NCBI GenBank assembly: GCA_963763075.1
Contig: CAVXNF010000006.1
Span: 1,278 to 65,277, forward strand
Length of the DNA stretch: 64,000 nucleotides
Origin: an uncultured Chloroflexia bacterium
Lineage (GTDB): Bacteria; Chloroflexota; Limnocylindria; Limnocylindrales; CSP1-4
Direction: 5' to 3'
Made by a program: the position numbers and the translations under genes. A model generated the notes under the pieces. The model did no database searches. It saw only the letters and a program-made list of their open reading frames with translations, and was not told the origin of the DNA. This document shows, piece by piece, positions 1 through 64,000 of the stretch; position 1 is the stretch's first letter, and every line of letters begins with the position of its first letter.

Positions 1-16
1 GGCCTGGCTGACGGCA

Positions 17-3000
17 ATGACCCGGAGCCCGATCGCGTCCGAGATCGTCGGGGCCGCGTCCCAGGTCGAGGTGCATTGGGATCGAGTCGCCGCGCTCATC
101 GATACCGGTCCCGAGCAGGCAGGCGTCAGGCGCCGGGCCGCCGCCAAGGTGCTCGCGGCGATCCCCGCGGTCATCGGCGCCGGACCGCAGGGTGGATCGC
201 TGACCGATGGTCCGGCGGTGGACCAGGATGCCGCGGAGCTGGCCAGGCTTGCGGATCAGGTTGGCGCGCTGGCCCAGGTCGTCGAGCACGCGACCGCCGC
301 GGCGGAGGCACAGCGGTCCGCCGCGGAGTACATGGCCCGGCTCGAAGAGTCGATGCGGGCCGAGGCTGACGCCCGGCAGGCGGTCGTCGATGCGACGCAC
401 CGCGCCGCCGACCTGTCCGAGCGAGTCGCACGTCTCGAGGGCGACCTCGAGTCGGAGCGGCTCCTGGCTGCCACCGATCGTGGACGCGCTCAGGCCGAGG
501 TCCTCGAGCTGAAGGGCAAGGTCGGGACAGCGCGCGGCGTGGTTGCCGCCTTGCGGAGCGAGGTCAGGGCGCTCCGGACGCTTCGCAAGCGACGCTCGGT
601 CAGGGCGGTATTGCGCATCTCGAACGCCATCCGGCGTGCGAGGGCGCGCACCCTCGCCATCTTCGGGGTGAAGCCTGCGCGCCGGCGGGCACGCGACAAC
701 CGGGCGCCGCTGGCCACGGCGGAACAGCAGCGCCTCCTTGCCGACGCGCTCGCTGCCCAGGCACCAGGGTCGTCCCGAGTCGACGGGCCACTGGTCAGCG
801 TCATCATCCTCAACCGCAACGGTCGCTCACACCTGCGCCGCCTGCTGCCGACCCTGGTGGAGACGACATATCGCTCGTTCGAGCTGATCGTCGTCGACAA
901 CGCCTCGACCGACGGCTCCCGCGAGGAGCTCGCACGGTGGACCGATCGCCTCTCGCTGCAGGTGATCGTCAACGACGACAACCAGAGCTTCAGCGACGGG
1001 AACAACCAGGCGGCTCGGGTCGCGAGCGGGGACCTGCTCCTGTTTCTCAACAACGATGTCGAGCCGCTGGTGCCCGGATGGCTCGGGAGACTGGTGGACA
1101 CGATCGAGGCCGAGGGGGCCGTCGGCGTCGGCGCGCGCCTGGTCTACCCGTTCCGGCCGGAGCGCACCACGGAGGCTGATCGCCGGACGCCGGACCTCAC
1201 CCTCCAGCACCGCGGGATCCACTACATCGGGGCCGACGGCATCCCGACGGCGCGCAACCTCGGCGTGGGCGATGACGCGCTCGGCGAGGCGGCGCAGCGC
1301 GTGGGCGAGGCCGCCGGCGTGACCGCGGCGTGCCTCCTGGTGCGCCGAGCCGCATTCGATGCGGTCGGGGGATACACGCCCGGCTACATGTACGGCACCG
1401 AGGACGTCGACCTCAACATCAAGCTGCGAGCGAACGGGGGCCGCCTCGTCTACGACGGCCTCGCGGTGCTGTGGCACCACGAGTACGGGACGCAGAACCT
1501 CGAAGGCCAGGAGTGGAAGCGCCGGAACTGGGCGCGGAACCGCCAGCACTTCGTCAACCGCTTCGGTCCCCAGGCGTTCCGGACCGTTCTTCGCGATCGC
1601 CTGCTCGGGGACGGACGGTGGTCCGAGGACCCGCCCCACGTCGCTGTCACGCTGACCCGCAACGACCCGGCGGCAGGATGGGGCGACTACTACACCGCGC
1701 ACGAGATCGGCGATGCCCTCGCCGCGCTGGGGTGGCGCGTCAGCTACGCCGAGCGACACCGCGACCGGTGGTACGACCTCGATCCCAGTGTCGACATCGT
1801 TCTCTCCCTGCTCGACGCGTTCGACGTCCGGCAGGTGAAGCGCGGTGTGGTCACGATCGCGTGGATCCGCAACTGGACCGAGCGCTGGATCGACCACCCG
1901 TGGTTTGACGAGTACGACATCGTCCTCGCCTCGAGCGAGCGCTCGCGTGACCTCGTCGACGCGAACTCTGCGCACAAGGCCGTCCTGATGCCGCTCGCGA
2001 CCAATCCCGAGCGATTCGCCCCTCGGCCCGCGACGACGGGGCTCAGGAGCGACGTCGTGTTCGTCGGCAATCGTTGGGGCGAGGCTCGCGCCGTCGAACG
2101 GGTGCTTCCGGAAGTCGGCCGGACGCGCAAGGTGCGCGTGTTCGGGGCAGGCTGGACGGGCACCGACCTGGAGCCGTTTGAAGAGGGCCCGCTCGACTAC
2201 GATCGGCTCCCGGACGCCTACGCGTCGGCCCGCCTCGTGATGGATGACACCGCCGGACCGACACTCCCGTACGGCGCCGTCAATTCCCGCGTGTTCGACG
2301 CCCTGGCCGCCGGCGCACTGGTCGTATCGGACAACGAGCACGGCGTGCGGGAGCTGTTCGGGGACGAGTTTCCCGTGGCACGAGATGCCGCGGACCTCGA
2401 CGCGACCCTGCGCTGGATCGACGAGCAACCAGAGGCGGCCGAATCGCTTCGTGAGCGCCTGCGCGCTGTCGTCCTCGAAAACCACACGTACGCGCACCGG
2501 GCACGGGAGATCCGCGACCACATCCTCGGGTGGGTCGAGGCCGATCGATACGCGATTCTCATCGGGGCACCGAACTGGGAGCGAGCCCTGTACTGGGGCG
2601 ACTATCACTTCGCCAGATCACTGCAACGACAGCTCCAGCGGCAAGGCTTCCCGACGCGGGTCCACCTGCTGGATGAGTGGAACCGGTCCCCGGCGGCTCG
2701 TGCCGACGTCGTCATCCACCTCCACGGGCTGAGCGAATATCGGCCTCGGCAAGCCCAGCTCAACCTCCTGTGGGTGATCAGCCACCCCGATCGCGTGACT
2801 CCGGCGGTATGCGAGCGGTACGACGCGGCGTTCGTCGCCTCGGACGCGTTCGCCGCGAGCCTCGCGCCGCAGAGCCGTGTCCCGGTCATCCCGCTCCACC
2901 AGGCGACCGACCCGGAGCGCTTCTTTCCGGAGGCGGGCGGCCCGCCGCATGAGCTGCTGCTGGTCGCGAACACGCGTGGCTCGCGACGGGCGATCGTCGA

Positions 3001-3568
3001 CGACCTCGTCCCCACCGCCCACGACCTCGCGATCTACGGACTCGGCTGGACGGATGCCCTCGTTGATCCGGCGTACGTCCGCGGCGACCACGTCCCCAAC
3101 CGGATGCTCAACCGGTACTACGCAGCCGCGGGCATCGTGCTCAACGACCACTGGCCGGACATGCGCTCACACGGGTTCATCTCGAACCGGCCGTACGACG
3201 CGCTCGCCTCCGGAGGGTTCGTCATCTCGGACGCAGCGGCCGGCCTGGCCGAGGAGTTCGAGGGGGCCGTGGAGACCTACACCACGCGCACCGAGCTGCG
3301 GGACAAGGTCGACGCCTACATGGCCGATCCGGACGCACGCAAGGAGCTCGCCGCCCGTGGCCGCGCGATCGTGCTCGAGCGACACACGTTCGCGCACCGC
3401 GCCGCCACCATCGTCGAACTTGTCCGGACGATGGACGCCGAGCGGCCGCGTGACCTCGAGTCGTGGCCGCCACTCGAGCGGTGGCTCGTGCGACGGAACC
3501 GGCTCCGGACACGCCAGCCCGCGAACCGGTCGGCGGATGTCGACGCCACGTTGTCCGCGCCGCGCTGA
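17..3568 (+). CDS. Multi-domain glycosyltransferase: N-terminal coiled coil + GT2 domain + two CgeB-like (GT-B) domains
   Basis: 1183-aa ORF. GT2 motifs VSVIILNRNG, VVDNASTDGS, LLFLNND, EDVDL. Two homologous C-terminal modules (WGDYYTAHEIG...NSRVFDALAAGALVVSD and WGDYHFARSL...SNRPYDALASGGFVISD). True start could lie upstream of the window. Confidence 0.85.
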   Translation: MTRSPIASEIVGAASQVEVHWDRVAALIDTGPEQAGVRRRAAAKVLAAIPAVIGAGPQGGSLTDGPAVDQDAAELARLADQVGALAQVVEHATAAAEAQRSAAEYMARLEESMRAEADARQAVVDATHRAADLSERVARLEGDLESERLLAATDRGRAQAEVLELKGKVGTARGVVAALRSEVRALRTLRKRRSVRAVLRISNAIRRARARTLAIFGVKPARRRARDNRAPLATAEQQRLLADALAAQAPGSSRVDGPLVSVIILNRNGRSHLRRLLPTLVETTYRSFELIVVDNASTDGSREELARWTDRLSLQVIVNDDNQSFSDGNNQAARVASGDLLLFLNNDVEPLVPGWLGRLVDTIEAEGAVGVGARLVYPFRPERTTEADRRTPDLTLQHRGIHYIGADGIPTARNLGVGDDALGEAAQRVGEAAGVTAACLLVRRAAFDAVGGYTPGYMYGTEDVDLNIKLRANGGRLVYDGLAVLWHHEYGTQNLEGQEWKRRNWARNRQHFVNRFGPQAFRTVLRDRLLGDGRWSEDPPHVAVTLTRNDPAAGWGDYYTAHEIGDALAALGWRVSYAERHRDRWYDLDPSVDIVLSLLDAFDVRQVKRGVVTIAWIRNWTERWIDHPWFDEYDIVLASSERSRDLVDANSAHKAVLMPLATNPERFAPRPATTGLRSDVVFVGNRWGEARAVERVLPEVGRTRKVRVFGAGWTGTDLEPFEEGPLDYDRLPDAYASARLVMDDTAGPTLPYGAVNSRVFDALAAGALVVSDNEHGVRELFGDEFPVARDAADLDATLRWIDEQPEAAESLRERLRAVVLENHTYAHRAREIRDHILGWVEADRYAILIGAPNWERALYWGDYHFARSLQRQLQRQGFPTRVHLLDEWNRSPAARADVVIHLHGLSEYRPRQAQLNLLWVISHPDRVTPAVCERYDAAFVASDAFAASLAPQSRVPVIPLHQATDPERFFPEAGGPPHELLLVANTRGSRRAIVDDLVPTAHDLAIYGLGWTDALVDPAYVRGDHVPNRMLNRYYAAAGIVLNDHWPDMRSHGFISNRPYDALASGGFVISDAAAGLAEEFEGAVETYTTRTELRDKVDAYMADPDARKELAARGRAIVLERHTFAHRAATIVELVRTMDAERPRDLESWPPLERWLVRRNRLRTRQPANRSADVDATLSAPR

Positions 3569-3628
3569 GGTGGACCGGCGCATGCTGCTCGCTCGGGGGT
3601 CGGTGCGCTCGCTCGACGACACGCGGCG

Positions 3629-3637
3629 TGCTATCCT
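3629..3637 (+). promoter_or_regulatory. Extended -10 promoter (TGcTATCCT) of rplS
   Basis: TGn-TAnnnT about 100 nt upstream of rplS; same pattern upstream of rpsB, rpsO and asd. Confidence 0.6.
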
Positions 3638-3733
3638 CCGCCGTCGGCCGCGCCGTGTTCCGGCACGCCGTCCCGAGACCTGCACCATCCGCAGCCCCGG
3701 CTGCCGCCGACCACTGACAAGGATCCCCACACC

Positions 3734-4078
3734 GTGAACGTGCTCCAAGAGATCGTCCAGGACCAGCTGCGCACCGACCTCCCCGAGATCGTCCCGGGCG
3801 ACACCGTCAAGGTCTCCGCCAAAGTCGTCGAGGGCACGCGCGAGCGCATCCAGGTGTTCGAGGGCCTCGTGATGCGGATGCGCCGCAGCGGGATCGCGTC
3901 GACGATCACCGTCCGCCGGATCGCCTCCGGCGTGGGCGTCGAGCGCACGTTCAAGATCCACAGCCCGCGGATCGAGAAGATCGAGGTCGTCCGCCACGGC
4001 CAGGTCCGCCGCGCAAAGCTGTACTTCCTGCGCAACCGCGTGGGCAAGGCCGCGACGACGCTCCGCGAGCGCCGCTAG
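3734..4078 (+). CDS. rplS: 50S ribosomal protein L19
   Basis: PGDTVKV...[42 protein letters not shown]. Confidence 0.99.
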
Positions 4079-4110
4079 CTGCCGGGCGGTACCCCGCCCG
4101 CTGCGACCTC

Positions 4111-4140
4111 GACGACCCCGGCCCGCCCGGGGTCTCGTCA
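4111..4140. terminator. GC-rich hairpin between convergent rplS and phzF-like genes
   Basis: GACCCCGG-cccgc-CCGGGGTC (4114-4134); a second hairpin cgggcgg-tacc-ccgcccg at 4083-4100; no strong U-tract. Confidence 0.5.
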
Positions 4141-4161
4141 TGTCCGGGCCGGCGAGCCGCG

Positions 4162-4995
4162 CTAGAGGTCGACGGATCCCTCGACCAGCGTGATGCTCCG
4201 CCCGCCGACGAGGATCGTCCCGTCCGGGTCTTGGGTTATCGAGAATCGCGCGGCCCGGCCGATCGCCCCGCCCTGGGTCGCGACGTAGGGCGCCTGGATC
4301 CGTCCGGCATCGATCAGCCAGCGCGCCACCGAGGCGTTGAGGCTGCCCGTCGCGGGATCCTCGACGATCGAGCCGTGCTCCGGCCAGGCGGCGCGCACCT
4401 CGAGCGCGGCGGGCGCGCCCGGCGGGTACAGCCCGACGATCCCGAGGTCGAGGTGGAGCGACGGCCCGATCCGCACCGCGAGGACGCGCGCCGCGCTCTC
4501 GAGCAGGACCGCCATCCAGCCGGGCCCGTTGTCGCACCAGGTCGAGTCGAGGATCTCGCCGCGCTCAATGCCCAGGGCGCCGGCGACGCGGTCGAGGTCG
4601 GCGTCGTCCACCGGGCCCCAGCGGAGCATCGGTGGCTCACGGAAGGCGAGGCCGTCCCCGGTTCGCCGCACCTCGACGAGGCCCGAGCCGCAGTGCTGCA
4701 CGACCGTGGCCGGGTCGCGCGGCACACCGCCCGCCTCGAGCCACGCGTGACACGTCCCGAGCGTCGGGTGGCCCGCGAACGGGATCTCCGCGGTTGGCGT
4801 GAAGATGCGCACGGCGTAGTCCGCGGCCGGATCGGGCGACGCGACGACGAACGTCGTCTCGGACAGGTTCGTCCAGGTCGCGAAGCGCTGCATCGCCTCG
4901 GTCGAGAGCCCGTCACCGTCGAGCACGACCGCGAGCCCGTTGCCGAGCCCGGGCTCGGTCGTGAACACGTCGACCTGGCGGAACGCGCGCTGCAT
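4162..4995 (-). CDS. PhzF family epimerase/isomerase
   Basis: FRQVDVFT...GNGLAVV, NLSETTFV, RIFTPTAEIPFAGHPTLG, EDPATGS, QGGAIGR. Confidence 0.93.
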   Translation of the reverse strand: MQRAFRQVDVFTTEPGLGNGLAVVLDGDGLSTEAMQRFATWTNLSETTFVVASPDPAADYAVRIFTPTAEIPFAGHPTLGTCHAWLEAGGVPRDPATVVQHCGSGLVEVRRTGDGLAFREPPMLRWGPVDDADLDRVAGALGIERGEILDSTWCDNGPGWMAVLLESAARVLAVRIGPSLHLDLGIVGLYPPGAPAALEVRAAWPEHGSIVEDPATGSLNASVARWLIDAGRIQAPYVATQGGAIGRAARFSITQDPDGTILVGGRSITLVEGSVDL

Positions 4996-5075
4996 GGGTC
5001 CGAGTCTGGCATCCGCCCGGCCGGCGTCGCCAGCGGCGTCCCGGTCCGCGGGCGGGCGCGGTACGCTGTCGACCG

Positions 5076-5846
5076 ATGACCATCATCGTCCCCACGCTCC
5101 GCTGGGAACGCCCCCTGTGGCGGGATGGCGCGAGCCGCGTCGTGGGCGTGGACGAGGTCGGCGTCGCCCCCACCTCCGGCGCGGTCGTCGCCGCGGCCGT
5201 GATCATGGCGCCCAACTGCCACCGGATCGAGGGCGTCCGGGACTCGAAGACGATGACGGCGCTCCAGCGCGAGCGGCTGGCCCCGGTGATCCGGCGACGC
5301 GCGATCGCGGTCGGGGTCGGCGCGGCGTCCGTGGCCGACATCGACCGGCTCAACATCTACCACGCGACCCATCTCGCGATGCGCCGCGCGATCGCCCGCC
5401 TCGGCGGCCACGACCACGTCCTCGTCGACGGCAACCGGATCGCCGACTTCGAGCAGCAGGTCGGCCCGTACACGGCCATCGTCGATGGCGACGCCCGGGT
5501 GTACTCGATTGCCTGTGCCTCGGTTGTCGCGAAGGTCGTCCGCGACCGGATGATGGCCAAGCTCCACGCCCGCTACCCGGTCTACGGCTGGGAGCGCAAC
5601 CAGGGCTACGCGACGAAGGAGCACCGCGACGCGATCCGCGCCCACGGGCTCACGCCCCACCACCGCGCCTCGTGGCAGGCGATCCAGGTCCTGATGGCCG
5701 GCGACCAGCTCGGGCTGTTCGACGCGCCGGAGGAGGGGAGCGGCCTGCCGGCGGACGCGATCGGGGTCATGGACCCGGACGCGGCGGGCCTGCTGGCCGA
5801 CGAGGTCCAGGCGCTGGGCGACGAGGCCCTCGCCGCGATCGGCTGA
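5076..5846 (+). CDS. rnhB: Ribonuclease HII with C-terminal extension
   Basis: GVDEVG, RDSKTM, DRLNIYHAT, VLVDGN, IVDGDA..YSIACASVVAKVVRD, YGWERNQGYATKEH, HHRASW. Confidence 0.96.
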   Translation: MTIIVPTLRWERPLWRDGASRVVGVDEVGVAPTSGAVVAAAVIMAPNCHRIEGVRDSKTMTALQRERLAPVIRRRAIAVGVGAASVADIDRLNIYHATHLAMRRAIARLGGHDHVLVDGNRIADFEQQVGPYTAIVDGDARVYSIACASVVAKVVRDRMMAKLHARYPVYGWERNQGYATKEHRDAIRAHGLTPHHRASWQAIQVLMAGDQLGLFDAPEEGSGLPADAIGVMDPDAAGLLADEVQALGDEALAAIG

Positions 5847-5944
5847 CCGTTCATCCCCATCGGATGACCCGGCCGCGCGCCGGGCGCGCGCATACTCTCG
5901 AACCCGGCCGGCCACCCGGCATGCCAGCCATCGGAGGACATCCC

Positions 5945-6493
5945 ATGGGTGAACCGAAGCGCACGCGTCTGATCTTCCTCGGCTTCGAGCGGGAGGGCGT
6001 CGCCCAGTCGGTGCTGGGCGTGATCGAGAGCGGGATCGCGGACAAGTCGATCACCGTCGAGGACTGGGCGATGGTCTACAAGGCGCCCGGCGGCAAGCTC
6101 ACGGTCACCAAGAACACGGGAACGGACCCGGGCGCGGCCCGTGGCGGGCTCGTCGGTGGCGGCGCGGGCGCGGTGCTCGCCGTCCTGTCGGGCCCGATCG
6201 GCGTCGGGGCGGTCGCGGTCGGCGCGGCGATCGGCGCGGTCACGGCCGCGGTCAAGGATTCGGGCTTCAAGGACCACGACGTCAAGGAGATCTCGAAGCA
6301 GATGGCCGACGGCCGGACCGGGATCATGATCGGCGTGCCGCTCGCGGCCGTGGACCAGTGGGACGCGTTCGTCGCCGATCACTCGGAGTTCGCGGCGGCC
6401 GACAACCAGCACACGGTCGACATCGTGCCCGGGCGGACGCTCGAGGACGCGATCGACGAGTACCACCGCCACGAGGACGACGACCGCGTCTGA
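5945..6493 (+). CDS. DUF1269-like membrane protein
   Basis: GGAGG SD before ATG 5945; glycine-zipper hydrophobic hairpin GAARGGLVGGGAGAVLAVLSGPIGVGAVAVGAAIGAVTA. Confidence 0.75.
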   Translation: MGEPKRTRLIFLGFEREGVAQSVLGVIESGIADKSITVEDWAMVYKAPGGKLTVTKNTGTDPGAARGGLVGGGAGAVLAVLSGPIGVGAVAVGAAIGAVTAAVKDSGFKDHDVKEISKQMADGRTGIMIGVPLAAVDQWDAFVADHSEFAAADNQHTVDIVPGRTLEDAIDEYHRHEDDDRV

Positions 6494-6562
6494 CGCGCCG
6501 TCACCCGTGGACAAGCAGCCGGTGAGCGCCGGTTGAGCGTCCGGTGAGCGCGCCGCGGCAGG

Positions 6563-6970
6563 ATGCCGTGGATGCAGCGAGCGACGAGCACCGCGGCGCA
6601 GCGCACCGGTGACGCGGCCGAGGCGCTGATCGCGAGCCGCCTGGAGGCCGCGGGCTGGACCATCCTCGCCCGCAACGTGCGGGTGGGCCGCGACGAGCTG
6701 GATCTCGTGGCGATCGACCCCGGGCCGCCGCGGGCGCTCGTCGTGGTCGAGGTGCGGCGACGCGGCCGGCGTGACTTCGGGTTCGCGGAGGAGACGGTCG
6801 ACCATCGCAAGCGCACGGCGCTCCGGCGTGCCGTGGCCACGCTGCTCGAGCGCGGCACGCTGCCCGACGGCCGGCCGCTGCCCGCGCTGCCGCTCCGGAT
6901 CGACCTCGTCGCGCTCGACGTGGGCCGGGACGGGCGGCCGTCGGTCCGCCACCACCGGGCGGCGATCTGA
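6563..6970 (+). CDS. yraN: YraN (UPF0102) PD-(D/E)XK-like protein
   Basis: [54 protein letters not shown]; syntenic with rnhB. Confidence 0.9.
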
Positions 6971-7053
6971 CTGGCGACGAGACGTCGCGGGCGCCGACGC
7001 GGGCGCGACGCCGGCAGCGAGGGCCCGCCGCGGAGGGCTGCGACGCCCGTGCG

Positions 7054-7062
7054 TGCTACACT
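7054..7062 (+). promoter_or_regulatory. Extended -10 promoter (TGcTACACT) of rpsB-tsf
   Basis: TGn-TACACT immediately upstream of the structured rpsB leader. Confidence 0.65.
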
Positions 7063-7121
7063 CCCGGCCGCCGCGGCATGGGTCGCGGCTTCAGCACGCC
7101 CGTCCGGCACCCGCCGGCCGG

Positions 7122-7225
7122 AGCACACACGCTGATCCGTTCCCGACGCGGGACGGTGCCGGCGGTCCGCCACGCGGCGCATCGACCGGTCCCCGTGCGG
7201 GGATCAGCGGCGGCACAAACCAGGA
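7122..7225 (+). ncRNA. rpsB (S2) autoregulatory leader RNA, t44-like
   Basis: CACACAC then stem GCTGATCC (7131-7138)/GGATCAGC (7201-7208). Internal GGTGCC (7155-7160) is complementary to GGCAC (7212-7216), followed by AAACC. This layout matches the E. coli rpsB leader. Confidence 0.8.
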
Positions 7226-7235
7226 GGTCTTCGCA

Positions 7236-8132
7236 GTGCCCACCGTCTCGATGCGCCAGCTGCTTGAGGCAGGCGTCCACTTCGGACACCAGACTCGTCG
7301 CTGGAACCCGAAGATGAAGCCCTACATCTTCGCGGAGCGCAACGGCATCCACATCATCGACCTCGCGCAGACGGTCAAGCGCCTCGATTCGGCGCTCGAG
7401 TTCGTCACCGAGACGGTCGCCCGCGGCGAGAGCGTCCTGTTCGTCGGCACCAAGAAGCAGGCGCAGGAACCGGTGATGCAGGAGGCGATCCGCGCCGGCC
7501 AGCCGTACGTCACCAAGCGCTGGCTCGGCGGCATGATGACGAACTTCGTCACCATCCGGAAGCGGATCGGCCTGCTCGACCAGCTCGAGGCCCGGCAGCT
7601 CGCCGGTGACTTCGACCGCCTCCCGAAGAAGGAGGCCGCGGGCCTGACCGAGGAGCTCAACAAGCTCCAGGCCACGCTCGGCGGCATCCGCAAGATGAAG
7701 CGCCAGCCCGGCGCCATCTTCATCGTCGACCCGCACCGCGAGCGCATCGCGGTGACCGAGGCCAACAAGCTCGAGATCCCGGTCGTGGGCACGGGCGACA
7801 CGAACGTCGACCCCGACGAGCTCGACTTCATCATCCCCGCCAACGACGACGCGATCCGCTCGATCCGGCTGCTGTGCCAGCTCGTCGCGGACGCCGCGAT
7901 CGAGGGCGCGCAGCTGCGGGCCGCCCGGAGCAGCGAGCCCGAGGTCGCCGAGCAGTCGGCACCCGAGGATGAGCCGGAGTTCGACGAGGCCGCCGCGGCG
8001 GACCTGGTCGCCCAGCTCGCCGCCGGCGGGACGCTCTCGTTCGACCCGGAGAGCGACGACGACGAGCTCCTCCCCGGCGCCCCGAAGCGCGACGAGGGGC
8101 CCCCGGCCGCAGCGGCACCCGCCGCGAACTGA
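7236..8132 (+). CDS. rpsB: 30S ribosomal protein S2
   Basis: GTG start after AGGAGG; [39 protein letters not shown]; acidic C-terminal tail. Confidence 0.99.
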
Positions 8133-8267
8133 GCCCGGCCCGGGCGAGCGGCAGCGCCAGCCCGCCCGGACGCACCGACCGGCCGTCACGCCAGGGCGGC
8201 CGCCAAACCCGAACCCACGCGCGCCCGCCGCGGCGCGCCGCACACCACGACAGGAGATCCACGGACG

Positions 8268-8867
8268 ATGGCGGAGATCACGGCTGCGGCCGTCAAGCAG
8301 CTGCGCGAGCTGACGGGCGCCGGCTTCATGGACTGCAAGCGCGCGCTCGAGGAGGCCGATGGCGACCTCGACAAGGCCGTCGCGGCGCTGCGCGAGAAGG
8401 GCCTCGCCGCGGCCCAGAAGAAGTCCGGCCGCGAGGCGCGCGAGGGCCTTGTCAGCAGCTACATCCACCCCGGAGGCCGCCTCGGCGTGCTGATCGAGGT
8501 CAACTGCGAGACGGACTTCGTCGCGCGCACCGACGAGTTCCAGAAGCTCGTCAAGGACCTCGCGATGCAGGTCGCGGGCCTCGCCCCGACCTACGTCGAT
8601 GCCGACGAGATCCCGGCCGACGTCCTCGAGACGAAGAAGGCCGAGCTGCTCGCCGATCCGGCGACGGCCGGCAAGCCCGCCGAGGTCCGCGAGAAGATCC
8701 TCCAGGGCCAGCTCGCGAAGTGGTACAAGGACGTCTGCCTCCTCGACCAGCCGTTCCGCGACGAGGAGCGGGCCGTCCGTGACCTGGTGACCGAGAAGAT
8801 CGCGACGATCGGTGAGAACATCCGGGTGCGGCGGTTCACCCGCTACGCGCTCGGGGAGGAGCTGTGA
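8268..8867 (+). CDS. tsf: Elongation factor Ts (short form)
   Basis: [30 protein letters not shown]; 199 aa. Confidence 0.99.
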
Positions 8868-9655
8868 CGGACGCGGACGGAGCGCGCGACCAGGACGGCG
8901 GGCCGGCAGCGGCCCCCGCTGGGTCGGCGCGCTATCGCCGCATCCTGCTCAAGCTCTCCGGCGAGGCCCTCCTCGGCGAGCGCCAGTACGGCGTCGATCC
9001 CAAGTTCTGCGCGTTCGTCGCGCAGCAGGTGGCGGCGGTCCATGCGACCGGCGTCGAGATCGGCATCGTCGTCGGCGGCGGCAACATCTTCCGTGGCCTG
9101 GCCGCGGCCGCCCGCGGCATGGACCGGGCGACCGGCGACTACATCGGCATGCTCGCGACGGTCATGAACGGCCTCGCGCTCCAGGACGCCATCGAGCGCG
9201 TCGGCGTGCCCGTGCGCGTGATGAGCGCGATCGCCATGAACGAGGTCGCCGAGCCGTACATCCGCCGCCGCGCCGTGCGCCACCTCGAGAAGGGTCGCGT
9301 CACGGTGTTCGTCGCGGGCACGGGCAACCCGTACTTCACGACCGACACGGCCGCCGCCCTGCGCGCGGTGGAGATCGGCGCCGAGGTGCTGCTCAAGGCG
9401 ACCAAGGTCGACGGCGTGTACAACGCGGATCCGCTCACGGAGCCCACGGCGACGCGCTTCGACCATCTCAGCTACCAGGACCTGCTCCGGGACCAGCTCA
9501 AGGTCCTCGATGCGGCGGCCGTCTCCCTGTGCATGGAGAACGATCTGCCGATCCTGGTGTTCGATCTCAACGTTCCCGACAATATCCGCAGGGTTGCCGC
9601 CGGCGAGCCGGTGGGTACCCTGATCTCCGCCCAGTCCGGAGGAGGCCCCGCATGA
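8864..9655 (+). CDS. pyrH: UMP kinase
   Basis: [36 protein letters not shown]. Confidence 0.99.
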
Positions 9656-10209
9656 CCAGTGAGATCCTCGCCGGGGCGGAGCGCAAGATGCTCCGCGCCG
9701 TGGAGGCCATGGAGCGCGACTTCCAGGGCTTCCGCACCGGCCGCGCCTCGACGTCGCTCGTCGAGCGCCTGACCGTCGACTACTACGGCACCCAGACGCC
9801 GCTCAACCAGCTCGCGTCGATCAGCGTCCCCGAGGCGCACCAGATCGTGATCCAGCCGTGGGACCGCGGCGTGCTGTCCGCGATCGAGAAGGCGATCCTC
9901 AAGAGCGACATCGGCCTCACGCCGAACGTCGACGGGACGCTCGTGCGCCTGAACATCCCGCCGCTCACCGAGGAGCGTCGCAAGGACATCGTGAAGAGCG
10001 TCCACAAGCGGATGGAAGACGCCCGGATCGAGATCCGCAACATCCGCCGTGAGGCCAACGACGGGATCAAGAAGGAAGAGCGCGACGGCGAGCTCGGCAC
10101 GGACGACGCGCGCCGCGAGGTCGACCAGCTGCAGAAGCTGACCGATCGCGTGGTCGGCGACGTCGACCGGCTCGGCGACGTCAAGGAGCAGGAGGTCCTG
10201 GAGGTCTAG
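9652..10209 (+). CDS. frr: Ribosome recycling factor
   Basis: ATG 9652 overlaps the pyrH stop; [34 protein letters not shown]. Confidence 0.98.
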
Positions 10210-11015
10210 TGGCGCAGGCGCCGCTCGATCGATCGCTCGCCCGCCCGACGGACGCGCCACCGCTCGCCCACGAGGCGACCGACGAGGCCCCCGTCGTGAG
10301 CGCGGATGCCGAGGCCCCGCTCCTCCCGCCCGAGGAGCTGCCGCGGCACGTCGCGATCATCATGGACGGCAATCGCCGCTGGGCGCGCAGCCGGGGCAAG
10401 GCCGACTTCGAGGGCCACGCGGCCGGCGTGGAGGCGATCCGGGGACTCCTCCGTCACGCGGTCCGGCGCGGCGTCCCGATGCTGACCCTGTACGCGTTCA
10501 GCCGCGAGAACTGGGCCCGCTCCGACGACGAGGTCGCCGGCCTGTTCGAGCTGCTCGCCCAGGCGATCCGCGAGGAGACCGACGAGCTCCGGGCGCAGGG
10601 CGTCCGCGTCCGCCTGCTCGGCCGGCTCGAGGAGCTGCCCGACGCGACCCGCGAGTCGATCACCGGCGCACTCGCCCAGACCGCCGAGGGCACCCGCCTC
10701 GACCTCAACATCGCCTGGAACTACGCCGGCCGGACAGAGCTGGTGGACGCGTTCCGGCGGATCCTCGCCACGGGCGTCGCGCCCGAGGAGGTCGACGAGC
10801 GGACGATCAGCGAGGCGCTCTACACGGGCGGCCTGCCCGACCCCGACCTCGTGATCCGGACCGGCGGCGAGCAGCGGATCAGCAACTTCCTCATCTGGCA
10901 GTCCGCCTACGCGGAGCTCGTGTTCGACGAGTGCCTGTGGCCCGACTTCGGCCCCGCCTCGTTCGACGCCGCGCTGCTCGAGTTCGCCCGCCGCAACCGC
11001 CGCTTCGGCCGGTAG
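10209..11015 (+). CDS. uppS: Polyprenyl diphosphate synthase (UppS)
   Basis: HVAIIMDGNRRWA, LYAFSRENW, NYAGRTE, DLVIRTGGEQRISNFLIWQ. Confidence 0.97.
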   Translation: MAQAPLDRSLARPTDAPPLAHEATDEAPVVSADAEAPLLPPEELPRHVAIIMDGNRRWARSRGKADFEGHAAGVEAIRGLLRHAVRRGVPMLTLYAFSRENWARSDDEVAGLFELLAQAIREETDELRAQGVRVRLLGRLEELPDATRESITGALAQTAEGTRLDLNIAWNYAGRTELVDAFRRILATGVAPEEVDERTISEALYTGGLPDPDLVIRTGGEQRISNFLIWQSAYAELVFDECLWPDFGPASFDAALLEFARRNRRFGR

Positions 11016-11028
11016 GGAGCGCCGCCCG

Positions 11029-11856
11029 ATGCTCCGGACTCGCGGCCTGTCCGCGATCGTGATCGTCGCGCCGCTGCTCATCGCGATCGCGCTCGGGACC
11101 TGGGCCCTGGCGATCCTCCTGGCCGTGGTCGCGGCGATCGCCGCCGGCGAGGCATTCCGGCTGCTCAAGGCCGCGGGCTTCCCGTCGCTCGCGCTGTTCG
11201 GGACGGTCCTCGCGGTCGCGTTCGTGCTCGAGGCGTACTGGCGGCCCGTCGGCGACAAGGGCCTGCTCCTCGTCGCGATCGGGACCGTGCTGGCGGGCAT
11301 CGGCGCCTTCTCGTTCCAGGATCCGCGCGAGGGCCTGCTGGCCTGGGTCGCGACGGTGTTCGGGGCGGTCTACGTCGGGCTCATCGCGTTCGTGCTGCAC
11401 GTTGCCGGCGGTGCACCCGCCGTGCCGGTCGGCGCGCCGCTCGAGTGGCTCGGCGCGGAGCGCGGCTGGGTGCTGCTCCTGATCCTCGGCGTGTGGAGCT
11501 TCGACACCGGGGCATTCCTCGTCGGGCGCCAGATCGGCCGGCACAAGTTCCTGACCCACATCTCGCCCGCCAAGTCGATCGAGGGCGTGATCGGCGGCGT
11601 CGTCGCCACGACGCTGGTGACCGCGATCCTGCTCGCCGCGCTCGGCCAGAACCCGCTGGGGGCGCTCGTCCTCGGGCCGCTGCTCGGGCTGACGGCGCAG
11701 GCCGGCGACCTCGCCGAATCGATGCTCAAGCGCGCCGCCGGCCAGAAGGACTCGGGCGCGCTCATCCCCGGGCACGGCGGGATGCTCGACCGGATCGACT
11801 CGTTCCTGTTCGCCGCGCCCGTGGTCGCGCTGTATGTCCTCGCCCTTGCCGGCTGA
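11029..11856 (+). CDS. cdsA: Phosphatidate cytidylyltransferase
   Basis: DTGAFLVGRQIG, ISPAKSIEG, GDLAESMLKR..KDSG.LIPGHGGMLDRIDS. Confidence 0.97.
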   Translation: MLRTRGLSAIVIVAPLLIAIALGTWALAILLAVVAAIAAGEAFRLLKAAGFPSLALFGTVLAVAFVLEAYWRPVGDKGLLLVAIGTVLAGIGAFSFQDPREGLLAWVATVFGAVYVGLIAFVLHVAGGAPAVPVGAPLEWLGAERGWVLLLILGVWSFDTGAFLVGRQIGRHKFLTHISPAKSIEGVIGGVVATTLVTAILLAALGQNPLGALVLGPLLGLTAQAGDLAESMLKRAAGQKDSGALIPGHGGMLDRIDSFLFAAPVVALYVLALAG

Positions 11857-13064
11857 GCCGCGGCCGCTCGGCGTCGCCCTGCTCGGCTCCACGGGGAGCA
11901 TCGGGACGCAGACGGTCGACGTCCTCGCCGCGCACGCCGACCGGTTCCGGGTCGTCGCCCTCGCCGCGGGCCGCAACGCAGCCGAGCTCGAGGCGCAGGT
12001 CGCGCGACTCCGTCCTGCCGCGGCCGCCCTCTCGGACGACGGCGCAGCGCTCGAGCTCCCTGCGGGCACAACCCGGGTCCGCGGCGCAGATGCGCTCGTG
12101 GAGCTCGCGACCCGCGACGACGTCGACCTCGTGATCGTCGGCACGGGCGGCGTCGTGTCCCTCCGCCCGGTGCTCGCCGCGCTGCGCGCCGGCAAGGTCG
12201 TGGCCACGGCCAACAAGGAGACGCTCGTCGCCGGCGGGCACCTCGTCATGGCCGAGGCCGCCGCGAGGGCGGGGGAGCGGGCCGCGATCGATCCCGCGAG
12301 ACCCCCTCGCCACGCCGCTCGCCTGGCTGCGGCCGATCGATTCCGAGCACTCCGCGATCTGGCAGTGCCTCGTCGGTGAACCAATGTCGGCCATCGCGCG
12401 TCTGGTGCTCACCGCCTCGGGCGGGCCGTTCCTCGACGCCACGCCGGACGAGCTGGCGGGCGTCACCCCGGAGCAGGCCCTCAAGCACCCGACATGGACG
12501 ATGGGAGCCAAGATCACGATCGATTCCGCGACGCTCGCCAACAAGGGCCTGGAGGTCATCGAGGCACACTGGCTGTACGATGTCGAGTACGACGCCATCG
12601 ACGTCGTCGTCCATCCGCAGAGCGTCGTGCACTCGGCCGTCCTGTTCGTGGATGGTTCGCTCAAGGCTCAGCTCGGCACCCCGGACATGCGTCTCCCGAT
12701 CCAATACGCGCTCACTCACCCTGAGCGCCTCCCGTCACCGACCACCCCGCCCGACCTCGTGGCCGCGGCGCGCCTGGACTTCCGCGCGCCCGACGAGGGC
12801 CGGTTCCCGGCGCTGCGCATCGCCCGCGAGGCGGGCCGCACCGGCTCGCGCGCCTCGGCCGCGCTGATCGCCGCGGACGAGGTGGCGGTCGCGCGCTTCC
12901 TCGGCGGCACGCTCGACTTCATGGGCATCCCGCGCCTGCTCGAGGCCGCGGTCACCCGCTATGGCGAGGGCGCCGACCAGGCGCCCGGCGTCGACGACCT
13001 GGTAGCGCTCGACCGTGAGGTCCGCGCGGCCTTCGCGACCGGCACCGTGGGGGGCATCGCATGA
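11834..13064 (+). CDS. dxr: 1-deoxy-D-xylulose-5-phosphate reductoisomerase (frameshift near 12300-12380)
   Basis: LLGSTGSIG, ANKETLV, PIDSEHSAIWQCL (alternate frame), MGAKITIDSATLANKGLEVIEAHWL. Confidence 0.95.
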
Positions 13065-14290
13065 CCGGACTCATCCAGAGCCTGATCACGATCTTCGTGT
13101 TCATCCTGCTGCTCGGCTCGCTCGTCCTCATCCACGAGGTCGGGCACTTCATCACGGCGCGCTGGGCGAAGGTCCGCGTGCTCGAGTTCGGGATCGGCTT
13201 CCCGCCCCGCGCGAAGGTGCTCGGCCGTGGCAAGCGGCCCGCCTACGACGCCGGCCGCCCGCCGCGACCCGATCCCGCGCTGCCGCCCGGCGTCGAGCCC
13301 GGCTCGGAGGAGGCCGAGGCGTTCCTCGCCGCGGCCCGCGCCCAGGACGCCGAAGCCGGCGCGACCCTGTACACGCTCAACTGGCTGCCGATCGGCGGCT
13401 TCGTGAAGCTCGAGGGCGAGGACGGCAGCGACGACGCCGACCCGCATTCGTTCTCGAACGCGAAGCTGTGGATCAAGGTCGGGATCCTGCTCGCCGGGGT
13501 CACGATGAACCTGCTGCTGGCGTTCGCGATCTTCACCGGCATCGCGCTCGTCGGGGAGCCCGGCGCCAGCGTCGAGTTCAGCCAGGTCGCGCTCGAATTC
13601 GCCGGCCGAGGACGTCGGACTGCGCGCCGGCGACGCGATCTACTCCGTGAACGGCCAGACGTACTCGATCTTCGACGTCGGCACCGGCTACGCGCTCGAC
13701 GACATCCGATCCCTGGCCGGCCAGGAGGTCGTCCTCGGCGTCGTCCACGCTGACGGCACCACCGCGGACGTCACCGTGCCAGCTGCGGGTGCCCGCCACG
13801 CCCCAGCAGGGAGCCCTCGGCATCAGCGCGATGGAGGTCGTGCCGTACGGCACCGTCAACTACTCGCCCGCGGAGGCGCGTCACGCTCGGCGTCCAGCGG
13901 ACGGTGGACGCCTTCGGCCTCATCCTCGAGGGCCTGGCCGACCTCGGTCGATCGATCGTCACCAGCCCGACGACGGCCCCGCCCGCCTCGGGCCCGGTCG
14001 GCATCGCGGTCGAGATCGGCGACGTGCTCTGGAACCTCGGGCCGATCTACGTCCTCTACATGGCGGCGCTGCTGTCCGCGAACCTCGCGCTCGTGAACAT
14101 CCTGCCGTTCCCGCCCCTCGATGGCGGGCGGATCCTCATGATCCTGCTCAAGGCGATCCCGGGGTACGGCAAGCGGATCTCGCTGCGCGCGGAGCAGCTG
14201 ACCTACGCGGTCGGGTTCGTCGCCCTGTTCACGTTCCTCATCTGGATCACCGTGTTCGACGTGGTGAAGCAGGTCGGGGGCGGCCAGTGA
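13061..14290 (+). CDS. rseP: RseP-like M50 intramembrane zinc metalloprotease with PDZ region (frameshifts near 13600-13900)
   Basis: [33 protein letters not shown]. Confidence 0.93.
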
Positions 14291-15541
14291 CCTCACCCGA
14301 CGGGCTGCGGCCGGTCCGCCGGCCGACCGTCTCGGTCGACGTCGGCGGCGTGCTCGTCGGGTCGGCCCACCCGGTCGTCGTCCAGTCGATGACCAACACG
14401 GACACGGCGGACGCCGGACTCGACCGCGATCCAGGTCGCCCGGCTGGCCCACGCGGGCTCGCAGCTCGTGCGGGTGACCGTCAACACGGACGAGGCCGCC
14501 GCCGCCGTCCCGGAGATGGTGCGCAGGGTCCGCGGCCTCGGCGTCGACGTCCCGGTCATCGGCGACTTCCACTACAACGGGCACAAGCTGCTCGTGGACC
14601 ACCCGGAGATGGCCGCCGCGCTCGACAAGTACCGGATCAACCCCGGCAACGTCGGCAGCAAGCACCACGACGTCAACTTCCAGACGATCGTCCGGGCGGC
14701 GATCGCCAACGACAAGCCCGTGCGGATCGGCGTCAACTGGGGGTCGCTCGACCAGCAGCTGCTGACCGAGCTGATGGAGGCGAACGCCGCCGCCGCCGAG
14801 CCGCGCGACGCCCGCGACGTGATGATCGACGCGATGGTCGAGTCGGCGATGCGGTCCGCCGAGCTGGCCGAGGAGACGGGCCTCCGCCACGACCGGATCA
14901 TCCTGTCCGCGAAGGTCTCCGGCGTCCGCGACCTCGTCGACACGTACCGGCGGCTGGCGCCGCGCTCGGACTATCCGCTCCACCTCGGCCTGACCGAGGC
15001 CGGCATGGGGATGAAGGGCATCGTCGCGTCGACCGCGGGCCTCAGCCTGCTGCTCAACGAGGGGATCGGGGACACGATCCGCGTGTCGCTCACCCCGGAG
15101 CCCGGCGCCGGCCGCGAGCTCGAGGTCGAGGTCGCGCAGCAGGTGCTGCAGTCGCTCGGGCTGCGCTCGTTCCTGCCCCAGGTCAGCGCGTGCCCCGGCT
15201 GCGGCCGCACGACGTCGACGTTCTTCCAGGAGATGGCCCAGCAGATCACGGACCACCTCCGGAACCGGATGCCCGAGTGGCGCGAGACGCACCCCGGCGT
15301 CGAGGAGATGAACGTCGCGGTGATGGGCTGCGTCGTGAACGGCCCCGGCGAGTCGAAGCACGCCGACATCGGGATCAGCCTGCCGGGCACGTTCGAGGCG
15401 CCGGTGGCGCCGGTGTTCGTCGACGGCAAGCTCGACCGCACGCTCCGCGGCGACCACATCGTCGCCGAGTTCATCGACCTGCTCGAGGGCTACGTGGACC
15501 GTCGCTACGGCGCCGGCGTGGAGGCCGTCGCAGCCCGCTGA
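14287..15541 (+). CDS. ispG: (E)-4-hydroxy-3-methylbut-2-enyl-diphosphate synthase (frameshift near 14415)
   Basis: [64 protein letters not shown]. Confidence 0.97.
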
Positions 15542-15577
15542 CGGCGCCGTTTCGAGCGTGGGCCGGGCCCCTGGCGA

Positions 15578-15607
15578 TTGAGGGGTCCACGGGCCCGGGT
15601 GTATACT
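15578..15607 (+). promoter_or_regulatory. Sigma70-type promoter of the nusA operon
   Basis: TTGAGG (15578-15583)-N18-TATACT (15602-15607). Confidence 0.65.
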
Positions 15608-15637
15608 TTTGGCAACAATGCAGGGCCGCCTCCGAAG

Positions 15638-15665
15638 CGTGGGTGACCAACCCACGTTTCTTTGT
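15638..15665 (+). terminator. Leader hairpin with imperfect U-tract upstream of nusA (candidate attenuator)
   Basis: CGTGGGT-gacca-ACCCACG followed by TTTCTTTGT. Confidence 0.6.
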
Positions 15666-15712
15666 GTCGGCGACCCTGCCGCCATCGAGCAGCGAGAGCA
15701 GGAGGAACCACC

Positions 15713-17171
15713 ATGAGCCGTGACTTCGTCGGTGCCCTGCTCCAGCTCAATGCCGAGAAGCAGGTCTCGCGAGAGGCCCTCGTCCGTGCGCTCGAAGAGG
15801 GCATCCAGGCCGCCTACCGCCGCGTCGCCGCCGAGGAGGACATCTTCGTCCGCGTCGAGCCGGAGAGCGGCCGGATCGACGTCTATCGCGGGCGCTACGT
15901 CGTCGACGAGGTCGAGGATCCGATGGTCGAGGTGACCGTCGAGGAGGCCCGCGCCACGAAGGAGGACGCCCGTGCCGGCGACGTCATCGAGCTCGAGCTG
16001 CTCGACGGCGAGAAGTACGGCCGCATCGGCGCCCAGACGGCCAAGCAGATCATCCTCCAGCGGATCCGCGAGGTCGAGCGCGACCAGGTGTTCGACCAGT
16101 TCGCGAGCCGCGAGGGCGAGCTCATCACGGGCTCGGTCTCCCGGGTCGAGCCGCGGGCGATCATCCTCGACGTCGGCAAGGGCGTGGAGGCGGTCCTCGC
16201 GACCAGCGAGCAGAGCCCGCTCGAGCACTACCGCATCGGCCAGCCGGTGAAGGCGTTCGTGCTCGAGGTCCGGCGCTCCGCCCGTGGGCCGCAGATCCTC
16301 GTCAGCCGCACCCACAAGGGCTTCCTGCGGCGCCTGTTCGAGCTCGAGGTGCCGGAGATCCACGCGGGCACGGTCGAGATCAAGGCGATCGCCCGGGAGG
16401 CGGGCAGCCGCTCGAAGGTCGCCGTCGCGTCGCGCCAGGAGGGCCTGGACCCCGTCGGGGCCACGGTCGGCCAGCGCGGGGCACGGGTCCAGGCCGTCGT
16501 CGCCGAGCTCGCGGGCGAGAAGATCGACGTGATCCCGTGGAACGAGGACGCGTCGGTGTTCGTCGCCAACGCGCTGTCGCCGGCGCAGGTGCTCGGCGTC
16601 GTGATCGACGAGGAGCACCGGATCGCGGCCGTGACCGTCCCCGAGCGGATGCTCTCGCTCGCGATCGGTCGCGAAGGCCAGAACGCGCGGCTCGCCGCCC
16701 GTCTCACCGGCTGGCGGATCGACATCCGGAGCGACGTCGCCGTGGCCGAGTCCGCCGCCGCCGCCGCCCCCGACGAGGCACCCGCGGCCGTCGACGGCGA
16801 GGTGTCCCCGTCGCCGAGGCGCCGGCCGTGGATGCGTCCACCGAGCCGGTCGCCGCAGCCGACGCGGACGGCGGCCGCCGACGTCGAGGCGGCCGCCGAG
16901 CCCGAGGCCGCGCCCGCGACGCCGCAAGAAGCGCACCACGAAGGCCAAGGCCGCGAGCGCGACGCGACGCCGCCGCGACGGACGCCGCCCCGCGGACGAC
17001 GCCCCGGTCGAGGAGGCGGCGCCGCGCCCGCGAAGCGCACCCGCGCCAAGGCGAAGCCGGCCGACGAGGCCGCCTCCGCTGAGGCGGCCGACGCCGAGGC
17101 CGACGGCCGAGGCGCCTGCCGCCAAGCCGAAGCGCGCCAAGAAGGCGGCACCCGAGGAGGTGTCGTCGTAG
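15713..17171 (+). CDS. nusA: Transcription factor NusA with long low-complexity C-terminal tail (frameshifts in tail)
   Basis: [69 protein letters not shown]. Tail ends [13 protein letters not shown] (TAG 17169-17171) in a shifted frame. Confidence 0.95.
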
Positions 17172-17566
17172 CCCCGGCAACGGCCGGCCGATCCCGGCCC
17201 GCTGCCCCGCGGCCCGTCCCGACGCGCACCTGCGTCGCGTGCCGGACTGCCCGCCCCAAGCGGGAGCTCGTCCGGGTCGTTCGCACGCCGGGCGGTACGA
17301 TGGTGCTCGACGAGACCGGCCGCGCCGCAGGACGCGGCGCCTACCTGTGCCGGGACGCCGACTGCTGGTCGACGGCCGGCAGGCGACGCGCCCTCGAGCA
17401 TGCGCTCGGGGCCGCGGTCCCGGACGACCTCGCGGCGACGCTCGCCGCGGGACCCGATGCCCTCGGGTCCATCACTGACAACACAACCACCGGCGCCCCG
17501 TCCGACCCGGACGCAGGCGCGCCGACCAACATGAACACTGAAGGAGGGCCTCATGGCCAGGAGTAG
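17168..17566 (+). CDS. ylxR: YlxR/RnpM RNA-binding protein (start uncertain)
   Basis: PTRTCVACR....KRELVRVVR...G.......GRGAYLC....C; canonical position between nusA and infB. Confidence 0.9.
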   Translation, partial: VAPATAGRSRPAAPRPVPTRTCVACRTARPKRELVRVVRTPGGTMVLDETGRAAGRGAYLCRDADCWSTAGRRRALEHALGAAVPDDLAATLAAGPDALGSITDNTTTGAPSDPDAGAPTNMNTEGGPHGQE

Positions 17567-19457
17567 GAGCGGCACCCGCGGCCGTCGCGGACCCCGCAAG
17601 CCCCCGCGTCGTGCCGGCTTCGCGCCGGGCGCGGTCCAGGTCATCGACCCGAGCGAGCGCGGCGCGATCGAGCTCCCGGGCACGATCACCGTCAAGGAGC
17701 TGGCGGACCTGCTGACCGTCAGCCCGGGCGACATCATCCGGGAGCTCATCAAGAGCGGCATCTTCGCGACCATCAACCAGCTGATCGACCGCGACACGGC
17801 GAGCCTCGTCGCGGAGGAGCTGGGCTACGAGGTGGCGGAGCCCGACCTGACGGCCGCGGCCGCCGAGGACGAGGAAGGCGCGGGCCCCGTGCCCGAGGCC
17901 GCCAAGGAGGTCCTGTACGAGGAGGACGACGAGGCAGACCTCGTCGCCCGCGCCCCGATCGTGACCGTGATGGGCCACGTCGACCACGGCAAGACGAGCC
18001 TGCTGGACGCCATCCGCACGACGACGGTCGCGGCGGGCGAGCGTGGCGGCATCACGCAGCACATCGGCGCGTCCGAGATCACCACCAAGGACGGCAAGCG
18101 GGTCGTGTTCCTCGACACCCCGGGCCACGAGGCGTTCACCTCGATGCGGGCCCGCGGCGCGAAGGTCACCGACATCGCCGTGATCGTCGTGGCGGCGGAC
18201 GACGGCGTCATGCCCCAGACCCTCGAGGCGATCAGCCACGCCAAGGCGGCCAAGGTGCCGCTCGTGATCGCGATGAACAAGGTCGACCGGCCCGAGGCCA
18301 ACCCGGACCGCGTCCGGACGGAGCTCGCCGAGGCTGGCGTCGTCGTCGAGGACTACGGCGGCGACGTGCCGATGGTGCCGGTGTCGGCGAAGACCCGGAC
18401 GGGCATCGAGGAGCTGCTCGAGATCATCCTGCTCGTCGCCGACCTGCAGGAGCTCAAGGCGAACCCGAAGCGGCACGCGGTGGGCACGATCATCGAGGCG
18501 CAGCTGGACAAGGGCCGCGGCCCGGTCGCGACGGTCATCGTCCAGACGGGCACGCTCAACGTCGGCGACGTCGTGGTCGCGGGCAACACGTACGGCAAGG
18601 TCAAGGCGCTCGAGAGCTCGACCGGCAAGCGGATCACGAAGGCCGGGCCGGCAACGGCCGCGGTCATCCTCGGCCTGTCGGACGTGCCCGAGGCCGGCGA
18701 CGTCATCCGCGTGGTCGCGGACGAGAAGATCGCCCGCACCCAGGTCGAGACCCGCAAGAACGAGGCCGCCGCCCGCGAGGGTGCCGGTGCCGGTCGCGCG
18801 ACGCTCGAGGACCTGTACCGCCAGATGCAGGCGGGCCAGGCCAAGGAGCTGCGGATCATCCTCAAGTCGGACGTCTCGGGCTCGCTCGGCGCGATCGACC
18901 GTGCGCTCGGCCAGCTGTCCTCGGACGAGACGAAGATCAACGTCCTGCTCGAGGCCGCGGGCGACATCACCGACAACGACATCATGCTCGCGACGGCGTC
19001 CAACGCGATCGTCGTCGGCTTCAACACCGGCATCACCGACACCGCCCGCCGCGCCGCCGAGGCCGAGGGCGTCGACGTCCGGCTGTACGACATCATCTAC
19101 AAGCTCACGGACGACATCGACGCGGCCCTCAAGGGCATGCTCGAGCCGGAGATGGTCGAGGTGATCGAGGGCCGGGCCGAGGTCCGCCAGATCTTCAAGG
19201 TCGGCAAGAGCACGGTCATCGCCGGCTGCTTCGTCACCGACGGCCGCATCGTCCGCACAGGCGGTGCCCGGGTGTGGCGCGGCGGCAAGATCATCGAGAC
19301 CGACCGGATCGAGTCGCTCCGCCGGTTCCGGGACGACGTCCGCGAGGTCGCCCAGAACTACGAGTGCGGCATCGGCCTCGCGGGCTACAACGACCTCGTC
19401 GAGGGCGACATCATCGAGTGCTTCACCACGCAGGCGCGCAGCCGGATCGCCGGCTGA
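17553..19457 (+). CDS. infB: Translation initiation factor IF-2
   Basis: [55 protein letters not shown]. Confidence 0.99.
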
Positions 19458-19515
19458 CGCGCCCCGAGGGGGCGGTCCGCGTGACCGTCCCGGCGCGTGA
19501 CCACGGGACCAGACG

Positions 19516-20097
19516 ATGAGCCAGCGGACCGACCGCGTCGACGAGCTCCTGCGCCAGGAGATCGGCGTGCTCCTCGCCAAGGAGCTCGCCGACCCGCGCA
19601 TCGGGTTCGTGACGATCACCGACGTCGAGACGGCGCCGGATCTCCGGCACGCCAAGGTCTGGGTCAGCGTGATCGGCGGCAAGACCGATCAGAAGGAGAC
19701 GCTCCGGGCGCTCCAGCACTCGATGGGGTTCATCCGCCACGAGCTGGGCCGGACGCTGCGGATCAAGCGCATCCCGGCGCTCCACGTCCACCTCGACGAC
19801 ACGGCGGAGCGGGGGACTCGTGTCCTCCACCTGCTCCAGGAGCTCGAGGAGGGCAAGGAGCCCGAGACGATCGAGCCGTACCAGGAGTCGCTGCCGAAGC
19901 CGGTCCAGCGGCTGCCCCACGAGGGCGTCGATGCCGAGACGGAGGGCTTCGGGGGCGCCGCGGCCGACCACGCAGCGGCCACCGGCGGCGGCTCGAAGCC
20001 AGCTCGCCGGCCGACGACCCGCCGGGGACCCGGCGGTCCGCGCGCAGGTCGCGGCGCGCCGCCCAAGACGCCCCGTCGCTCCCCGAAGCGCACATGA
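19516..20097 (+). CDS. rbfA: Ribosome-binding factor A with basic C-terminal tail
   Basis: RTDRVDELLRQEI, DPRIGFVTITDV...PDLRHAKVWVS, RIPALHVHLD. Confidence 0.97.
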   Translation: MSQRTDRVDELLRQEIGVLLAKELADPRIGFVTITDVETAPDLRHAKVWVSVIGGKTDQKETLRALQHSMGFIRHELGRTLRIKRIPALHVHLDDTAERGTRVLHLLQELEEGKEPETIEPYQESLPKPVQRLPHEGVDAETEGFGGAAADHAAATGGGSKPARRPTTRRGPGGPRAGRGAPPKTPRRSPKRT

Positions 20098-21125
20098 GCG
20101 ACGCGATCGACCTCGCGGCACTCGCGCGTGACGCCGTCCCGGCACCCGTCCTGGCCCGGCTGACCGCGGCCCGCAACGCGCTCGTCGTGAGCCACGAGAA
20201 CCCGGATGCCGACACGCTCGGCGCGGGGCTCGGCGTGTGCGCGATCCTCGAGGCGTGCGGGGCGCAGGCCACGGCCGTGTCGACGGACCCGGTGCCGCCG
20301 CTGTACGCGTTCATCGCGGGCGTGGAGCGGTTCCGTACGGACCCCGACCCTGCGCAGACCTACGACCTGCTGGTGCTCGTCGACTGCGGCTCGGCGGACC
20401 GCGTGGGGGCGGTCGCCCAGCGGCACCCGGAGCTGTTCGCCACGCTGCCGCGGGTGATCATCGACCACCACGCCTCGAACGCCGACGGCGGTGCCGCGGA
20501 CTGGATCGAGCCGGGCTCGGCCGCGACCTGCGAGATGGTGACGCTCCTCGCGGCGCGGCTCGGCGTCCCGCTCGACGCCGGCGACGGCACGCTCGCCGCG
20601 GCGCTGATGGCCGGGATCGTGATGGACACCGCGACCTTCGCCCATCCCAACGCCACGCCCCGGACGCTGGCCGTGTCGTCGGCGCTCGTCGCTGCCGGCG
20701 CGCCGCTGTCGGACATCTCGCGCCGGCTCTACCGCACCAAGCCCGACGCCCAGCTCCGCCTGTTCGGGCGGGTGCTGGACCGGCTCCAGACGTCGCCCGA
20801 CGGCCGGGTCGTATGGTCGACCCTCGCCAACGCCGACTACCCCGCGACGGGCTCGATCCGAGCCCACTCCGAGGGGATCATCGACCTCCTCGCGCAGTCC
20901 GACACGGCCGAGGTCGCGATGCTGCTCAAGGAGGGCGAGGACGACGGCACGCGCCTGTCGGTGCGCACGAAGCCCGGCGGCGTGGACGCCACGGTGCTGA
21001 CCGGCGCGTTCGGCGGCGGCGGCCATGCCCGAGCCGCCGGCGCCTCGCTGCCGCTGCCGATGGCCGAGGCGGTGACCGCGGTCCGCGCCGTGGCCGAGCG
21101 CCTCGCGGCCGAGGTCAGCCGGTGA
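20094..21125 (+). CDS. nrnA: DHH/DHHA1 oligoribonuclease / pAp phosphatase (NrnA family)
   Basis: SHENPDAD, VDC, IIDHH, GIVMDT, SVRTK, FGGGGHARAAG; between rbfA and truB. Confidence 0.92.
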   Translation: MSDAIDLAALARDAVPAPVLARLTAARNALVVSHENPDADTLGAGLGVCAILEACGAQATAVSTDPVPPLYAFIAGVERFRTDPDPAQTYDLLVLVDCGSADRVGAVAQRHPELFATLPRVIIDHHASNADGGAADWIEPGSAATCEMVTLLAARLGVPLDAGDGTLAAALMAGIVMDTATFAHPNATPRTLAVSSALVAAGAPLSDISRRLYRTKPDAQLRLFGRVLDRLQTSPDGRVVWSTLANADYPATGSIRAHSEGIIDLLAQSDTAEVAMLLKEGEDDGTRLSVRTKPGGVDATVLTGAFGGGGHARAAGASLPLPMAEAVTAVRAVAERLAAEVSR

Positions 21126-22072
21126 AGCGAGGCGACCGGAGCGGGGGACTGGACGGCGTCCTCGTCGTCGAGAAGCCGTCCGGCCCGACCTCGCACGACG
21201 TCGTCGGCCTCGTGCGGCGGCTCTCGCAGACCCGCCGGGTGGGCCACGGTGGCACGCTCGACCCGTTCGCGGCCGGCGTCCTGCCGGTGTTCCTCGGCCG
21301 CGCCACCCGCCTCGTCGAGTACCACCTCGGCGCGACGAAGCGCTACCGGGCGACGATCTGCTTCGGGGACACCTCGACGACGGACGACATCGACGGCGAG
21401 CGGACGCCGGTCGACGGGCCGCGCCTGACGCGCGAGGCGGTCGAGGCCGGCATGGCCGCGCTGACCGGCCCCATCCGCCAGGTCCCGCCGCAGTACAGCG
21501 CGGTCCAGATCGAGGGCCGCCGCGCCTATCAGCTGGCCCGCGCGGGCGAGCCCGTGGAGCTGGCGCCGCGCGACGTCGTGATCCACGAGTTCACGATCGT
21601 CGAGTGGGACGACAGCGACCCGGACCGCCCCGTTGCGGTGACCGAGGTCGCGTGCTCCGCGGGCACGTACATCCGGGCGCTGGCGCGCGACCTCGGCGCG
21701 TCGCTCGGCAGCGGGGCGTACCTCGGGGCGCTGGTCCGCACCGCATCCGGCGGGTTCCGGCTCGAGGATGCGGTCGGGTTCGAGGCGCTGCGCGACGGGG
21801 CCGCCGGCGGCACGGACGGGTTCGCGGCGCTCCTGCGGCCGATCGACGCCGGGCTCGAGGACCTGCCGCACGCGACGATCACCGCCGACGAGCTGCGCCG
21901 CCTGTTCGAGGGCCTGCCCACGGGCCCCAAGACGCCGCTCGATGTTCCCGACGCGCCGGCCGTCCTCGCGGTCGGCCCCGAGGGCACCATCGTCGCGGTG
22001 TGCCGAGCCGTCGGGGGCATCCTCCACCCGCACAAGGTGCTCACCGAGCGTCCCGCGACGGTCGGGGCGTGA
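21122..22072 (+). CDS. truB: tRNA pseudouridine(55) synthase
   Basis: [51 protein letters not shown]. Confidence 0.97.
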
Positions 22073-22074
22073 CG

Positions 22075-22833
22075 ATGGAGACCGCGCGAGGCCTCGCGGG
22101 CCTGGCCTCGTCGCACGACCCGCTGTTCGTCGTCGTCGGCGTGTTCGACGGGCTCCACCTCGGACACGTGTACCTCCTCGAGCACCTCGTCCGCGAGGCG
22201 GCGGAACGAGGCGCGCGGCCCACGGTGATCACCTTCGACCACCACCCGGACGAGGTCCTCACGGGCTCGGCGCCGCCGCTCCTGTGCGATCCGACCGAGC
22301 GGGTGGCGCGGCTGGCCGAGGCCGGTGTGGCCGCGACGGTCATCGTCCACTTCGACATGCGGCTGCGCGAGACGACGTACGAGGCGTTCGTGGGCCAGAT
22401 CGCGGGACGCGCGCCGATCGCCGGCTTCCTCATGACGCCCGATGCCGCGTTCGGCTTCCAGCGTGCGGGGACACCCGAGTCGCTGGCGGAGCTCGGCCGG
22501 ACGCGCGGGTTCGAGGTCGTCGTCGTGCCGCCGTTCGAGCTCGACGGCCGCCCCGTCCGGAGCTCGGACGTCCGGGCCGCGATCGCCGCGGGCGACGTGG
22601 CGACCGCCGCCCGGCTGCTCGGCCGGCCGCACGCCGTCGTCGGTGAGGCCACGCCCGCCGACGGGGGCACGACCGTCCGGTTCGAGCTCCCGGTCGCGCT
22701 GCCGCCCGATGGCGACTACGTGGCGACCGTCGACGGCACCGAGCGCGCCATGCGCGTCGAGGACGGCGGCGTGCGGGTGCCCGGGATCGCGACCTTCGGC
22801 AAGACCCGCGTCGAGTTCCGCGCCGCCGGCTGA
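22075..22833 (+). CDS. ribF: RibF-like FMN adenylyltransferase; C-terminal kinase domain degenerate
   Basis: [35 protein letters not shown]; 252 aa; no PTAN kinase motif. Confidence 0.85.
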
Positions 22834-22865
22834 TCGGCTCGAGGCGTCCGAGGCGCCCCGCGCGG

Positions 22866-23687
22866 CTAGCGCAGCTCGATCTCCGCCTTGTCCTTCTCGG
22901 TGACCTCGTCGGGCCGCTTGCCCAGGATGATCATCCCCAGCACGCCGTCCGGGGTCACGGCGTCCTTGGCGACCGTGTCCACGATCCGGCCGTGGTACAT
23001 GACGCTGATCCGGTCCGACAGGTCGAACACGTCGTGGATGTCGTGGCTGATGAGGAAGATCCCGATGCCCTCCTCCTTGAGCTGGCTGACCAGGTTCGCG
23101 GACCTGGGCGGTCTCGGCAGGGCCGAGCGCCGCGGTGGGCTCGTCCATGATCAGGATCCGGGCGTTGAAGTAGACCGCGCGGGCGATCGCGACCGCCTGC
23201 CGCTGGCCGCCCGACAGCGACTTCACGGGCATCTTGAAGCGCTTGAAGTTCGGGTTGAGCCGGCCCATCACCTTGCGGGTCTCGGCCTCCATCTGGAGTC
23301 GTCGAGCGACCCGAAGCGCGTGGTCAGCTCGCGGCCGAGGAACAGGTTGGCCGGCGTGTCGACGTTGTCCGCCAGCGCGAGCGTCTGGTAGATCGTCTCG
23401 ATCCTTAGCGCCTTCGCGTCGCGTGGGTTGTTGATCGAGACGTCCTTGCCGTCGATGTGGATCTCGCCGGTGTCGGCGGTCTGCGCACCGGACAGGACCC
23501 GCATCAGGGTCGACTTGCCCGCGCCATTGCCGCCGACGAGGCCGACGACCTCGCCGGCGTGGAGGTCGACGTTCACCCCTTCGACGGCATGCACGCCGCC
23601 GAACGCGACGTTGATGTCGCGCATCTCGACGAGCGGGCGTCGCGCTCCGCGACCGTCACGCGTCGTGGCTCCTTCCGCTGCCGTCAT
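22866..23687 (-). CDS. Sugar ABC transporter ATP-binding protein, single NBD (frameshifts near 23290 and 23100)
   Basis: [41 protein letters not shown]. Confidence 0.92.
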
Positions 23688-25012
23688 CGTCCGCCGCCCC
23701 GGCGCCGGTTGAAGGTGTCGAAACCGACCGCGAGGAACAGCACGATGCCGGCGATGATGTCCTGGCCGGGCGAGTCGATGCCCATGAAGCCCATGCCGGA
23801 CGGAGCGACTGCATGACGAAGGCGCCGAGGACCGCGCCGGGGATCGTCCCGATGCCGCCCGCGAACGAGGTGCCGCCGATGACCGCGGCGGCGATGACGT
23901 ACAGCTCTAGCTCCGACGCCGACGTCGAGCGTCCGCCGCTCGAGCCGGGCGGACGCGATCGCGGCGGTGAGGGCGCAGAGGATGCCCATCAGGACGAAGG
24001 TCTTGCATGATCGTCCAGCGGGTGTTGATGCCCGCCAGCTCGGCCGCGTCGGGGTTGCCGCCGTACGCGTACACATAGCGCCCGAAGCGGCGCCGCGTGG
24101 CGAGCAAGGTCATCACCAGCGTCACGCCGAGGAGCGAGGATGATCGGGTTGGGGATAGCCGGTCGGGATCTTCCAGCCGCCCTCGGGCGCGGGATGCCCG
24201 CTGCCTCGGCGTGATCACGCGCCAGGCCCTCCGGCCAGAAGTAGGCGTTGGCAATGCGGACGGGGCCGAGGACGGCGACGCAGCCGACCAGGCCGATCAT
24301 GACCTCCGCCCACATCGGCCGGACCGGGAAGCCGTACCGCCGCCGATGCCGTCGGCCCGTTCAGCGCAGGGCGATGATCGCGACGGCAGCCCAGGATCCG
24401 AGCGCCCACGAGAGGGTGCCGCCGAGGGAGCCCTGTGCGCCGCCGCCGATGAGCTGGAAGGTCGGGTCCAGGCCGGACACGGCCGCGCCGGTGGACAGGT
24501 ACCACACGACGCCCCGGATCGACAGCAGCCCGCCGAGCGTGACGATGAACGAGGGCACCCCGACGTAGGCGATGATGAAGCCCTGGAGGCCGCCGATGGG
24601 GGCGCCCGAGGGCCCGCCGAGCGCAGGGCGATGGCCCAGCTCAACGGGAAGTCGGCGCCGAGGCCGAGCGCGGGCAGCCAGTCGGTCATCAGCAGCGCCA
24701 AGGTCATGCGCGATGAAGCCGAGCGAGCGACCCGACCGACAGGTCGATGTTGCGGGACACGATGACCATGACCATGCCGGTCGCGATGACCGCGATCCCG
24801 GCGGCCTGGACCGCGAGCGTGACCATGTTCGTCGGCTGGAAGAACTTGCCGCCGCTCAGGATGTTGAACGCGAGCAGGATCGCGCCGAGGGCGACGAGCA
24901 TGCCCGAACAGGCGGAGATCGATCTCCGTCTGGGCGATCAGCCCGCGATCGAGGTCCGGGTGGGAGGCTCGACCTGACCGGAAACGGGTGTCGCGTCGGC
25001 CACGTTCGTCAC
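23684..25012 (-). CDS. Sugar ABC transporter permease, XylH-like (several frameshifts)
   Basis: GTG after GGAGG; [56 protein letters not shown]. Confidence 0.88.
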
Positions 25013-25105
25013 GGCGGCCCTCCTGGCCTGGTGGAGAGATCGACCTGCGCCCCCCGGAGGATCCGAGGGGCGCAGCGTATCGCTATCGGAGCGGCCGGAT
25101 GACCG

Positions 25106-26318
25106 CTACTTGCAGGCGGCGGGTGCCTCGGCCGCGGCGGCGTCGACGCCCTTGCACAGGTCTTCCTTGGTGATCTGCTCGTCGTCGATCGCCATCTGGA
25201 GGTTCTCCGCGGTGAGCGGGGTCGGGCTGCAGGATGAAGGACTGACCGACGTCCCGTCGGGGGTGGTGAACGGCGTGGCGGTGAGACCGGCCGCCGGGGC
25301 GACCGTCGGGTCGATGAGGCCGTCCGGCAGCGTCAGGCCGGCCATCGCGGTGCCCTTGCAGAGCTCGAGCGCCGCGGCGCCGGCCGCCTTGCCGAGCTCG
25401 TTGGCGTTCTTGAACACGTCCACGTACTGCTTGCCCAGCGCGACGTTGTTCAGGTTGGCGGGGTCGCCGTCCTGGCCGCTGAGGGGCGGGAAGCCGTAGC
25501 TCTTCGCGGTGAGCGCGCCGACGACGCCGAGCGCCGTGCTGTCGTTCTCCGCGAGGATCGCGTCGATCTTGTTGCCGTCGGCGACGGCCTTGTCGATGAT
25601 CGCTCCATGTTCTTCTGGGCGCGTCTCGGTCTTCCAGGCGTCGGTGTAGGTGCCGTCCTCAGGCCCGACTGTTGAGGATCTTGATGTCGCCGGAGGCGAC
25701 CTTGGCCTTGAGGCCCGCCTCGTCCCAGCCCTGGGGCAGGAACGTGGAGGCGTTCGCGTCGCCCGGGTTGCCCTTGATCAGGACGTAGTTGCCCGTCGGG
25801 ACCTTGGCATGATGGCCTCGGCCTCGGCCTTGCCGACGAGCACGTTGTCGAACGTGATGTACAGGATGTCGGGATCCTCGATCAGGCGGTCGTACGCGAT
25901 GACCGGGATGCCCGCGTCCTTGGCCTTCTGGAGCGGCCGGCAGGATCGCCTTGCTGTCCTGCGCGGCAGGATCAGGACCTTGGCGCCCTCCGTGATCAGC
26001 GTGTCGACGTCGGTCAGCTGCTGCTCGCGATGAGGTTCGCGTCGGCGCCGATGTACGTGCCGCCGCCGGCCTCGACCGTCTCCTTGATGGCGGGCTCGTC
26101 GTGCGCGGCCCAGCGCGGCTGCTGGAAGTTGTTCCAGGACACGCCGACCGTGCAGTCACCGGCCGCCGCGGACGCGCTCGCCGCGGCACTTGCCGGAGCC
26201 GAGCTTGCCGGCGCGGCACTTCTGCCGCGCTCGGTGCGGTGGTTGCTCCACCGCCGCCGCAGGCGGCGACCAGGATCGCGGACATGCCCGCGATCGTGGC
26301 CAGTTTTCGCATACCCAT
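25106..26318 (-). CDS. Sugar ABC transporter substrate-binding lipoprotein, XylF-like (frameshifted)
   Basis: Lipobox LVAAC; VGVSWNNFQQPRW, IAYDRLIE..YITFDNV, SGQDGD.ANLNNVA, VDVFKNANELG. Confidence 0.85.
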
Positions 26319-26463
26319 GCGTGTATTCCTCCTCCTCGTGACGGATGGCAATCGACGAAGAACCGCCGGTACCGCCGCGTAGGCTACATCGTCGGGGTAG
26401 TCCCGACGCTGATCGGCAGTCCCCCGCGGGGACGCGCCATTGCCGTGTGTTCGCGAGCGGCCA

Positions 26464-27694
26464 TCATGACGCGCTCGCGAGCCGCTGGACGGGAGCCGGC
26501 CGGGCCATGAAGCCCGCCGGGTCCGCGAGGATTGGCTCGAGTGCCAGCTCCGCCGCTCCGATGAGCGGCGCGTCGGCGCCGAGCGTGGCCGGCACGATCC
26601 GCACCAGGGCGCGAGGGGCCGGCAGCGCGCGCGCGCTGAGCCCGGCCTCAACCGTGTGGCGGATGGCCGGGTAGATCCGGCCGTGCATCGACCCGAGCAC
26701 GATCAGCTGCGGGTTCAGGATGTTCACCAGGCCCGCGAGCCCGACAGCGAGCCAGCGGCCCACGTGCTCGAGCGCCGCGACGGCGACCTGGTTGCCGGCC
26801 TGCGCCTCGCGCAGGACGAGATCGATGCCGTCCGTCCGGCGTCGGGCGAGCAGGCCCGCGAGCGCGAGGAGCGCACCCTCGCCGACCTCCGTCTCCCAGC
26901 AGCCGATCGAGCCGCAGCGACAGGGCGATCCGCCCGGGTTGACCGGGAGATGGCCGATCTCGCCGCCGTAGCCGGCGATCCCGTCAGCGGCCGGCCGCCG
27001 ATGATCGACCCGCCGCCGACGCCGACCTCGCCCGAGACGTAGATCAGGTCGTCGACGCCCATGCCCGCGCCCCGGAGGTGCTCGGCGAGCGCGCCCAGGT
27101 CCGCGTCGTTGGCGACGATCACCGGGACGTCCATGCCCAGGGCCGCTGCGAGCCGGTCGCCGAACGGCTCGTCGATCCAGCCGAGGTTCGGCGCCATGGC
27201 GACCAGGCCGTCGCTGCCGCCGGACGACTCCCGCGACCGCAACGCCGACCCCGACGATCGGCGCGGCGGTCGCGCGCGGATCGCGCCGGCCAACGAGGCG
27301 ATGTGGCCGACGACTTCGTCCACCGAGTGCTCGTCTCGAGGCGGGTGACGCGCTCCTGGGCGATGACCCGGCCGTCGAGCCCCACGATGGCGACGGAGAG
27401 CGAGTCGACCAGCGTCTCGACGGCGAGTACGACCGCCGCATCGCGGACGATCCGCACCACGGGAGACGGGCGGCCGGGCGTGCCCTGGCGGACGGCGGGC
27501 GCCTCCTGGACGAGCCCCGCGGCGGCGAGCTCGCCGACCAGCCCGCGGATGGCGGTGCGGGTCAATCCGGTCGCCGCCACGAGCTGGGAGCGCGACATCG
27601 GGCCGGCGTCATGCAGCCCGCGAACAATCGCGGACAGGTTCGCCCGGCGCACGGTTTCGCTGCGCTGCCCGACTTCGACCCGACCCAGGCGCAA
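26464..27694 (-). CDS. ROK-family transcriptional repressor, XylR-like (frameshifted)
   Basis: VRRANL..IVRGL....MSRSQL...TGLTR HTH, GRP motif, NDADLGALAE, GEIGH, CRCGSIGCWE. Confidence 0.9.
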
Positions 27695-27695
27695 G

Positions 27696-27755
27696 GTTTG
27701 TGTTCCTTTCTTGCAAACGTGTGCCAGACTCTCGCAACGCAGGGACCCGTGTCAA
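27696..27755 (-). promoter_or_regulatory. Promoter of the ROK gene with overlapping palindromic operator candidate
   Basis: Minus-strand TTGACA (27755-27750)-N18-GAGTCT; AT-rich inverted repeat GTTTG-N13-CAAAC at 27696-27718. Confidence 0.55.
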
Positions 27756-27808
27756 GCCCGATCCGCACGCGGCGGACCGGGGCGAGACCGGACGGGAGGA
27801 GGAAGCCG

Positions 27809-28857
27809 ATGACGACGGGTTCGACGCGCGCGGCTGCCGTGGCGCCCGAGACGTCGGGTGGCGGGCAACGGCGGCTGCGCATGGGCGTGCTCTCGACCGC
27901 GGACATCGCGCCTCCAGAAGGTGATCCCCGGGATGCGGCGCTCCGCCCTCGTCGACGTCGTCGCCATCGCGTCCCGCCAGGCGGGCCGAGCCGAGACCGT
28001 GGCCCGGGAGCTCGCCATCCCGCGAGCCCACGGGTCGTACGAGGTGCTTCTCGCGGACCCCGACGTCGACGCGGTATACATCCCGCTGCCCAACCACCTC
28101 CACGCCGAGTGGACGATCGCCGCAGCTGCGGCCGGCAAGCCGTGCTGTGCGAGAAGCCGATCGCGATGACCGCGGACGAGGCGCAGGCGCATGGTCGACG
28201 TCGCGCACGAGACCGGCGTGCCGTTGATGGAGGCGTTCATGTACCGCCAGCACCCGTCGTGGGTGGCGGTGCGCGAGCTCGTGGCCGCGGGCCGGATCGG
28301 GCGGCTGCGGGCCGTCGACAGCTGGTTCTCGTACTACAACGACGACCCGGCCAACATCCGCAACATCGGCGAGTTCGGCGGTGGAGCGCTGTACGACATC
28401 GGCTGCTACACGATCAACCTGTCGCGGATGCTGTTCGGCGGCGAGCCGGACGAAGTGCTCGGCCGGGTCGTCCGCGACCCCGCGCTGGGCGTCGACATGC
28501 TCACGAGCGCGATCCTCGGCTTCGAGCGAGGGCACGGCGACGTTCACCGTGCTCGACCCGGGTCGAGACCGGACCAGCGGGTCCACCTGTACGGCGACCG
28601 GGGCCGGATCTCGATCGACATCCCGTTCAACATCCCGCCCGACCTGCCGACGCGGGTCCGCGTCGTCGCCGGTGGCGACCCGCCGGTCGCACCGGGCGAG
28701 GAGGTCCTCGAGTTCGAGACGCTCGATCCGTACGCCGCCGAGGCGGATGCGTTCGCGGCGGCGGTGCTTGACCGGGCAGCCGGTGCCGGTGCCGCCCGAG
28801 GACGCGGTGGCCAACCTGCGGATCATCGAGCGCGTATTTGCCGGCAGTGGGGGATGA
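27809..28857 (+). CDS. Gfo/Idh/MocA family NAD(P)-dependent oxidoreductase (frameshifted)
   Basis: GVLSTADIA, DAVYIPLPNHLHAEW, LCEKP, EAFMYRQHP, GGGALYDIGCY. Confidence 0.9.
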
Positions 28858-28914
28858 TGCGATGACCGTGGTGAGCGGGCTGAGGGGCCCTGAGCACGAC
28901 ACGAAGGGGAAGCG

Positions 28915-30940
28915 GTGAGCGACGACGACGCGCCAGGACGGCGACGGCAGCCAGGCGGCCGGGGAGCCCGAGACGAGCGGTGCGGCGAGTGCGCCTGAGT
29001 CGCCGCCGACGCCCACGGCCGGTCCCACGACCGGTGCTCACCCGGGTGCATCGGCACCGCGCAGGCCACGGCGTCGGACGCTGCTCGCGGTCGGCCTGGT
29101 CGCCGTGATCGTCGTGACGGCGGTCGGGTTCGGCGTGACCCGCGTCATCACGCCGGATCGCTCCTGTCCCACGCCTGCCGAGCACGCGGACTGGTCTGTC
29201 GCCCGGCGCTGGGACGAGTCGCTGCTGGACGCGATCCGGCGCGCGCTCCCGAACCCGCCTGTCCATGCGCGCAACCTGTTCCACACCTCCGTCGCGATGT
29301 GGGACGCCTGGGCGGCGTACGACCCGACGGCCAACGGCTACATCTACACGGCCAAGGAGCAGGCCGGCGACGTCGCCGCGGCGCGCGACGAGGCGATCAG
29401 CTACGCGGCGTACCGCGTGCTGTCAGCCCGGTTCATCAAGGCCGTCGGCGGCGCGGACTCGCTCGCCGAGTTCGCGGACGTCATGGACACCCTGTGCTAC
29501 CCGGTGACGGTCAACACGACCGAGGGCGACACGCCCGCCGCGGTCGGCAATCGGATCGCGGCCGCCGTCCTCGCCTACGGCCTGGAGGACGGCTCGAACC
29601 AGGCCAACGGCTACGCGGCGCCGGACTACGCGCCGGTCAACGACCCGCTCGTCGTCAACAAGCCCGGGACCACGATGAAGGACCCCAACCGCTGGCAGCC
29701 GCTCCAGCTCGAGAAGATGATCTCGCAGAACGGGATCCCGGTGGAGAACGGCGTCCAGCAGGCCGTCGGCCCGCACTGGGGCCACGTGCTGGGCTTCGGC
29801 ATCCCTGACGGCGGATCGGCCGGCGTGCCGATGGATCCCGGGCCGCCGCCGCTGCTGGGCGGGACCCCGGAGCAGGACCAGGCGTACAAGGACCAGGCGG
29901 TGGAGATCGTCCGGCGGAGCAGCCTGCTCGACGCCGCCTCGGACGAGACGATCGACATCTCGCCCGCGTCCTTCGGTGGCAACACGCTGGGCACCAACGA
30001 CGGGCACGGGCCACCCGGTCAACCCGGCGACAGGCCAGCCGTACGAGCCGGACCTCGTCAAGGTCGGCGACTTCTCCCGCGCGCTCACCGAGTACTGGGC
30101 GGACGGCCCGAAGTCCGAGACGCCGCCCGGCCACTGGAACGTCATCACCAACGAGGTCGGCGACGCGCTCGGGCCCGACGACCTGAAGATCGGCGGGCAG
30201 GGGGACGCGGTCGACCGGCTGCAGTGGGATGTCAAGGCGTACCTCGCGCTCAACGGCGCGGTCCACGACGCCGCCATCGCGCGCGTGGGGTCTCAAGGGC
30301 TACTACGACTCCGTGCGCCCGATCTCGATGATCCGCTACCTCGCGGGCCTCGGCCAGTCGAGCGATCCCGTCGCTGCCGTCGTTCAACGCTGACGGGCAT
30401 CCCGCTCGTGCCCGACCTCGTGGAGCTGATCACGCCCGAGACGACCGCCGTCGGGCCAGCGCCACGCGGCGCTCCCGGGCACGAGGGCGAGATCGCCATC
30501 CGCGCATGGGCCGGCAACCCCAAGGACCCGAAGACCGAGACCAGCGGCGTCCACTGGATCCTCGCCTCGACCTGGGTCCCGTACCAGCTGCCCACGTTCG
30601 TCACGCCGGCGTTCCAGGGCTACACGTCGGGCCACAGCACGTTCAGCCGGGCCGCGGCCGAGGTCCTCACCGCCTTCACCGGCAGCGAGTACTTCCCGGG
30701 TGGCCTCGGCTCTGGACGAAGCCCAAGGGCGAGCTGATCGTCGAGGAAGGCCCGAGCGCGGACGTCACGCTGCAGGCCGCCACGTACTACGACGCCGCGG
30801 ACCAGGCGGGGATCTCCCGGCTGTACGGCGGGATCCACATCCCAGCGGACGACTTCAACGGCCGGATCATCGGCTCGGAGTGCGGCAAGGATGCGTGGAC
30901 GCTCGCCCAGCAGTACTTCGCCGGCACGGCCGGGTCGTGA
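28915..30940 (+). CDS. Vanadium-dependent haloperoxidase / PAP2-superfamily protein with N-terminal membrane anchor (frameshifted)
   Basis: HARNLFHTSVAMWDAWAAYD; active-site motifs KGYYDSVRP (30295-30321), GYTSGHSTFS (30618+), SRLYGGIH..D (30815-30838). Confidence 0.85.
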
Positions 30941-30992
30941 CGCGGATCGCGCATCGCGCCAGAGCGGCGCCGGCGCCACCGGTGAGCCGCGG

Positions 30993-32908
30993 GTGAGCCG
31001 GCGGACGGGGCTCATCGCCGGATCGCTCGTGGTCGTGGTGTCGGCGGTCGTGCTCGCAGGGCTGTTCGCTGGTGGCGTCGTCCGCTTCGGGCCGACGCCG
31101 CCGACCACTGCGCTCGGCGCTGCCGCAGTACGTGGAGGAGACCGCGACCGCGGGCATCGACCTCACCTACGACGGCAGCGAGACGTACTACGTGGGCGGC
31201 GGCCTCGCGGTGCTCGACTGCGACGGCGACGGCCTGCCCGACGTCTACGCAGCGGGCGGCGAGCAACGCCGCTGCGCTGTTCCGCAACGCGAGCCCGATC
31301 GGCGGCGCCCTGCGGTTCGAACGGGTCCCCGGCGAGGCGACGGACATGACGCCGCTCACCGGCGCCTACCCGATCGACATCGACGCCGATGGCGTGACCG
31401 ACCTCGCGGTGCTCGGTGTTGGCCAGTCGCAGTTGCTCCGCGGCCTCGGCGACTGCCGGTTCGAGCGTGCGGACCAAGCCTGGGGGGCGACGCCGACGCC
31501 CGCCTTCGGGTCCGCGTTCAGCGCCACCTGGGAGGGTGACGCGACGCTGCCCACGCTCGCGTTCGGCAACTACCTCGAGCTCGACGCCGCCGGCGAATCG
31601 ACCGTGACCTGGCGCCCAACGAGGTCATCCGTCCCGACGCGACGGATCCGCCTATGCCGCCCGGTGCCGCTGACGCCCGGCTACTGCGCGCTGTCGGTCC
31701 TGTTCAGCGACTGGGACGGCTCCGGGCGCCGAGACCTGCGGGTCAGCAACGACCGCCACTACTACGACGTCGAGGATGGCGGAGAGCAGCTCTGGCGGTT
31801 CGAGCCCGGCAGCCCGCCATACCTGTACACCGCCGACGACGGCTGGGTGCTGCTCCAGCTGTGGGGCATGGGGATCGCGAGCTATGACGTGACGGGCGAC
31901 GGCTATCCCGAGGTCTACCTCACGAGCCAGGGCCCGAACACGCTGCAGACGCTGCTCGCCGGGCCCGCCCAGCCGACCTATCGCGACCTCGCCAATCGCC
32001 GGGGCATCGAGGGAACCCGCCCCGCGGCTGTGGCGCGTGGCGGCCGGCGAGGCGCCGCGCGAGTACACCGCCGATGATGGCTGGGTGAGCATGCAGATCT
32101 GGGGGATGGGCATCGCGAGTCAGGACGTGACCGGCGACGGGCTGCCCGAGGTCTACCTCACGAGCCAGGGCGACAACAAGCTCCAGACGCTGTTGACGGG
32201 CCCCGAGCAGCCCGACGTACCGCGACATCGCCCTCCGGAGGGGCGTGACGGCCGCGCAGCCCTACGGGCGGCGATCCGCTCCCGTCGACTGCCTGGCACC
32301 CGGAGTTCCAGGACGTCAACAACGACGGGTTCATGGACCTGTTCGTGTCCAAGGGCAACGTCAACGTCGCTGCCCGACTACGCGGCGAAGGACCCGAGCG
32401 ACCTGTTCCTCGGCCAGCCCGACGGCACGTACGTCCAGGGTCGCCGAGTCGGGCATCGCGCACTTCGACCGCGGGCGTGGCGCGGCGCTCGTCGACCTCA
32501 ACCTCGACGGCCTGCTCGACCTCGTGGAGGTCAACCTCGGCGCGCCGGTCCGCGTGTGGCGGAACGTGGGGGCCGGGACCGCTGTGCGCCCGCGGCGATG
32601 GGCCACTGGGTCGGGTACCGGCTGCGGCAGCCCGGCGGCAACCGGGACGCGATCGGCGCGGTGGTCGAGATCGGGTCGGCGACGGTCATCAGTCGCCGCG
32701 AGGCGGTCGTGGGCGGCGGCCACGCAGCGGCCAGCTTGGGTGGACACAGGTTGGCATCGGCGGCGCGGAGGCGGAGCTGCGGGTCACCTGGCCGGACGGC
32801 GAGCGGGGCCGTGGCAGCGGTCGGGGCCGACGCGGTTTGCGATCATCGACCGCGGCGCGACCGGCGCCCCAGCCATGGACGCCCGGCAGCGCCGCGGGAG
32901 GCGGATGA
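30993..32908 (+). CDS. CRTAC1 / ASPIC-UnbV family FG-GAP-repeat protein with N-terminal TM (frameshifted, internal duplicated segment)
   Basis: LDCDGDGLPDVY, DIDADGVTDL, DWDGSGRRDL, DVTGDG.PEVYL, DVNNDGFMDLF, DLNLDGLLDL, GNRDAIGAVV, GGGH. Confidence 0.82.
31790..32262 (+). repeat. Diverged direct repeat (about 234 bp x2) inside the CRTAC1-like gene
   Basis: Copy 1 31790-32023, copy 2 32028-32262; 55 of 78 codons encode identical residues by manual alignment. Confidence 0.9.
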
Positions 32909-34284
32909 CGATGGCGAAGGCGCGGCTGGCCCGGATCGACCTGCCGGACTTCGGTGCGCCCGGGCCTCGGCCGGAGCTGCCCGTCGAGGTCTACCCGGCG
33001 CGGGTGACGGAGCTTCGTGCGCGCGCGAGCGCTCGCGCGTACGACCGCCTGGTGGTGTACGCGGATCGCGAGCACAGCGCCAACCTCTCGTTCCTGACGG
33101 GGTTCGACCCGCGGTTCGAGGAGGCGCTGCTCGTCGTCGGGCCGGACGACCCGCCGCTGATCCTCGTCGGCAACGAGTGCCGCGGGACGGCCGGGGCCGC
33201 GCCGCTGCCGATGCGCGTGGAGCTGTTCCAGGACTTCAGCCTGCCCAACCAGCCGCGCGACCGGTCACGGCCCCTGGGCGAGATCCTGGCGGGGGAGGGG
33301 ATCGGGCGCGGCTCGCGGGTCGGGGTGCTGGGCTGGAAGCCGTTCGCGGACCGGTCGCGGCTCGACGTCCCCGCGTACATCGTTGACGCGCTTCGCACCC
33401 TCGTGGGTGCGGCGGGTCTCGTCGAGAACGCGAACGACCTGCTGGTCGACCCGGCCGACGGGCTGCGCGTGATCAACACCGTCGACCAGCTGGCCGGCTT
33501 CGAGCATGCCGCCACGCGCACGTCGCGAGGCGTCCGGGCGCTGCTCCACGGGCTCCGGCCGGGCATGACCGAGGCGGAGGCCGTCGGGCTGCTCGGCTGG
33601 GACGGGACGCCGCTGTCGTGCCACCTGATGCTGACCGCCGGGCCGCGTGCACGGTTCGGGCTGCTCAGCCCGTCGGATCGCCCGATCGAGCGTGGCGACC
33701 CGTTCACCGTCGCCTTCGGGATCTGGGGCGCCCTCAACTGCCGAGCGGGCTGGGTGGCGGAAGGCGCCGACGACCTGCCGGACGGCGTCCGCGACTACGT
33801 GGACCGGCTCGTGGCGCCATACGTCGAGGCGGTGGCCGAGTGGTACGGCGCGCTGCACATCGGCGTGACCGGCGGCGAGCTCCAGGCGATCATCGACCGC
33901 CGGCTGGGCGACCCGTTCTTCGGCATCTTCCTCAACCCCGGCCACCAGCTCCACCTCGACGAGTGGGTCAGCTCGCCGATCTGGCCGGGCTCGACGGTGG
34001 CGCTGCGCTCCGGGATGGCGCTCCAGGTCGACATCATCCCGGCCACGGGCACGCCGTGGTTCACGACCAACATCGAGGACGGGATCGCCATCGCCGACGA
34101 GGGGCTGCGGGCGTCGTTCGCAGCCGCCTATCCGGCGGCGTGGACGCGGATCGAGGCGCGACGGGCGTTCATGCGCGACGCGCTGGGCATCGACCTCCAC
34201 CCCGACGTCCTGCCGTTCTCCAGCATCCCCGCCTGGCTGCCGCCGTTCGTGCTCCGGCCGGACCTCGCGATGACGCTCGCCTGA
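32905..34284 (+). CDS. Creatinase-N / M24 (pita-bread fold) hydrolase-like protein
   Basis: [62 protein letters not shown]; ATGA overlap with upstream gene. Confidence 0.7.
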
Positions 34285-34326
34285 GGCAGCGGACGGCCGT
34301 CCCCGAGCGTCGATCCGTGCTCGCGT

Positions 34327-34356
34327 TTGCCGGTTCGAGGCCTGCCCTGCTATCCT
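34327..34356 (+). promoter_or_regulatory. Promoter of rpsO-pnp
   Basis: TTGCCG-N18-TATCCT with TGn extension. Confidence 0.65.
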
Positions 34357-34412
34357 CCGCCGGTCGAAGTACATGGAATACAGTCACGCCATCGTTCGTG
34401 TCGGAGGATCGA

Positions 34413-34682
34413 GTGCCGCTCGCGCGGGAGAAGAAGCAAGAGGTCATCACCCAGTTCGCCGTCAAGGACGGTGACACCGGGTCGCCCGAGGTCCAGGTCG
34501 CGCTCCTGACGGAGCGGATCCGCGATCTCAACGGGCACCTCGCGCGCTTTCCGAAGGATCATCATTCCCGCCGCGGCCTCCTCAAGCTCGTGGGTCAGCG
34601 CCGACGCCTTCTTGCGTATCTGATCAAGAAGGACGCCACTCGCTATCGAGCCGTGATCGGCTCGCTCGGACTCCGCCGCTAG
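34413..34682 (+). CDS. rpsO: 30S ribosomal protein S15
   Basis: GTG after GGAGG; [40 protein letters not shown]. Confidence 0.99.
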
Positions 34683-34695
34683 GACTCGCCGCAGC

Positions 34696-34725
34696 AGACC
34701 CCGGACGTTGATCCGGGGTCTTGTG
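34696..34725 (+). terminator. Hairpin between rpsO and pnp
   Basis: AGACCCCGGA-cgttga-TCCGGGGTCT followed by TGTG. Confidence 0.6.
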
Positions 34726-34809
34726 CATCCGGCTCCTGGCCTCGAGGCCCCGGCCCTACCCGCCGCAGGTCGCTCCTTCCACCTTCACGACCAAGGAGGT
34801 CGTTCACAC

Positions 34810-37395
34810 GTGCCCACTCCCACCACGCTCGAGATCGAGTTCGGCGGTCGAACCCTGATCCTGGAGACCGGCCGCCTGGCCGGCAACGCCGGCGGCGCCG
34901 TCACCGCCCGCTACGGCGACTCGATGGTCCTCGGGACCGCGAACCGCTCCGAGCCCCGCCCGGGTCTCGACTTCTTCCCGCTCACCGTCGATTTCGAGGA
35001 GCGGATGTACGCGGCCGGCAAGATCCCCGGCGGCTTCATCAAGCGCGAGGGCCGCGCCTCCGAGGCCGCGACGCTCGCGGCGCGCCTCACCGACCGCCCG
35101 ATCCGCCCGCTGTTCCCCGAGGGGTACAAGGACGACGTCCAGATCGTCATCACGACGCTCTCGACGGACCACGAGAACGAGCTCGACGTGCTTGGCACGA
35201 TCGCCGCGTCCGCGGCGCTGACGATCAGCGAGATCCCGTTCCAGGGCCCGATCGGCGCCGTCCACGTCGGCTACATCGACGGCGAGTTCGTCCTCAACCC
35301 GACCACGAGCCAGCTCGTGGAGTCGCAGCTCGACCTCGTCGTCGCCGGCACCCGCGACGCGATCATGATGGTCGAGGCCGGCGTCAAGATCCTGCCCGAG
35401 GACGTGATGGCCGAGGCGATCATGTTCGCCCACCGGTCGATCGCGCCGCTCATCGACCTCCAGGAGGAGCTGCGCGAGAAGGTCGGCAAGGCCAAGCGCC
35501 TGCCGTACCTCGAGCCGGCCACCGACTCCGTGCTCACCTTCGCCGAGCTGGCCAAGGCCGGCGGCGAGTTCGTCGTCGTCGACGTCGAGACCACCGGCAC
35601 GGACCCGAAGATGGCCGACCTCGTCGAGGTCGCCGCGGTCCGCGTCAAGGGCGGCAAGATCACCGACCGCTGGTCCACGTACGTGAACCCGGGCCGGCCG
35701 ATCGTCGGCAACCAGATGCACGGCATCACCGACAAGGACGTCAAGGGCGCCCCGACCCCGGCCGAGGCCGCCCGCAAGGCGCTCGACTTCGTGGGCGACG
35801 CGCTGTTCGTCGGCCACTCGGTGGGCTTCGACATCGCGTTCATCGAGGCTGCGCTGGGCGACGGCACCCGCATCGAGCAGGGCCGCTACCTGGACACGCT
35901 GGTGATCGCGCGCGACGGCTACCCCGAGCTCGAGAACTACAAGCTGCCGACCCTGGCGAACTTCTTCGGGGTCGAGCTCAAGGAGAGCCACCGCGCCCTC
36001 CCGGACGCCGAGGCGACCGCGACCCTGCTGAACTGGTTCGGCAACGACCTGCCCGGCCGGATCGCCGACCTCAAGGCCGGCATCGCGACCGCGGTCCGCG
36101 CCACGCGCACCGACAAGGCCGAGTCCGAGAAGCTGCTCGAGGCGGCCCGCCGCCAGGCGCGCTTCAGCAAGAGCCTGTTCGGGCTCGTGCAGAAGAAGAC
36201 CGTCCGTGAGCTCGTCCTCGGCGAGGGCCTCCGCATGGACGGCCGCGCCACCGACGAGATCCGCCCGATCTCGGTCGAGGTCGGCCTGCTCCCGCGTGCG
36301 CACGGCTCCGGCCTGTTCACCCGCGGCCAGACCCAGGCCCTGACGGTCGCCACGCTCGGCGCGTCCTCGGACGTCCAGCGGATCGACACGATCAGCGCGG
36401 AGACCGAGAAGCGGTACCTCCACCACTACAACTTCCCGCCCTACAGCACCGGTGAGAACAAGCCGATGCGCGGGCCCAGCCGCCGCGACATCGGGCACGG
36501 CAACCTCGCCGCCCGGGCGCTGCTGCCGGTCCTCCCGACGCACGACGAGTTCCCGTACGTCATCCGCCTCGTGTCCGAGGTCGTCGCCGGCAACGGCTCG
36601 ACGTCCATGGCCTCGACGTGCGGCTCGACCCTCGCCCTGATGGACGCGGGCGTGCCGATCTCGGCGCCGGTCGCCGGTGCCGCGATGGGCCTCGTGCTCG
36701 ACAGCGAGACCGGCAACTTCGTGGTCCTCACCGACATCCTCGGCAAGGAGGACTCGATCGGTGACATGGACTTCAAGGTCACCGGGACCACGAAGGGCAT
36801 CACCGCCCTCCAGATGGACATCAAGGTCAAGGGCATCGACGAGCGGGTCATCCGCGAGGGGCTCAAGCAGGCCCTCGCCGCCCGCCTGTTCATCCTCGAC
36901 AAGATGACCGAGGTCCTGCCGAACGCGCGCGAGGAGATGTCCGACTTCGCGCCGCGGATCACGACGATCAAGATCAACCCCGAGAAGATCCGCGAGATCA
37001 TCGGCAAGGGTGGGTCGATGATCCGGAAGATCCAGGAAGAGACCAGCACCGAGATCAACGTCGAGGACGACGGCACCGTGGAGATCGCGGCCGTGTCCGG
37101 GGAGAACGCCCGCAAGGCGATCACCTGGATCGAGAGCCTGACCCGCGACGTCGAGGTCGGCGCGCTGTACCTCGGCAAGGTCACCCGGCTCATGAACTTC
37201 GGCGCCTTCGTCGAGATCCTGCCGGGCAAGGAGGGGCTCGTCCGGATCGGCGAGCTCGCCGACTACCACGTGCCGTCCGTCGAGGACGTCGTGTCGGTCG
37301 GGGACGAGGTCATGGTGGTGGTCACCGAGATCGACCGCCAGGGCCGCGTCAACCTCTCCCGCAAGGCGGCGATGCAGCGGCATCTCGCCAAGTAA
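34810..37395 (+). CDS. pnp: Polyribonucleotide nucleotidyltransferase with an inserted DEDDh exonuclease domain
   Basis: PH1 (FFPLTVDFEERMYAAGKIPGGFIKREGR), PH2 (RAHGSGLFTRGQTQ, EDSIGDMDFKV), KH (IIGKGG), S1; insert VVVDVETTG / HSVGFD / HRALPDA; single uninterrupted 861-aa ORF. Confidence 0.98.
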   Translation: MPTPTTLEIEFGGRTLILETGRLAGNAGGAVTARYGDSMVLGTANRSEPRPGLDFFPLTVDFEERMYAAGKIPGGFIKREGRASEAATLAARLTDRPIRPLFPEGYKDDVQIVITTLSTDHENELDVLGTIAASAALTISEIPFQGPIGAVHVGYIDGEFVLNPTTSQLVESQLDLVVAGTRDAIMMVEAGVKILPEDVMAEAIMFAHRSIAPLIDLQEELREKVGKAKRLPYLEPATDSVLTFAELAKAGGEFVVVDVETTGTDPKMADLVEVAAVRVKGGKITDRWSTYVNPGRPIVGNQMHGITDKDVKGAPTPAEAARKALDFVGDALFVGHSVGFDIAFIEAALGDGTRIEQGRYLDTLVIARDGYPELENYKLPTLANFFGVELKESHRALPDAEATATLLNWFGNDLPGRIADLKAGIATAVRATRTDKAESEKLLEAARRQARFSKSLFGLVQKKTVRELVLGEGLRMDGRATDEIRPISVEVGLLPRAHGSGLFTRGQTQALTVATLGASSDVQRIDTISAETEKRYLHHYNFPPYSTGENKPMRGPSRRDIGHGNLAARALLPVLPTHDEFPYVIRLVSEVVAGNGSTSMASTCGSTLALMDAGVPISAPVAGAAMGLVLDSETGNFVVLTDILGKEDSIGDMDFKVTGTTKGITALQMDIKVKGIDERVIREGLKQALAARLFILDKMTEVLPNAREEMSDFAPRITTIKINPEKIREIIGKGGSMIRKIQEETSTEINVEDDGTVEIAAVSGENARKAITWIESLTRDVEVGALYLGKVTRLMNFGAFVEILPGKEGLVRIGELADYHVPSVEDVVSVGDEVMVVVTEIDRQGRVNLSRKAAMQRHLAK

Positions 37396-37410
37396 CCCTC
37401 GTCACGCAGA

Positions 37411-37448
37411 CGCCCCCGGGAGCCACGGCTCCCGGGGGCGTTTCTCGT
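37411..37448 (+). terminator. Intrinsic terminator of pnp
   Basis: CGCCCCCGGGAGC-cacg-GCTCCCGGGGGCG followed by TTTCTCGT. Confidence 0.85.
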
Positions 37449-37719
37449 TGTCCGGCGCTCGCCGCTCCCGTCGGTTTCAGCCTGGGAGTGCGACCCACCT
37501 CGCGACTGGGAGCGAATCTCGGCCCGGGGGTGCGGACGGCGCCCGATCTGCGTCGAGGCGACGCGCCGAGACGGCGCGGGCTCGTACCCGGGGGACGAAC
37601 GCGGACGGCCGTGCCAGTCGGTTCGCACTGGGAGGTTGAGCGCGGCGTCACCGCGCCGCGCGAGCCGCGCCATCGGCCGCGAGGCCCGCGAACGCGCGCG
37701 AGCCGACTCGTCCGGAAAC

Positions 37720-37750
37720 GGCCAACGCCCCCGGGGTGGTCCCGGGGGCG
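37720..37750 (-). terminator. Hairpin downstream of the small minus-strand ORF
   Basis: CGCCCCCGGG-gtggt-CCCGGGGGCG (37726-37750); weak U-tract on the minus strand. Confidence 0.55.
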
Positions 37751-37795
37751 CTTCGTGTGCGGCCGTTCGGAGGCGGCGCTTTGGATGGCTTGCGG

Positions 37796-37906
37796 CTACC
37801 AGGCCGGCTGGTTGTACCGCGTGTCGGCGTCTCGAGAGTCGTCACCAACTGCCTGTGCCAGGACGCCGATCAGGGCCACGAGCAGGAGGGCGATGAGGAG
37901 TTCCAT
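37796..37906 (-). CDS. 36-aa single-pass membrane peptide (absent from the ORF track)
   Basis: MELLIALLLVALIGVLAQAVGDDSRDADTRYNQPAW*; AGGA 7 nt upstream; divergent from LysR; followed by a hairpin. Confidence 0.7.
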   Translation of the reverse strand: MELLIALLLVALIGVLAQAVGDDSRDADTRYNQPAW

Positions 37907-37931
37907 GCCGGTATCCTGCGCCGGGGGGTTG

Positions 37932-37969
37932 ATAACAGCAATCCGTTGTGGTCTCATAAGAAATCATGA
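37932..37969. promoter_or_regulatory. Candidate LysR-binding site in the divergent intergenic region
   Basis: AT-rich patch; TCAT-N8-ATGA (37954-37969) contains T-N11-A and overlaps the LysR ATG; second ATAA at 37932. Confidence 0.5.
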
Positions 37970-38970
37970 CAACTGATTACTCCGTCGCCCCGCCGACGAG
38001 CCGCCGCGTCCTCCCGGACGCGCTCTCGGACCTCAGCCTCCGCCAGCTGCTCAGCTTCCGGGCCGTCGCGGACGAGGGCTCGTTCCACGGTGCCGCCGAC
38101 GCGCTGGACTACACGCAGTCGGCCGTCAGCCAGCACGTGATGGCCCTCGAGGCGGCGCTCGGCGTGCGCCTGTTCGACCGCGGCCGCGGCCGGCGGACCG
38201 TGGAGCTCACGGAGGCCGGCACGCTCCTGCTGCGCCACGTCGAGACGATCACCGACCGGCTCCAGGCGGCACGCGCGGACCTGCTCGCGTACGCGGCCGG
38301 GGAGACGGGCCGGCTCCGGATCGGCGTCTACCAGAGCATCGGCACCCGGATCCTGCCCGCGATCATCGGCCGCTTCAGCCAGGCCTGGCCCGGCGTCGAG
38401 GTCCAGCTCATGGAGGCCAACAGCGACGAGGGCCTGATGGACATGGTGGAGCCCGGCCGGCTCGACCTGACGTTCGGCGTCCTGCCGCTGCCCGAGGGCC
38501 CGTTCGACGGCGTCGAGCTCCTGTCCGACCCGTTCGTCCTCGTCGTGTCCGCGTCGTCGCCCCTCGCCGGGCGCCGTGAAGCCCCGCCGATCGCGCTGAT
38601 CGGGGAGCAGAAGCTCATCGGGTTCCGCTCGTGCCGGAGCACGCGCTGGGTCGAGAGCCAGCTCCGCGCCGCCGGCACGGAGCCCAACTTCGTGTTCCGC
38701 TCCGAGGACAACGGCACGGTCCAGGCGATGGCCGGCGCGGGCCTCGGCAGCGCGCTCGTGCCGCTGCTCGCGGTCGACACCTCGGACCCGCTGATCGCGA
38801 TCCTGCCGACGACCCTCGAGCCCCGCCGGATCGCGCTCATGTGGCACCGCGACCGGTATCGCTCGCCGGCCTCGCGCGAGTTCGTCGAGATCGCCCAGGC
38901 GGTGTGCGCGGAGCTCGCGACCGGCCTCCGGGCGACCCCGCCGGACCGGTCGGTGACGCCCGCTCGGACT
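37966..38970 (+). CDS. LysR family transcriptional regulator (end approximate, stop lost to an indel)
   Basis: LRQLLSFRAVADEGSFHGAADALDYTQSAVSQHVMALE..LG..LFDR, LTEAG, LRIG, AGLGSALVP. Confidence 0.92.
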
Positions 38971-39048
38971 GACCCCGCCGACACCCGTCGCGACCCCCGC
39001 CTGACCGCCGATGCGGCGTTCGCCGGAGGCGGAATCGGGAGGGCCCGC

Positions 39049-39057
39049 TGGTATACT
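39049..39057 (+). promoter_or_regulatory. Extended -10 promoter of asd, probably leaderless
   Basis: TGgTATACT, 6 nt before in-frame GTG 39064. Confidence 0.65.
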
Positions 39058-39063
39058 CCCGCG

Positions 39064-40180
39064 GTGCCCGACAACCTATCGCTAGCAGGTCGGACCGTGC
39101 CTCGAACCAGCCCGAACTCCCTCGTCGTCGCCGTCGTCGGTGCCACCGGCGCCGTCGGCCGGACGATGATCCAGGTCCTCCTCGAGAAGCAGCTCCCGAT
39201 CACCGAGCTGCGGCTCCTCGCGTCGGCGCGCAGCGCCGGGCGGGTCGTGAACGTGGGCGGCACGGACTACACCGTGGGCCTGGCGACGCCGGAGGCGTTC
39301 GAGGGGGTCGACATCGCGCTGTTCAGCGCCGGCGGCGGGACGAGCAAGGAGCTCGCGCCGGAGGCGGCGAAGCGCGGCTGCACGGTCATCGACAACTCGA
39401 GCGCGTGGCGCATGGACCCGGACGTGCCGCTCGTCGTGAGCCAGGTCAACCCCGGCGACCTCGAGGGCCACGAGGGGATCATCGCGAACCCGAACTGCTC
39501 GACGATGCAGCTGCTGCCGCCGCTGATGGCGCTGCGCGACGCGGTCGGGATCGAGCGCGTCGTCGTGGACACGTACCAGAGCGTCGCCGGGACCGGCCAC
39601 AAGGCGATCGTGGAGCTCGAGGAGCAGGTCAAGGCGCACGCCGAGGGCCGACCCAAGGTCGCCGAGATCTACCCGCACCCGATCGCGTTCAACGCCCTCC
39701 CGCACATCGACGTGTTCCTCGACAACGGGTACACGAAGGAGGAGTGGAAGGTCGTCACGGAGAGCCGCAAGATCCTCCACCTGCCCGACCTCCGGATCTC
39801 GTGCACGGCCGTCCGCGTGCCGGTGTTCATCAGCCACTCCGAGGCGGTCCACGTCGAGACCCGCGCCCCGATCACCCCGGCCGAGGCGCGCGCGCTGTTC
39901 GGCGGCGTCAAGGGCGTCGTCGTGCAGGACGACCCGGCCGCGAACGTGTACCCGCTGGCGACCGAGGCCGCCGGGCACGGACGAGATCTACGTCGGCCGG
40001 GTCCGCCAGGACCTGTCGATCGACGGCAACCGCGGGCTCGCCTTCTGGGTCGTGTCCGACAACCTGCGCAAGGGCGCGGCATCGAACGCCGTGGAGCTGG
40101 CCGAGGTGCTCGTCGAGCAGGGCTGGATCCGCAAGGCGAGCGAGCGCCAGCCGGTGGGAGCCGGGGGGCGCACCGCGTGA
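39064..40180 (+). CDS. asd: Aspartate-semialdehyde dehydrogenase (frameshift near 39977; alternative start 39097)
   Basis: VVGATGAVG, IDNSSAWRM, IIANPNCST, TYQSVAG, CTAVRVPV..SHSE, DNLRKGAA. Confidence 0.97.
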
Positions 40181-40934
40181 TGCGCGACGAGCGCCAGGCG
40201 GCGCTCGAGGTGATCGCGAGCGAGGTCCGGGCGTGCACGCAGTGCCGGCTGCACGAGACCCGGACGCTGGCCGTGCCCGGCGAGGGCGACCCTGATACCG
40301 AGGTCGTGTTCGTCGGCGAGGGCCCGGGCATGAACGAGGACCGCGAGGGCCGGCCGTTCGTCGGGCGAGCCGGCGGCATGCTCGTCCGGCTGCTGGGCAG
40401 CATCGGCTGGCAGCGCAACGACGTGTTCATCACCAACGTCGTGAAGTGCCGGCCGCCCGGCAACCGCGACCCCGAGGCGGACGAGATCGCCGCCTGCGCG
40501 CCGTACCTGCAGCGCCAGCTCCAGGTGCTCGACCCGGCCGTCGTCGTGACGCTGGGCCGGTTCTCGATGCAGGCGTTCATCCCCGGCGCCCGGATCGGCC
40601 AGGTCCACGGCACGCACCCACCCGGTCGATCCCGAGACCGGCGCCGCGGCGGCGCTCGCGTTCGCGATGTACCACCCCGCGGCGGCGCTGCGCTCGTCGG
40701 GGGTCGAGCAGACCAGCTTCGAGGACGTCGCCCGGGTACCCTCCGTGCTGCTCCGGGCCCGCGAGCTGCGCGCCGGTCGCCGGAGCCGGCCGAACCACCG
40801 CCGCGCCGCCCGTCACCCCCGCCGCGCCACCGACCGTCACCACCGCGCCCGCATCCCCGCCACGCCCTGAGACTCCCGCCGCCGTCGCGGCCGAACCGGC
40901 CCCCGACGACGCCTCCCAGCTCACCCTGTTCTGA
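40180..40934 (+). CDS. Family 4 uracil-DNA glycosylase with Pro/Ala tail (frameshifts near 40615 and 40785)
   Basis: CTQCRL, GEGPG..ED..GRPFVGRAG, NVVKCRPPGNR, MYHPAAAL. Confidence 0.93.
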
Positions 40935-40970
40935 CCCGCCACAAGACGAGCCACATGGACACCACCACCC

Positions 40971-42639
40971 ATGCCTGATCCCAACGTGCCGCTCCGCATC
41001 ATCCCGCTCGGCGGGGTGGGGGAGATCGGCAAGAACATGTACGTGTTCGAGTACGGCGACGACATCGTCGTCATCGACTGCGGCCTGATGTTCCCCGACG
41101 AGGAGATGTTCGGCATCGACCTCGTCGTCCCCGACGTGACGTTCCTCAAGGAGAACCGCCACAAGGTCCGGGCGTTCCTCATCACCCACGCCCACGAGGA
41201 CCACGTCGGCGGCCTGCCCTACGTCCTGCCCGAGTTCCCGGGCGTCCCCGTGTACGCGAGCACGCTCGCGCGCGGCCTCCTGGGCAACAAGATCAAGGAG
41301 CACAAGCTCCACAACAACCCGCTGCTCGCGCTCGAGCCGGGCGACGAGCTGGCGGTCGGGCCGTTCACGGTCGTCCCGTTCCGGATCGGCCACTCGATCC
41401 CGGACGCGATGGGCATCGCCCTCCGGACCCCGGTCGGGACCGTCGTCCACACCGGCGACTTCAAGTTCGACCACACCCCGGTCGACGGCAAGCTGAGCGA
41501 CTTCCACATCCTGGCGCGGCTCGGCGAGGAGGGCGTGATCGCGCTCCTGTCGGACTCGACGCGCGCCGAGAACCCGGGCTACACGCCCTCGGAGCGGATC
41601 GTGGGCGAGGCGTTCCGCGAGATCATGGAGCCGCTCGACGGCCGGGTGATCGTCGCCACCTTCGCCTCGAACATCGCGCGCATCCAGCAGGTGCTCGACG
41701 CCGCCGCCGACATGGGCCGCAAGACCGCGGTCATCGGCCGCTCGATGGAGCAGAACTTCCGGATCGCCACGGACCTCGGCTACCTCAAGTACCTGCCCTC
41801 GAACATCGTGGGCAAGGACAAGATCAAGGACATCCCCGGGCGACAAGCTGGTCATCGCGACGACCGGCGCCCAGGGCGAGCCGATGGCCGGCCTCGCGCG
41901 GATGGCGAACAACGACCACCGGTTCGTCGAGATCCAGCCGGGCGACACCGTGATCGTGTCGGCGAGCCCGATCCCGGGCAACGAGGAGTACGTCGCCCGG
42001 ACCATCGACAACCTGTTCAAGGCCGGCGCGAACGTGTACTACCACACGATCAAGCGCGCGCACGTCTCGGGCCATGCGAGCCAGGAGGAGCTCAAGCTGA
42101 TGCTCGGGCTCACCAAGCCGCGCTACTTCATCCCGATGCACGGCGAGTTCCGGATGCTCGTGCAGCACGGGCGGCTCGCGATCGAGACCGGGGTCCAGGC
42201 CGAGAACGTGTTCATCATCGAGAACGGCACGCCGATCGAGATCTTCGCCGACGGCAGCGCCCGCCGCGGGATGCCGGTCCCGGCCGGCTACGTGTACGTC
42301 GACGGGCTGTCGGTGGGCGAGGTGGGCGACATCGTCCTGCGCGACCGGCGCGCCCTCGCGAACGACGGGATGTTCATGATCGTCGTCCAGGTCGACAAGC
42401 AGACGGGACGCGTCGTCGGGCGGCCCGAGATCATCACCCGCGGGTTCGTGCACGGCAACGAGGACGACCCGATGATCGAGGAGGCGGTCCGCCGCATCCG
42501 GCAGGCCCTCGACCAGCCGGGCGATCGGATCAGCGAGGTCGCGATGATCAAGAGCCAGATCAAGGACAGCGTGTCGCGCTTCCTGTACGAGCAGACGAAG
42601 CGGCGGCCGATGGTCTTCCCGGTCGTGGTCGAGGTCTGA
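40971..42639 (+). CDS. rnj: Ribonuclease J (frameshift near 41830)
   Basis: PLGGVGEIGKN, THAHEDHVG, HSIPD, HTGDFK, FASNIAR, HVSGH, PMHGE. Confidence 0.97.
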
Positions 42640-42641
42640 GC

Positions 42642-45104
42642 GTGGCCACGCGACGCTCGTCCCGCTCGCGCAGCCGGCACCGGCACGACCCGCCGGCGCT
42701 CGTCCGCGCGCAAGTCGCGTGGCGGGCTGACGCTCCCCAATGCTCTCGCTGGGGCTGTCGCCGATGGTCGTGCGGTCGCTGGTCGGGATCGTGCTGCTCG
42801 TGCTGGGCGCCGTGACGGCGATCGCGCTGCTGCTGCCGGGCCAGGGCGCGCTGACCGACGGCTGGCGCAACTTCTCCGTGCCCTACTTCGGGACCGGGCG
42901 CTGGCTCCTGCCGGCCGTGCTGCTGCTCTCCGGCTGGTACCTCGAGTGGGGGCCGGGCAAGGAGCCGGGCGCGCCGTGGGGCCGCACGCTGCTCGGGATC
43001 GCGATGGCGTACGCCGGCCTGCTCGGGGCGTTCCAGGTGCTCGTCGACCGCGGCGGCGGCCACATCGGCCGGTTCCTCGCGGACCTGCTCGAGCCGGCGC
43101 TGACGACGCCCGGCGCGTTCGTGATCCTCGTCGGCCTCGGCGTGGCCGGCCTGCTCATCGCGCTCGACCTGCCGCTGCGCTCGCTGCTGTCGCCCGCGAC
43201 GCGGAGCGCCAAGGCCGCGGCGTCGACGTTCCAGGACCGCACGACGAAGGCGTCCTGACGGCGATGCGGCTGCGGCCGCCCGGAACGGTGCAGCCGCTCA
43301 CGGCCGCCGCCAGCCGCGGTCCCGGTCGAGGCCGGGCGGCGCGGACGCGCGGCCCGTGGCGCCGTCACCGAGGTCCCGGGCCAGACCGGCGTCTGGGGCG
43401 ACGGCGCGGACCCCGGCATCCCGAGCGCCGTCCCGTCGACCGGCCCCACCTCGTCCACGTTCGCCCCCGTGCGGGTGCCCGGCGTCGCCGGCGCGGCGGG
43501 CGCGGGCGCCGCGGTCGCCGGCGTCGCGGGAGGCAGCTGGCAACGGCGCCGGCGAGTCGCCGCGCGACCCGCGACCCGTGGTCCCGGCGGGCCGCGGGCC
43601 GGAGGACGTGACCGACGCCTCGGACCTGCCGCCCACGATCGACATGATCGAGTGGTCGCTGCCCCCGCACGAGCTGCTCGACGCGGGCGCACCGCCGCTC
43701 GCCGGCCGACACCGCGAACGCGGACGTCGTCCACGCGCGGAACGAGGAGATCATCGTCAAGAAGCTGGGCAGCTTCGACATCGAGGCGCGGATCGTCGGC
43801 CGCAACGCCGGGCCGGTCGTGACCCAGTACGAGGTCCAGCCGGCGCCGCACATCAAGGTCAGCCGGATCGAGGGCCTCTCGGACGACCTCGCGATGGCGC
43901 TCGCGGCCCGCTCGATCCGGATCGAGGCGCCGATCCCGGGCAAGAGCGCGGTCGGGATCGAGATCCCGAACAAGGAGTTCAACGTCGTCGCCCTGCGGCG
44001 GATCCTCGAGGAGGTCGACTTCACGGCGTCCGGCACGCAGCTGACGTTCGCCCTCGGCCGGGACGTGGCCGGCCGGGCCCAGGCCGTCGACCTCGCCAAG
44101 ATGCCCCACCTGCTCATCGCCGGGCGCCACCGGCTCGGGCAAGAGCGTCATGGTCAACGCGCTGATCACGTCGCATCCTGTGCAACGCGACGCCGACCGA
44201 CGTGCGGATGATCCTGATGGACCTCAAGCGGGTCGAGCTCGCGGCGCTACAACGGCCTGCCGCCACCTCGCTCGTGCCGGTCATCACCGAGCCGGAGCGG
44301 GCCAAGGCCGCGCTCAAGTGGGCGGTGGGCGAGATGGAGAACCGCTACCGGCGGTTCGCCGGCGCCACGGCCCGCAACATCAAGGCGTTCAACGACTCGC
44401 GGGTCGACCCCGCCGACCGGCTGCCGTACATCGTCATCGTCATCGACGAGCTCGCCGACCTGATGATGCGCGAGGGCAAGAACGTCGAGGACCCGATCGT
44501 CCGCCTCGCCCAGAAGGCGCGCGCCACGGGGATCCACATGGTGCTCGCCACGCAGCGCCCGTCGGTCAACGTCGTCACCGGCCTGATCAAGGCCAACTTC
44601 CCGAGCCGGATCGCGTTCGCGATGGCGTCCCAGATCGACTCCCGCACGATCCTCGACCAGCCGGGCGCCGAGGACCTCATCGGGCGAGGCGACATGCTCT
44701 ACCAGCCGTCCGACCTGCCGCGGCCGATGCGCCTCCAGGGCGTGTTCGTGTCCGATCCCGAGATCGCGAAGGTCACCGAGCACTGGCGCGACCAGATCGA
44801 CGACCCGCGCTACGACATGTCGATCATCGAGAACGAGGAGGAGTCGACGGGCTCCGTCGACGACCTCGCCGACGAGGAGGCCGACCGGCTCCTGCCCGAT
44901 GCCGTCGCGGTCATCCGGGAGTACGATCGCGCCTCGGCGTCGCTCCTCCAGCGGCGCCTGAAGGTTGGCTACGCCCGGGCGGCGCGGATCATCGACCAGC
45001 TCGAGGCGCGGGGGTACATCGGCGCGTTCGACGGCTCGACCGCGCGGGTGGTCCTGCGCCGGGACGACGGTCCGGGCCCGGACGGGGACGGGGACGACGC
45101 ATGA
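42642..45104 (+). CDS. ftsK: FtsK/SpoIIIE DNA translocase (several frameshifts)
   Basis: N-terminal TM segments; RIEAPIPGKSAVGIEIPN, PHLLIAG..GSGKSV, IVIDELADLMM, ATQRPSV, SLLQRRLKVGYARAARIIDQLE. Confidence 0.96.
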
Positions 45105-46476
45105 CCGCGCGGAACGACGTGCGCCGGGGCCGGGTCGATGCCCGGGGGGAGCGCACGCCGATCGCGGGTTCGCGACTGACGGTCCGACGCTGCCGGAGCG
45201 CCTCGTCGAGGCGCGCGAGCAGAAGGGCGTCGACATCTACCGCGCGGAGCGGGACACGAAGATCCGCGTCCGCTACCTCCAGGCGCTCGAGGCCGGCGAC
45301 TACGGCGAGCTGCCGGGCGCGGTGTACACGAAGGGCTTCCTGCGCAACTACGCGCTGTACCTCGGGCTGGACCCGGACGAGGTCGTCCGCCAGTGGCGCC
45401 ACGAGGACGGCGACACGTTCGTGCAGCACGAGGCCGTGCTCGACGTGCCGCGCCCGCTCCAGGCGCCCCGCCAGGGCCTGACGTTCTCGCCCGTCATCGT
45501 CGTCGCCGCGCTGCTGACGGTCCTCATCGGCGTGTTCGCGGTGTACCTCGGCATCCAGCTCGTCCGGTTCGCCAAGCCGCCGACGCTCGCCGTGACCTCG
45601 CCCGTCACCGCGGTCGTCGAGGTGGGGGAGGACTCGACGCAGTTCACGCTCGCCGGCACGTCGACGCCCAAGGCGACGGTCACGATCCAGGAGGCCGCGC
45701 GCGAGCAGCCGTACCGCGTGTCGGCCGACGCCACGGGCCGCTGGACCGCCGACGTCGAGCTGCGCCGCGGCCGCAACGAGTTCACGATCAACGCGGTCGA
45801 CCCCGAGACGATGAAGCCGTCGGAGAACACCGAGAAGGTGTTCATCACCGTGCCGTTCCTCGTGCTCGAGGCGCCGACGCTCACGGTCGACTCGCCAGCG
45901 GATGGCGCGCAGTTCGAGAACGGCGCGATCCCGGTCAAGGGATCGACCACCAACGCGCCGACGGTCGCGGTGTCCGCCGTGTACACCGGCCCGGTCGAGG
46001 GCCAGCCGGCCTCCGTCGCCCCGGCGGGCGGCAAGGGCGCGAAGGTCGGGCCGAAGACGGTCAAGGTCGACGCCGACGGCTCGTTCGAGACGCCGCTCGG
46101 CCTGTCCACCGGGAAGTGGGCGCTCACCGTCACGGCGACGTCGCCCGAGGGCAAGTCCACGACCCTGACCCGCGACATCTCGATCCGCTACAAGGGCGTC
46201 ACGCTCGTCGTGGAGATCAAGAACGGCCGCGCCTGGATCAAGGTCTGGGTGGACGGCAAGGTCTCGAAGGTCACCGGCACGGCCGGCAAGGTCTTCAGCC
46301 CGGGCAAGGTCCTGACGTTCACGGCCAAGCGGGCGATCGAGGTCCGCACGGGCAAGTCGAGCGCCACGTACTTCACGCTCAACGGCAAGGACCTCGGCCG
46401 GATGTCGAACAAGGGCAACCCCGAGACGTGGCAGTTCGAGCAGCGCGGCGACCCGACCCGGACCGAACGCAGCTGA
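45101..46476 (+). CDS. rodZ: RodZ-like protein: HTH + TM + two Ig-like repeats + DUF4115-like end (5' frameshift)
   Basis: RDTKIRVRYLQALEAGDYGELPGAVYTKGFLRNYALYLGLD; TM; P.LAVTSP / PTLTVDSP repeats; AWIKVWVDG; downstream of ftsK. Confidence 0.85.
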
Positions 46477-46478
46477 CG

Positions 46479-46986
46479 GTGGGCGACCAGCTCGTCGAGC
46501 TCGCGGCGCGGCTCCAGGCACCGGTGCGTCGCGCTGGGGCTCACCGTCGCCACCGCCGAATCGTGCACCGGCGGGCTCGTCGCCCATGCCCTCACCGAGG
46601 TGCCCGGCTCGTCGGCGTACGTGCGGGGCGGGATCGTCGCCTATGCGAACGACGTCAAGGCGGCGCTGCTCGGCGTGCCACAGGCGGCCCTCGACGCGCA
46701 CGGGGCGGTCTCCGCGCAGGTCGCCGTCGCGATGGCCGAGGGCGCGCGCGAGCGCCTGCACGCCGACCTCGGCGTCGGCGTGACCGGCGTGGCCGGCCCG
46801 GACGGCGGGACCGACGAGAAGCCCGTGGGCCTCGTGTACGTCGCGGTCGCGGGCATCGGGGCGCCCGAGGTGCGCCGCTACCTGTGGCCCGGCGACCGGA
46901 GCGCCAACAAGCGCGACAGCGCCGTCGCCGCGATCGAGCTGCTGCTCGCGCGCGTCGAGGCCGCGCCGAGTGGCGGAGCGGCATGA
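46479..46986 (+). CDS. cinA: CinA C-terminal / NMN deamidase (PncC) family (5' frameshift)
   Basis: TAESCTGG, PGSSAYVRGGIVAY, HGAVS, GVTGVAGPDGGT.EKPVGLVY. Confidence 0.92.
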
Positions 46987-48605
46987 CGACCGGGATCCGC
47001 CTCGTGACGCCGATCCGCGGCGCGGCGGCGGTCGGGGCGGGGCTCGCGCCCGCACGCCCGCGCGCCCGATCGAGCCCGGCGAGCGGATCCACGTCGTCGG
47101 CGCGGCGGGCGCGGGCGCCTCGGCGGCCGCGCTGCTCGCCGCGTGGGCCGGGGCGGCCGTCGACGGCTGCGACCCGGGCGGCGCCAGCCAGTACACGCCG
47201 GCGCTCGCCGCCGCCGGGATCCAGGTCGCGGACCGCCACGACCCCGCGCACGTCCGGGACGCCGCGGGCGGACCCCCGGCGCGGCTCGCCGTCACCAAGG
47301 CGCTGACGGCCATCGATCCCGACAACCCGGAGCTGGTCGCCGCCCGCGCGGCGGGCATCCCGCTCGAGGCGTGGCAGCAGGTCGTCGCGGACGCGGCGGC
47401 GCGGCGGACGCTCGTCGCGGTGGCGGGGACGCACGGCAAGAGCACGACGTCCGGCTGGCTCGTCGGGGTGCTGGCGGCGGGCGGCGTCGACCCCGGGGCG
47501 TTCGTGGGGGCCCTGCTGCCGGCGTCCGTGACCGGGATCGGGGTCGCGGCGACCGCGCGGCGGGGCGACGGGCGCGCCGTTCGTCGTGGAGGCGGACGAG
47601 TACGCCGGCAACTTCGACCCGTACCGGCCCGCGGTCGCGGTCCTGACCTCGGCCGAGTGGGACCACCCCGACGTGTTCGCCGACCGCGAGGCGGTGCTCG
47701 CGGCGTTCGAGGCCTGGATCCGGCGGATGGCGGGCGTCGATGGCCCCGCCGGGCCCGGCTCGCCGCCGGTCCTCGTCGCGAACGTGGCTGACGACGGCGT
47801 CGCGGAGCTGGTCGCGCGCCTCACCGACTGGCCGGGACGGATCGTGGCGACGGCGCTCGTCGACGTCGAGCCGCAGCGCGCCGGCGACGTTCGCGCGCGG
47901 CATCGCCGACCGGTTCCAGCACGGCTGCCGGCCCGGCGACCGCGCTCCTGGGACGGATCACCGCCGCGGACCCCGACGCGACGACCGTCGACGTCCTGGG
48001 TCTCGACCCGCTCGCCGGGCCGGTCACCGCGCGCCTGCCCACGGCGGGCCGCCACAACGCCTCGAACGCGCTCGGCGTCGCGGGCGCGGCCGCGGCCGTG
48101 GGGCTCGGCGCCGGACGCGATCGTGGCGGGGCTGGCGTCGTTCGGCGGGGTGGGGCGGCGGCTCGAGCGCAAGGGCGAGGCGAAGGGCGTCGTCGTGTAC
48201 GACGACTACGGCCACCACCCGACCGCGATCCGCGAGACGCTGGCCGCGGTCCGCCAGCGCGAGCCCGGCCGCCGCGCCTGGGCGGTGTACGAGCCGCTGA
48301 CGTACCACCGCACGGCGGCGCTGCTCGACGCGTTCGCGGATGTGCTGGCCGGCGCCGACGCCGTGGCGATCGCCGACATCTGGGCGGGCCGCGACCCGGA
48401 CACGACGATCGCCTCCGCCACCGGGCTGGCCGAGGCCGTCGCGCGCCGCAACCCGCGCATCCCCGTGGCCGCGCCGGGCTCCGTGGAGGAGACGGCCCGC
48501 TGGCTGGCGGGCGAGGTCCGGACCGGCGATGTCGTCCTCGTCATGGGCGGCGGCCGCTCCTACCGGATCGGCGAGCTGCTGCTGGAGCACCTGGAGGCCG
48601 GATGA
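46983..48605 (+). CDS. murC: UDP-N-acetylmuramate-L-alanine ligase-like Mur ligase (frameshifted)
   Basis: IHVVGAAGAG, AGTHGKSTT, EADEY, GRHNASNA, FGGVGRR, DDYGHHPTAI, YEPLTYHRT. Confidence 0.88.
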
Positions 48606-49003
48606 CGCTCACCTATGCCGCCGCCCACGACCTGCTCGAGGCGTACCGCCATGCGCGGACGACCTACGACGGCGACGCGTTCATCGCGCTGTTCGCGGAC
48701 GAGGCGGAGCTGACCCTCGACCCGTTCGTCCCGCCATTGGCCGGGCACAACGCCCTGCGGGCATACTTGCTCGAGGCGGCCGAGGCCGAGCGGTACTACG
48801 ACCTGGCGATCGAGCGTCACTGGGTCTCGGGGGACACCGCGCTCGCCGCCTGGCATGCCAGCTGGAACCGCGCCGACGACGAGACGGCGAAGGTGCGGCA
48901 GGCAGGGTTCCTCTCCGCCGAGGTGGGGGAGGACGGGCGCATCGGGCGCCTGAAGCTGTGGGCAGTCACCCGCGAGCACCTCGCGGGTGGGGAAGGAGCG
49001 TGA
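48602..49003 (+). CDS. NTF2/SnoaL-like protein
   Basis: DAFIALFADEA..DPF....GHNALRAY, AAWH, GRIGRL.LW. Confidence 0.75.
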   Translation: MTLTYAAAHDLLEAYRHARTTYDGDAFIALFADEAELTLDPFVPPLAGHNALRAYLLEAAEAERYYDLAIERHWVSGDTALAAWHASWNRADDETAKVRQAGFLSAEVGEDGRIGRLKLWAVTREHLAGGEGA

Positions 49004-49004
49004 C

Positions 49005-49496
49005 GTGGCGGGCGACATCTCGTTCGACGTCGTCTCGGACTTCGATGAGCAGGAGCTGCGCAACGCGCTGGACCAGGTCCGGCGCGAGGTCCAGCAGCGC
49101 TACGACTTCAAGGGCGCGCAGGTCGACCTGACCCAGGAGAAGGACCAGATCGTCCTCGTGACCGACTCCGAGATGCGGGCCAAGGCGATCCGCGACCTCG
49201 TCGAGTCGAAGGCGGTCCGGCGCAACCTGTCGCTCAAGATCTTCGAGTGGGGCCCGATCGTTCCCGCCGGCGGCAACAAGGTCCGCCAGGAGATCGGCCT
49301 CAAGCGCGGCCTCCCGGACGACCTCGCCCGGAAGCTCGTGAAGCAGATCCGCGACGAGTTCCCCAAGGTCCAGCCGCGGATCCAGGGCGACGCGATCCGC
49401 GTCGCGAGCAAGAGCCGGGACGAGCTCCAGAAGGTCATCGCCATGCTCCGGGAGCTGGACGAGGCCGTCCCGCTCCAGTTCGAGAACTACCGGTAG
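49005..49496 (+). CDS. yajQ: YajQ family nucleotide/c-di-GMP-binding protein
   Basis: SFDVVS, RYDFKG, IQGDAIRVASKSRDELQ, PLQFENYR. Confidence 0.96.
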   Translation: MAGDISFDVVSDFDEQELRNALDQVRREVQQRYDFKGAQVDLTQEKDQIVLVTDSEMRAKAIRDLVESKAVRRNLSLKIFEWGPIVPAGGNKVRQEIGLKRGLPDDLARKLVKQIRDEFPKVQPRIQGDAIRVASKSRDELQKVIAMLRELDEAVPLQFENYR

Positions 49497-49503
49497 GCCC
49501 GCG

Positions 49504-49611
49504 ATGCCCGGATCGCGATTCGCCCGCATGCTCATGATCGTCGTCGCGATCGTGGTGATCCTCGGCATGCTCGCGAGCACGGCCGCCGTCCCCGCAGCCG
49601 TCGGCCAGTAG
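49504..49611 (+). CDS. 35-aa membrane peptide (absent from the ORF track)
   Basis: MPGSRFARMLMIVVAIVVILGMLASTAAVPAAVGQ*; starts 7 nt after the yajQ stop. Confidence 0.55.
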   Translation: MPGSRFARMLMIVVAIVVILGMLASTAAVPAAVGQ

Positions 49612-49688
49612 GCGCCCCGCTCCCGCATTCAATCCGCACGACCCGGCAGCGGACGGACCGCCGTCCCCGCCGGCAGCAGGAGGCACCG

Positions 49689-51591
49689 ATGCAGCCCCAC
49701 CTCGACGACGAGCTCGAGCCGGCGCCCGCCCCGGCCGCCCACCGACGACGCACCCGTGGCCCCGGCCGACGCCCGCGGAGCCGAACCGGCCGAGGACCCC
49801 GACCTCGAGCATGCGCCCGCCGCCGAGGGGCCGCACGACGAGCGCCGGCGCGGATCCCGATGGCGACCACCAGCGCGAGCACGAGCCCGAGGCCGCCCAC
49901 GCGCCCGAGCCCGCCGCCCCGACGACCGTCGCGGAGCTGATCGCCGCGACCCTCCGCGCCGCCGGCGTGCGCCTCGCGTTCACCGTCCCCGGCGAGAGCT
50001 TCCTGCCGGTGCTCGACGCGCTCCAGGCCGCGGGGATCCGCCTCGTCGCGACCCGCCACGAGGGTGCCGCCGCGTTCGCCGCCGAGGCGTACGGCCAGCT
50101 GACCGGCCGGCCCGCCGCGTGCCTCGGGACGCGCGCCGTCGGCGCGTCGAACCTCGCCATCGGGATCCACACCGCGACCGCCGACTCGACGCCGATGTTC
50201 GTGCTCGTCGGCCAGGTCGACCGCGGCCTCCGCGGCCGCGAGGCGTTCCAGGAGGTCGACCTCGTCGAGACGATCGGCCGGCTCGCGAAGTGGGCGGGCG
50301 AGATCGACGACCCGGCCACCGCCGCCGACACGCTCGAGGCCGCGGTCCGGGCGACGGTCGAGGGCCGGCCCGGGCCCGCGCTGCTCAGCATCCCGGAGGA
50401 CGTCCTCGACCTGCCGCTGCCCGAGGACACGCGGGTCCCGGTCGTCCGCTCGCACCCCGAGGTCCCGAACGCGGCGGACCTCCGGGCGGTGCTCCACTTC
50501 CTGGCCGCGGCGGAGCGCCCGGTCATCCTCGCCGGGGCCGGCGTGCTCCGGGCCCGCTGCTCGAACGACCTCGTCCGCTTCGCCGAGCTGCTCCACGTCC
50601 CGGTCATCGCCTCGTGGCGCCGCGGCGACGTGATCCCCAACGACCATCCGCTGTACCTCGGGATGGCCGGCTACGGGGCGCCTGCCACGGTCCGCGAGCG
50701 GCTCGCCGCCGCGGATGCCCTGCTCGTCATCGGCAGCCGCCTCAGCGAGCCGACGACCTTCGAGTACCGCCTGCCGGCGATGGGCCAGCGCTGGATGCAC
50801 GTCGACCTCGAGCCGCGCGCTGGCGTGGTCGGGTTCGCCGAGCCGCCGGTCCGCGACGATTCGCGCCGATGCCCGCGCGTTCCTGCGCGCGGCCAACGCG
50901 CGCCTCAAGGAGGCGGTCCTCGTCGCCGAGCCGGTCGCCGCGCGTGACGCGGCACAACACCGCGGACAAGGCCGCCTGGGAGGCCGCCGCGACCGTCGAC
51001 GCGGGGACGTGGGACGGGCCCGGCGTCCATCCCGGCCGGATCATCGCGGAGCTGCGCCGCCTGCTGCCGGACGACGCGATCCTCACCACCGACGCGGGCG
51101 CGTTCGGCGGCTGGGCGGCACGCGGCTTCCGGTTCCGGCGGCCCGGGACGTTCCTCGGGCCGACGTCAGGCGCGATGGGCTACGGCTACCCGGCCGCGCT
51201 CGCCGCGGCCCTCGTCCACCGCGAGCGGCGGGTCGTGGCGCTCATCGGCGACGGCGGCATGGGCATGACGCTCGCCGAGGTCGAGACGGCGGTGCGCGAG
51301 AACGCCCACGTCGTCGCGATCGTGTTCGACAACGAGCGCTACGGGATGATCCGCGACTACCAGGAGCTGGCCGGCAGCGAGGCCGCGCCGGCGACCGACC
51401 TCGGCCCGCTCGACTTCGCGGCCGCGGCCCGGGCGTGCGGCGCGCGCGGCGTGCGGGTCGACACGGACGCCGCGTTCGAGGGGGCGCTGCGGACCGCGCT
51501 CGCCGCCTCGGGGCCGACGGTCATCCAGCTGGCGCTCGACCGGCGCTGGCGCCACGTCGACCGCCCGGCGACCGCGGACGCCGGCGCGTGA
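49689..51591 (+). CDS. Thiamine pyrophosphate-dependent enzyme, acetolactate synthase-like (frameshifted)
   Basis: AGGAGG SD; FTVPGESFL, TRHEGAAAF, QEVD, GAMGYGYPAA, GDGGMGM...DNERYGMIR. Confidence 0.9.
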
Positions 51592-51930
51592 CCCGTCCGA
51601 CGCTCCACCTCGTGCCCGAGGCGCGCTGGGACGCGTGGGACCCGGCGGCGCCCTACCTGCCCGCCGCGTACGAGGCGGACGGGTTCGTCCACTGCACGGA
51701 CGGCGACGAGGAGATGCTCAAGACGGCGAACCGCTTCTACCGGGCGGATCCGCAGCCGTTCCTGCTGCTCACCGTGGATCTCGACGCCACCGGCAGCCCG
51801 TGGCGGTTCGACGACCCGGGGTCGCCGTATCCCGCACATCTACGGGCCGATCTCGCCCGCCGCGATCACCGAGGTCCGCCGGTTCGTCCGCGACCCGGAC
51901 GGGACGTTCACCGCCATCGAGCCGCGCTGA
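51588..51930 (+). CDS. DUF952 domain protein (frameshift near 51830)
   Basis: YLPAAYEADGFVHCT..ANRFY, YPHIYGPI. Confidence 0.85.
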
Positions 51931-52204
51931 CCGACGCCGCGCCGCGGCGCTCGCGCGCAGCTTGCAACGCCAGGCCGCGTCCGGCGTCTTCTCCGTGTGG
52001 ATGCGAGTCACGACGTGGGCGCGAGGACGGGCCCGATCCGCCCTTCCGGGGCGCGGGCTCGGTCGCCTCGCGTGCCTGCTTGTCGAGGATCTGCTTGAAC
52101 ACCTTGCCCATGCCCGGCCGCATCAGGTCGCGCCGTTCGGCGTCGGCATCGCGGTCGCGGCGGCGGGCGCGGGCGTCCTCGCGCGGATCCAGCTCCTCGT
52201 CCAT
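51908..52204 (-). CDS. Small charged hypothetical protein (3' end uncertain)
   Basis: MDEELDPREDARARRRDRDADAERRDLMRPGMGKVFKQILDKQARE; family not recognised. Confidence 0.45.
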   Translation of the reverse strand: MDEELDPREDARARRRDRDADAERRDLMRPGMGKVFKQILDKQAREATEPAPRKGGSGPSSRPRRDSHPHGEDAGRGLALQAARERRGAASVSAARWR

Positions 52205-52363
52205 CCCACGATGCTCGCGCGCGATACCCGGTACCGTCAACCGTCACGACCCATCCGTTTGGGGGGTGCCAGCGCGCACCACTTCGGGGCACGATCGAGG
52301 AAACGGCCGATGCCGGGCCGTCAGCCGTCGCGCGTGCGACGGCTCTCGGAGGGAGGCAACAGC

Positions 52364-53554
52364 ATGCGGGAGCTCCGTGCGGGAGCCGCCATCATCGTCC
52401 TTGCGCTCGTCGTCGCCGCGTGCGGCGACACGCCCCGACCCCGGCTCCGTCCGGGTCAACGCGCCGACGCGTCCGTCACCGCGGAGAGCGCCCCGCCGGC
52501 CAGCGCGCCGGTTGCCGAGGCGTCGCCCGAGCCGTCGCCCGTCGACGTCGCGCCAGGCTGCGGCCGACGTGCTCGCCGACCCGCAGCTCGAGACCACCGT
52601 CACGGTCGACGCGACGACGAAGGTCGGCAAGACGACGACGCACACGACCGGCACGATCGACGTCGCCGGCCGCGCGAGCCACCTCGTGCGCACCGATGCC
52701 ACCGGCAAGTCCAAGGCGAAGGTCGAGACGATCACCGCCAACGGCACGCGCTACGTCAAGGTGAAGGGCGTCTGGACCAACGCCGGACCCGCCGACGAGA
52801 CCGATCTCGTCGCGGTCCTGCGGGGCATGACCGGCGTCACCGACCTCGGCGTCGAGACCAAGGACGGCGCCCAGCTCCACCACCTGCAGGCACCCGCGCT
52901 GGGCGTCATCCCGCGCGACCTCGCGCTCGTCACCAAGGACGTGACGGACGTCACCGGCACGGTCGACGCCTGGGTCGAGGAGGACGGCTCGCCGGTCTCG
53001 ATGACGATCAGGTCGACCTGGAAGCAGCCCGTCGGCAAGAAGACGGTCGATGCCTCGCGAACCGCGACGCTGACCTTCGGCGAGCCGCTCGCGGAAGCCC
53101 CGATCATCGCGCCGACCGAGACCTGGAAGTTCTGGAACTCGAAGCGCTACCAGTACCGGATGGCCTATCCCGACACGTGGGAGGCGAAGGCCGGCAAGGG
53201 CCGCTTCGCGGACAGCTTCTACGGCGGCGAGGAGTACGCCTACGCGTCGCGGGCCCGGAGCGGCGGCGTGTCGCTGTCGTACATCAACGCCCGGATCCTG
53301 ACCCAGCTGAAGTCGATCACCGGCTACAAGAAGCTCAAGGTCACGTCGAACAAGAAGGCGCAAGCTGGACGGCCTGCCCGGCGCGGCGGATCGAGTTCCG
53401 CGGCACGTCGAACGGCGAGACGGTCTACGGCCAGGCGACCTACGCGGTCAAGGGCGCGTTCTGGTACTTCATCGGCTTCGACAGCTACACCAAGTGGAAC
53501 GACGAGCTGCGCGACCAGTTCAGCTCGATGATCGGGACGTTCGACTACAGGTAG
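52364..53554 (+). CDS. Two-domain lipoprotein, LppX/LprAFG-like + PsbP-like (frameshifted)
   Basis: GGAGG SD; lipobox VVAAC; beta-rich domain ..GTVDAWVEEDGSPVSM; YRMAYPDTW; family assignment tentative. Confidence 0.6.
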   Translation: MRELRAGAAIIVLALVVAACGDTPRPRLRPGQRADASVTAESAPPASAPVAEASPEPSPVDVAPGCGRRARRPAARDHRHGRRDDEGRQDDDAHDRHDRRRRPREPPRAHRCHRQVQGEGRDDHRQRHALRQGEGRLDQRRTRRRDRSRRGPAGHDRRHRPRRRDQGRRPAPPPAGTRAGRHPARPRARHQGRDGRHRHGRRLGRGGRLAGLDDDQVDLEAARRQEDGRCLANRDADLRRAARGSPDHRADRDLEVLELEALPVPDGLSRHVGGEGRQGPLRGQLLRRRGVRLRVAGPERRRVAVVHQRPDPDPAEVDHRLQEAQGHVEQEGASWTACPARRIEFRGTSNGETVYGQATYAVKGAFWYFIGFDSYTKWNDELRDQFSSMIGTFDYR

Positions 53555-53639
53555 TCGTCGCGCACCGCGGCCTCAGCGGCAGTGCCAGCCGCCTCGACCA
53601 GGGGTAGGGCCGGACGAGCTCTGGCATCCTTGGGTCCCG

Positions 53640-54905
53640 ATGTCAACCACGTCCGCCTCCGATCCCGCACACCCGACGCCGGCCGCGCCCGCGCCGGCCG
53701 CGGCGGGGCTGCAACCGGTGGCATTGGCGGGCACGCCCGTCGTCCTGGCGCTGTTCATCGTCGCCCTGGCCCTCCGGCCGCAGCTGAGCGCGATCGGGCC
53801 GCTCGTGCCGCAGGTGCTCGCGGAGTTCGGGCCGTCGCACGCGTTCGTCGGCCTGCTCACCGCGATCCCCGTGTGCTGCATGGGCCTGTTCGCGCTCGCG
53901 GGGCCGCCGGTCGCTGCACGGTTCGGCACGCGGGGCGGCGTCGCACTCAGCGTCGCGGTGCTCGTCGCTTCGGGGATCCTGCGGGCATTCGTGCCGGGCG
54001 CGGAGCTGGTGCTGCTGGCCACCTTCGGGATCGGCGTGGGCACCGCGGTGACCGGCCCGATCTTCGCGATGTTCGTCCGCGACCGGATGCCGACCCAGCT
54101 CGTGGGCGGGACCTCGTCCTACGCCGCCGGCACCATCGTCGGCGCCGCCCTCGGCGCCGCGCTCGCGGTCCCGCTCGCGGCCACGCTCGGCGGCTGGCGC
54201 GGGGCGATGCTCGCGATCTCGGTGCTCTCGATCATGTGTCTGGTGACGTGGATCCTCGTCGTCCGCCACCGGCCGAGCCCGAACGCGGCCGCCGCCGGTC
54301 CGCGGCGCCTCGAGCGGCCGCACCTTCCGGTCCGGCGCGGCGTCGTGTGGGCCATCGCCCTGCTGTTCGGCCTGCAGTCGTGGCTGTATTACGGGCAGAC
54401 CGCGTGGCTCGCCAGCGTCTACATCGAGTTCGGCTGGTCCCCCGGGGCTGCTGCCGTCCTGCTGTCGGTCGTCAGCGTCGCGGGCCTCGGGGCGATCGTG
54501 CTGGCGCCGGCCGGGGCGCAGCGGGGGCTCAGCCGGCGGGTGATGCTCACGGCGGCCGCGGTGTCATCGACGCTCGGACTGCTGGGCGTCGCGCTCGTGC
54601 CGGCGCCCGGCTTCCTGTGGGCGGTCCTCCTCGGCTTCGGGCTGGGGATGATGTTCACGCTCCTGCTGACCCTGCCGACCGATCTCAGCAACGATCCGCG
54701 CGAGGTCGGCGGCGCGTCGGCGCTGATGCTCCTCGTCGGGTACCTGCTTGCGGCGCTGGCGCCGTCCGTGCTGGGAGCCGTGCGCGACGCGACCGGCGAG
54801 TTCGGCCCGGCAATCTGGCTGCTGGCCGGCATCGCCTTGGTGATGATCCCGCTGTCGTGGAGCGTCACGCCGCTTCGGCTGCACGGCCACGCGGAAGCCG
54901 CCTAG
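53640..54905 (+). CDS. MFS transporter, CynX/NimT family
   Basis: ALRPQLSAIGPLV, GLLTAIPV, FGLQSWLYY...WL, VGYLLAALAP..LGAVRDATG. Confidence 0.9.
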   Translation: MSTTSASDPAHPTPAAPAPAAAGLQPVALAGTPVVLALFIVALALRPQLSAIGPLVPQVLAEFGPSHAFVGLLTAIPVCCMGLFALAGPPVAARFGTRGGVALSVAVLVASGILRAFVPGAELVLLATFGIGVGTAVTGPIFAMFVRDRMPTQLVGGTSSYAAGTIVGAALGAALAVPLAATLGGWRGAMLAISVLSIMCLVTWILVVRHRPSPNAAAAGPRRLERPHLPVRRGVVWAIALLFGLQSWLYYGQTAWLASVYIEFGWSPGAAAVLLSVVSVAGLGAIVLAPAGAQRGLSRRVMLTAAAVSSTLGLLGVALVPAPGFLWAVLLGFGLGMMFTLLLTLPTDLSNDPREVGGASALMLLVGYLLAALAPSVLGAVRDATGEFGPAIWLLAGIALVMIPLSWSVTPLRLHGHAEAA

Positions 54906-55802
54906 CCAGCCTCGATCGAGGTCGCGACGAAGCCTCGGCGGCACGTGAGCACCGCGCTGAGCCGCGCCAGGCCAAACGGGTCTTCGGGGTTATCGGGGTC
55001 CGTGCACGCGGCCGCCTCCGGGTCGTTGAAGTGGCCGGTTACCGAGTAGCGGCCCGGCGGGGTGTCTGCGTCCAAGCCGTAGATCGTTGCCAGCGCGCCG
55101 TCGAGGCGGCACGTCCCGCGGTCGAGCCAGCTCGCGCCGACGATGAAGGCGTCCGGCGATGGGTCGCAGGTCAGCTCGCCGGTGATCACGACGTCGTCGG
55201 CGCCATAGCAAGCGGCCATGCCGTCTGTCAGCTGGAGCGGTGCGAGCTCCTCTGCCGTCGTCGGGTTGCCGGGGCAGTGCAGGTCGCCTGGTGCGAGCAG
55301 CGCCGTCCCATCCTCGGCTTCGCGACGAGCCCAACCGGTCGGCGCATCGGTCACAAGCTGGGCGGGCGTGACGAGGTACCACTCGCTGTCGTCGACGAGC
55401 ACCGGTCCATGGACGACGATGAGCGCGCCGCCGCCCATCACGCCCATCAGCGGCCACGTCGACGGGTCGGGATCGCCCGTGTCGAACCGCCACGGCTCGG
55501 CGCCGGGCGACGGGCTGATCGGCAGGACGTCGGTCAGCCCGGTGACGAAGGTGTCGACAGCGAACGCCCCGTCGACACCATTCGTCGCCGGCGCAAGCCA
55601 CGGGTACCACGGCGACGTCGACGGACGCAGCTGGGGGAGTGGAGGCCGCGGCCACTCCGGATGCGGTAGCTGTCGGCGCCGTTGTCGCAGGCGCCGAGCT
55701 CGCGACGGAGGGCGCGACAGGTGCCGGGCTGGCACATCCGGCGCTGAGCGCAACGACGGTCATGACGAGCGCGCCGGCTCGAGATCGTGAGTTTGAACGC
55801 AT
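54902..55802 (-). CDS. Secreted lipoprotein, hypothetical (5' frameshift)
   Basis: VVALSAGC lipobox-like, Ser/Pro/Ala linker, SH3-like VVHGPVLVDDSEWYLV, Cys-containing C-terminal domain. Confidence 0.55.
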
Positions 55803-55885
55803 CGACCACCACCCTCGTGTCCGCGCCCCAGCGGTCACCCCTCGGACGCGACTGCCGCCATCGATGTTGCGCGAAGGGCGGAGCG

Positions 55886-57607
55886 TTACTCCAGCGCGAC
55901 GACGAACACGAACGTGGCAGCCTCCGTGTCGACGTAGGCGATGAACGCGCCCTCGAGGTCGACGTCGGTCTCGGTGACGAGGGTGTACGCCCCCGCCTGA
56001 CCCTCGCCGAGCGACGCGGGCATCGGTGGCTCGGCGGTGAGCGGCACCTCCGTCCCGTCCGCGGTCAGCAGCTCCCACGCGCCCGGATCGAGCGCCCAGT
56101 CCGACTTCGCGGTGTAGGTTGCCTGGACCGTGAGGGACGTGGAGCCATCACCGGGCGTGAGCAGCCAGTCGTCGACGCTCGCCGTGCCCACCTCCGCCCC
56201 GTCGATGCTGATCGGGACCGCCTCGCCACGCTCGGCGAGGAGCGGCTCGCCCCCGAGCGGACCCGGCTCGCCACTCGCGATGGGCCCGCCGTCGCCGCTC
56301 GCGCCGGGCTCGCCGGACGGGACGGCGAACGGCGCCTCGGTCGGCATCGCCGCTCGATCGTTGGTGCGCGGCAGGATCGCGGTCGCCGCGAGGAGCAGGA
56401 AGACGCCGAGCGTGATGATGAGCACCGGGACGATCGTGAGCAGCTTGGTGCGGCGCTGGGCGGCCGGATCGCCCTCGTTCGCCTTGGCGGCGCCCACGAG
56501 CAGCGTGGCGACGAACGTGGTCAGCGGCACGGCCGCCACGATGCCGAGGCTGCCCGCGAGCGTCCGGACGATCTCGGTCGCGATCTCCTCGTTGTTCCAG
56601 ATCAGCGCAGTCGGCTGGTTGTTGATCAGCAGGACGACGAGCAGCGGCAGGGAGGCGCCGACGTAGGCGAGGAACAGCGTGTTGACCGTCGCGCCGATGT
56701 GCGACCGCCCGATGCCCAGCGCGCTGCGGAACAGCTCGCGGCCCTCGAGCGGCCCGCGCCCCGAGAGCTCGTCCACGACGACCGCCTGGGTGACCGTGAC
56801 GTCGTCGAGGACGCCCAACGAGCCGAGGATGACCGCGGCGAGCAGGATGCCCCGCAGGTCGAGGCCGCTGCCGCCCTGGGTGACGATGTAGGCGAGGTCC
56901 GAGCTCGTGTAGGTGAACTGCGCGGCCGCGGTCACCCCCGCCGCGATGAGGCCCGCCACCGACAGCGAGCCCGCCGTGCCAAGGATGGCCGCGGCGCTGC
57001 CCTTGCCCCAGCCCTCCGTGAGCAGGATGGTCGCCGCCGTGATCCCCGTCGCCCCGACCACCGCCATCGGGAGCGGCGGCACGCCCTGGAGGATGAGCGG
57101 CAGGATGATCTTGAGGATGACAGCGATCGTCAGGCCCAGCGCGACGAGGGCCCGGACGCCCTGCCAGCCGCCGACGACGGTGACCCCGACCGCGAACAGG
57201 ATGATCAGCGCCGCGATCGGCTCGAAGCGCCACCGGTCGGCGACCGCGATGTACGGCTCGGCCTCGTTCTCGTCCTGCGTGATCGTGACGACGACCTGGT
57301 CGCCCGGGGCGTAGGCCGCGACCAGCTGCGACCCGCCCGGTCCCTCGACGAACGCCGTGACGGTCTGGCCCCTGAGCGCCCCGTCGAGGAGCAGGACCTG
57401 CGCCGTGAACACGGGGGCGCCGCCGGCCTCGGATCCGCCGACGTCGGGCGGGATGATCTCGAGGATCTCGCCCTTGTACGCCTCTACCGGGGCGCCGATG
57501 TCCGGGGACGGGGGCGCAAGGTCGGGGATGAGCGTGATGAGGACGATGAGGATGACGCCGCCCAGGATGACCGTGAGCTGGCGACGAACCTCGCTGGAGG
57601 TCGGCAT
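55886..57607 (-). CDS. YibE/F family membrane protein with extra C-terminal TM and extracellular domain
   Basis: YIAVADRWR, GWQGVRAL, LGSLGVLDDVTVTQA, GRSHIGATVNTLFLAYVGASLP, EIVRTLAGSLG. Confidence 0.88.
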   Translation of the reverse strand: MPTSSEVRRQLTVILGGVILIVLITLIPDLAPPSPDIGAPVEAYKGEILEIIPPDVGGSEAGGAPVFTAQVLLLDGALRGQTVTAFVEGPGGSQLVAAYAPGDQVVVTITQDENEAEPYIAVADRWRFEPIAALIILFAVGVTVVGGWQGVRALVALGLTIAVILKIILPLILQGVPPLPMAVVGATGITAATILLTEGWGKGSAAAILGTAGSLSVAGLIAAGVTAAAQFTYTSSDLAYIVTQGGSGLDLRGILLAAVILGSLGVLDDVTVTQAVVVDELSGRGPLEGRELFRSALGIGRSHIGATVNTLFLAYVGASLPLLVVLLINNQPTALIWNNEEIATEIVRTLAGSLGIVAAVPLTTFVATLLVGAAKANEGDPAAQRRTKLLTIVPVLIITLGVFLLLAATAILPRTNDRAAMPTEAPFAVPSGEPGASGDGGPIASGEPGPLGGEPLLAERGEAVPISIDGAEVGTASVDDWLLTPGDGSTSLTVQATYTAKSDWALDPGAWELLTADGTEVPLTAEPPMPASLGEGQAGAYTLVTETDVDLEGAFIAYVDTEAATFVFVVALE

Positions 57608-57748
57608 CGCGCGACAGGGTACCCGGCCGAGGGCCATCCGGTGACGCCACGTACCAGGGGCGCGACGGTCGCAACGTGGTGGCAACCTTCGTGTCCTGAC
57701 CCTACGATGGCGCCACTCCACCACATCGTGTTCGCAGCCGGAGACTCC

Positions 57749-59589
57749 ATGCGACCGAGCACCCGCGCCCTCCGGGCCCTCGCCCTCGGGCTCCTGACCG
57801 CCGCGCTCCTCGGGGCCTCCGCGGGCACCGCCGCGGCCGACCCGACGACCACGCTCGTCCCGATCGGGTCCGACTACCAGCCCGACACGCTGCAGCTGTT
57901 CGCCAAGGAGGCGTCGACCGTAGCACGGACAACCAGGTCCACATCCTCGTCCTGCCGATCACGTACTCGCTGAGCGCCGAAAGCACGACGAAGAGCGAGC
58001 GCAAGAAGAACCTGACCTTCGCCGAGAACCGCCGCAACCAGATCGACGCCGCCTGCAACGCGTCAAGGAGGCGGAGCAGACATGCCTCACCGAGCTCGTG
58101 CCGGTCCTCGTCCGGACGGACGCCCTCGCGTTCGAACCCGGCGCCGTACTTCACCGCCGACCTCGACGGGATGTACGTCCTCGGCGGCGACCAGACCGTG
58201 GCGATGAACACGGTCCACGACACGCCGCTCGAGGCGGCGATGACGACCGCGTTCGAGGCGGGCGCCGTGTTCGGGGGCAACAGTGCCGGCGACGCGGTCC
58301 AGTCGACGGACATGATCAACGGCTACAACGGCGACAACGGCCCCGCCGAGTCGCTCCAGGAGGGCGCGGTCCAGGTCTGCTTCGATAGCGGCCCGACCGA
58401 CTGCGAGGGCGGCATGCCGTTCGGCTTCGCGGACCTCATCACCGACCAGCACGTGTTCGAGTACGGCCGCACCGGCCGCTCGCTCAACGTCGCGGTCTCG
58501 ACCGGAAGCCCGTCCTGGGCATGGACGCCGCGACGGGCGCCGTCGTCAAGGACTACCTGCATCTTCGCGACGTGACCGGCGACACGCTGGGCTACGTCAT
58601 CGACCCGACGCGTATGGCTCGACCGACGCCTACGGCGGCCCGAACGACACGCTGCGCACCAGCCAACGTCGCGATGCACCTCCTGCCGCCGGGCTCCGGG
58701 TTCGAGTTCGACGCGATGACGCCCGCCTGGACGGCACGAGTACCCGAAGCCGGACATCGCGGGCCGCACGTACCCGATCGCGACCGCGACCGACGCCGGG
58801 CCGCTGTACCTCGCGGGCGGGATCGTCGGCGATCCGGCCGGCCTCGTCGGCGACGCATTCGTCGCAGACGCGGGCGGCGACGGACGCCCGGTCGTCGTGC
58901 TCGCCGCGGGCTTCGCCAAGACGGGCGATGCACAGACCGATGCCAAGGCGATCGCCGCGGCGCTCGCGCCGGTCGGTCGAATCCGTGACCTGGTTCGCCC
59001 TCGACTCGCGGACGAAGAACGACGGCGGCCATCGCGGCGATCGACGACGCGACTGGCATCATCGTGACCGGCCGCGACCGGTCGCTCGTCCTCGACCAGC
59101 TCGGGAGCTCGCCGGCGTGGGCGGCGGCTCGCGCTCGCGTGGGCGGACGGCACGCCGCTGCTCGCCGACGACGCCGCGGCCGCGGCGGTCGGGACGACCT
59201 CGTCGCCCAGGCCCCGGCGGCAGACGTCGAGTCCGGCGCGACCGAGGACGCCATCGTGAGCAACGTGACGATCGCGACCGGGCTCGGGCTCGTCGAGCGG
59301 GCTCGCCGTCGAGCCCCGCCTGCTGCCCGACCAGCTGTGGCCGCAGCTGTTCCAGATCAGCCAGTCGCTGACGACGCATGGGTCGGCGCCGGCATCGACG
59401 TCGGCACGGCGATCCGGGTCGAGCAGCGGCGCAGCACGGCGGTCGGCGACAGCGCCGTCGTCATCGTCGACGGCCGTCAGGCGGCATGGACGAGTCGGCG
59501 GCAACGGCGCCATCGGTGCCGCGTGGCTCATCCTCGACACGTTCGCGAACGGCGACGCCGTCGCGCCGGTCGCGCCCGTCGCGCCGTGA
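57749..59589 (+). CDS. Secreted cyanophycinase / peptidase S51-like protein, two tandem domains (frameshifted)
   Basis: Signal peptide ending TAAA-D; YVLGGDQ, FGGNSAG (Ser 58282), ITDQH (His 58450); second domain LYLAGG, IIVTGRD, GIDVGTA. Confidence 0.75.
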
Positions 59590-59608
59590 CGCGCAAGCGG
59601 CGGCGGCC

Positions 59609-60480
59609 TCAGCCGCGCGTCGCGACGATCGAGAACGACAGCGGCAGGCGGCCGCGCTCCTCGGGCCGGACATCACGGTGGCCGGCCCACCAGTCCACCG
59701 GGTGCTCGGTGACCCGCTCGAGCCGCAGGCCCGCGCCCAGCAGCGCCGTGATGATCTCGCCCAGCGTCCACGCCCGGGCGAACTTCCAGTGCTGCTCGCC
59801 GTCCGGGATCGAGAGCCGGTCGATGTACTCGGGCGCCCAGCCGCGCGACGCCTCGGTGCCGCCGAAGTAGTCGTAGTCGGTCAGCGTCCAGCCGCCGTCC
59901 CCGTCCGCGTCGAACAGCCACTCGGCGGGATGGCCGTCGAAGATCACGAGGCGCCCGTCCGGCGCGAGGAGCCGGCGCAGGACCGCGGCCCAGCGGTCGA
60001 GGTCCTGGAGCCAGATGATCGCGCCGCGGCCGGTGTAGAGCAGGTCGCGCGGTGCCATCGAGCTCGTGCGGCACCGCCAGCACGTCCGCCTCGACCCACG
60101 TCGCGGGCGCGCCGGTCGCGGCGGTCAGGCGCCGGGCGAGGTCCAGCATCCGCGGGCTGAAGTCGACGCCGACCACCTCGTCCGCGCCGAGGTTCCACAG
60201 CGAGAGCGTGTCGCGGCCGCCCGCGCACTGGAGGTGGATCGCCCGCCGGCAGGTGCCGTGCAGGTCGCCGATCAGGTCCTGCTCGACCGGGAACAGGTTC
60301 GAGCCACCCGACCGGATGAGCTCGACCGCCTCGTCGAACCAGCCCTCGTAGCGCTCGGCGGCCTCGTCCCAGGCCAGCCGGTTCGCGTCGTGCATCGCCC
60401 CGACGTCCGCCAGCTCCCCGGGCGCGGCGGGCCGGACGTCGGCACTCGGGTCCGGAGGCAGGAGCGCGATCGTCGGCCAT
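59609..60480 (-). CDS. Class I SAM-dependent methyltransferase (frameshifts near 60400 and 60058)
   Basis: NRLAWD, AIHLQCAGGRD, VGVDFS, YTGRGAIIWLQDL..W..V...LAPDG..VIFDGHP. Confidence 0.88.
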
Positions 60481-60941
60481 CGCCGGATCGTACGCGGGAC
60501 GGGACCCCGGGAATCACGAAGGCCGCCATCCTCACGGATGACGGCCGATCAGCGGGGGTCGGGCGCAGACACCGGCCCCCGGTGGCGGGCGGTCCCGGGC
60601 GAGTTGGCCCTGGACCGCCGTCATCTGCCGGCGCGTGCGTCGGATGAGAGGTTCCCTGCACGAGGCCGCGTCGCGGTGTTCGAAGCGCCGCGCGATGCGT
60701 CTTCGCTCGCGGTTCGCTGGCTCGACTCCTGCCAGCGGCGTTGCGAGCCCAGCCCTGAGGCCGTCTGCATCGGCAAAGTCCGACACCTCCCGTGACACCC
60801 CGCGCAAGGGGTGGAGTGGATGTGTCCAGTATGGCCACGGTGGCAACCCCCTCCAGCGTGGGCCCGCGCGGATTGATATGCGGTTGCAAGGTGTCGGTGT
60901 GGTCGCGGGCGCGACCGGGACCAGCGCCTCGACCCGAGGGA

Positions 60942-63786
60942 CTACTTGAGCGGCAGCTTGACGGCGCTCGAGTTCGACCCGCCGAGCGAGTCCTTCGCCT
61001 TGACCTTGAGGGTCAGCGTGCCGGTGCCGGCCGACGTCTTCGGCGTCAGCTTCGCGGTCCAGGTCGTCGAGCTCGCCTTCGTCATCGTCACCTTGCGGTA
61101 GGGGAGGCCGGGCTCGTAGATGACGAGGACCGGCGTCGTGGACAGCGTCTCGGTCGTGCGGGCGGTGATCGTGAGCGACTTGCCGCGGACGGCCGTCGTG
61201 ACCGAGGTCGTGAGCTTGAAGGCGTCCGCGAGCACCCAGACGGACTGGCTCGTCCGCTGCTCGCCGTTCGTCGAGCGGACCACGATCCGGTAGCGGCCGC
61301 GCGGGGCGAACGTGCCGTCGTCGCGCTTCCCGTTCCAGCGCCATGCGGCGGCACCGGCCGGGAGGGCCTTGTCGGTGTAGGCGGTGCGCACGACGGCGCC
61401 TGCCTCGTCGCGCACGTCGACCGTCACCGTCGCGGCTGCCCGCATCGTCCAGGTGACCTTCGTCGACGGGATCAGCGTGTCGGCGTCCTGCGGGAAGAAC
61501 TGGGCCGGCGTGCGGGCCACGGCCGCCAGGGCGCCGTAGACGTCGACCGTGACCGGGGCTCCCGGGTCACCCGCATTGCCCGCGGTATCCGTGGGCGTGA
61601 GGGTCACCGTGTAGCGGCCGTCCGGCAGGACCTTGCCCGCGCCGTCGCGCCCGTTCCAGTCGACGGTCCGGTCGCCGCCGGCCACGTTCGTCTTGAACGT
61701 GCGGATGACGGTCCCGTCGACCTTGGCGACCGTCGCGGCCACCGTCGATGCCTCGGACAGGGAGAAGGGGATCGCGACGGTGTCCGTGACGCCATCGCCG
61801 TTCGGGGTCACCGTGCGCGGCTGCTCGCCCTCGACCGGCTCCGGCGTGACGAGCTCCGGCGCGACCGTGTCGATCGCGAACGTGAACGACTTGGTCATCG
61901 CGTTGCCGGCGACGTCCTTGGCGCCGAACGTGACGGTGTGGCCACCCTCGCCGTCGACGACGAGCGAGGCGGTCGTGAGCGGCTGCGGATCGCCGCCGTC
62001 CACCGCGACCGTCTTCGACGCGACGCCCGAGCTCGGGTCGTCGAACGTGGGCTTGACGGTGACCGGGCCGCGGAACATGCCGGCGGTCGTGCCAGCGGCG
62101 CCGTCGTACGCGACCGCGACCGTCGGGGCCTTGGTGTCGATCTTGAACGTGATCGACTTCCACGCCTCGCGGACGCCCGCCTTGTCGACGGCGCGGTACT
62201 GGAACTCGCGGACGCCGTTCGCGGTGAGCGTGGCGACGGTGTCGTACGCGTAGACGTCGCCCTCGTTGACGCGCCAGCTGATCGACTTGACGCCGGACAT
62301 CTTGTCGGTCGCGGTGAGCGTGACCTTGACCGGCGACACGATCCAGCCGTTCGCGCCGGCGGTGGAGGCGGGGACGGCCTTGGTCACGGGCGGCGTCCCG
62401 TCGACCGTGAACGAGCCGGTCTTGTACGCCGTCGCGTTGCCCCACGCGTCCTTGCCCCGGAGCGCCCACGTGTAGACGCCGTCGGGGACGAGCGAGCCGT
62501 GCGTCCGTGCGCAGGTCCCAGGTGAACCGGATGATGTCGCCGCTCGCGCTGTCCGAGTTGACGACCGTGCCGGCCGCGTTCTTGATGACGTAGTTCGCCG
62601 TGACCGATTCCGAGAACCGCGGCGTCAGGACGACCTCGTCGTACAGGCCGTCGTCGTTGGGCGACAGCCAGGACGCGCTCTGGTCGAACGCCCGGAACAC
62701 GGTCGCGGCGCTGTCGCGCGGCGCGATCCCCGTCGCGCGCACGAACCCGGTCGTGGAGCCGCCGAGCACCGTCGCGCGGAGGATCCGCGTCCCGTCGAGC
62801 GCCGGCGTGGCCTCGGCGTCGACCCGCAGGCGGGTCGTGAGGGGGAGCGTGGTGGACGACGTCGCGAGCGGGTCCGCGGCAGCCTCGGCCGTCGCGAACA
62901 GCGGCGCGCCCTCGGTCGCGGTGACCTCGGCGGCGCCGGGCAGCACGAAGTCCGCGGGGTGCGCGCCGGTGTTCGGGTAGGCCGTCCGGGTCACCTTGGA
63001 GGCGGTGAGCGACAGGTCGCCGATGAGCGAGCGGTAGAAGCCCGACGGCGTGGAGGTGTCCGTGTCGAGCTGGTACTGGACGCCCGGCGTCCGCTGTGAC
63101 GCGTAGGGGCCGTAGAGGTTGTCGTTCCAGGTGGGGACGGTGCGGAAGATCGTCGCCATCGAGCGGTCGGTGGTGAACAGCTGGCGCATGTAGCTGATCG
63201 CGGGGTGCGACGGATGGCCCTCGGCGAACACGGCCCGCGCGCCCGCACCGATGAACCCGGCGCCGTAGTTGTCGACGCGCTCCTTGGCCTGCGCGAAGGT
63301 GCCCTGCGACAGCCCGGGCTCGGTGTTGCCGGACGCGTAGCAGAGGTGGTACAGCAGGACGACCGAGCTCGGGGCGAGGCGGATGTTGTCCCGGATGTAC
63401 TGCTCGCCGTAGTAGACGGTCTTGCTGCCGTCCGCGCCGGTCGACGGGTCGAGGCCGAGGCCGTCCTTCGTCTGCATCTGGAACGGCGCGTAGATGCTGG
63501 GCCAGCCGTTGCCGTGGCCGAGGTACACGAACACGTTCGCGCCCTGCGCCGCGGCCTTGACCTTCGCCCAGGTCGCGTTCGGCGTGAAGATCTTGGTGAC
63601 GTTGCTCGTGTAGCGCTTCGCCTCGGTGACGATGTCGTTCGCGTCGTCCTTGTAGTGCGCGTTGTGGCTGCCGACAGGCCCCACCACGACCACGACCTTC
63701 GCCTGCGTGGCCGCCGCGACGGGCGTGACCGGGAGGACGAGCGCCGCGAGCAGGGCGACGAGAACGGCGGCGAGGGCGCGATGCAC
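60942..63786 (-). CDS. Large secreted surface protein: His/Cys (clan CD-like) domain + SH3-like region + OmpL47-type and FlgD-like Ig domains (frameshift near 62500)
   Basis: AGGAG SD and GTG 63786; signal peptide; YLGHG, YHLCYASG; repeated SPN.DG..D....WNG...DG.Y Ig modules. Confidence 0.75.
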
Positions 63787-64000
63787 CAGGTGGGCTCCTG
63801 CAGGGCGGAAGGGACGACGCTCCACCGATCCTCGCGGTCCCGCACGCTCGCGCAACATCCCGTGAAGGTCCCAGACCGCACCAGTCCCATCGTCCGGGCG
63901 GTGCCGCGCCGCGCTCGGGCGCCAGGCTGCGCGGACGATGGGCTCCCTCGACCGCCACGCCGCCGCGTTCGGGCCGTGCGCACGCTTCTCGCGGCGCACG

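Follow-up and report, generated by a model that had tools for sequence, protein, structure and literature searches.

The RNase HII encoded in the window, i.e. the 64,000-nucleotide stretch of DNA analyzed here (C6:1278-65277, taken from a 3.79-Mb assembly of 20 contigs rated 70.7% complete), carries the pentapeptide QLGLF shortly behind its catalytic domain. We propose, with a probability of roughly 0.7, that this peptide is a functional β-clamp-binding motif, which would tether RNase HII via an Ala-Gly-Asp hinge to DnaN for ribonucleotide excision. The initial annotation had read the peptide as a bacterial analogue of the PCNA-directed coupling of RNase HII/H2. Our comparisons support this reading, in which binding to DnaN and an effect on repair are what the sequence leads us to expect. 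No claim draws on the one genome that was flagged as unpublished.

The RNase HII gene and its C-terminal tail

The gene rnhB occupies positions 5076..5846 on the + strand and is an intact open reading frame of 256 amino acids plus stop. Profile searches with this ORF identified RNase HII over the whole catalytic body: the Pfam profile PF01351 (RNase_HII) matched residues 23-201 with an E-value of 6e-36, and the NCBIfam equivalog NF000595 scored 220.8 bits, the cut-off being 167. An independent database protein, also of 256 residues, shows 94% identity to the product along its whole length. The names given to near-identical database proteins assign the organism to Candidatus Limnocylindrales, phylum Chloroflexota. 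We modeled the protein with AlphaFold2 (AF2), using an input alignment of 87 sequences. The mean pLDDT was 90.3, with values of 92-99 over residues 1-200. [quoted passage not shown] The catalytic carboxylates (DEDD) are D26, E27, D118 and D139, and the junction-sensing Y178 is also present; D118, D139 and Y178 were invariant in the 87-sequence alignment, in which D26 and E27 varied only rarely. The core has a net basic charge (28 Lys/Arg vs 19 Asp/Glu). When the model was searched with Foldseek, the best match was E. coli RNase HII (7uwe_C; TM(target) 0.92, 42% identity), and other matches included T. maritima RNase H2 and archaeal RNase HII, among them the PCNA complex 3p83. The E-values ranged from 1e-20 to 1e-23 for 7uwe_C, 3o3g_A and 5y9p, and the value for 3p83_D was 8e-14.

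It had been claimed in the initial annotation that QLGLF lies at 5706-5720 of the intact rnhB, in the peptide context AGDQLGLFDAPEE, and that it follows the catalytic domain within an acidic extension. All of this was reproduced. The codons CAG CTC GGG CTG TTC (5706..5720, + strand) encode Q211-L-G-L-F215, the coordinates are exact and the peptide matches the earlier quotation. The extension comprises the 49 residues A208-G256 and contains 11 Asp/Glu and no Lys, Arg or His. The candidate motif begins three residues past the final helix of the fold, near the start of this tail, and is joined to the last cap helix by the hinge A208-G209-D210 (5697..5705, + strand), which is 99-100% conserved in 117 close homologues. 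In the AF2 model, the pLDDT stands at 85-95 up to the motif, where it drops to about 58, a level kept over residues 211-220, compared to values above 95 in the core (residues 11-200); a short helix is drawn over residues 210-215. Both these values and the C-terminal position of the motif in other phyla (see below) place it in an accessible, disordered or terminal segment.

The remainder of the tail (residues 216-256, starting with D216; 5721..5843, + strand; pLDDT 57-70) is acidic and differs in length and sequence between genera. Two elements can be distinguished in it. The first, I229-G-V-M-D233 (5760..5774, + strand), is weakly conserved in the general form [I/V]-x-V-M-[D/A] and reads PVMADD in neighboring genera. 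The second is a predicted amphipathic C-terminal helix (residues 234-255; 5775..5840, + strand; AF2 pLDDT 63-70) that ends with ..DEALAAIG and has a moderately conserved end pattern, D..D.L..EA[LF]A..G (DEA[L/F]AA[I/V/T]G). We also considered that ..DEALAAIG might be a lineage-wide C-terminal tag; however, a position matrix run over the C-termini encoded by all likely coding ORFs in the genome recovered only RNase HII itself.

Clamp-binding motifs have been defined experimentally as Q-phi-x-[L/M]-[F/L] or Q-phi-x-[L/M]-x-[F/L], and acidic flanks have been described for the known ones (PMC11139829). QLGLF matches the first of these forms, and the very same peptide appears in the clamp literature. 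We take it to be the clamp motif of E. coli Pol II. A PIP box, Q-x-x-[L/I/M]-x-x-[F/Y]-[F/Y], was rejected, since Q211-L-G-L-F-D-A-P has Ala and Pro instead of the aromatic pair at positions 7 and 8, and the bacterial host encodes DnaN, not PCNA. A tail modeled with low confidence, acidic flanks and, in other phyla, a location often at the very C-terminus all fit what would be expected of a short linear clamp motif. In the protein studied here the motif is internal, being followed by about 40 more residues with two semi-conserved elements that clamp binding does not explain.

Occurrence of the motif in related and distant RNase HII

Conservation in orthologues of the lineage had been set as a check by the initial annotation, and it was borne out in the genus, in the family and in a class-mate family. 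All 24 copies of the genus read AGDQL[G/S/A][L/M]F, while a 25th, from a two-contig assembly (G001), has an rnhB that is frame-shifted just past QL. Among 120 close database homologues (75-94% identity), 114 contain GDQLx[LM]F, and the six exceptions have QMx[LM]F, EQLGLF, or QLSLD/QLSFE forms with hexamer spacing. When the columns of 117 close-homologue tails were compared, A208 was conserved in 99%, G209, D210 and Q211 in 100% each, L212 in 98% and F215 in 97%; position 214 was Leu or Met in 99%, position 213 was free (Gly, Ser or Ala) and D216 was found in 78%. The rest of the tail was 15-45% conserved, with many gaps and a moderate rise only at the C-terminal helix, so the motif is conserved beyond its surroundings. 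In the 24 genus genomes, the Ala, Gly, Asp and Leu codons of AGDQL..F vary synonymously. Such codon turnover with fixed residues points to selection on the peptide, not on the DNA, and a DNA-level element under the motif was ruled out on the same grounds.

We then sampled the family with one genome per genus. In 30 of the 31 genera, RNase HII has a Gln-initiated penta- or hexameric peptide, Q-x-x-[L/F]-(x)-[L/F/W], at the same spot; only genus g8 has no motif at this place. Pentamers (QLGLF, QLDLW, QMSLW, QTELW) occur alongside spaced forms (QLDLDL, QLAFDL, QVSLDLF, QAPLPLF, QATLELV). Two RNase HII clades with a mutual identity of only about 43% exist in the family, and the motif is retained in both. 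It is likewise present in the class-mate family f3, where all four genomes have AGEQLSL[E/D]ML, QLPLDL or QLSLDL. The sister family f2, with streamlined genomes of 1.0-1.4 Mb (loci L026-L030), has a short RNase HII with neither tail nor motif, and its GRG site reads G-L-A; this would be a loss of the clamp-like peptide alongside genome reduction. The absence from g8 and from the whole of f2 means that the motif is dispensable. The remaining Chloroflexota families are mostly without it, with four of 44 matching the strict pattern, which makes the motif, within the phylum, a feature of this class.

Compared at the level of sequence, the substitutions tolerated in the RNase HII of this lineage follow the grammar of clamp motifs: the Gln is invariant, position 3 is free, and penta- and hexamers interchange. 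Some of the variants are weak by E. coli standards, namely those with a final Trp or Val and those with Glu, Thr or Gln at position 2. A final Trp is also found in QLPLWG, which occurs in papers on the ImuB mutasome; Warner et al. are said to have reported it in 2010 as the clamp-binding motif of mycobacterial ImuB.

To see how widely the motif occurs, a cross-phylum sample was assembled with one genome per species. It comprised 80 named loci, 78 tails of which could be anchored, and the residues past the HRxxF anchor were scanned. The strict definition was matched by 17 of the 78 tails, compared to 1.46 expected from 2000 shuffles (maximum 6), an approximately 11-fold excess whose significance is overstated because related genomes are not independent, so that these counts are to be read as recurrence and not as a formal P-value. 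With a looser pattern, the count was 26 of 78 vs 4.5 expected from shuffling, and the same reservation applies. All ten Bacteroidota matched the looser pattern and six the strict definition (..QLSLF, ..QLKLDF, ..QLSFNF, ..QLELFPE); in relatives of Bacteroides and Capnocytophaga, ..QLSLF forms the C-terminus. The other matches came from most Gemmatimonadota, one Akkermansiaceae, one Myxococcales and scattered Pseudomonadota (Hyphomicrobium, Halomonas, Thiobacillus). For most of these proteins, only 0-2 residues separate the motif from the C-terminus. The clamp motifs of Pol II and Pol IV are likewise C-terminal. Firmicutes, Rhodobacteraceae and Erwinia in the named sample lack the motif, and RnhB of E. 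coli K-12 ends with ..HRRSFGPVKRALGLAS, in which there is no Q motif. Among representatives of 50%-identity clusters, matching tails were labeled by their sources as Armatimonadota (QLSLW) and Cyanobacteriota (QLGFGF). Going by these tails, the feature is not peculiar to the Limnocylindrales lineage and recurs in the RNase HII of several phyla.

The sliding clamp and the possible role of the peptide

The likely coding ORFs found in the genome itself comprise about 896,000 residues and contain QLx[LM]F only eight times. This corresponds to roughly 5e-4 for a 50-residue tail and is far from chance. Proteins of DNA metabolism account for three of the eight occurrences: one is in RNase HII, one in an ImuB-like protein of the Y family and one in a helicase, within its C-terminal region. 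The remaining five lie inside folded domains of transporters, of a threonyl-tRNA synthetase-like protein and of an IlvC-like protein, the last two assignments having been judged by eye from the flanks. In the ImuB-like protein, TQLPLFV is situated directly past the little-finger domain; the gene adjoins DnaE2, and the motif is kept as QL[A/G/P]LF in five family-mates. DinB, the gene of which is frame-shifted in this assembly, contains EQLELFE, and the DinB of a family-mate reads AAQLGLFDAAEE vs GDQLGLFDAPEE in our genome. Accepted clamp clients of the same genome thus have canonical motifs, and the peptide of RNase HII is of the same kind. In the clade whose RNase HII ends its motif with Trp (QMSLW, QLDLW), the ImuB-like protein has QL[AG]LF and DinB has QLGLF, QIGLF, QTSMF or QMSLL, so the Trp is not mirrored; with regard to a shared pocket preference, this comparison speaks neither for nor against.

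The genome encodes its own DnaN (contig C12, about 107,100-108,250, minus strand), which has 29% overall identity to the E. coli clamp. At subsite I, seven of 12 residues are identical (R152, L155, R176, P242, V247, V360, M362) and L177I is conservative, a comparison that concerns the residues and not the geometry of the pocket. The changes found in the same comparison are T172A, G174N, H175Y and R246Q; with these four differences from E. coli, or five if L177I is counted, the pocket residues also provide a point against clamp binding.

Three further observations were made on these genes. The ImuB-like protein and a second DnaE (DnaE2-like) form a mutasome-like pair at C1:103501-109710 (loci L034 and L175). 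The helicase occurrence belongs to a stop-to-stop ORF at C5:366244-366978 (locus L036), which contains the end of Helicase_C and, about 60 residues later, GDQLSMFAA; the protein may be another clamp-motif client, and the ORF may represent the 3' part of a frame-shifted helicase gene. Finally, dinB and dnaE are both interrupted, each running through two or three reading frames (C11:17529-18900 and C8:116286-119870; loci L170, L174 and L176), indicating indel errors in the assembly, which may also explain the completeness of 70.7%.

We envisage the following mode of action. The QLGLF peptide would dock in the hydrophobic pocket of DnaN, with the invariant AGD serving as a short three-residue hinge. 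Clamps left on newly made DNA would hold RNase HII beside the nascent strands, and the enzyme could sample the DNA threaded through, or adjoining, such clamps. It would then nick 5' of embedded ribonucleotides or of RNA-DNA junctions, and the nick would be passed to a clamp-bound polymerase.

The closest precedent is the RNase HII-PCNA complex of A. fulgidus (PDB 3P83; Bubeck et al. 2011), in which a helical cap is followed by the four-residue hinge SNLR and a C-terminal PIP box, QKTLDDF; PCNA binding stimulates this enzyme approximately 13-fold in a hinge-dependent manner (PMC3089482). The two proteins belong to the same family and share the arrangement of a cap, a hinge of three to four residues (SNLR vs AGD) and a Q-initiated hydrophobic clamp peptide. 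As with the PIP box of eukaryotic RNase H2B, the proposed logic is that a sliding clamp places the enzyme on nascent DNA, and with a clamp peptide of its own the RNase HII described here probably works from the clamp like its archaeal and human counterparts. They differ in that the PIP box ends the archaeal protein, whereas here a 41-residue acidic tail follows the motif, and in that clamp binding was shown for the archaeal enzyme, whereas here we infer it from the sequence. Given the bacterial QLxLF grammar and the absence of a PIP box, it is the DnaN dimer, not the PCNA trimer, that the peptide would be expected to bind.

On the bacterial side, β-clamp clients with C-terminal or linker motifs include Pol II, Pol IV/DinB (QLVLGL), Pol V (QLNLF), Hda and ImuB (QLPLWG). 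The RNase HII peptide resembles these in motif definition, acidic flanks, disordered context and penta-/hexamer interchange; the putative client differs in being a nuclease acting on ribonucleotides, not a polymerase, a mismatch-repair protein or a ligase. Searching full-text articles for RNase HII or rnhB together with clamp terms turned up no account of RNase HII interacting with the clamp in bacteria, and RNase HII was not found in any list of clamp partners that we located. The words 'RNase' and 'ribonuclease' do not occur in the 2024 clamp review (PMC11139829), and a review from 2026 devoted to RNase HII and ribonucleotide excision repair covers the binding of PCNA in eukaryotes and archaea but mentions the bacterial clamp only as an aid to Pol I (PMC13492167). 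On the strength of its motif, RNase HII would thus join the β-clamp clients as the bacterial counterpart of PCNA-RNase HII, and no new principle would be involved.

The most serious of the alternatives, which we consider unlikely, is that the motif is a short linear motif for another partner (RNA polymerase, Pol I, SSB or YraN) and that its likeness to clamp motifs is coincidental. The E. coli enzyme is reported not to bind the clamp and works with RNA polymerase (PMC11253446), and its structure in that context, 7uwe, is our best fold match; Hao et al. 2023, as summarized in the same article, described its role in transcription-coupled ribonucleotide excision repair (PDB 7UWE). The two additional semi-conserved elements of the tail, and the fact that rnhB and yraN are neighbors and sometimes fused, could also speak for a different partner. 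However, the E. coli enzyme has no such tail and contacts RNA polymerase nonetheless. It is our closest solved catalytic body, with the same catalytic residues and the same junction-sensing Tyr, but it ends 11 residues past HRRSF (..GPVKRALGLAS), whereas in the protein studied here the hinge, the motif and the acidic tail follow and GRG is replaced by GVA. As E. coli RNase HII has no motif, its reported failure to bind the clamp is no true contradiction of tethering to DnaN. Penta-/hexamer interchange and a bias toward the very C-terminus are characteristic of clamp motifs, and near-identical peptides are found in accepted clamp clients of the same genomes. To our knowledge, no other bacterial partner recognizes Q-phi-x-L-(x)-F.

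Marginally less probable, in our view, is an intramolecular role: the motif would pack as a hydrophobic cap against the helical cap domain, or the acidic tail would cover the basic substrate groove and thereby cause auto-inhibition. The distance of only three residues from the last helix, the short helix at 210-215 in the AF2 model and the pairing of a strongly acidic tail with a net basic core would suit such a role, and C-terminal extensions of T. maritima RNase HII are cited as affecting substrate binding (in PMC13492167). It is difficult to reconcile with the fall in pLDDT exactly at the motif and with the enzymes of E. coli, of the Bacillus type and of most Chloroflexota, which fold without it. 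In addition, the distance between the HRRSF anchor and the motif ranges from 7 to about 20 residues, and hexamers can take the place of pentamers; a packing role would tolerate neither. A strictly conserved Gln is likewise unexpected in a hydrophobic cap. A functionless chance match would be conceivable in a low-complexity tail encoded by a high-GC genome, given that chance does produce short motifs and that acidic or Ala-rich tails are common in proteins of such genomes (e.g. S2 in the window), but near-invariance over 117 homologues with synonymous codon turnover and retention between clades of about 43% identity effectively exclude it, in line with the roughly 11-fold cross-phylum enrichment among genomes that are not independent.

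Returning to the tethering of RNase HII to DnaN, we can extend it only tentatively, at somewhat under even odds, to a widespread bacterial arrangement of clamp-coupled ribonucleotide excision. The tail would then sit at the same structural position in the RNase HII of all three domains, and the arrangement would cover Limnocylindria, Bacteroidota, Gemmatimonadota, parts of Verrucomicrobiota, Pseudomonadota and Myxococcota, and single clusters of Armatimonadota and Cyanobacteriota, the two main model organisms being without the motif. As part of the same tentative extension, the enzyme of our lineage would be further specialized by the loss of the central Arg from GRG and by the acquisition of an acidic tail in which two additional elements are conserved. 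Until the clamp is engaged, this tail might keep the basic DNA groove auto-inhibited; alternatively, it might bind a second partner.

Ribonucleotide incorporation is the most frequent replication error. If RNase HII is indeed tethered to the clamp, bacteria gain a replication-coupled route for removing ribonucleotides, and the transcription-coupled mode of E. coli is one solution among several. The short list of β-clamp partners would receive a new client in several phyla, and antibiotics directed against the clamp pocket would also disturb ribonucleotide repair in motif-bearing species. The lineage with the clamp-like peptide on RNase HII consists of soil and freshwater Chloroflexota, to which about a quarter of the cross-phylum sample (22-33%, depending on the pattern) would be added.

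The junction-recognition site and the neighborhood of rnhB

Comparison with homologues revealed that G29-V30-A31 (5160..5168, + strand) stands in place of the GRG junction-recognition motif; the first Gly is retained and the central Arg is lost. All 120 close homologues read VA after DEVG, as do most genera of the family. RG was found in 66 of the 79 named cross-phylum genomes in which this motif was read, and it is kept in the second RNase HII clade of the same family and in family f3. The role of GRG and of Arg22 has been described: the central Arg enters the minor groove and is called essential, and RNase HIII is without it (PMC13492167). By profile, fold and Tyr, the GVA protein is still an RNase HII. 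Backbone contacts may survive the loss of the Arg, and the substrate preference may be shifted.

A link of RNase HII to the replisome would also be explained if it were the sole RNase H of the cell. This was rejected, as RNase HI (PF00075) was detected in 23 of 25 other genus genomes; it was not found in our own assembly, which is 70.7% complete.

The gene order around rnhB is a PhzF-like gene (on the minus strand), rnhB, a gene for a DUF1269 membrane protein, yraN/UPF0102 and rpsB. The gene yraN (6563..6970, + strand; Pfam PF02021, E 2.5e-17) starts about 700 nt downstream of rnhB, with the DUF1269 gene in between. In other bacteria, RNase HII and YraN (UPF0102) are found fused (P0260, P0210 and P0218), and the linker of P0260 contains QLQLPL. 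The adjacency of rnhB and yraN and these fusions hint at a functional link between the two nucleases.

Follow-up and report, generated by a model that had tools for sequence, protein, structure and literature searches.

The rpsO-pnp Locus

In the window (i.e., the whole 64,000-nucleotide stretch of DNA that was analyzed), rpsO is followed by pnp in the canonical rpsO-pnp arrangement (Table 1). No other PNPase gene accompanies this one copy in the genome, and pnp is the cell's single housekeeping PNPase gene, located in an rpsO-pnp operon. The hairpin between the two genes is possibly an attenuator or a processing site of their common transcript, but taken alone, it is weak evidence, as the 156-nt leader as a whole has a fold z of only -1.7. 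GC3 ranges from 0.97 to 0.99 across every part of the pnp ORF, matching the uniform codon style noted in the original prediction, and GC is flat along its entire length; the insert described below is thus not compositionally foreign.

Table 1. Features of the rpsO-pnp locus and of the protein encoded by pnp (window coordinates; aa, residues of the 861-residue protein).
Feature	Position	Strand	Details
rpsO (ribosomal protein S15)	34413..34682	+	PF00312, 1.3e-34; directly upstream of pnp
G+C-rich 10-bp hairpin	34696..34721	+	just 3' of the rpsO stop codon; computed fold
Shine-Dalgarno sequence AAGGAGG	34793..34799	+	10 nt upstream of the GTG start; read from the sequence
pnp	34810..37395	+	GTG start; 861 aa; no internal stop
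PH1 core (RNase_PH + RNase_PH_C)	34810..35502	+	aa 1-231; Pfam and alignment
Linker, poorly conserved	35503..35565	+	aa 232-252, leading into the insert; one predicted helix (239-249)
Inserted DnaQ-like DEDDh 3'-5' exonuclease domain	35566..36039	+	aa 253-410; PF00929, 4.6e-27
Helical remainder	36040..36225	+	aa 411-472; predicted helices 396-431, 436-450, 454-472
PH2 core with phosphorolytic site	36226..36924	+	Pfam; invariant catalytic residues
KH and S1 RNA-binding domains	36952..37368	+	KH aa 715-775, PF00013, 3.3e-11; S1 aa 781-853, PF00575, 2.3e-18

Domain Architecture

The protein was originally predicted to be a PNPase-DEDDh hybrid, and Pfam and NCBIfam together bear this out in finding PH1, DEDDh, PH2, KH, and S1: Pfam reports two RNase_PH domains (1.1e-50), two RNase_PH_C domains, RNase_T, KH, and S1, and the PNPase equivalog NF008805 scores 941.5 bits against a cut-off of 471. 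A second PNPase score (the NF008805/TIGR03591 test) was 938.9 against 525; both matches are split in two by the insert. PH2 residues R558, R559, H563, S597-S599, D648, D652, D654, and K656 are invariant in an alignment of 67 sequences, and, by analogy with the E. coli enzyme, we take them to serve in phosphate binding and catalysis (RRxxxH, S-T/S-S, and D..D.D.K). The catalytic motif that had been described as intact, GDMDFK, is present at aa 651, and the PNPase part of the fusion is, as judged from its sequence, catalytically intact.

Canonical bacterial PNPases (TIGR03591/NF008805; E. coli 3GCM and 7OGK, Caulobacter crescentus 4AM3, Streptomyces antibioticus 1E3H) have PH1, PH2, KH, S1, the phosphorolytic site, and the rpsO-pnp operon in common with the fusion, which differs from them by about 160 extra residues, a DEDDh domain in full, that separate PH1 from an alpha domain shorter than usual. 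PNPases of this kind are its top matches in both NCBIfam and Foldseek, and Foldseek retrieved ordinary PNPases only; their chains are no longer than 730 residues, and none of the solved matches carries the insert. Literature searches for a PNPase-DEDDh architecture found no paper, in keeping with the earlier statement that no characterized example was known, and we know of no characterized PNPase member that carries a second catalytic nuclease domain.

The point of insertion had been placed at the alpha-helical domain of PNPase, and this holds in part. The DEDDh domain does follow PH1, at the N-terminal edge of a shortened alpha-helical domain, but that domain was not simply replaced, and its last helix (aa 455-479) is still detectably homologous to the canonical one. 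The PNPase helical domain, PF03726, is matched by its C-terminal half only (aa 447-479, corresponding to profile positions 48-80 of 81; 19.9 bits against a cut-off of 24.6), and hhalign to the canonical alpha domain aligned only aa 455-479, at 94.6% probability, homology in aa 411-454 not being detectable by that method. Within aa 411-472, it is only the last helix that demonstrably corresponds, by these alignments, to the canonical alpha domain. An AF2 monomer model using 67 close homologues (mean pLDDT 65.6) is good for aa ~100-480 only, with PH2 and S1 below 50; in it, the DEDDh insert has a pLDDT of 80-95, and a long predicted helix (aa 396-431) runs on from the ExoIII helix into the helical part. 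At the other end of the insert, just 3 of the 21 columns of the linker are conserved at 95% or more.

The DEDDh Insert

RNase_T is the only Pfam match inside the insert, covering aa 255-407 with 96 bits against a cut-off of 24. The five DEDDh residues are located where they had been predicted to be: ExoI (VVVDVETTG, from aa 255) contains D258 (35581-35583) and E260 (35587-35589), ExoII (HSVGFD, from aa 336) contains D341 (35830-35832), and ExoIII (HRALPDA, from aa 394) contains H394 (35989-35991) and D399 (36004-36006) in the H-x4-D spacing. Full-length homologues retain D258 and E260 in 106 of 107 cases and D341, H394, and D399 in all 107. We infer that the insert is an active, metal-dependent, hydrolytic 3'-5' exonuclease.

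Catalytically dead DEDD domains occur elsewhere, and it might be supposed that here, too, the fold has been kept for nucleic-acid binding, regulation, or protein docking. The domain evolves faster than its surroundings, identity between the fused families f1 and f4 being 44-46% in the DEDDh domain and 65-77% in the PH cores, as might be expected of such a module. However, the retention of all five catalytic residues in 106-107 of 107 sequences from two orders, together with conservation at 95% or more in 63 of the 158 insert columns, makes a non-catalytic role very improbable.

Several comparisons place the insert, on its sequence affinities, in the DnaQ/PolC/DinG subgroup. Its best sequence match in the PDB is the PolC exonuclease (2p1j, 5.9e-22), with DinG also matching (8zef, 8.2e-16). 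TIGR00573 scored 78.8 against a cut-off of 71.5, and DinG models gave 126-129 bits over their N-terminal part, just the first ~160 model positions being matched; identity to the DinG exonuclease domains of the same class is 35-46%. The DnaQ epsilon equivalogs fell below their cut-offs (TIGR01406, 77.9 against 222.7; NF004964, 82.4 against 236), and models of Orn and RNase T were absent among the 25 best NCBIfam families, the weakest of which scored 41 bits. The nearest families include PolC proofreading domains, DinG, GIY-YIG/Cho-like DEDD exonucleases, and FAN1_HTH-VRR_NUC-DEDDh proteins. The DEDDh domain of PolC is likewise nested within another domain of a larger enzyme; its host (2P1J, 9QPC) is a DNA polymerase, and its function is proofreading.

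Distribution and Origin of the Fusion

An architecture search mapped onto the phylogeny, as originally suggested, recovered close relatives with the fusion in three families (f1, f2, and f4) of two orders. About 100 of the 101 genomes sampled from these families carry the fused pnp, seen as contiguous matches over residues 1-861; one genome has no pnp match at all, and in a few cases the copy is truncated by the end of a contig. The junction and insert are also encoded in 546 species-representative stretches. The insert was found in none of 50 genomes from f3 and f5, the other two families of the class, in which PNPase matches are split and insert-less, nor in 177 genomes representing some 50 further Chloroflexota families.

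The window is probably part of a metagenome-assembled genome built from error-prone long reads, and several neighboring genes look frameshifted; in such DNA, an assembly chimera, or a mobile element or intein-like insertion missing from the mature protein, could in principle pass for a fusion. Misassembly is ruled out because over 100 independent assemblies, of several different origins, have identical in-frame junctions and with them the same architecture. In addition, GC3 is uniform, no intein or transposase motifs are present, and the insert and core trees are congruent, leaving the chance that the fusion is an artefact of any of these kinds negligible.

The inserts are monophyletic (support 100/97), as are the fused PNPase cores in a tree without the insert columns (100/100). 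Since each forms a single clade, the two trees indicate that the insertion happened once, in the common ancestor of f1, f2, and f4. Two apparently distant fusion fragments, P0189 and P0139, are frameshifted copies of the fused-PNPase family and not a separate lineage. In a maximum-likelihood tree, the neighbors of the insert are small DEDDh proteins of the stand-alone kind (94/70), and the insert lies outside the Chloroflexota DinG-DEDDh clade; the nearest of these proteins, P0252 and P0195, have uninformative names. Descent of the insert from DinG was not rejected by the AU test (p = 0.20), and the quick and careful trees neither favor nor reject it.

Complementarity with DinG

The strongest clue to function is new and is invisible from the window sequence alone: fused PNPase and DinG are complementary. 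PF00929 occurs once per genome, either in pnp (fused) or in a DEDDh-DinG of ~890 residues (unfused). Of 50 unfused genomes, 48 have a DinG helicase ortholog, against none of the 101 fused ones; PF13307 was found in 11/11 unfused versus 0/20 fused genomes, and the helicase part of DinG was not found anywhere in the fused genomes searched. The pnp insert is the sole DEDDh domain in 86 of the 101 fused genomes; a second DEDDh gene is found in 14, including five of the six genomes of family f2.

The DEDDh-DinG proteins of Firmicutes (Bacillus subtilis, Staphylococcus aureus, and Listeria monocytogenes; 8ZEF; TIGR01407/PRK08074) belong to the same DEDDh subgroup as the insert. DEDDh-DinG also occurs in the unfused sister families and in other Chloroflexota (at least 35 of 108 genomes of the latter have a full-length copy), and, like the pnp insert, it is the sole DEDDh domain of its genome. 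In contrast, the partner of the insert is PNPase and not an XPD/DinG helicase, and descent from DinG is not seen in the tree. DinG exonucleases act on RNA in vivo too.

With DinG gone and, in most of these genomes, no DEDDh domain left but the insert, we infer that the job of the DinG exonuclease passed to the insert. Gain of the insert and loss of DinG are phylogenetically one event (n = 1), and their association could be coincidental. Among the other Chloroflexota are families without DinG that are also without the insert.

Other 3'-5' Nucleases of the Class

A search of 31 genomes of the class for the RNB domain gave no match; RNase II/R was thus not detected, and, being lacking class-wide, it does not separate fused from unfused lineages. 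No DEDDy/RNase D match was found in the fused genomes, and only weak PolA-type matches in 6 of 11 unfused ones, so that this comparison is uninformative. Fused and unfused genomes both have a gene of ~330-450 codons for an NrnA-like DHH/DHHA1 protein, often a few kb away from pnp, and each group has three DHHA1 proteins per genome (AlaRS, RecJ, and the NrnA-like protein). No nanoRNase gap therefore marks the fused lineages.

This last result bears on the idea that the DEDDh domain finishes what PNPase begins. PNPase leaves short oligonucleotides, and the insert, which the chain places close to the PH2 core, could hydrolyze these 2-5-nt leftovers in the manner of Orn, or of REXO2 beside PNPase, the more so in that most fused-lineage genomes are without a stand-alone DEDDh gene of the RNase T or Orn kind. 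However, an NrnA-like gene common to both groups gives this idea no comparative support, the best matches of the insert are of the DnaQ/PolC/DinG type, with Orn and RNase T models outside the top 25, and the unfused sisters cope without any such domain on their PNPase. We consider a role in finishing nanoRNA unlikely.

Discussion

The explanation that we favor, at a probability of about one half, combines an intact PNPase and an active hydrolytic DEDDh domain with a single insertion and a takeover of DinG-exonuclease work. A complete DEDDh domain of the DnaQ/PolC/DinG type entered pnp once, between PH1 and the alpha-helical domain; a PNPase trimer of the usual kind, if one forms, would have three sites of each type, phosphorolytic and hydrolytic. 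The insert would then have assumed the work of the DinG exonuclease, now physically coupled to PNPase, and that work may resemble what DinG does in Firmicutes: trimming, from the 3' end, of unprocessed rRNA, the RNA strand of R-loops, and ssDNA. PNPase itself is the only classical processive 3'-5' exoribonuclease of a class that lacks RNase II/R.

A role in DNA repair has been reported for the PNPase of B. subtilis. The families closest to the insert act on DNA, and its substrate may consequently be DNA rather than RNA, with the DEDDh domain processing DNA 3' ends in repair, recombination, or replication-transcription conflicts and PNPase providing a scaffold, RNA decay being unchanged. The activities of DinG point the same way, as the Listeria protein prefers DNA in vitro (PMC12774634) and that of B. 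subtilis degrades ssDNA (PMC12525004). Set against this are the embedding of the domain in a KH/S1 RNA-binding machine encoded by an rpsO-pnp operon and the fact that RNA is also a target of DinG exonucleases in vivo; processing of DNA ends is conceivable but rather doubtful.

The favored combination of two chemistries in one protein invites a conceptual comparison. The eukaryotic RNA exosome combines the Exo9 PH-like ring with Rrp44, which is hydrolytic, and Rrp6, of the DEDD family, and a second parallel is human mitochondrial PNPase together with REXO2; the likeness to the fusion is that of a PH-domain ring working with a hydrolytic 3'-5' nuclease. Unlike the exosome, the predicted ring of the fusion would still be phosphorolytically competent, its hydrolytic domain is in the same polypeptide, and there is no homology to Rrp44. 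Unlikely, in our estimation, is the bolder proposal that the fusion is a bacterial one-polypeptide counterpart of the exosome, in which an active PH ring and three DEDDh sites with an absorbed DinG-exonuclease function would let 3' ends switch between phosphate- and water-dependent chemistry, offsetting the lack of RNase II/R. The DEDDh sites might there start the decay of unprocessed rRNA and remove R-loop RNA or ssDNA 3' ends.

PNPase is among the best-studied RNA-decay enzymes, and the fused form has become fixed across hundreds of species in a lineage that is uncultured and abundant in soil and freshwater; such fixation offers a natural experiment in how the two chemistries of 3'-end degradation, phosphorolytic and hydrolytic, can be coupled. 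From the matching loss of DEDDh-DinG comes a concrete, testable hypothesis for the function of the insert, one that also touches on recent reports that DinG exonucleases act on RNA, in rRNA quality control and at R-loops. The fused lineage is also an example of RNA turnover run on a minimal set of 3'-5' nucleases.

Architecture of the fused gene

The fused pnp opens with a GTG codon, an AAGGAGG Shine-Dalgarno sequence stands 10 nt ahead of it, and rpsO (PF00312, 1.3e-34) lies 127 nt upstream, as in the classical rpsO-pnp layout. Pfam recognizes two RNase_PH, two RNase_PH_C, KH and S1 domains in the product, together with a full-length RNase_T/DEDDh domain between the PH cores (aa 255-407, profile positions 1-164 of 164, E = 4.6e-27). 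The original prediction of one uninterrupted 861 amino acid ORF carrying a DEDDh insert was thus correct, and every motif it named is present at the residues it assigned. The NCBIfam PNPase equivalogs score ~940 bits, twice the cut-off, with the match split into two stretches. The codon style is indeed uniform, as had been proposed: GC3 is 0.97-0.99 in all segments, and the insert is therefore not compositionally foreign. The window's own genome (70.7% complete) has a single pnp.

Homology to the canonical alpha domain is detectable only in its last helix (aa 455-479; hhalign 94.6%, and Pfam, whose PNPase helical-domain model is matched only over its last third, aa 447-479), which puts the DEDDh domain at the N-terminal margin of an alpha domain that is both shortened and diverged. 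The AF2 model (mean pLDDT 65.6) is confident across aa ~230-480 (pLDDT 80-95) and poor for PH2 and S1. In it, the ExoIII helix (H394...D399) runs on as a single long helix, 396-431, followed by helices 436-450 and 454-472; as modeled, the DEDDh domain is probably joined to the remainder of the alpha domain by a rigid helical connection. In PNPase, KH and S1 are on one face and the alpha domain is on the other.

Two other features of the window are listed in the table. The hairpin in the pnp leader might act in attenuation or as a site of RNase III-type processing. The 1040-codon frame spans a LysR regulator (Pfam, aa 1-312) and stretches resembling aspartate-semialdehyde dehydrogenase and family-4 UDG, consistent with indel errors in a long-read MAG, with a scarcity of stops at high GC, or with both; many of the relatives are long-read "MFD" MAGs.

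Coordinates of features in the window, the fused protein and the loci compared
Feature	Location	Strand	Description
Fused pnp	window 34810-37395	+	single stop-free ORF, 861 aa
Hairpin	window 34696-34721		10 bp, GC-rich (GACCCCGGA...UCCGGGGUC), directly 3' of rpsO stop, then UUGUG
Long frame	window 37966-41088		stop-free, 1040 codons
NrnA-like gene	window ~20868-21107		~14 kb upstream of pnp
NrnA-like loci near pnp in relatives	e.g., G011:C1:183531; G020:C5:782066; G090:C1:1301176		
End of PH1	about aa 231		...VGKAKR
Linker after PH1			~20 aa, poorly conserved, one helix
Start of DEDDh fold			FVVVDVETTG
DEDDh-DinG, unfused families	L016:3238-5919	+	~890 aa
DEDDh-DinG, unfused families	L015:3318-5903	+	~890 aa
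DEDDh-DinG, unfused families	L017:1647-4172	-	~890 aa
Stand-alone DEDDh ORF, family f2	L020 (G011:C2:301392-301853)		
Stand-alone DEDDh ORF, family f2	G065:C5:11094-11555		

Conservation and reality of the fusion

A query covering the junction and insert (aa 225-480) matched 1732 proteins. Among the 120 best, identity ranges from 73 to 100%, and nearly all share the domain set and a length of 858-864 aa. In a collection of species-representative genomes, 546 stretches encode the junction and insert, and the best 80 are all from Chloroflexota/Limnocylindrales MAGs except for three contigs of 1-2.5 kb binned, probably wrongly, into other taxa. Fragments of the fused gene on contigs of 1.3-2.3 kb (L059, L096 and L118), binned as Actinomycetota, Thermomicrobiales and Verrucomicrobiia, are probably binning contamination rather than spread to other taxa. 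Misassembly was ruled out as an explanation: more than 100 independent assemblies share identical junctions, making such an artefact untenable.

Source databases label the fused proteins Candidatus Limnocylindrales or Chloroflexi and annotate them either as "polyribonucleotide nucleotidyltransferase" or with the misleading name "DNA polymerase III epsilon subunit family exonuclease". Many intact fusions carry the latter name from JGI and are thus hidden from PNPase searches. Frameshifted or garbled copies (P0189 and P0139) stand as separate cluster representatives.

Of 107 full-length homologues, 106 retain D258 and E260, and every one retains D341, H394 and D399; the PH2 residues RR..H, STS and D..D.D.K are invariant in an alignment of 67 sequences. 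Between families f1 and f4, which belong to different orders (f1 to that of the window), identity is 44-46% in the insert vs 65-77% in PH1 and PH2, so the insert evolves faster than the cores. Nevertheless, 63 of its 158 columns are conserved at ≥95%, which indicates selection on catalysis and argues against a decaying passenger; a non-catalytic module would sit poorly with this pattern. That the fused gene is genuine and selectively maintained has, in our view, a probability of roughly 0.97, and the DEDDh domain is probably catalytically active.

Distribution and single origin

Within the class, 151 genomes were sampled. Close relatives with the same RNase_PH-DEDDh architecture, which the original prediction had proposed to look for, are plentiful: a contiguous 1-861 match was found in about 100 of the 101 genomes of the three fused families (f1 and f2, of the window's order, and f4), one having no pnp match and a few copies being cut at contig ends. 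In the 50 genomes of f3 and f5, by contrast, the insert is absent; nearly all give a split match to a canonical PNPase of ~740-770 aa, and one gives none. The fusion therefore does not span the whole class. The match was likewise always split in 177 other Chloroflexota genomes from about 50 families. Searched against 1.84 billion representative proteins, the insert yielded only 55 matches at 1e-30 or better, mostly pieces of the same fusion.

The pnp inserts form one clade (100/97) in a tree of 123 DEDDh domains, and the fused cores form one clade (100/100) in a PNPase tree built without the insert columns. Together these trees indicate a single insertion in the common ancestor of f1, f2 and f4.

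Complementarity with DEDDh-DinG

PF00929 occurs essentially once per genome (31 good genomes of the class): that copy is the pnp insert in fused genomes, whereas in unfused ones it is the N-terminus of a ~890 amino acid DEDDh-DinG/XPD helicase. With whole DinG as query, f3 and f5 returned a full-length ortholog, and the fused families returned the pnp insert alone (35-46% identity, query aa 5-161). The helicase part gave a strong ortholog in 48/50 unfused vs 0/101 fused genomes (two weak matches in the latter were non-orthologous), and PF13307 (Helicase_C_2) was found in 11/11 unfused vs 0/20 fused ones. The insert is the only DEDDh domain in 86 of the 101 fused genomes; 14 have an extra one, including five of the six tiny f2 genomes, and one has none. 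The f2 genomes (~1.1-1.4 Mb) pair the fused pnp with a divergent stand-alone DEDDh ORF of 206 aa (PF00929, ~1e-15), which branches well away from the pnp insert.

Beyond the class, at least 35 of 108 Chloroflexota genomes, from many families, encode a full-length DEDDh-DinG, which is probably the older state. The presence/absence pattern implies that, on the branch to f1, f2 and f4, pnp gained DEDDh and DEDDh-DinG disappeared. The domain may have come physically from dinG; in the ML tree the neighbours of the inserts are small stand-alone DEDDh proteins (94/70), and forcing the inserts together with Chloroflexota DinG domains was 29 log-likelihood units worse and was not rejected (AU p = 0.20). 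Gain and loss amount to one evolutionary event, and some other Chloroflexota have neither DinG nor insert; the complementarity is a lead, not proof.

The DEDDh-DinG proteins of the unfused sister families contain DEAH and, as Walker A motif, AGTGIGKS. They also have a stretch with four cysteines (CPRRW ... C..C....C), a possible Fe-S cluster site that is presumably unlike the S. aureus type.

Candidate functions of the insert

By sequence, the solved structures nearest the insert are the PolC proofreading domain (2p1j, 5.9e-22), DinG (8zef), Cas2-DEDDh and DnaQ. Among NCBIfam models the closest are PRK07883 DEDD exonucleases (147 bits), the DinG N-terminus (126-129) and PolC (123), and the generic TIGR00573 alone scores above its cut-off; the 25 best families include neither Orn nor RNase T. 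Outside PNPase, the proteins most like the insert, with identities of up to 47-49%, are fusions of DNA-repair type (FAN1_HTH-VRR_NUC-DEDDh, GIY-YIG, BRCT), a kinship in keeping with DNA-end processing. We lean towards RNA serving as a physiological substrate, if not the only one.

None of the 31 genomes of the class searched, the window's own among them, has RNB (RNase II/R); for DEDDy (RNase D or PolA exonuclease), fused genomes gave no match and 6/11 unfused ones a weak match. The 3'-5' exonuclease set of the class is therefore very small, unusually so, and PNPase is its only classical processive exoribonuclease. The insert might finish nanoRNA, as had been suggested, but a missing nanoRNase does not explain it: both groups of genomes have an NrnA-like DHH/DHHA1 gene, in many cases just a few kb away from pnp.

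The PNPase ring degrades RNA 3'-5' by phosphorolysis and is fed via KH and S1. If the fused enzyme forms the usual trimer, one particle would hold three Pi-dependent and three hydrolytic sites. [quoted passage not shown]

As predicted, no characterized example emerged: full-text literature yielded no paper connecting PNPase to Limnocylindria or to the insertion of a DEDD or DnaQ domain, and Foldseek matches included no solved PNPase with a DEDDh insert. The fused proteins were already in public databases under generic names; what is new is the distribution limit within the class, the phylogenetic case for one origin, the DinG complementarity and the negative nanoRNase result. The PNPase-DEDDh fusion is not a new category; it is a finding surprising to a specialist in RNA decay, and one that is directly testable.
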